A stretch of DNA of 32,000 bases from Candidatus Saccharimonadota bacterium (GTDB lineage Bacteria > Pseudomonadota > Gammaproteobacteria > Johnevansiales > Johnevansiaceae), in assembly GCF_902713755.1 (NCBI RefSeq), contig NZ_LR744089.1. The stretch is one strand, 5' to 3'. Below, piece after piece: positions 1 to 32,000 of this stretch. The translations under genes were made by a program, and so were the position numbers. Below the pieces are notes generated by a model. It ran no database searches. It was given only the letters and a program-made list of their open reading frames with translations, and was not told the origin of the DNA. Position 1 is the stretch's first letter. Each line of letters opens with the position of its first letter.

Positions 1-8
1 TTATAAAA

Positions 9-82
9 CGGATCGAACGGGACTTGAACCCGTGACCTTCGGCGTGACAAGCCGATATTCTAACCAACTAAACTACCGATCC
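9..82 (-). tRNA. tRNA-Asp (anticodon GUC)
   Basis: The reverse complement folds as a cloverleaf. Acceptor GGATCGG/TCGATCC, anticodon stem TCGGC/GCCGA with loop TTGTCAC, T-arm ACGGG-TTCAAGT-CCCGT. 74 nt, discriminator G, no encoded CCA. Confidence 0.9.
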
Positions 83-89
83 TTTTTTT

Positions 90-162
90 TGGGTAGTGCA
101 AGATTTGAACTTGCGACCCTCAGTTTGTAATACTGATGCTCTCCCTACTGAGCTAACCACCC
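90..162 (-). tRNA. tRNA-Val (anticodon UAC)
   Basis: Reverse complement is GGGTGGT-TA-GCTC-AGTAGGGA-GAGC-A-TCAGT-ATTACAA-ACTGA-GGGTC-GCAAG-TTCAAAT-CTTGC-ACTACCC-A. 73 nt with a canonical cloverleaf. Separated from tRNA-Asp by a T7 spacer. Confidence 0.9.
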
Positions 163-810
163 CTTTACTTTACATAATGCTAACCGAATAATATAATTTG
201 ATTCTGGAACACGTTCTATATCTAATATTTTTATTTTCTTATTATTTTTTGATCCACTTATTATTCTATTTAAATATAAAACTCCTTTTCCTGTACATAT
301 AACTTTATTATACTTATACATTTTTATATTTATTTTTTTATTTATATTTATTTTTTTTTCTTTACTTAAAGATATAGGTATATTACAATCATCTCCTTTA
401 TTTTTTAATTCAAAAATACCTATATTATATATATTTTTACTAATTTTCATACTACTAATTATATATGAATAATTATAATCAAACCACGCACCTAATGCTA
501 TAGCTTTTAATTTTGATATTTTTAATATCGGTATATTTAAAATATATGCTATTCCTTTACTTATACATTTTATTATTTTTATATTTTTTATATCTCCTAT
601 TGTTTTCCCATAAATTATATATTTTATTTCTGATAAATTAATTTTTTTTTTATTTAAAATATTTTTTAAAAATAAAAAAAATAAAATATTATTTTCATAT
701 TTATTTTTTTTATAAAATCCTATTAGTTTTATAATTTTATTTTTTTTTAATTTATATAAAGATATAGAATAATTTATATAAGAATAATCTATTGATAATA
801 ATATTTTCAT
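145..810 (-). CDS. tsaB: tRNA threonylcarbamoyladenosine biosynthesis protein TsaB (YeaZ-like), divergent
   Basis: 221-aa ORF. The N-terminus MKILLSIDYS resembles the TsaB start MRILAIDT. GKTIGDIKNIKIIKCISKGIAYILNIPILKISKLKAIALGAW aligns with [21 protein letters not shown]..VSTL..A of YeaZ/TsaB, and the length is right. The last 18 nt including the TAG stop lie inside tRNA-Val. Confidence 0.6.
   Translation of the reverse strand: MKILLSIDYSYINYSISLYKLKKNKIIKLIGFYKKNKYENNILFFLFLKNILNKKKINLSEIKYIIYGKTIGDIKNIKIIKCISKGIAYILNIPILKISKLKAIALGAWFDYNYSYIISSMKISKNIYNIGIFELKNKGDDCNIPISLSKEKKININKKINIKMYKYNKVICTGKGVLYLNRIISGSKNNKKIKILDIERVPESNYIIRLALCKVKGWLAQ
214..265 (-). repeat. 52-bp cassette, copy in tsaB (50/52 identical to 21882-21933)
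   Basis: Base-by-base alignment shows mismatches only at 220 and 233. The exact block is 32 nt (ttttcttattattttttgatccacttattatt). It encodes [17 protein letters not shown]. Confidence 0.9.
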
Positions 811-814
811 TTTT

Positions 815-1882
815 TTAATAAATAATTAAATTACGAATATCATCTAATAATTTTATTATAAAATTTAAAAATTTTGCTGCATAAACTCCATTGATAAATC
901 TATGATCATACGATATACAAATTGGTAACATTATTTTAGGTTTAAATTCTTTTCCATTCCAAATGGGTTTAATTTTATTTTTCCCAATACCTAAAATCCC
1001 TAATTCAGGACTATTAATTATTGGAGTAAAACCTTTACCACCTATTATTCCTAAATTTGATATTGTAAAACAACCCCCTATCATATCATCAATTTTATTT
1101 TGGCCTAATAAAGTTCTTTTGGTTAATTCTTTTAATTCTAAAGCAATATCAATTATATTTTTTTTATCAACATGTTTGATTACAGGAACTAATAAACCTT
1201 TTGATGTATTCATAGCAATACTAATATTCGTATATTTTTTTAAAATTATTTTATTTTTTTTTATATCATAAAACATATTAAATTTATAAAATTTTTTTAA
1301 AGCACACGAACATACTTTTATTATAAAAGATAATAATGTTATTTTTATACCTATTTCATATTTTATTTTTTTTCTAAGTTGTTCTACTTTAGTAACATCT
1401 ATTTCATCAAAATGAGTTACATGAGGTATCGTTATCCAACTATTATGTAAATTTTTAGCACTAATACTTAATATATTTTTTTCTTTTTCTTCTATCTCTT
1501 TTTCTTCTATCTCTTTATTAATATACTTCTGTATATCTTCTTTTAAAATACAATTTTTCTTCCCACTTCCAATTATTTTATTTTTTTCTAAATCAATACC
1601 TATTTTTCTTGCCATTAATTTAACAGCTGGACCTGCTTTAACATTTAAACTAAGTTCTTCTATTTCAATTATTGACTTACCTGAATATATTTTATCACCT
1701 TCTTTTATTAAAATATTTTTTATTTTTCCTGATTTAGGTGAAGGTAAATCTATAGTAGCTTTTTCTGATTCTAAAACTACTATAGTTTCATCTTTTTTTA
1801 TACAATCACCTACTTTTACTGGTATTTCTATTACTTCAACTTTTTTATTTATATCACCTATTTCAGGTAGTTTGATGATCAA
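815..1882 (-). CDS. aceF: pyruvate dehydrogenase E2 (dihydrolipoamide acetyltransferase), single lipoyl domain
   Basis: Three recognisable domains: a lipoyl domain (VVLESEKATIDLPSP), a peripheral-subunit-binding domain (AGPAVKLMARKIGIDL) and a catalytic domain ending in DHRFINGVYAAKF. Lies directly downstream of aceE. TTG start at 1882 is preceded by AAGGA. Confidence 0.85.
   Translation of the reverse strand: MIIKLPEIGDINKKVEVIEIPVKVGDCIKKDETIVVLESEKATIDLPSPKSGKIKNILIKEGDKIYSGKSIIEIEELSLNVKAGPAVKLMARKIGIDLEKNKIIGSGKKNCILKEDIQKYINKEIEEKEIEEKEKNILSISAKNLHNSWITIPHVTHFDEIDVTKVEQLRKKIKYEIGIKITLLSFIIKVCSCALKKFYKFNMFYDIKKNKIILKKYTNISIAMNTSKGLLVPVIKHVDKKNIIDIALELKELTKRTLLGQNKIDDMIGGCFTISNLGIIGGKGFTPIINSPELGILGIGKNKIKPIWNGKEFKPKIMLPICISYDHRFINGVYAAKFLNFIIKLLDDIRNLIIY
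1487..1516 (-). repeat. 15-bp x2 perfect tandem duplication in the aceF linker
   Basis: ttcttctatctcttt occurs twice back to back and encodes the duplicated KEIEE-KEIEE. Confidence 0.85.
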
Positions 1883-1893
1883 ATTTTTTCCTT

Positions 1894-4533
1894 TTATAAC
1901 ATTAATGGATTTATTTTTTTAGTATTTATATCAAATTTTTTTAAAGCATTTTTTACAATTGACCTATCTATTATTCCTTTGTTATTTAGTGATTTTAAAG
2001 AAATTATTGTTATAAAATAACGATCTACTTCAAAAAAATAACGTAATCTTTTACGAGTATCTGATCTTCCGTAACCATCTGTACCCAATACATAAAAATC
2101 ATTAGGAACCCACGCACGAATTTGATCTGCATATAATTTTATATAATCTGTGCTTGCTATTATTGGACTTTTATATTTTTCTAAACATTTTGTTATCCAT
2201 GGTTTTAATGTGTTTTCACCCATTAAATTTTTTTTTCTATCAATTTCTAATGCTTCTCTTCTTAACTCATTAAAACTAGTTACACTCCAAATATTAGACG
2301 AAATATTAAATTCATTTCTTAAAATTTCAGATGCATATTCTACTTCACGTAAAATAGTACCCGACCCTAATAATTGTACTTGTAATTTTATATTGTTTGT
2401 TTTGGTTTCACGTAATAAATACATTCCACGTATTATTCCTTCTTCACAGTTTTTTGGCTTTTTTGGATGTAAATATTTTTCATTCATTAAACTTATATAA
2501 TAATAACACTTTTCTTTATTTACATACATTTTTTTTAAACCATTTTGTACTATCACTGCTAACTCGTAAGAATATGTTGGATCATAAGAACGACAACTTG
2601 GTATTATTGATGCTAATAACTGACCTTGACCATCTTGATGTTGTAAACCTTCTCCGTTTAATGTAGTCCTCCCTGATGTGCCTCCTAATAAAAACCCTCT
2701 TGATTGTAAATCACCAGCTGCCCATGCTAAATCCCCTATTCTTTGAAAACCAAACATTGAATAATAAATATAAAACGGTATTAAAGTATAACTATGATTT
2801 GCATAAGATGTCGCAGCGGCTATCCAACACGACATAGATCCTACTTCATTAATACCCTCTTCAATAATTTGACCTTTTTTATCTTCTTTATAATAAATTA
2901 ATTTTTCAGCATCCATTGGAATATATTTTTGTCCTTCTATTGAATAAATTCCTACTTTACTAAACATGGTTTCCATTCCAAAAGTTCTAGCTTCATCTGG
3001 TAAAATAGGTACTATTCTTTTCCCTATATTTTTATTTTGCATTAAACTATTTATTATACGTACACAAATCATTGTAGTAGAAATTTTTCTATTTCCTATC
3101 TTGTTTATGATCTTATCAAATATTTTCTTTTCTAAAGAATGAATTTTTAATTCAAAAGTTTTTACATTGCGTTTCGGTAAATATCCATTAAGTTTTTTTC
3201 TACATTTATGTATATATTTTATTTCAGGTGAATCTTCATCTGGTTTATAAAATGGAATATTATTTTCTTTTATCTTTTCATTTTTTATAGGTATTTCAAA
3301 CCTATCTCTAAACATTTTTAGAGCTTTATAATCTATATTCTTTACATTATGAGATTCCATACTTGATTCGAATTTATATATCCCATATCCTTTTATTGTA
3401 TGTGCTAAAATTACTGTAGGTTTTCTAAACGAATTATTCACAGCTTCATAATACGCCGCATATACTTTTTGAGGATCGTGTCCCCCTCTAGTAAGATTTG
3501 AAATTTCTTTATATGATAACTTTTTCACCAAATTTGCTGTGTCTTTATATTTTCCAAATAACTGTTCTTTTGTATATTTCCCCCCTAACGCTTGATATCT
3601 TTGATATTCACCATCAATTGTTTCATTTATACATTTTTGTAAACTTCCTTTCTTATCTTTTTCCAATAACATATCCCATACACCACCCCACACTACTTTT
3701 ATTACATTCCAATTTGCTCCTTTAAAGATTTGTTCTAACTCATCAATTATTCTACCATTACCACGTACAGGACCATCTAATCTTTGTAAATTACAATTTA
3801 TTACAAATATCAAATTATCTAATCTTTCTCGGCTTGCAACATTTATTGCTCCTATTGTTTCTACCTCATCACATTCCCCATCTCCTACAAAGGCCCATAC
3901 TTTTCTATCTTTCATATTTTTTATCCCACGATAATCCATATATTTCATTAATCTCGCTTGATATATAGCTTGTAATGGACCTAATCCCATTGATACCGTG
4001 GGAAATTGCCAATAAGTAGGCATTAAATATGGATGGGGATATGCTGATATCCCTTGTCCTTTTATTTCTTTTCTAAAATTATCTAACTGCTTTTCTGTTA
4101 AACGGCTTTCTAAATAAGAGCGTGCATATATTCCTGGCGCTATATGTCCTTGAAAATATATTAAATCTCCTTCAAAATTATTATTTTTTCCTCTAAAAAA
4201 ATGATTAAATCCTACTTCGTATAAAGTACAACTTGACATATAACTTGATATATGTCCACCTAAATTATTTTTTTTATTCGCTCTCATTATTAATGCTATA
4301 GTATTCCACCTAACAGCAGAACGTATTTTTCTTTCCAAATATTTATTCCCTGGATTTTTTTTTTCACAATTTTTTGGTATAGTATTTTTATAATCATTAT
4401 AATCTTTATGTAATATATTATTTTTAATTATATATTTGTTCTTTATATACTTTTTTAATAAACTTTTTACACTAAACATACACTCTCGATCCATGCCCTC
4501 TATCTTTTCTCCCTTTTTTTCTATTTTTATCAT
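1894..4533 (-). CDS. aceE: pyruvate dehydrogenase E1 component, homodimeric type
   Basis: 879 aa, colinear with AceE. Matching segments: NTIP..NPGN..ERKIRSAVRWN, LGGHISSY, FVGDGECDE (ThDP-binding GDG) and LGTDGYGRSDTR near the C-terminus. Confidence 0.95.
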   Translation of the reverse strand: MIKIEKKGEKIEGMDRECMFSVKSLLKKYIKNKYIIKNNILHKDYNDYKNTIPKNCEKKNPGNKYLERKIRSAVRWNTIALIMRANKKNNLGGHISSYMSSCTLYEVGFNHFFRGKNNNFEGDLIYFQGHIAPGIYARSYLESRLTEKQLDNFRKEIKGQGISAYPHPYLMPTYWQFPTVSMGLGPLQAIYQARLMKYMDYRGIKNMKDRKVWAFVGDGECDEVETIGAINVASRERLDNLIFVINCNLQRLDGPVRGNGRIIDELEQIFKGANWNVIKVVWGGVWDMLLEKDKKGSLQKCINETIDGEYQRYQALGGKYTKEQLFGKYKDTANLVKKLSYKEISNLTRGGHDPQKVYAAYYEAVNNSFRKPTVILAHTIKGYGIYKFESSMESHNVKNIDYKALKMFRDRFEIPIKNEKIKENNIPFYKPDEDSPEIKYIHKCRKKLNGYLPKRNVKTFELKIHSLEKKIFDKIINKIGNRKISTTMICVRIINSLMQNKNIGKRIVPILPDEARTFGMETMFSKVGIYSIEGQKYIPMDAEKLIYYKEDKKGQIIEEGINEVGSMSCWIAAATSYANHSYTLIPFYIYYSMFGFQRIGDLAWAAGDLQSRGFLLGGTSGRTTLNGEGLQHQDGQGQLLASIIPSCRSYDPTYSYELAVIVQNGLKKMYVNKEKCYYYISLMNEKYLHPKKPKNCEEGIIRGMYLLRETKTNNIKLQVQLLGSGTILREVEYASEILRNEFNISSNIWSVTSFNELRREALEIDRKKNLMGENTLKPWITKCLEKYKSPIIASTDYIKLYADQIRAWVPNDFYVLGTDGYGRSDTRKRLRYFFEVDRYFITIISLKSLNNKGIIDRSIVKNALKKFDINTKKINPLML

Positions 4534-4534
4534 C

Positions 4535-5413
4535 CTATTTTATTACTTCTAATACTTTTAATGTTTTTAATAACGTATTATGATATTTTTTTGATAACCA
4601 TGTTAAAGGTAATCTTATACCTTTTTTTACTAACCCCATTTTGTTTAATGCCCATTTTACCGGTATAGGATTTGATTCAATACTTAATGCATAATGTAAA
4701 GGCCTTAATTTTTTATTTAGTTTATATGCTAATTCTATCTTACCTTTTATTGATGCTATACATAAATCATGCATTTTTTTAGGTACTATATTTGATGAAA
4801 CAGAAATAACTCCATGACCACCTGCTAATATAAATTCACAAGCTGTACTATCATCACCTGACAATAAATAAAACTCTTTATATTTTAAGTTTTCAATTAA
4901 TTCTAAAGCTCTTGATAAATTTCCTGACGATTCTTTTATTCCTACTATATTTTCAATCTTTGATAATTTTAAAATTGTTTCATTATTTATATCTACACCT
5001 GTTCGTTTAGGAACATTATATATAATTATTGGTAAGCCTACAGTAGATACTTCTTTAAAATGTTTATACATCCCTTCTTGCGTAGGTTTATTATAATATG
5101 GCGTGACTGATAACCCATACTCAGCACCTGCCTCTTTTGCCAATTTTGTTAACTTTACAGCATCAATTGTTGAATTGGACCCTATCCCTGCTATTACAGG
5201 TATTTTTTTATTAACTTCCTTAACAATTGTGCGTATTACTTTACAATGTTCCTCTAATGTCATTGTAGTATTTTCACCTGTGGTTCCAGCAGCTAATATT
5301 GCATCGGTTTTATTTTCTAAATGAAATTTTACTAAGTTTATTAATGATTCCCAATCTATTACACCATTTTTTTTCATGGGTGTAGCAATTGCAACTATAC
5401 TGCCCCTAATCAT
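4535..5413 (-). CDS. dapA: 4-hydroxy-tetrahydrodipicolinate synthase
   Basis: 292 aa. [29 protein letters not shown] and VGIKESSG (Schiff-base Lys region) are typical of DapA. Its ATG overlaps the dnaX TGA as ATGA. Confidence 0.95.
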
Positions 5414-6507
5414 ATCTTAACCTCTTTTTTTAAACATATTATTTTTAATAAAATCATTTCTAACCCAGATTTAAGATCTGGTATTTCTAACATATTTTTA
5501 CGTCCTTTTAATATTATTTTATAATATATATTTATTTCGTCTATAGTAAACTTATTAGAAAAATAAATTAATTCTTTATCTATCTCTTCTTTTATTAATT
5601 TAAAATACTTTGGTATTATTTTTGATAAAGCTATTTTATGAAATAAAATAATTAATTCATCACATATATATATAACATCTACTCCTACCGCATATAATTT
5701 TATTATTACTTTTAACACTTTATCTATATCACTTTGTATTAAAGCTTTTACTATTAAATATATATAATTTTTATTTGTTAATCCTATTAATTTTATTATA
5801 TTTTTTTCTTTTATTTTTTTTCCACAATAAATAATAGCTTGTTCTAATAACGATAAAGCATCTCTCATAGACCCTTTTGAAACTTTACATATTAATTTTA
5901 ATGCACTATTTTCTATTAATATTTTTTCTACAACTAATATTTTTTTTAAATATTTAATCATTAATTTACTATGTATTATTTTTAAATTAAATTGTAAACA
6001 TCTTGATACGATTGTAATTGGTATTTTTTTTAAATTAGTAGTTGCTAATAAAAATTTTATATATTCTGGAGGTTCTTCTAAAGTTTTTAATAAAGCATTA
6101 AAACTATATAAAGAAAGCATGTGTACTTCATCTATTAAATATATTTTATAACGACCTAATACAGGAGGATATTTTATATCTTCTAATATTTTTTTTGTTT
6201 CTTCAACTTTTGTTCGTGAAGCAGCATCTACTTCTATTAAATCACTAAATTTTCCTATATTTATTAATTGACAATTATTACATTTTTCACATGTATTTAT
6301 TAATATCCCTTTTTCACAATTTAAACATTTTGCAAATATTCTTGCTATTGTTGTTTTGCCAACACCCCTAGTGCCTGTAAATAAATAAGCATGATGTAAT
6401 CTATAATTTTTTATAGAATTTTTTAAAGATTTTATTACATGTTTTTGCCCTATTAACTCTTCGAATTTTTTTGGTCTTAATTTTAGAGCTAAAACTTTAT
6501 GGCTCAT
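5410..6507 (-). CDS. dnaX: DNA polymerase III gamma/tau subunit, short form (domains I-III only)
   Basis: [12 protein letters not shown], Walker [10 protein letters not shown], zinc module CLNCEKG..CEKCNNC, DEVHMLS and SRC sensor. Only 365 aa, ending in TGA. Confidence 0.9.
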
Positions 6508-7426
6508 TTTCTACATGTCCTCCAAACTGTTTACGCATTGCTGATAGCAATTTATCACCATATCTATTGTTCTTCCTCGACTTAAATCTAACATATAAAG
6601 ATGTTGTTAATACTTCTAATGGTATTGATTCTTCTAAAGCTGTTTTTACTATCCATCTCACTTCACCTGAATCATTCACTTTTCCACTAAATTCTTTAAG
6701 ATTAACATCTTTTGCTAATGATATAGAAATTAAATCTAATAACCATGACTCTATTACACTTCCTCTACGCCATATTTCAGAAATATCATATAAATTTAAT
6801 TTATAACGGTGTTTATATAATACATGTTTTTTATTTATATTTTTCATTATATCAAACCCTTCTGCATAAGATTGCATCATTCCATATTCTATACCATTAT
6901 GTATCATTTTAACAAAATGTCCTGAACCTACTTTTCCACAATACATATAACCTTTATTTTTTTCTGAAGATAATATACAAAATATATTCTTTTTTTTTTC
7001 AAAAATTTTTTTATTCCCTCCTATCATCATACAATATCCTCTTTTTAAACCCCATATTCCCCCTGAAACCCCTACATCTATATAATTTATTCCTTTTATA
7101 ACTAATTTTTCAGATCTTTTGATATCTTTTTTAAAATATCCATTACTACCATCTAGTATAGTATCTCCTTTTTCCATATATTTTATTATTTTTAAAATGA
7201 TTTTTTCCGTTGTTTCTCCAGCCGGTAACATTAACCAAATTGTTCTAGGATTCGATAAACTTAAAACTAAGCCTTTTAATGATTTTACTCCTCTTCCTCC
7301 TTGTTCTTCTATGTTTGTTATAGAAGTTCTATTTTTATCAAAAACATAACAAGTATATTTATTTTTTAATAATCTTATAGAAATATTGCCTCCCATTTTT
7401 CCTAAACCAATAATACCTATTATCAT
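6497..7426 (-). CDS. gnd: 6-phosphogluconate dehydrogenase (decarboxylating), short ~300-aa form
   Basis: Rossmann N-terminus MIIGIIGLGKMGGNI, DGSNGYFKKDIKR, DVGVSGGIWG..GYCMMIGG, HFVKMIHNGIEYG and WRRGSVIESWLL. This is the pattern of the short Gnd/YqeC family. Confidence 0.8.
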   Translation of the reverse strand: MIIGIIGLGKMGGNISIRLLKNKYTCYVFDKNRTSITNIEEQGGRGVKSLKGLVLSLSNPRTIWLMLPAGETTEKIILKIIKYMEKGDTILDGSNGYFKKDIKRSEKLVIKGINYIDVGVSGGIWGLKRGYCMMIGGNKKIFEKKKNIFCILSSEKNKGYMYCGKVGSGHFVKMIHNGIEYGMMQSYAEGFDIMKNINKKHVLYKHRYKLNLYDISEIWRRGSVIESWLLDLISISLAKDVNLKEFSGKVNDSGEVRWIVKTALEESIPLEVLTTSLYVRFKSRKNNRYGDKLLSAMRKQFGGHVENEP

Positions 7427-7453
7427 TTTATTCTCCTAATACTAATGTTGGTA

Positions 7454-7537
7454 CGGAGAGGAAGGGATTCGAACCCTTGAAGTCAATAACTTACACACTT
7501 TCCAAATGTGCTCCTTAGTCCACTCGGACACCTCTCC
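7454..7537 (-). tRNA. tRNA-Ser (anticodon GGA)
   Basis: Reverse complement starts GGAGAGG-TG-TCCGAGTGGACTAAGGAG. Anticodon stem CACAT/GTGTG with loop TTGGAAA. Long variable arm, T-arm AAGGG-TTCGAAT-CCCTT, acceptor CCTCTCC plus G. Confidence 0.88.
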
Positions 7538-7547
7538 AATATTATTA

Positions 7548-8315
7548 TCAACTATGTATACCTTTTCTTAATAATTTTAATGATATGATATATAATAAAA
7601 AAATAAACATAATAATTGAAACTAATGATTTTCCTATAACGATATCTGATATCCCTAAAATACCATATCTAAAAGTATTCACCATATAAAATATTGGATT
7701 TATTAATGATATTTTTTTCCAAAAGTCTGTTAATAAATTTATATTATAAAAAACACCCCCAAGATAAGTTAAAGGCGTTAAAACAAAAATCGGTATTATT
7801 GATATATCATCAAATTTATTCGCTAATAATGCATTCATAAAACCTGATAATGAAAATAATATAGATGTTAAAATTACTATTACTATAGTTAGTATTGGAT
7901 GCGCAATTTTTATTTTTGTAAATAATAATGACACTAATGTAACTATCAACCCTACTAATAAACCTCTCAAAACCCCCCCTATAATAAACCCATCTAATAT
8001 CACCCAACTATGCATAGGAGATATTATTAACTCTTCTATAGATCGTTGAAATTTATTACCAAACAATGAAGACGCTACATTTGAATAACTATTTGTTATT
8101 ACTGCCATCATTATTAATCCTGGAAATATATAATTTATATAAATCACACCACCCATATTACCTAATTTACAACCTATTAATTTTCCAAAAATTATAAAAT
8201 ACATGGTAGTCGTAACTGCTGATGGTAATAACGTTTGTGGCCAAATCCTTACAAATCTACGAACTTCTCTTTTTATTAATGTACTAAGCGCTATAATTAT
8301 TCTTTGTTTTTTCAA
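7548..8315 (-). CDS. yadH: ABC-2 type transporter permease (YadH family)
   Basis: 255 aa, strongly colinear with E. coli YadH as I recall it. Matches: REVRRFVRIWPQTLLPSAVTTTMYFIIFGKLIG, PGLIMMAVITNSYSNVASS, KFQRSIEELIISP and LTPLTYLGGVFY. TTG start at 8315. Confidence 0.85.
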   Translation of the reverse strand: MKKQRIIIALSTLIKREVRRFVRIWPQTLLPSAVTTTMYFIIFGKLIGCKLGNMGGVIYINYIFPGLIMMAVITNSYSNVASSLFGNKFQRSIEELIISPMHSWVILDGFIIGGVLRGLLVGLIVTLVSLLFTKIKIAHPILTIVIVILTSILFSLSGFMNALLANKFDDISIIPIFVLTPLTYLGGVFYNINLLTDFWKKISLINPIFYMVNTFRYGILGISDIVIGKSLVSIIMFIFLLYIISLKLLRKGIHS

Positions 8316-8317
8316 TT

Positions 8318-9244
8318 TTATACTCTATTTTTTTCAATTAAATTTAAAAACATTTCTTCTAATCTATTAGACTTATTTCGCATAGATACAATCTCTATTT
8401 TATTTTTATCAAATATCTTAAAAATATCATTTAATTTTGTTCCTTTTTTTATTGATACTAATATTTTATAAGAATCTTTTTTTTTTATTTTTACTCCTTT
8501 TATTAATGGTAATTTTTTTAAATGATTTTTTGTTTCTAATAAAAATGTATTCACATCTACTTGTCTTAATAACGATTGCATACTAGTATTTTTTATAATT
8601 ATACCTTTATTTATAATTGCTACATTTCTACATAAGCTTTCAGCTTCTTCTAAATAGTGTGTTGTTAAAATAATAGTTTTTTTTTCATTTTTATTTATAT
8701 TATACATATATTTCCATATATTTTTTCTTACTTCAATATCTAATCCTGCCGTTGGTTCATCTAAAATCAACATTTTAGGATTATGTACTAAAGAACGCGC
8801 AATCATTAATCTTCTTTTCATTCCACCTGATAACTTTCTTACTATCATTTCTCTTTGTTTAAATAAACTTAAATCTTTTAATAATTTATAGATACGCACT
8901 TTAGAACACTTCTTCGATAGTCCATAATATCCTGCTTGTGTAAAAAGAATATTTTCAACTTTTTCAAATTGATTAAAATTATATTCTTGAGATACATATC
9001 CTAAATAATATTTAGCTTTTGAAAAATTTTTATCTATATCTATATCAAAAATTTTTATTTTTCCAAAAGTCTTTTTTATTAAAGAACTTATTATTCCTAT
9101 TGTTGTTGATTTTCCTGCTCCATTGGGTCCCAATAATGCAAAAAAATCTCCATTTATAACATTTAAATTTATATCTTTTACCGCATAAATATTGTTGTTA
9201 TAAATTTTAGTTAAGTTTTTTATACTTAATGCTATTTTATTCAT
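8318..9244 (-). CDS. yadG: ABC transporter ATP-binding protein (YadG family)
   Basis: Walker A GPNGAGKSTTIGIISSL, signature LSGGMKRRLMIARSL, Walker B ILDEPTAGLD, then TTHYLEEAESLCRNVAIINKG. Start placed at ATG 9244 (MNKIALSIKNL) because the longer ORF to 9292 runs into tRNA-Gly. Confidence 0.9.
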   Translation of the reverse strand: MNKIALSIKNLTKIYNNNIYAVKDINLNVINGDFFALLGPNGAGKSTTIGIISSLIKKTFGKIKIFDIDIDKNFSKAKYYLGYVSQEYNFNQFEKVENILFTQAGYYGLSKKCSKVRIYKLLKDLSLFKQREMIVRKLSGGMKRRLMIARSLVHNPKMLILDEPTAGLDIEVRKNIWKYMYNINKNEKKTIILTTHYLEEAESLCRNVAIINKGIIIKNTSMQSLLRQVDVNTFLLETKNHLKKLPLIKGVKIKKKDSYKILVSIKKGTKLNDIFKIFDKNKIEIVSMRNKSNRLEEMFLNLIEKNRV

Positions 9245-9258
9245 ATTTTTCCTTTTAT

Positions 9259-9332
9259 AGCGGGAAACGAGACTCGAACTCGCGACCTTCACCTTGGCAA
9301 GGTGACACTCTTACCAACTGAGCTATTCCCGC
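9259..9332 (-). tRNA. tRNA-Gly (anticodon GCC)
   Basis: Reverse complement is GCGGGAA-TA-GCTC-AGTTGGTAA-GAGT-G-TCACC-TTGCCAA-GGTGA-AGGTC-GCGAG-TTCGAGT-CTCGT-TTCCCGC-T. Confidence 0.9.
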
Positions 9333-9338
9333 AAATAT

Positions 9339-9360
9339 AACATACCGCTATGTCCCATAG
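9339..9360. repeat. 22-bp exact repeat, copy spanning the tRNA-Glu 3' end and trailer (identical to 22153-22174)
   Basis: aacataccgctatgtcccatag was read at both loci, and the flanking bases differ on both sides. Confidence 0.9.
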
Positions 9361-9423
9361 GAGGTTCGAACCCCTGTTACCGCCGTGAAAGAGCGGTGTC
9401 CTAGACCACTAGACGAATGGGAC
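9351..9423 (-). tRNA. tRNA-Glu (anticodon UUC)
   Basis: Reverse complement starts GTCCCAT-TC-GTCTAGTGGTCTAGGAC-A. Anticodon stem CCGCT/GGCGG with loop CTTTCAC, T-arm AGGGG-TTCGAAC-CTCCT, acceptor ATGGGAC plus A. Confidence 0.88.
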
Positions 9424-9490
9424 TTAATAATATATATTATTATTTTAATCATATTAATTGTCAATATTTAAAAATTGTCTAAAGGATATT

Positions 9491-9712
9491 ATGATGATTA
9501 CCAAAGACACTATCGAAATGGAAGGATTAATTATAGACACTTTACCAAATACCATGTTTCGAGTCAAATTAGACAATGGGCATATTATTACCGCACATAT
9601 CTCTGGTAAAATTCGAAAAAATTATATCAAAATATTAACCGGAGATAAAGTAAAAGTTGAACTTACACCTTATGATCTTACAAAAGGTCGTATCATATAT
9701 CGTTCACGTTAA
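9491..9712 (+). CDS. infA: translation initiation factor IF-1
   Basis: [73 protein letters not shown] is near-identical in pattern to bacterial IF-1 (73 aa). The ATG at 9491 is preceded by AAAGGA at 9481-9486. The track ORF from 9458 uses an upstream TTG. Confidence 0.97.
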
Positions 9713-9717
9713 TTTTT

Positions 9718-10782
9718 ATGAATAAAATTATTGTATGTATGTCTGGAGGAATTGATTCCTCTTTATGTGCTTTTTTACTTTTACAAAAAGGATATAAAGT
9801 TGAAGGGTTATTTATGAAAAATTGGGAATTTAACACTAATTGTCCAATACACAACGATTTTGATGATGTAAAATATATATGTAATAAATTAAAAATAGTT
9901 TTACATATTGTAAATTTTTCATCAGAATATTGGCATAATGTTTTTAAAACAACTCTTCAAGAATTTATTTCTGGTAAAACTCCAAATCCTGACATTTTAT
10001 GTAATAAAGAAATAAAATTTAATTTATTAATTAAATATGCTTTTAATATATTAAAAGCTGATTATATGGCTACTGGACATTATGTTCAATTAAAAACTAA
10101 TTTTTTTATCAAAAGTCTTGATTTAAATAAAGATCAAAGTTATTACTTATATAATATAAACAAATATTTTATACACAAACTTATTTTTCCTATTGGAATT
10201 TATAAAAAATTCGAAATACGTAAACTTGCAAAATTTATTTTTTTTAAACTATATAAAAAAAAAGAATCTTTTGGTATTTGTTTTATAGGAAATCACAATT
10301 TGTCATCTTTTTTAAACAATTTTCTTCCTTTAACAACTGGTAAAATACAAACCAATAATAATATTTTTATAGGACAACATAAAGGATTTCCTTATTATAC
10401 TAAAGGACAAAAAAATGGATTTAATATCACAAAATTTTTTAATCAAAATTCTTGGTACGTTATTAAAAAAAATTTCCATAAAAATCTTTTATATGTCACT
10501 AACAAAAATAATAAATCTTTATATACCAATTCTTTAATTGCAACCCACTTACATTGGCTTATTAATCCTTTTAATAAAACAACTAATAACTTTACTTTAT
10601 TTGCTAAAATACGATATAGACAAATAGATCAACAATGTATAGTTTATAATTTTATATATTATATAAAAGTTTATTTTTTATATAAACAAAAATCCATTAC
10701 AGAAGGGCAATCGATTGTTTTATATAAAAATAATATTTGTATAGGTGGCGCTATTATTATTAGCGCTTATAATAGAAAATAA
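9718..10782 (+). CDS. mnmA: tRNA 2-thiouridine(34) synthase
   Basis: PP-loop CMSGGIDSS. Catalytic Cys contexts NPDILCNKEIKF and ESFGICFIG. ATGHY is present and the 354-aa length is appropriate. Confidence 0.9.
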   Translation: MNKIIVCMSGGIDSSLCAFLLLQKGYKVEGLFMKNWEFNTNCPIHNDFDDVKYICNKLKIVLHIVNFSSEYWHNVFKTTLQEFISGKTPNPDILCNKEIKFNLLIKYAFNILKADYMATGHYVQLKTNFFIKSLDLNKDQSYYLYNINKYFIHKLIFPIGIYKKFEIRKLAKFIFFKLYKKKESFGICFIGNHNLSSFLNNFLPLTTGKIQTNNNIFIGQHKGFPYYTKGQKNGFNITKFFNQNSWYVIKKNFHKNLLYVTNKNNKSLYTNSLIATHLHWLINPFNKTTNNFTLFAKIRYRQIDQQCIVYNFIYYIKVYFLYKQKSITEGQSIVLYKNNICIGGAIIISAYNRK

Positions 10783-12021
10783 TTAAAAAATCTTAATTAT
10801 TTTTTTTAATATTCTTAATAACTTTTTTATTTCTTCTAAATTATTATATAATGCAAACGATATTCTACAAACTGTATTTATTCCATAATTATTTAATATA
10901 GGTTGCACACAATGATTCCCCGTTCTAATAGCAATACCATATTGATCTAATAATAACCCTATATCATGTGAATTAATACCTTCTATTATAAAAGATACCA
11001 CTGAAAATTTTTTATTTTTTCCTATAATATGAAGTTGTTTTATTTTTTTTAATTTTTTTAGTATATAAAATACTAATAGTTTTTCCCAAATTTTAATCAA
11101 ATTTAAATTTTTTGTTAACCACTTTAAAGAAGAATAATAAGCAATAATATTACATATTGATTGTGTACCGGCTTCAAATTTATAAGGTAATTCGGAATAT
11201 ATTATTTTTTCTTTAAAAAAACTAAAATACTTTACCATGTCTCCACCATAATGACAAGGATCCATATTTTTTAATATTTCTAAACGTATATATAATATCC
11301 CTACACCAGTAGGACCATAACTTTTATGGGAAGAAAAAACATAAAAATCTATATGTAATTTTTGTACATCAATTTTTTTATGTGATATAGCTTGCGCTCC
11401 ATCTATTAATATTAAAGCTTTTTTATTATGAACTATTTTTGATAAACTTTTTATTGGATTTGTTGTTCCTAAAACATTCGAAATATGCGTTATTACTACT
11501 AATTTCGTTTTATTTGTCAATAAGTTTTTCAAATTTTTTATATCTATTAACCCATATTCATTTACTGGTATTATTTTTAATTTTAATCCTTTATTATTTG
11601 ATAATTTTTTCCAAGGAATGATATTTGAATGATGTTCCATCATAGAAATTAAAATTTCACTTCCTTTTTTTAATAACTTTCCATAACTATTTGCTACTAT
11701 ATTTATAGATTCAGTTGTACCTTTTGTAAATATAACTTCTTCTTTATATTTTGCATTTATAATTTTACAAACCATTTGTCTTGTACGTTCATATGCTATT
11801 GTAGCAGCCTTTGATAAATAATTTAATCCTCTATGAATATTAGCATTATAATATTTATTATATTCATTCATTATTTTTATTACATTATTTGGCATTTGAA
11901 TAGTCGCTGCATTATCAAAATATATTAAATCATATATTTTATATATTATTTTTTTTAATACAGGAAACTCTTTTCTTATTTTAATAATTTTGTTTTTTAT
12001 TTTTATATAATTAATTAACAT
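10783..12021 (-). CDS. sufS: cysteine desulfurase SufS
   Basis: Class V aminotransferase. HHSNIIPW, PLP-Lys context SSHKSYGPTG and catalytic Cys RTGNHCVQP. Lies at the distal end of sufBCDS. Confidence 0.9.
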   Translation of the reverse strand: MLINYIKIKNKIIKIRKEFPVLKKIIYKIYDLIYFDNAATIQMPNNVIKIMNEYNKYYNANIHRGLNYLSKAATIAYERTRQMVCKIINAKYKEEVIFTKGTTESINIVANSYGKLLKKGSEILISMMEHHSNIIPWKKLSNNKGLKLKIIPVNEYGLIDIKNLKNLLTNKTKLVVITHISNVLGTTNPIKSLSKIVHNKKALILIDGAQAISHKKIDVQKLHIDFYVFSSHKSYGPTGVGILYIRLEILKNMDPCHYGGDMVKYFSFFKEKIIYSELPYKFEAGTQSICNIIAYYSSLKWLTKNLNLIKIWEKLLVFYILKKLKKIKQLHIIGKNKKFSVVSFIIEGINSHDIGLLLDQYGIAIRTGNHCVQPILNNYGINTVCRISFALYNNLEEIKKLLRILKKIIKIF

Positions 12022-13060
12022 TTTTATAACTATATATATCTTTTAAACAAAATATTTTTGTACAACAAAGATATTTTTTTAATGCTTTTATTTCTATAAA
12101 AGTTAAAAATTCATTTATTAAACTTAATAATATTAATATTTTTGATAAAGTTTTTTTTATTCCTCTTGTTCTTAAATAAAAAATATAATCTTCATTTATT
12201 TTTCCAATAATTGTTTTGTGTGTACAAATTACATCTTTTGATTTTATTTTTAATTTCGGATTGGTTTTAATCTTAGCATTATTATCTAATAATATATTTG
12301 AATTTTTTTGAACACCATATACATTGTTTATATTTTTTTTTATATTTATATAACATTGAAAAATTCCTGTCGCTGTATCATTTATTATTCCTTTAAAATC
12401 TACATTAGATTTTGTAAAATTATTTTTATGATTAATACTAATTTTATTTTTTATTAAATTTTTATCTTTAGGATAAAACAATCCTAATACCTTACATTTA
12501 CTATATTCATCTTTTAAATTTATTAATAATTTATTATATAAATAATAACTATATATATTTATATTATAAAACTCACATTTACTATATTTTTTTTGATTGA
12601 CAACAATATTTGATAAATAATAATCTATTTTATTTAATTCTACTAATTTATAATATGCTATCTTTGAATGATTATTGATATTCATTTCCATTTTTATATT
12701 ATTTATATTTTTTTTTTTACTTTTATTTATATAATGTTCTAAAATTTGTATTTTTAATTTTTTATCAACTAAAAAAAATATTTTTAAATTAATTTTTTTA
12801 TATATTTGTTTTTTTGAAATATATAACATATATATTGGTTTATTTATATTTGATTTTAAATAAATTATTAAACCACTATAAGTGTTTGTTTTTATTTTAT
12901 CATTTTCTTTATTCATAATATTTTTTTTTAAATAAATTATATTTTGTTCACATAATTTATTTATATTTGAGTATTTTTTTGATAATTTTCCATCTATAAA
13001 CACTATCATAAAAGCATCAATATTTAATAGCTGTGTATTACACATATTTTTTATAACCAA
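12011..13060 (-). CDS. sufD: Fe-S cluster assembly protein SufD, N-terminally short and highly divergent
   Basis: Positioned between sufC and sufS. C-terminal KSKDVICTHKTIIGKINEDYIFYLRTRGI matches the SufD/SufB signature DVxCxHGxxxGxxDxxxxFYLxxRG. Start is either TTG 13060 or ATG 13045. Confidence 0.65.
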   Translation of the reverse strand: MVIKNMCNTQLLNIDAFMIVFIDGKLSKKYSNINKLCEQNIIYLKKNIMNKENDKIKTNTYSGLIIYLKSNINKPIYMLYISKKQIYKKINLKIFFLVDKKLKIQILEHYINKSKKKNINNIKMEMNINNHSKIAYYKLVELNKIDYYLSNIVVNQKKYSKCEFYNINIYSYYLYNKLLINLKDEYSKCKVLGLFYPKDKNLIKNKISINHKNNFTKSNVDFKGIINDTATGIFQCYINIKKNINNVYGVQKNSNILLDNNAKIKTNPKLKIKSKDVICTHKTIIGKINEDYIFYLRTRGIKKTLSKILILLSLINEFLTFIEIKALKKYLCCTKIFCLKDIYSYKNVN

Positions 13061-13775
13061 ATAATTCTATTTCATTTAATAATTTTTTATCACCCGATTT
13101 TATAATTTTTCCATTTATTAATATATGTATATAATTAGGCTCTATATAATTTAATATACGTTTATAATGAGTAATTAAAATAATTGAACTATTATTAGAT
13201 TTTATTAATTTTATTCCATTTGATACAATTTTCATTGAATCTATATCTAAACCTGAATCTATTTCATCAAGTAATGCTACTTTTGGTTTTAACATTAACA
13301 TTTGTAAAATTTCATTTTTTTTTCTTTCACCACCAGATAAATTTTCATTTAAATCTCGATTTAAAAGTTTGTTTTCGATTTTTAAATATTTCATATTTTT
13401 TTTTATTTTTTTTATCACTTTTAAAATATTTATTTTTTCTTTTTTTAAATATTTTAATTTTTCATTTAAAGCTGTATGTAAAAAATATATATTTTTTACT
13501 CCTGCTATTTCAATATGATTTTGAAAACTTAAAAATAATCCAAGTTTTGATCTTTCTTCTATATTCATTTCCGAAACATTAATATCATTAAAATAAATTT
13601 TACCGTTATTTATTTTATAATTTTCTTTTCCAACTAATGTTGATAATAACGTTGATTTACCAGACCCATTCGGACCCATTATTACATGTATTTCACCTGT
13701 TTTTATTTTTAGGTTAATACCTTTTAATATATTATTGTTTTTTATATTAACATTTAAATTTTCTATTTTTAACAT
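13038..13775 (-). CDS. sufC: Fe-S cluster assembly ATPase SufC
   Basis: Walker A GPNGSGKST, signature LSGGERKKNEILQM, Walker B LLDEIDSGLD and ITHY. 245 aa. Confidence 0.92.
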   Translation of the reverse strand: MLKIENLNVNIKNNNILKGINLKIKTGEIHVIMGPNGSGKSTLLSTLVGKENYKINNGKIYFNDINVSEMNIEERSKLGLFLSFQNHIEIAGVKNIYFLHTALNEKLKYLKKEKINILKVIKKIKKNMKYLKIENKLLNRDLNENLSGGERKKNEILQMLMLKPKVALLDEIDSGLDIDSMKIVSNGIKLIKSNNSSIILITHYKRILNYIEPNYIHILINGKIIKSGDKKLLNEIELFGYKKYV

Positions 13776-13776
13776 T

Positions 13777-16510
<2,734 letters not shown>

Positions 16511-16520
16511 TCAAATTGAT

Positions 16521-17696
16521 TTATAATAATCTTACTTGCCATTCTTTATTTATTAAACATAATTTTCTATTACAATAATATTCATTGATACCAACTCCTG
16601 TTAATTCTTGTATTACTTTTTCTCCATAAAATCTTAAATCCTTTATTTTTTTTTCTAATTTTTTATCTTCTAAAACTGGTGCTAATATTCCTTCTTTTAT
16701 ATTTTGTTGTTTCTCATTTAATGATGTAAGTAATTTTAAATCCATAGTACACCCAGTAGATGGTCTTGTTTTTCCATATTTTTGACCAATATCATATCTA
16801 CCTCCTTTTGCTAAAGGTTTAACATATCCTGATACATAAGCTGTAAATATAAATCCATTATGATATTGATACCCTTTTAAATCTGATAAATCAAAATATA
16901 TTGATATATTCTTTACTTTTTTTTTTATAATTTTATATATTTCTTTTAATTCATCTAACAATACTTTTATTTCTTTTATAAAAGATATTTTTTTATATGC
17001 TTTTTTTATAATATTAAAATCACCGTGTAATTTAGGTAACATTTTTAATATTTTACTTATTTTTAAATCCACTTTTATTTTATCTATTAAATGATCAACA
17101 TCAGTATATGATTTATTATCTATTGCTTCAAATAAGATTTTCAAATATTTTTTTTTTATTTTAGATTTTTTGACTAATACTTTATATATACCAATATGTC
17201 CAAATGATAAATTGATATGTTTTGCGCCAGATAATATTAAACTTTTTATAGTAAGAATTATTATTTCTATATCTGCTTCAATACCTATATATCCTAGTAA
17301 TTCTATACCTAATTGTATAGGATTTCTTTCTAAATCATGTTGATTTTCATCAATAAAAGCACGAAACACGTTCGTGCAATAACAAACCCTATACGGTCCC
17401 TTATTTTTTAAAACATTAGAATCTATCCTAGCTATTTGAGGTGTTGAATCCGCACTTAAACCAATTAATTTACCACTTAACATATCAATTAATTTAACCG
17501 TTTGTATTTCTAAATCATATCCTACAACATTTAATAATGTTTCTAAAAATTCTATATGTGGAGGTATAATAAAATTATAACCATATTTATAATATAAATT
17601 TAATAATTTTATTCTTAATTTTTCTATTTGTATTGATTGAGGGGGTAATATTTCATTTATACCATCCGGTAATAAATTTTTTTCATAATTTTTCAT
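16521..17696 (-). CDS. hisZ: ATP phosphoribosyltransferase regulatory subunit HisZ (HisRS paralogue)
   Basis: NLLPDGINEILPP resembles the Pseudomonas-type HisZ N-terminus WLLPDGIEEVLPP. Also IPPHIEFLETLL, LSADSTPQIARID, RVCYCTNVFR, PIQLGIELLG and GGRYD. No anticodon-binding domain. Sits next to purA as in non-enteric proteobacteria. ATG 17696 overlaps the miaA TGA as ATGA. The track ORF uses an upstream TTG at 17714. Confidence 0.75.
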   Translation of the reverse strand: MKNYEKNLLPDGINEILPPQSIQIEKLRIKLLNLYYKYGYNFIIPPHIEFLETLLNVVGYDLEIQTVKLIDMLSGKLIGLSADSTPQIARIDSNVLKNKGPYRVCYCTNVFRAFIDENQHDLERNPIQLGIELLGYIGIEADIEIIILTIKSLILSGAKHINLSFGHIGIYKVLVKKSKIKKKYLKILFEAIDNKSYTDVDHLIDKIKVDLKISKILKMLPKLHGDFNIIKKAYKKISFIKEIKVLLDELKEIYKIIKKKVKNISIYFDLSDLKGYQYHNGFIFTAYVSGYVKPLAKGGRYDIGQKYGKTRPSTGCTMDLKLLTSLNEKQQNIKEGILAPVLEDKKLEKKIKDLRFYGEKVIQELTGVGINEYYCNRKLCLINKEWQVRLL

Positions 17697-18604
17697 ATAT
17701 GTATATTTTTCCAATATTTGGTAATATTACTTTTTAATAAATATACAATCATATCACTTATTTTATAATTATAAGCATCTAACCAAAAAGCATCTTTATA
17801 TTTACGTAACCATAATTTTTGTTTTTTTGCTAAATTTCTATTAGCTGATAATATTTTTTCTTTTAATATAAAAAAATTATATTTTCCATCAATAAATTCA
17901 CATATTTGGCGATATCCTATACTACGCATTACATTTATGTCTAAATTTTTTAACCTTTCTACTTCTGTAATAAAACCTTTTTCCAACATAATATTTAAAC
18001 GTAATAAAATATTTTTATACAATCTTTCCTTATTGTTATGTGTAATAATAATTTTTATTAACTTTCATGGAAAGTTTTCTTTATTTTTTTTTTTCCAAAA
18101 ATAATTAATTATTTTATCAGTGTTTAAATATACTTCTAAAAATCTTTTTATTCTATAAATATCATTATTATTTATTTCATTTTTTTTTACTAATTTATTT
18201 AATAATAATAAATAATATTTATTATATTTTTTTATTTTATATTGTAAAAAAGGTATTTTTGCTATTCCTTCTAATAAAATTTTAAAATAAAACATTGTAC
18301 CACCCACTAATATCGGTATTTTTCCTAAATTAATAATTTTTTTCATTACTTTTAATGCATCTTTACGAAACTCCCAAGCAGAATATTTTTCATTAGGATT
18401 TCTTATATCTATTAATTCATGGTATATATTTGTTGGTTTTGCTGTACCGATATCCATATGTCTATAAACCATAACAGAATCTACACTAATTAATTCACAA
18501 TTTAATATTTTTTTTAATTTTATAGCTATTTTTGTTTTACCTGCTGCTGTGGTCCCCATTAAAAATATCGCTATTGGTTGTTTTATTATATTATAGTTTT
18601 TCAT
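17693..18604 (-). pseudogene. miaA: tRNA dimethylallyltransferase MiaA interrupted by one in-frame TGA (18065-18067)
   Basis: The N-terminal ORF (18065-18604) has the P-loop [25 protein letters not shown] and [11 protein letters not shown]. The C-terminal ORF (17693-18022) has EKGFITEVERL, MRSIGYRQ and NRNLAKKQKLWLRK. Both are in the same frame and the 14 codons between them are open. The only defect is CCA-TGA-AAG. Confidence 0.85.
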
Positions 18605-18619
18605 ATTTTTTATTTAACT

Positions 18620-20284
18620 TTATATTTTACGTAAAAATAATTTATCTAATAAAAAATTAGATATTTTTATCCATGTAGGGCGTCCATGATTACAAATTTT
18701 GATATGTTTAGTTACTTCCATTTCACGTAACAATGAATTCATTTCTATGATCGTTAATTTTTTATTGGAACGTATACTATTATAACAAGAATATTTTATA
18801 AAATATTTTTTTAAAATATTTATTATATTTTTTTCAGAATGTACCAACTTAAATTTATCAAATATTTTTTTAAATATAAAATATATATTTATATTTTTGA
18901 AACCAAAATTTGGGATTTCTTTTATTAAAATTATATTAGATTTTATTATTTCTAATGTTATACCTACTTTTAAAAATTTGTCTTTATATTTTTTTATTAA
19001 TGTAATTATTTCATAATCTACTTTTAGACTAATCGGTAATAATAATTTTTGTCTTAAAATTTTCTTTTTTAATTGTTGTTTTTTTATTTTTTCATAGATA
19101 ATACGTTCATTTGCAGCATGAATATCTACAATAATTAAACCTTCTTTATTTTGTGAGATAATAAATTTTTCTTTATATTGACCTATTGCAAATCCTAAAA
19201 AGTTTTTATTTAAACTAGAATTTTTTTTTGTTTGAACAATGCATTCTTTGTTTGTTTCTACTTTCGACCGTTTATTTTTTAAATTACAATTATGTTTTAA
19301 TGCAAAATAAATTTTTTCAAAAATAAATTTTTTTATTATATTTTCATCCATAAATCGTACTTTAGATTTATTCGGATGTATATTTACATCTAATAATTGT
19401 GAATATATACTTATATATAAAATATACGATGGTTTTAAACCATTAAACATAATCTCATTATATGCATTTAATATAATTTTTTTTAATAAAGGATCATTTA
19501 TAATTCTTCTATTTATAAAAATATATTGTTTATTTTTCTTCACCTTATTGGTTGGTATAAACAACCAACCCATTATTTTTATTTTATTTTGTTTATCATA
19601 TTTATTTATAAACAAACTATTTTTTATCAACTCTTTTCCAAAAAGTTTACCAATTCTATTTATACATTCATCAAGTTTTACACACGGTAATAATTTATAT
19701 ATATTTTTATTATTTATTAAAGTCCAACAAATATCAAATCTTGATAAAACTAAATTATAAAACATTTCAAATATTTTATTCTTTTCAATTCTATCACTAG
19801 ATAAATATTTTAATTTTATTACATTATTATAAAATAAATCACTTATACTTACTGTCGTTCCTTTTAAATGCGGAAAGGGAAACATATCTATTTTTCCAAA
19901 TTTATTAGATATCCCATACCCCTTATACGTTTCATTATAAGGATTAGATATTAACTCATAATTCGATATTTCACCTATAGCTGATAACGCTTCACCTCTA
20001 AACCCTAATGTTTTAATATTATGAATATCTTTTAAACTTTTTATTTTACTTGTTGCGTTTTTAGTAAATACTAATTTCAAATCATCTTTATTTATTCCAC
20101 AACCATTATCTATAACTTCTATTAATTTTTTTCCACCTTTTTTAATATTAATTTTAATATTATTACTTCCAGCATCTATAGCATTTTCCACTAATTCTTT
20201 TAATACATATGAAGGATCTTGAATAATTTCTCCTGCCGATATTTTATTTATTAAGTTTTTTTTAAGTATTTTTATTCTATTCAT
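18620..20284 (-). CDS. mutL: DNA mismatch repair protein MutL
   Basis: GHKL ATPase motifs ISAGEIIQDPSYVLKELVENAIDAG, DNGCGI and GFRGEAL. C-terminal VDIHAANERIIYE. Start chosen at ATG 20284 (MNRIKILKKNLINKISAGE), which aligns with the MutL N-terminus. The track ORF begins at an upstream GTG at 20302. Confidence 0.9.
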   Translation of the reverse strand: MNRIKILKKNLINKISAGEIIQDPSYVLKELVENAIDAGSNNIKINIKKGGKKLIEVIDNGCGINKDDLKLVFTKNATSKIKSLKDIHNIKTLGFRGEALSAIGEISNYELISNPYNETYKGYGISNKFGKIDMFPFPHLKGTTVSISDLFYNNVIKLKYLSSDRIEKNKIFEMFYNLVLSRFDICWTLINNKNIYKLLPCVKLDECINRIGKLFGKELIKNSLFINKYDKQNKIKIMGWLFIPTNKVKKNKQYIFINRRIINDPLLKKIILNAYNEIMFNGLKPSYILYISIYSQLLDVNIHPNKSKVRFMDENIIKKFIFEKIYFALKHNCNLKNKRSKVETNKECIVQTKKNSSLNKNFLGFAIGQYKEKFIISQNKEGLIIVDIHAANERIIYEKIKKQQLKKKILRQKLLLPISLKVDYEIITLIKKYKDKFLKVGITLEIIKSNIILIKEIPNFGFKNINIYFIFKKIFDKFKLVHSEKNIINILKKYFIKYSCYNSIRSNKKLTIIEMNSLLREMEVTKHIKICNHGRPTWIKISNFLLDKLFLRKI

Positions 20285-20597
20285 AATCTTTTTTATTTTC
20301 ACAACTAGATTTATTTAATAAAATATATTTTTTTACTACTTTTAATTTAAAAATATATTTTTTGTTTAACTTTATTATGTTTTTTTTTATATCTACTTTA
20401 TATAAAGTTTTTTTTATATTTTTATATTTGATAATATAAATATCAATATTTAATTTTGTAAAATCTTTATATATCATTTTTATTTTTTTTCTTTTTGTTA
20501 TAAACAACATACTATTCAATTTGTTTTTATTCCTTTTATCTATAAAAAAATATATTTCTTTACTTTTTATTTTATTTATTGGAAAGTCTTTTTTCAT
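20277..20597 (-). CDS. hypothetical Lys-rich protein (106 aa), orphan; possibly a degenerate TsaE relic
   Basis: ATG at 20597 sits immediately after the ilvD stop, and the TAG overlaps the mutL start. The frame stays open for 106 codons in the most A+T-rich stretch of the window. No family motif is recognisable. EIYFFIDKRNKNKLNSMLFI weakly resembles [20 protein letters not shown] of TsaE. Confidence 0.4.
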   Translation of the reverse strand: MKKDFPINKIKSKEIYFFIDKRNKNKLNSMLFITKRKKIKMIYKDFTKLNIDIYIIKYKNIKKTLYKVDIKKNIIKLNKKYIFKLKVVKKYILLNKSSCENKKDYE

Positions 20598-22421
20598 TTA
20601 TAACATATTTCTTATAGCACCTGTATCAGCAGATGTGGCAAAATATGAATACCATTTTAACGTTTTAGTTATTTTTCTATTACGTTTAGTTATTTGGTTC
20701 CATTTGTTTTTATATTTTTTATTCATTTTTTTTCTACGATTCCGTAATATTTTTTTATTAATTAATACATTTATATATCTTTCTTTTATATTTATACTTA
20801 TTAAATCATTATCTTCAATTAAAGCTATATTACCATATTCTGCTGCTTCAGGAGATATATGTCCAATTGATAACCCTGATGTACCACCCGAAAATCTTCC
20901 ATCCGTTAATAAAGCACAATATTTATCTAATTTTTTATATTTTAAATAAGAGGTAGGATATAACATTTCTTGCATGCCAGGACCCCCTTTAGGGCCTTCA
21001 AAACATATAATTAAAATGTCCCCTTTTTTTATTTTATTCTTTAATATTTGTTTTACGGCTTTTTCTTGCGAATATACAACTTTAGCCCTACCTTTAAATG
21101 TTAAATTTTTTTTATATACTCCTGCTGTTTTCACTACACATCCTTTTTCTGCTATATTACCAAATAATATCGCTAACCCTCCATCTTTAGAATAACAATT
21201 GTTTATATTACGTATACAACCGTTTTTTCTATCTTTATCTAATACAGTCCATTGATTATTCTGATAAAACGCTTTTTTTGTTATTATACGACCCGGAGCT
21301 GCTTTATAAAAATTTAATATTTTTTTTTCATTAGAATACATAATATCCCATTTATATAAAGCTTTTTCTAATGTTTTACTATGTATTGTTGATACCTTTA
21401 TATTTATTAAATTTAATTTATTTAATTCTCCTAACAACCCAAACACACCTCCTGCCCTATGAAAATCTTCAATATAATATTTATTTGTATTTGGCGATAA
21501 TTTACATAATTGAGGCACCTTTCTTGATAAAATATCTATAGTTTTTAATTTAAATTTTATATTTGCTTCTTTAGCTATAGCTAATAAATGAAGTATTGTA
21601 TTAGTTGACCCTCCCATCGCTATATCCATTATCATAGCATTTTCAAACGATTCTTTTACACAAATATCACGAGGTAAAAAATTTTTGTTCTTGTTATAAT
21701 ATTCTTTAGTAATTTCTACAATTCTTTTTCCTACTTTATTAAATAATACTTTTCTCTTTATATGAGTCGCTAACAATGTCCCATTACCTGGAAATGTTAA
21801 TCCTAAAACTTCTAACAAACAATTCATAGAATTTGCTGTAAACATACCTGAACAACTGCCACACGTAGGGCATGCATTTTTTTCTATTTCTAATATTTTT
21901 TTTTTCTTATTATTTTTTGATCCACTTATTATTATTGCATCAACTAAATTTATATTTTTTTTATCTAACCTACCTGCTTCCATTGCACCCCCTGAAACAA
22001 AAATTGTAGGTACATTTAATCTAAAACAAGCTAATAACATACCCGGAGTAATTTTATCACAATTAGAAATACACACTAAAGCATCTGCGCAATGTGCATT
22101 AACCATATATTCTATTGAATCCGCTATAAGCTCTCTTGAAGGCAAAGAATACAACATACCGCTATGTCCCATAGCGATGCCATCATCTATCGCAATAGTA
22201 TTAAACAATTTTGCATTAGCACCATTTTTTTTTATTGATTTTTTTATAATCTTTCCTACCTTATCTAAATTTATATGTCCTGGCACAAAATCTGTATAAG
22301 AATTTGCTATAGCAATTATTGGTTTATAAAAATCATTATCTTTCATTCCTGTAGCACGCCATAAAGCTCGTGCTCCAACCATATTTTTATTTGTCGTGGT
22401 ATACGATCTATAATTTTTCAT
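20598..22421 (-). CDS. ilvD: dihydroxy-acid dehydratase
   Basis: 607 aa. [67 protein letters not shown] and [21 protein letters not shown]. Confidence 0.97.
21882..21933 (-). repeat. 52-bp cassette, copy in ilvD
   Basis: Direct repeat of 214-265, in the same orientation and the same reading frame. It encodes [17 protein letters not shown]. Confidence 0.9.
22153..22174. repeat. 22-bp exact repeat, copy inside ilvD (AMGHSGM codons)
   Basis: Same 22-mer as 9339-9360, in direct orientation. Confidence 0.9.
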
Positions 22422-22451
22422 ATTTTTACCTACATAATCATATTAAATATG

Positions 22452-24770
22452 TTAAAAAACTATTTTTGCAACATCTTTATAATCTTTAACAAAATGAATT
22501 TTTATATTTTTTTTTAAATAATTTGGTAAATTTTCAAAATCACTTTTATTACCTACCGGTAATAAAATTTCAAATATTTCACTTCTTCTAGCTGCTACTA
22601 TTTTTTCTCTTATTCCTCCTACTGATAATACTTGACCTGTTAACGTAATTTCTCCGGTCATTGCTAACATTCTTTTTATACTTTGTAATTTAGCTAATGA
22701 TATTAAAGCTGTTGTCATTGTTATTCCTGCGGATGGCCCATCTTTCTGTACTGATCCTTCTGGTACATGTAAATGTATAAAATACTTATTAAAAAATTTT
22801 TTATTTATATTATAATATTTTATATTCGATAATGTATAACTATAAGCTATATTTGCTGACTCTTTCATTACACTACCTAATTTTCCTGTCAATTTTAATC
22901 CATTTTTTAAATTATTTATTTTAACAGCTTCTATTGGTAAAGTCACACCACCTAGAGCCGTCCATGCTAATCCTGTTACTACACCTATACCTTTTAATAA
23001 TTTTTCTTTTTTAAAAATAGGTATACCTAAATAATTTTTTAAATTATTTATTGAAATTTTTATCACTTTATTTTTATTTATTAATAATTTCACTACTGAT
23101 TTACGAATAATACGATGTAATTGTTTTTCTAAATTTCTTACTCCTGATTCTCTAGCATATCCTTCTATAACTTGTTTTAATGCTGTCGATGTAATTTTTA
23201 TACTATTTTTAGGTAAATTATCTTTTTTTAATAATCTAGGCCATAAATATTTAAAAGCTATATTATATTTTTCTTCAGATATATAACCATATAATCTAAT
23301 CACTTCCATTCTATCATATAAAGGTATAGGAATTGTATCTATTTGATTTGCTGTACATATAAATAATACTTTAGATAAATCTACCTTTATATCTAAATAA
23401 TTATCAAAAAATTCATTGTTTTGTTCAGAATCTAACACCTCCAACAAAGCAGACGCTGGATCATTATTATATGTTTGACTAATTTTATCTATTTCATCTA
23501 ACATAATTACAGGGTTTAAGACTTGAGTATCTTTTAATGCTTGAACAATTTTTCCTGGCATTGAACTTACATATGTTCTACGATGCCCTTTTATTTCAGC
23601 TTCATCACGTATACCACCTAACGATATTCTATAAAATTTTCTTCCTAAAGCATTAGCTATAGATTTACCTATAGATGTTTTTCCCACACCTGGTGGACCT
23701 ATTAATAATAATATTGAACCTCCTACAGTACCTTTAAATGTACATTCAGCTAAAAATTCTATAATCCTTTCTTTTATATCATTTATACCATCATGATTTT
23801 TATTTAATATTTTTCGGGCATAATTTATATCTATTATATCTTTCGATACAATTCCCCAAGGAATTTTTGTTAACCAATCTAAATAATTACGAGTAGTACT
23901 ATATTCAGGTGATCCTATTTCTAATATTTTTAATTTATTTAATTCTTCGTTTATTTTTTTTTTTACTTTTTTTGATAAAACATATTTTGTTATACGTAAT
24001 TTAAAATTTTTTATATCTTTTTTTCTTTCATCTTTTTTTATATCTAATTCTTTTTGTATAATTTTTAATTGTTCTCTTAAAAAAAATTCTCTTTGTCTCT
24101 GATGTATTTGCAAATTTACTTTTTGTGATATTTCACTATATATTTTCGATATTTCTATTTCTTTTCTTAACATAGGTAACACTAATTGCATACGATTTAA
24201 AATTGATAATGTTTCTAAAATTCTTTGCAATTCTTTACCTTTATTTGATGTTATTGCCGCTGCAAAATCAGTTAATGGACCTGGATCACTTGGACTAAAT
24301 CTATTTAAATATTTTTTTAATTCTTCACCATATAAAGGATTAGTTGGTAATAATTCTTTTATTCCTTTTATTATCGCTATAGCATACGCACGTGTCTCAT
24401 TAGATTCTTTATTTATAATTTCTTTAGGATATATAACTTCTACAAAAAAAGGAGGGTTTTTCGATATCCAATTTATAATTTTAAATCGTCTTAAACCTTG
24501 AGCTATCAATTGAATTTGATCACCCTCAGTACGATGCACTTTAACTATCGTTCCCATTACAGGAAATTCTTTTGTCTTTGGAATTTCTTTATTATTATTT
24601 CCAACATAAATTAATCCTAAACAACTATGTTTAGTATTCCCCACTCTTTTTATAGTTTCAATCCATCTATTTTTATTTATTACTAATGGTTGTATTTGAG
24701 CAGGAAAAAACGGCCTATTATTTATAGGAAGTAAATAAATACTTTCTGGAAACAAATGATTTATAGACAC
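22452..24770 (-). CDS. lon: ATP-dependent Lon protease
   Basis: N-terminal LON domain (LLPINNRPFFP), Walker A GPPGVGKTS, Walker B MLDEIDK and the protease active-site context KDGPSAGITM. GTG start at 24770 with AAGGA upstream. Confidence 0.97.
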   Translation of the reverse strand: MSINHLFPESIYLLPINNRPFFPAQIQPLVINKNRWIETIKRVGNTKHSCLGLIYVGNNNKEIPKTKEFPVMGTIVKVHRTEGDQIQLIAQGLRRFKIINWISKNPPFFVEVIYPKEIINKESNETRAYAIAIIKGIKELLPTNPLYGEELKKYLNRFSPSDPGPLTDFAAAITSNKGKELQRILETLSILNRMQLVLPMLRKEIEISKIYSEISQKVNLQIHQRQREFFLREQLKIIQKELDIKKDERKKDIKNFKLRITKYVLSKKVKKKINEELNKLKILEIGSPEYSTTRNYLDWLTKIPWGIVSKDIIDINYARKILNKNHDGINDIKERIIEFLAECTFKGTVGGSILLLIGPPGVGKTSIGKSIANALGRKFYRISLGGIRDEAEIKGHRRTYVSSMPGKIVQALKDTQVLNPVIMLDEIDKISQTYNNDPASALLEVLDSEQNNEFFDNYLDIKVDLSKVLFICTANQIDTIPIPLYDRMEVIRLYGYISEEKYNIAFKYLWPRLLKKDNLPKNSIKITSTALKQVIEGYARESGVRNLEKQLHRIIRKSVVKLLINKNKVIKISINNLKNYLGIPIFKKEKLLKGIGVVTGLAWTALGGVTLPIEAVKINNLKNGLKLTGKLGSVMKESANIAYSYTLSNIKYYNINKKFFNKYFIHLHVPEGSVQKDGPSAGITMTTALISLAKLQSIKRMLAMTGEITLTGQVLSVGGIREKIVAARRSEIFEILLPVGNKSDFENLPNYLKKNIKIHFVKDYKDVAKIVF

Positions 24771-24852
24771 TATCTTTTGTCCTTTCTATTTATATTTTGT
24801 ATTTATTAATAAACTTATCACTTATTTTATTTTCTATTATTTTTTTGTACTT

Positions 24853-24875
24853 ATCAATATTTTTTTAATATTGAT
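24853..24875. repeat. perfect 9-bp inverted repeat ATCAATATT-TTTTT-AATATTGAT followed by T8
   Basis: Read directly from the lon/hisS divergent spacer. The arms are 24853-24861 and 24867-24875. Each arm carries a TTGAT(A/T) -35-like hexamer pointing outward. Confidence 0.6.
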
Positions 24876-24900
24876 TTTTTTTTATAAAATTTAATATAAT
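24871..24900 (+). promoter_or_regulatory. candidate sigma70-like promoter for hisS-der (TTGATT, 18 nt, TATAAT)
   Basis: TTGATT at 24871-24876 and TATAAT at 24895-24900, 44 nt upstream of the hisS ATG. Hexamer matches have low specificity in sequence this A+T-rich. Confidence 0.25.
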
Positions 24901-24943
24901 ATATAATGATCTTAATATTTTTAACATTAATGACTATATTTTT

Positions 24944-26248
24944 ATGATTAAAATCACTTCTCTTAAAGGTATGAAAGATATTTTACCTAAAAAATCTTTT
25001 ATTTGGCAATACATAGAAAATAAAATAAAAATGATTTTATATAAATATTTTTATTTAGAAATTAGAACACCTATTATTGAAAAAACACATTTATTTAATA
25101 TTTCTTTAGGACAAACTACAGATATAATAAAAAAAGAAATGTATACTTTTTATGATAAAAATCATATTTCTTTAACCTTAAGACCTGAAAACACTACTTC
25201 TATAATCAGATCTATATTAGAAAATCATATTAAAAATAAAGCACAAAAACTATGGTATGTAGGCCCAATGTTTCGATATGAAAATCCTCAACATGGTAGA
25301 TATAGACAATTTCATCAATTTGGAGTAGAAACTTTTAACATGTATGGTCCTGATATTGATTCAGAAATAATTCTAATCACTAATAGAATTTTTAAAGTAT
25401 TAGGTATACAAAAATATTTACATTTAGAATTAAATTCTTTAGGATCAAAAACATCCAGAATATTATATTCTAATATATTATTTAAATATTTTAAAAAATT
25501 TAAAAACTATTTAGATACTAATCTAATATATAAATTATATAAAAATCCTTTAAGATTATTAGACAATAAACTAAATAATATCAAATATATATTAATACAT
25601 ACTCCTAAAATATTAGATTTTATTGATATAAAATCTAGTCAACACTTTGAATATTTAAAAAATATTTTAAATTACACCAATATCAAATACAAAATCAATA
25701 AAAACTTAGTACGAGGTTTAGATTATTATTCGAGAACTGTTTTTGAATGGAAAACTAAATTTTTAGGTAGTCAAAATACTATATGTGCTGGGGGTAGATA
25801 TGATTATTTAATAAAATACTTTCATGGTAAAAAAACTCCAGCTATAGGTTGTGCAATAGGTTTAGAAAGAATAATATTATTATTAGAAAAAATAAACAAT
25901 TTACCAACCAATATTAAAATTCAAAGTCATATTTTATTTATTACACTTTCAAACGAAAAAAAAATTATAATTAAATCAATAAAACTGTTAGAAACTATTC
26001 GTAATGAATTACCTAATTTAATTATACAAATCACTTATTGTAATACATCTTTAAAAAAACAATTATATAAAGCAAATAAAAACAACATACATATTATTTT
26101 ACTTTATGGACATAATGAATTTCAAAATAAGAAATTTTCTATAAAAGATTTATATAATAACACACAAAAATTATTAGCTTTCAAACCTTTAATAAAAAAT
26201 TTAAAATTAATATTTTATTATGAATCAAATTATTTCAATTATTGGTAA
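24944..26248 (+). CDS. hisS: histidine--tRNA ligase
   Basis: Class II motifs: LRPENTTSIIR, YVGPMFRYENPQHGRYRQFHQFGVE, AGGRYD and AIGCAIGLERI. 434 aa. Confidence 0.92.
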   Translation: MIKITSLKGMKDILPKKSFIWQYIENKIKMILYKYFYLEIRTPIIEKTHLFNISLGQTTDIIKKEMYTFYDKNHISLTLRPENTTSIIRSILENHIKNKAQKLWYVGPMFRYENPQHGRYRQFHQFGVETFNMYGPDIDSEIILITNRIFKVLGIQKYLHLELNSLGSKTSRILYSNILFKYFKKFKNYLDTNLIYKLYKNPLRLLDNKLNNIKYILIHTPKILDFIDIKSSQHFEYLKNILNYTNIKYKINKNLVRGLDYYSRTVFEWKTKFLGSQNTICAGGRYDYLIKYFHGKKTPAIGCAIGLERIILLLEKINNLPTNIKIQSHILFITLSNEKKIIIKSIKLLETIRNELPNLIIQITYCNTSLKKQLYKANKNNIHIILLYGHNEFQNKKFSIKDLYNNTQKLLAFKPLIKNLKLIFYYESNYFNYW

Positions 26249-27509
26249 AACCAATGTAGGCAAATCTACATTATTTAATTGTTTAACCAAAACAAAATAT
26301 TCTATAACAAACAATATTCCTTTTTTTACAAGAGATAGAAAATATGGATTTTTACAAATAAACAATAACAAATTCACTTTAATCGATACAGCAGCTATTT
26401 CCAATAATTTTTTTTATTATAAAGAAAAAAATATAACATATTATATTAATAAACAAACTAAAATAGCTATTCAAGAATCACATATCATTTTATTTTTAAT
26501 AACATCTTATACTCAATTAGATTCTTTTTATAAAAAATTTATCAAATTTTTACAACAAAAAAATAAAACCATTATATTTATTATAAATAAAATTGATTAT
26601 ATCATTAATTTTTCTTTTAAAAAGTTCTTTAATTTTTATAAACCAATTTTTATATCTGCTTTACACAAGATCAATATCAAACAATTATTAAATAACATAA
26701 AAGTTCATTTATCTAAAAATAAAAACCATATTCATAATAATAATTATGAGTATACTAAAATATGTCTAATAGGAAAAACTAACGTTGGCAAATCTACATT
26801 AATTAATAGCTTATTAAAAGAAACTCGTTTAATTATTAATCATCGTCCTGGAACCACTAGAGAAAATATAACAATAAAACTCCTTTATAAAAATCATTTA
26901 TTTATTTTAACTGATACAAAAGGAATAACTCAAAATATAAAACAACATAAATTTTTATTTAATTTCATACAACACCATGATATTATTTTTTTTATTATAG
27001 ATGCCACTATGGGTTTTTTTGAACAAGATATATTTCTTTTAAAAAAAATTTTTTTCTTAGGAAAACATTTATTTTTAATTATCAATAAATGCGATGCAAT
27101 CAATAATAAACAAAAACTATTTCTCAAACAAACTTTACATCTAAAATTATATCAATACATAAAATTTTTAACTATACATTTTATTTCTGCTTTATATTTT
27201 TATAATTTAAAAACCCTATTTAATTCTATAGACTTTTTTTTATATTTAAAATCCAAAAGTTGGTCAATACATTTTTTAACCAAATTAATTAATTTAGCCA
27301 TTAAAAAAAAACCCCTTTTTAAAAAAAAACATATTTTAAAATTTTTATTAGCAAAACAAATTAATATTAATCCTATTATTATTATTATTTTTGGTCAAAA
27401 ACAAATCAATTTTTTACCAAATCATTATAAAAAATATTTATTTAATTTTCTTGTACAAAACTTAAATATAAAAAATATTTTTTTACAACTTCATTTTTTT
27501 AATAATTAA
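26220..27509 (+). CDS. der: ribosome-associated GTPase Der (EngA)
   Basis: Two tandem GTPase domains (GKTNVGKSTLFN..DTAA..NKID and GKTNVGKSTLIN..DTKG..NKCD) plus a C-terminal KH-like tail. The start overlaps the hisS end by 29 nt. Confidence 0.9.
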   Translation: MNQIISIIGKTNVGKSTLFNCLTKTKYSITNNIPFFTRDRKYGFLQINNNKFTLIDTAAISNNFFYYKEKNITYYINKQTKIAIQESHIILFLITSYTQLDSFYKKFIKFLQQKNKTIIFIINKIDYIINFSFKKFFNFYKPIFISALHKINIKQLLNNIKVHLSKNKNHIHNNNYEYTKICLIGKTNVGKSTLINSLLKETRLIINHRPGTTRENITIKLLYKNHLFILTDTKGITQNIKQHKFLFNFIQHHDIIFFIIDATMGFFEQDIFLLKKIFFLGKHLFLIINKCDAINNKQKLFLKQTLHLKLYQYIKFLTIHFISALYFYNLKTLFNSIDFFLYLKSKSWSIHFLTKLINLAIKKKPLFKKKHILKFLLAKQININPIIIIIFGQKQINFLPNHYKKYLFNFLVQNLNIKNIFLQLHFFNN

Positions 27510-27512
27510 TTA

Positions 27513-27586
27513 CACGCCTGAGAGGATTCGAACCTCCAACTTTTTGATTCGTAATCAAATACTCTATCCAATTGAGTTACAGGCGC
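27513..27586 (-). tRNA. tRNA-Arg (anticodon ACG)
   Basis: Reverse complement is GCGCCTG-TA-ACTC-AATTGGATA-GAGT-A-TTTGA-TTACGAA-TCAAA-..-GGAGG-TTCGAAT-CCTCT-CAGGCGT-G. Confidence 0.88.
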
Positions 27587-27596
27587 TTTATTAATT

Positions 27597-27682
27597 TGGA
27601 GAGAGAGGGTTTCGAACCCTCGATAGATTTTTTCTATACTCCCTTAGCAGGGGAGTGCCTTCAACCACTCGGCCACCTCTCC
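27597..27682 (-). tRNA. tRNA-Ser (anticodon GCU)
   Basis: Reverse complement starts GGAGAGG-TG-GCCGAGTGGTTGAAGGC. Anticodon stem CTCCC/GGGAG with loop CTGCTAA. Long variable arm, T-arm GAGGG-TTCGAAA-CCCTC, acceptor TCTCTCC plus A. The 5' end abuts the lysC stop codon. Confidence 0.88.
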
Positions 27683-28957
27683 TTATATTTCTTCTTTTAT
27701 ATATTTTTTATCTAATTTAAAAGCTGTATGTAATACCTTTATTGCTAACTCCATATATTTTTCATCAATCATTATAGACATTTTTATTTCTGATGTAGAC
27801 ACTAATATAATATTTATACCGTTTTTTTCTAAATTATACATCAGTTTATTTGCTATGCATGAATGTGATTTTATTCCAACTCCAACAATTGAAATTTTAA
27901 CAATTTTATCATCACCTTCTATTTGTCCACCTAATTTATTACACACATATTCTTTTATCAAATTATACATTGTTTTATAATCATCTTTTGATACAGTAAA
28001 CGTTACATCAACTTGATTATTGATGTTTTTTATATTTTGAATACAACTATCTATATTATATTCTGATATTTTTTTTAAAATTTTATAACATACCCCGGGT
28101 AATACATCGTAAACAGAAACAGTTATTTTCGCCTCATTACAATTATATGTTATTCCTGAAATTAACGGTTTTTCCATATTTTTTTCTAAAATAGACCTCT
28201 TTTTTATTATTAATGTACCTGGATTATTATCAAAAACAGATAACACTCTTACGGGTATATTATATTTTCCTGCAAACTCCACAGAACGGATTTGTAATAC
28301 TTTTGATCCTAAACTAGACAATTCTAACATTTCCTCAACAGTAATATATGATATTAAACTGGATTTATTGCATAGTCTAGGATCTGTTGTATAAACGCCA
28401 GATACATCTGTATATATTTGACATTCATCTGCTTTAATAGATGTAGCTAATGCTAATGCTGTTGTATCTGACCCACCTCTTCCTAGAGTAGTTATATTTC
28501 CATATTTATCTATTCCTTGAAAACCCGCCACTACCACAATAATATTATTATTTATATCTTTATTTATTATTGAAGTATCTATATGTTGTATACGAGCTTT
28601 TGTATACACACTATCTGTAAATATAGATAATTGTGCTCCTGTATAAGATTTTGATTTAACACCAACTTTATTTAAAGCCATCGATAATAAAGACATAGTT
28701 ACTTGTTCACCAGTTGATATCAAAATATCTAACTCTCTATTATTATAAATATTATTTACTTTTTTTTCATTATACATTTTTTTAGCTAAACATAATAATC
28801 TATTGGTTTCTCCACTCATAGCGGATACTACAACAATTATTTTATGATTTTTTTTATAAAATAATTTGATTTGTTTAGCAATATTTTTTATATTTTTTAT
28901 TGACCCTACTGATGTCCCCCCAAATTTTTGTACAATAATTCCCATTCTTATCCTCAT
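27683..28957 (-). CDS. lysC: aspartate kinase
   Basis: IVQKFGGTSVG, VVSAMSGETN, TTLGRGGSDTTA, YTDVSGVYTTDPR and two C-terminal ACT domains. There are two candidate starts. ATG 28957 overlaps the alaS TGA as ATGA. ATG 28945 (MGIIVQKFGG) is preceded by GAGGA. Confidence 0.93.
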   Translation of the reverse strand: MRIRMGIIVQKFGGTSVGSIKNIKNIAKQIKLFYKKNHKIIVVVSAMSGETNRLLCLAKKMYNEKKVNNIYNNRELDILISTGEQVTMSLLSMALNKVGVKSKSYTGAQLSIFTDSVYTKARIQHIDTSIINKDINNNIIVVVAGFQGIDKYGNITTLGRGGSDTTALALATSIKADECQIYTDVSGVYTTDPRLCNKSSLISYITVEEMLELSSLGSKVLQIRSVEFAGKYNIPVRVLSVFDNNPGTLIIKKRSILEKNMEKPLISGITYNCNEAKITVSVYDVLPGVCYKILKKISEYNIDSCIQNIKNINNQVDVTFTVSKDDYKTMYNLIKEYVCNKLGGQIEGDDKIVKISIVGVGIKSHSCIANKLMYNLEKNGINIILVSTSEIKMSIMIDEKYMELAIKVLHTAFKLDKKYIKEEI

Positions 28958-30180
28958 TTTTTTAAAATATTTTTTATTTTATTTTTTATTTTTTTAATAT
29001 ATAATATACTACTAGTTTTTATATACGAAAACTCATTATTGTTATTATAAATAATATTTTGATTTGTTTTTAAAATTACACTATATTGAATGATATTTAA
29101 ACAATCTTTAGTTATTTTAATAACTACATATATAGAATTATTCTTAATATAATATAAAATTAATATACTTTTATTTAGTATAAAATTTAGTATTTTATTT
29201 AGTATTAAAAATAAATCTTTTTTATACTCAATTTTTATGTTTTTTATTAAAATTTTATATTCAAATAAATAAAACATTTGATTTAATAACTTTTTTATTA
29301 ATTGTTTTATCTTTATTTTTTTTAACCTTTTTAAATTATCAATATATATTTTTTGTTTATTTATAATATTTAATATATTCTTTTCTATATTTTTTATATT
29401 TTGTTTAATGTTATAAGATATATTTTTAACAATTAAATTATTTTTGAAGATATAATGTATAGCTTTTTTATTAGTTAATGCCTCAATACGACGTATTCCT
29501 TTAGATACACTTCTTTCTGAAACAATACAAAAATTAACAATATTTTTTGTATTGTTGATATGAGTTCCATTACAAAATTCTATTGAATAACTACCCTCTT
29601 TTCCAATACATACTAACTGTATATTTTTTTTGTCTTGTCTTGATAATTTTTTTATAGAAATTATATTTTGTTTTATAATTTCATTGTTCATTAATTGTTC
29701 AATAATAAATAATTGTTCATTTGAAATTTTTTTATAATAATTAAAATCAAAGGTTATTTTTTTTTCATTAATTAAAAATCCTTTTTTCACAATATTTAAT
29801 ACTCTTTTTAACGTTTCATTTAATAAATGTATTGCAGAATGATTTATACTTATTTTATAACGAAACACTTTATCTATATAAATATTTACATTAGTATCAC
29901 TCAATAAATAACCTTTTAATAATCTTCCGATATGCATATATAAATTTTTATACTTTTTTACCTGATATACTTTAAATTTTCCTATATCATTATATATATA
30001 TCCAATATCACTAATTTGTCCACAAGATTCAAAAACAAATGATGTTGTTTTTAAAATAATAATTCCTTCTATATTTTCTTTTATAACTTGTATTTTTTTA
30101 CCTTTTTTATTACAAATTTGTATTATATTACTTTTAATGTTTTTTTTCCTTTCTTGTATATATTTAATAACCTCTATTCT
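28954..30180 (-). CDS. alaS: alanine--tRNA ligase, C-terminal half only (beta-barrel, editing and degenerate C-terminal domains); truncated gene or stand-alone editing protein
   Basis: The frame is open for 408 codons, from the TAA at 30181-30183 to the TGA at 28954-28956. The first ATG is at 29937 (the 327-aa track ORF). Upstream of it, TSFVFESCGQISDIGYI matches TPFYAESGGQxGDxG. Downstream lie HSAIHLL (HxxxH), FCNGTH (CxxxH) and GIRRIEALT. No class II catalytic domain is present. Confidence 0.8.
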   Translation of the reverse strand, partial: RIEVIKYIQERKKNIKSNIIQICNKKGKKIQVIKENIEGIIILKTTSFVFESCGQISDIGYIYNDIGKFKVYQVKKYKNLYMHIGRLLKGYLLSDTNVNIYIDKVFRYKISINHSAIHLLNETLKRVLNIVKKGFLINEKKITFDFNYYKKISNEQLFIIEQLMNNEIIKQNIISIKKLSRQDKKNIQLVCIGKEGSYSIEFCNGTHINNTKNIVNFCIVSERSVSKGIRRIEALTNKKAIHYIFKNNLIVKNISYNIKQNIKNIEKNILNIINKQKIYIDNLKRLKKIKIKQLIKKLLNQMFYLFEYKILIKNIKIEYKKDLFLILNKILNFILNKSILILYYIKNNSIYVVIKITKDCLNIIQYSVILKTNQNIIYNNNNEFSYIKTSSILYIKKIKNKIKNILKK

Positions 30181-30203
30181 TTACTATAACTATAATTTAT
30201 ACT

Positions 30204-30250
30204 ATAATTTATATAATACAACTTATGAAAAATAATTTATATAATACAAC
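30204..30250 (+). repeat. 19-bp direct repeat (ataatttatataatacaac) flanking the mutS start codon, period 28 bp
   Basis: Copies lie at 30204-30222 and 30232-30250, separated by ttatgaaaa, which contains the ATG. A further tandem tataatttata x2 lies at 30191-30213. Confidence 0.85.
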
Positions 30251-32000
30251 CCCAATAATTACACAATATTTAAAAATAAAAAATAAATATAAAAATATTT
30301 TATTATTATATCGAATGGGTGATTTTTATGAATTTCTTTTTGAAGATGCACATAAAGCGTCTGCTTTATTAAATATACAATTAACTAGTAAAGGAAAATA
30401 TAATAATAAACCTATTCCAATGGCTGGAATACCTTATCATAGGATAAATACATATTTAAAACGTATCATAACTAACGGAATATCTGTTGCTATTTGTGAA
30501 CAAATACAAAATAATAAAAAAACTAATACCAAATTAATAGAAAGAAAAGTAATTCGAGTAATAACACCTGGAACTATATATGAAGAAAATTTATTAGATG
30601 AAAATAAAGATAATTTAATTTTATCAATAATATATAAAAATACTATATGGGGTATTTCTTGGTTAGAATTCACAACAGGCGATTTTGGAGTTTTAGAAGT
30701 TAATAATACACACAATTTAATTTTAGAATTAGAAAGATTAAATCCTGTTGAATTATTAATTCCTAGTTCAACTAAACACTTACCTACACTTCCCATAAAA
30801 AAATCAATAATAAAATATATAAATGATGACTTTTTTAATTATAACAATGCTTATAATATATTGTATAACAAATTAAACATAAAAAATATAGATACTAAAC
30901 TTCATAATGGTATATCTGCAGCTGGGGCTATAATTCAATATATAAATAATAATAAAATTTATAATTTATCACATATTAATCATTTAATTTTTGAAAAAAA
31001 CAAATATAAGTTAAATATAGATCTTACCACTAAAAAACATTTAGAACTTGATATAAATGTTAATGGTAAACAAGAAAATACATTATTTAGTGTTTTAAAC
31101 ACCACAATGACAAATATGGGTAGTAGATTATTAAAAAAATGGATTAATAATCCCATTACAAATTATAAATTAATTGAATTAAGACAAAATGCTATTCATA
31201 TTATTATAAATAATGATTTAATATATATTTTACAAAACAATATCAAAAAAATTGGCGATATAGAACGTATAATTACTAGAATAGCTTTAAAAAAAGCAAA
31301 ACCCCTAGATTTAATCAAATTAAAAAACGCTTTAAAAGTATTTCCTAAAATTAAAAATATATTAAATAGAATTTTAAAAAAAAATCAACACATAAAATCT
31401 ATACTTAATAATATATATCTATATATAAAAATATATCCAAATATAGATTTACTTTTACATGATGCTTTAATCGACAATCCTCCTAATACTATTAGAGATG
31501 GATATGTAATAAAATCTCATTTTAATCTCAAATTAGATACATTACGTGAAATCTATAATAATTCAGAAAAGTATATAAAAAAATTTGAAAATAAAGAAAA
31601 AATTCGTACAGGTATCTCTAAACTAAAAATTAATTTTAATAAACTTAATGGTTTTTTTATAGAATTACCTAAAAAACATACTTACAAAATACCTAAAGAA
31701 TATATAAAAAATAAAACATTAAAACATTCAGAAAGATTTTATTCTAAAGAATTAAAATCTTTTGAAAATTTATTAATAGAATCTAAAGAAAACTCAATAG
31801 AATATGAAAAAAAAATTTATAAAAAAATAATTAATATTCTTATTAATAATATTAATTGTTTATTAAAAACATCAAAAGCAATAGCAGCATTAGACGTGAT
31901 TACAACTTTATCTGAAAGAGCTTTAGCTCTGAATTTTTGTAAACCAATAATAAATAAAAACAAAATAGGCATAAAAATCATAGAGGGTAGACATCCTATA
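30225..32000 (+). CDS. mutS: DNA mismatch repair protein MutS (5' partial, continues beyond the window)
   Basis: Not in the ORF track because no stop codon is reached. My translation from ATG 30225 gives [71 protein letters not shown], then [14 protein letters not shown], and ends IIEGRHPI at the window edge. That is 592 codons with no stop. Confidence 0.95.
   Translation, partial: [592 protein letters not shown]

Follow-up and report, generated by a model that had tools for sequence, protein, structure and literature searches.

The locus between mutS and lysC raises the question of what is encoded by a long minus-strand frame that corresponds only to the C-terminal half of alanyl-tRNA synthetase (AlaRS), and whether this half is still in use. 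In the window, by which we mean the whole 32-kb stretch of DNA analysed, the frame comprises 408 sense codons between TAA 30183-30181 and TGA 28956-28954 (Table 1) and aligns with AlaRS from E. coli residue ~459 onwards, as far as the C-terminus. In a composition model with a per-codon stop probability of 0.12, derived from the composition of the alaXp strand, 408 open codons have a probability of ~1e-23, and 81 open codons one of ~3e-5. The longest open run in the remaining five frames is at most 72 codons, and the longest open stretch in shuffled sequence has a median of 40 and a maximum of 84. The preliminary description of this DNA had reported the extent of the frame, the lack of an ORF in any other frame, a beginning close to the domain boundary at residue 461 and a distance of 41 bp from the upstream stop to the ATG of the divergent mutS (30225), all of which agree with the present data.

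Table 1. Positions of the features of the mutS-alaXp-lysC region in the window.
Feature	Position	Strand	Basis or remark
tRNA-Ser(GCU) and tRNA-Arg(ACG)	27513..27682	-	End of the ancestral alaS-lysC-tRNA block
lysC (aspartokinase)	27683..28945	-	Conserved ATG, 8 nt past the alaXp stop
GAGGA, lysC ribosome-binding site	28951..28955	-	Overlaps the alaXp TGA
alaXp open frame	28954..30180	-	408 sense codons + TGA; AlaRS C-terminal half; domain profiles, Portiera orthologues
Degenerate C-Ala-like globular domain, aa 301-408	28957..29280	-	AlphaFold model, alignment, Foldseek
Long helix, aa 237-300, AlaRS coiled-coil linker	29281..29472	-	AlphaFold model
Editing domain, aa 104-236	29473..29871	-	Pfam, E. 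coli alignment, AlphaFold model, Foldseek
β-barrel domain, aa 15-102, with FESCGQISDIG	29875..30138	-	AlphaFold model, E. coli alignment
First canonical start ATG (Met82)	29935..29937	-	Codon scan
In-frame ATT, candidate near-cognate start	30136..30138	-	8 nt past AAGGA
AAGGA, Shine-Dalgarno-like	30147..30151	-	Conserved in window, L001, L002
In-frame ATA, possible decayed ancestral start	30175..30177	-	Alignment with L001, L002
In-frame TAA	30181..30183	-	Upstream closure of the frame
Spacer shared with divergent mutS, 41 bp	30184..30224	.	Sole remainder of the former alaS catalytic-half site
mutS, 5' 592 codons	30225..32000	+	Runs off the window

Identity and relatives of the frame

The closest relatives all belong to Candidatus Portiera aleyrodidarum, a whitefly symbiont. 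The top protein matches are Portiera proteins carrying the NCBI name 'alanyl-tRNA editing protein', and the product is 54-99% identical to six Portiera proteins. The feature is alaXp of Ca. P. aleyrodidarum, a gene already published in 2015 (Santos-Garcia et al. 2015, Genome Biol Evol, PMC5322561; also PMC7821994), with the same symbiont, the same neighbouring genes and the same outcome, namely a lost catalytic half and a retained editing half. However, the window strain represents a different lineage: its alaXp is 99% identical only to Logan contigs and shares 77% identity with the T. vaporariorum-type protein (433 aa), its editing domain is 15 codons shorter, a canonical start ahead of the β-barrel is missing, and its recent evolution is near-neutral; the alaXp papers appear to treat none of these traits. 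Because Portiera alaXp has been described before, the window adds detail only, and its alaXp is a known gene that is weakly constrained in its clade.

The window is syntenic with Portiera contigs, including a T. vaporariorum-like one. In all Portiera loci compared alaXp lies directly upstream of lysC, and mutS is the next gene upstream of alaXp in L001-L005; an alaS-N gene stands between the two in L006, while L007 is rearranged, with leuS upstream. An assembly artefact at the mutS/alaXp junction, a possibility raised in the preliminary description, is ruled out because the order mutS, alaXp, lysC recurs in the independent assemblies L001 (four samples), L002, L003, L004 and L005. No tRNA-Ala gene is present in the window or in the compared Portiera loci; the G3:U70 pair of tRNA-Ala is required by host AlaRS and by AlaX-type proteins alike.

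Domains, fold and editing pocket

The AlaRS motifs recognised at first reading of the DNA, including those in the 81 codons ahead of the first canonical start, were all recovered (LKTTSFVFESCGQISDIGYI, HSAIH, FCNGTH and GIRRIEALT). Pfam tRNA-synt_2c matches aa 11-104 at profile positions 458-550 of 552, above the gathering score, and tRNA_SAD matches aa 189-233 at 41.3 bits (cut-off 24), while Pfam DHHA1 has no match in the protein at E <= 0.01. The best NCBIfam model is that of alaS (TIGR00344, aa 9-377 on profile positions 456-832 of 847), which reaches 192 bits where its cut-off is 457; the AlaXM equivalog NF040865 likewise stays below its curated cut-off (61.5 bits versus 300). The protein is therefore an AlaRS derivative rather than an AlaXM orthologue. 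An AlphaFold model (pLDDT 72) comprises a barrel, the editing domain, a long helix and an alpha/beta domain. Foldseek aligned it to full AlaRS over ~415 columns (E 7e-28), and the probability was 1.00 for each of AlaRS, AlaX-M and AlaX-S, with a target TM of 0.71-0.76 for AlaX-M; the match to the A. fulgidus C-terminal domain (2zvf, E 0.02) was weak. These data establish the identity and domain content of alaXp.

The zinc-binding residues H114, H118, C203 and H207 correspond to E. coli H564, H568, C666 and H670, and all four, together with the KGIRRIEALT block, are invariant in seven Portiera sequences. In the pocket, I117, K132 and F135 replace E. coli T567, Q584 and S587. The T and Q residues are kept in outgroup AlaRS and in A. 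dispersus Portiera, position 587 being S or Q, and bulky substitutions (T567F/S587W/C666F) abolish editing in E. coli. The region of the C-Ala glycine-rich motif GGKGGG is deleted in the alignment of all Portiera sequences, that of A. dispersus included. The editing domain has also been shortened by in-frame deletions, of 15 codons in the window and 39 in L005.

Since a remodelled pocket stands within a preserved fold with its zinc ligands in place, the protein could have taken a new role, either as a tRNA-Ala-binding adaptor or partner of an imported host AlaRS, or in some other function of the zinc site. The changes T567I, Q584K/T and S587F/C are common to the lineages without the catalytic half, whereas A. 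dispersus, which has it, keeps T, Q and S. However, no partner is positively indicated, S587 is not universal (Ala in A. fulgidus, Gln in two outgroup sequences), and the pocket changes could reflect mere relaxed constraint, so that a new role seems improbable.

The free-standing editing proteins AlaX-S, -M and -L (PDB 1WNU, 2E1B, 9IUW) share with alaXp the HxxxH and CxxxH zinc site, the tRNA_SAD domain and the barrel-plus-editing fold, and the long form matches its architecture in having a C-terminal extension. Unlike AlaX, the window gene derives from truncation of alaS in situ rather than from an old paralogue, its pocket is changed, the C-Ala motif is lost, and it resides in a Portiera genome that probably lacks an AlaRS of its own.

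Stepwise loss of the catalytic half

A tblastn search with the N-terminal half of A. dispersus Portiera AlaRS detected no AlaRS catalytic domain in the 32-kb window, in agreement with the preliminary description, and alaXp itself lacks the catalytic domain with motifs 1-3 of a class II alanine--tRNA ligase. When the A. dispersus catalytic half was used as a protein query for a catalytic gene in related whitefly samples, free-living AlaRS of ~50% identity filled the results and not even the query itself came back, so that this search is uninformative about absence. Among published genomes, alaS is full-length in A. floccissimus Portiera and split into alaS and alaXp in A. dispersus Portiera, and alaXp alone is left of it in the Trialeurodes and Bemisia lineages (PMC5322561).

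It had been suggested that the remnant could be one part of a divided AlaRS of the kind known from Nanoarchaeum equitans, and the A. dispersus alaS does consist of two adjacent genes. However, catalytic-domain similarity is nil in the window, alaS is reported missing from the complete Portiera genomes of T. vaporariorum, B. tabaci, P. mori and S. simplex, and the window is syntenic with a T. vaporariorum-like contig; the suggestion is not borne out, and a catalytic half elsewhere in the same genome is very improbable. The division into catalytic and editing parts is alike in N. equitans and in the fission in Portiera AD-CAI, but both of these keep both halves, and the AD-CAI gene is divided at ~E. 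coli residue 385, ahead of the point where the window frame begins.

The preliminary description had further proposed that cinA-recA-recX and the 5' half of alaS might have been lost in a single deletion. The ancestral gammaproteobacterial gene block is real, since E. coli has the order pncC-recA-recX-alaS-csrA-tRNASer-tRNAArg. The A. dispersus Portiera locus, however, reads mutS, alaS-N (362 aa), alaXp (488 aa), lysC, with no recA, recX or cinA between mutS and the complete split alaS; A. floccissimus Portiera keeps the full gene; and in L005 the catalytic half is partly eroded, a 377-nt spacer still containing decayed catalytic-domain relics (69% identity over 36 aa, E 2e-8). A single deletion is thus refuted and deserves hardly any credence. 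The catalytic half was lost stepwise, because the split alaS of A. dispersus already adjoins mutS and L005 keeps catalytic relics. The Portiera ancestor carried a full alaS beside mutS. This alaS was divided into two genes, one catalytic and one for the editing/C-terminal part, and the catalytic one later decayed and was deleted down to the present spacer.

Start of translation, selection and possible function

The codon scan confirms that the first in-frame ATG, GTG or TTG is ATG 29937-29935, with none in the 81 codons upstream. Initiation at this Met82 would cut away about two-thirds of the β-barrel, and L007 has Phe at this position, where the T. vaporariorum-like, L005 and A. dispersus orthologues have Leu. 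Within the clade (window, L001 and L002) no strain offers a usable canonical start ahead of the barrel, and in L007 the ATG has likewise been frameshifted away. As noted earlier, AGGA 30150-30147 is followed 8 nt later by ATT 30138-30136, which had been put forward as a possible non-canonical start; it is codon 15 of the frame, and initiation there would give a protein of 394 aa. In place of this codon L001 has an in-frame ATA and L002 an in-frame ATC behind the same AAGGA, at a distance of 7-8 nt in the three strains, which makes the proposal plausible; Shine-Dalgarno-like cores precede 6 of 23 window genes, versus a background of 5.9%. The site at 30175-30177 is ATA in the window, ATT in L002 and ATG in L001, where a 20-nt deletion throws it out of frame, and since three strains show three states, parsimony yields no ancestral one. 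No other part of the gene is as well conserved as the upstream 81 codons (omega 0.33 versus T. vaporariorum), and the 147 nt just before ATG 29937 are identical among the three strains, which speaks for translation of this region; within the clade the 81 codons show five differences, too few for a meaningful dN/dS. In a promoter scan the interval 28800-30500 contained 19 sites versus 22.6 expected in shuffles, with no indication of a transcription start.

In all lineages the frame contains no stops and only in-frame indels, so that the frameshifted or stop-riddled orthologues envisaged for a decaying gene were not seen. When the observed substitutions are placed at random, a frame free of stops results with P <2e-4 in deep pairs and with P = 0.010 in the comparison of the window with L002; the open frame is maintained. 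In the long term, omega is below 1 for both the barrel and the editing part. The window and L002 differ by 4.8 synonymous and 31.2 non-synonymous changes (omega ~1.4), versus omega of 0.16-0.48 in neighbouring genes (Fisher p = 0.002 for the alaXp contrast); the extreme A+T bias pushes Nei-Gojobori omega upwards, so that these genes serve as calibrators and absolute values are not interpreted. Among replacements at columns invariant in the four other lineages, 8 of 11 fall in the shallow crown (P ~4e-5), which accounts for 16% of the stem-plus-crown distance in neighbouring genes, and only three in the long stem of the clade. Crown replacements show no deficit at conserved columns (p = 0.41). 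Amino-acid constraint on alaXp has been relaxed recently within the clade (dN/dS ~1), and the gene may therefore be on its way out of the clade genome. The earlier view that the remnant is still under selection thus stands for the frame, which is open beyond chance; for the protein it is undercut by the about neutral amino-acid change in the clade and by the replacement of three pocket residues.

These observations would suit an incipient pseudogene or a translated leader, whose protein is irrelevant in the clade and whose frame is open either for the sake of lysC or because decay is too recent. Besides the crown omega of ~1, the replaced conserved sites, the missing start and the shrinking editing domain, such a reading draws on the position of the alaXp TGA within TGAGGA, 8 nt ahead of the lysC ATG, on the alaXp-lysC gap, which is 1-8 nt in all catalytic-less lineages versus 36 nt in A. 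dispersus, and on the lack of space for a separate lysC promoter outside alaXp. However, the long-term record shows invariant zinc ligands and an invariant GIRRIEALT block, the catalytic half of this transcription unit has been wholly erased while 1.2 kb of editing half is kept in every lineage, and the last 147 nt before ATG 29937 are unchanged. A pseudogene or leader is possible, if on balance doubtful. Its narrower form, in which the former enzyme gene is a long translated leader with a drifting sequence, kept open and translated from AUU, AUA or AUC behind the conserved AAGGA, is unlikely; the frame would be preserved because ribosomes ending at the TGA inside the lysC Shine-Dalgarno sequence would drive lysC expression. 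Were this so, lysC, which is central to the symbiosis, would depend on translation of a former enzyme frame.

The explanation we prefer, at about an even chance, is that alaXp is the retained editing/C-terminal half of AlaRS, most likely still translated and acting, now or recently, in trans on mischarged tRNA-Ala. The remnant, with its β-barrel, zinc-dependent editing domain, coiled-coil helix and degenerate C-Ala domain, would be translated from the near-cognate AUU behind AAGGA, from ATA at 30177 and/or from an internal AUG. Its product would bind and deacylate mischarged tRNA-Ala, or would have done so until recently, and tRNA-Ala would be charged by a host-supplied AlaRS. The missing pre-barrel start, the replaced pocket, the deleted C-Ala glycine-rich motif and the crown omega of ~1.4 speak against a protein that still works. 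A precedent for such trans activity is the E. coli AlaRS fragment 438-875 (editing domain plus C-Ala), which Beebe et al. reportedly found in 2008 to be active on Ser-tRNA-Ala. Its boundaries are nearly those of the window frame, but it was made in the laboratory, and both its pocket (wild-type) and its C-Ala domain are intact.

That an obligate symbiont has dropped the charging half of AlaRS and kept the proofreading half is a striking case of host-symbiont integration, and suggests that an imported enzyme charges tRNA-Ala and that protection from Ser-for-Ala mistranslation is still valuable. The window alaXp offers a small natural experiment on the final loss or repurposing of a retained domain. 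Apparently unreported in the Portiera alaXp papers are the clade-wide lack of a canonical start before the barrel, together with the AAGGA-ATT/ATA/ATC arrangement, the replacement of T567, Q584 and S587 by I, K and F, the within-clade dN/dS of ~1 with invariant positions replaced, and the continued avoidance of stop codons by the frame (P ~0.01). The details of start, pocket and evolution matter mainly for annotation, because gene callers shorten the protein to 327 aa.

Identity and genomic context of alaXp

The alaXp frame comprises 408 sense codons on the minus strand, between a TAA at 30183-30181 and a TGA at 28956-28954. The first in-frame ATG, GTG or TTG is the ATG at 29937, with none in the preceding 81 codons; mutS, on the opposite strand, begins 41 bp upstream, and lysC, tRNA-Ser and tRNA-Arg follow 3' on the same strand. 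With a per-codon stop probability of 0.12, from the composition of the alaXp strand, an open frame of this length has P ~1e-23; shuffled sequence never gave an open run of more than 84 codons, and the other five frames are open for at most 72. The preliminary description had reported the frame, its lack of an upstream canonical start, the 41-bp gap to the divergent mutS and the absence of a competing frame, and each detail is confirmed.

Its assignment of the product to the editing/C-terminal half of AlaRS is likewise borne out. In Pfam, aa 11-104 match the AlaRS class II model (positions 458-550 of 552) and aa 189-233 match tRNA_SAD; NCBIfam alaS (TIGR00344) aligns aa 9-377 with model positions 456-832 of 847, and the frame spans E. 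coli AlaRS from about residue 459 to the C-terminus. The six closest proteins in a search of 5.8 billion (99, 91, 74, 66, 55 and 54% identity) all come from Candidatus Portiera aleyrodidarum, the obligate whitefly symbiont, or whitefly-type assemblies; two are named 'alanyl-tRNA editing protein' or 'alanine--tRNA ligase-related' by NCBI. The gene order of the window matches Portiera contigs gene by gene (mutL, ilvD, lon, hisS, der, tRNAs, lysC, alaXp, mutS).

Portiera of Aleurodicus floccissimus has a complete alaS, in that of A. dispersus the gene is split into alaS and alaXp, and the Bemisia and Trialeurodes lineages maintain alaXp alone (Santos-Garcia et al. 2015, PMC5322561); a 2020 paper added Pealius mori and Singhiella simplex to the alaS-less lineages. 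Finding alaXp in the window thus repeats a published observation on Portiera, and the preliminary interpretation was right in part.

Origin of the mutS/alaXp junction

As had been noted, the class II catalytic domain is missing from the locus, and no similarity to it was found anywhere across the 32 kb window; that alaXp is one half of a split enzyme is very improbable. The proposal that one deletion took the recA neighbourhood together with the 5' half of alaS is refuted by the A. dispersus Portiera locus, where the order is mutS / alaS-N (362 aa) / alaXp (488 aa) / lysC and recA, recX and cinA are all absent; the recA block had therefore disappeared from a locus in which alaS was still whole. 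In the related locus L005, the 377-nt spacer from mutS to alaXp retains recognisable catalytic-domain fragments, which match the A. dispersus N-half at residues 211-246 (69% identity, E 2e-8), while the spacers of the T. vaporariorum-type (TV) locus (190 nt) and the window (41 nt) hold no recognisable catalytic relics. The junction thus arose stepwise, by fission, followed by decay of the catalytic gene and then deletion.

Translation start and selection

Gene callers begin the orthologues in the window's clade at an internal ATG (327 and 332 aa), which would leave the product without two thirds of the barrel. All three clade strains (the window, L001 and L002) have an open upstream frame, of 81, 71 and 94 codons, as does the Bemisia-type L007 (100 codons), and the open upstream stretch contains no canonical start in any of these. 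At the second codon directly past the upstream stop, the window has ATA and L002 has ATT; L001 has ATG, put out of frame by a 20-nt deletion. In L007 an ATG-initiated MQEIKYLLQST, similar to the N-termini of other lineages, is in the +1 frame. An in-frame canonical start 5' of the barrel is thus missing from all four sequences, and the changes concerned are of at least two kinds. Upstream of alaXp, L007 also has a 1.3-kb spacer that is A+T-rich and contains GTT-rich repeats, and its gene order is rearranged, with leuS rather than mutS upstream.

A conserved AAGGA is followed, after 7-8 nt, by in-frame ATT (window, 30138), ATA (L001) or ATC (L002), which supports the near-cognate initiation suggested previously, although at so high an A+T content the arrangement could be due to chance. 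Of the 23 window genes, 6 have an SD-like core upstream, against a background of 5.9%. Within alaXp, conservation is highest in the barrel-coding stretch (86% identity with the TV-like protein, against 77% for the whole, counted from an alignment of Portiera sequences), which has an omega of 0.33 and is unchanged over its last 147 nt in the three strains; this argues that the stretch is probably still translated.

Nei-Gojobori omega is inflated at this composition, so neighbouring genes were taken as calibrators (lysC, der, hisS, mutS and lon, 0.15-0.51). The dN/dS comparison proposed earlier gave 0.61 for alaXp against TV, 0.79 against A. dispersus and 0.70 against L007, with 0.33-0.54 in the barrel, 0.55-0.71 in the editing domain and 0.6-1.3 in the C-terminal part. 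The open frame is protected all the same: random re-placement of the observed substitutions predicts 4.15 stops between the window and L002 (P = 0.010) and 11-23 in deep pairs (P below 2e-4), and all indel lengths are divisible by three. Within the clade, alaXp has 4.8 synonymous and 31.2 non-synonymous differences, as against 22 and 26 in its neighbours (Fisher p = 0.002), and no depletion of clade replacements at conserved columns was found (p = 0.41). Of 11 replacements affecting columns that do not vary in four other lineages, eight occurred in the crown (P ~4e-5), which makes up only 16% of the stem-plus-crown distance of the neighbouring genes. From these long-term and within-clade patterns, protein-level constraint was maintained over most of the period following loss of the catalytic half and relaxed recently in the window's clade, while selection against truncation persists. 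The claim of continuing selection on the remnant hence stands for the open frame and not for protein constraint in the clade.

Predicted fold, function and minor observations

The AlphaFold model of the product (13-sequence alignment, mean pLDDT 72) comprises the four elements listed in the table. Foldseek aligns it over ~415 columns with full-length AlaRS (9a7x_B, E 7e-28; 3wqy, E 6e-20), with AlaX-M at a target TM of 0.71-0.76, and weakly with the A. fulgidus C-terminal dimerisation domain. The C-Ala glycine-rich motif is deleted in all Portiera sequences, and Pfam finds no DHHA1 domain in the product.

Zinc ligands H114, H118, C203 and H207 (E. coli H564, H568, C666 and H670) and the KGIRRIEALT block are invariant in all seven Portiera sequences. 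Three pocket positions are altered: T567 (E. coli numbering) is Ile in all lineages without the catalytic half; Q584 is Lys in the window and TV-like sequences, Thr in L007 and retained in L005; S587 is Phe in the window and L007, Cys in the TV-like sequence and retained in L005. T567 and Q584 are both present in A. dispersus Portiera and in outgroup AlaRS, with S or Q at 587. The E. coli substitutions T567F/S587W/C666F, bulky and designed to occlude the editing pocket, abolish editing (PMC5409826). A remodelled, non-editing role for the product is unlikely.

The most likely reading, held with moderate confidence, is a free-standing AlaX-type protein, weakly constrained in the window and translated from a putative non-canonical or internal start, which would bind tRNA-Ala and, as a putative deacylase, may clear Ser- or Gly-tRNA-Ala mischarged by a presumably host-supplied AlaRS. 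Its main rival, a less probable but possible one, is that the protein has become unimportant in the clade and the frame is kept open because its stop lies in the lysC ribosome-binding site. The stop does lie there (TGAGGA, 8 nt, then the lysC ATG), and the alaXp-lysC gap is 1-8 nt in all catalytic-less lineages, compared with 36 nt in A. dispersus. The lack of a canonical start, the substitutions in the pocket, the recently relaxed constraint and the close abutment of alaXp and lysC add modestly to what is published and merit a note for annotation and for the study of how Portiera copes without AlaRS.

Predicted elements of the alaXp product and other features of the window and related loci
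Feature	Position	Observation
Beta-barrel	alaXp aa 15-102	AlphaFold model
Alpha/beta editing domain	alaXp aa 104-236	AlphaFold model
Helix, 64 residues	alaXp aa 237-300	AlphaFold model
Small alpha/beta domain	alaXp aa 303-407	AlphaFold model
Terminator-like hairpin	window 30344-30362 (+)	sole one in 28800-30500; within 5' part of mutS coding sequence
Deletion in L001 (99% identical to window)	L001 ~9181-9215	just 5' of barrel-coding part; leaves ATG-initiated 13-codon mini-ORF, its TAA overlapping ATA ATA of the main frame
MQEIKYLLQST region	L007 9690-9800	identical in L008
alaXp and der (engA) of L005	L005 703-1935 and 3386-4689	alaXp: 39-codon in-frame deletion in editing domain, lying between HxxxH and CxxxH; der: called as two fragments, 187 and 120 aa
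miaA	window 17693-18604 (-)	two ORFs: 179 aa (profile positions 1-182) and 109 aa (200-286)
dnaX	window 5410-6507 (-)	365 aa; positions 1-359 of 655-position model; C-terminal tau part missing
aceF (pyruvate dehydrogenase E2)	window 815-1882 (-)	355 aa; one lipoyl-type segment and catalytic domain; score well under equivalog cut-off
ORF, 221 aa	window 145-810 (-)	no NCBIfam match
ORF, 106 aa	window 20277-20597 (-)	no NCBIfam match; same-position counterparts of 105 aa (TV-type) and 141 aa (A. dispersus Portiera)
ABC ATPase, longest ORF	window 8318-9292 (-)	34-nt overlap with tRNA-Gly, 9259-9332 (-)

The window's miaA is a pseudogene, as is reported for T. vaporariorum Portiera (PMC5322561). 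The true start of the ABC ATPase is probably further downstream, since the family match begins at about aa 21.
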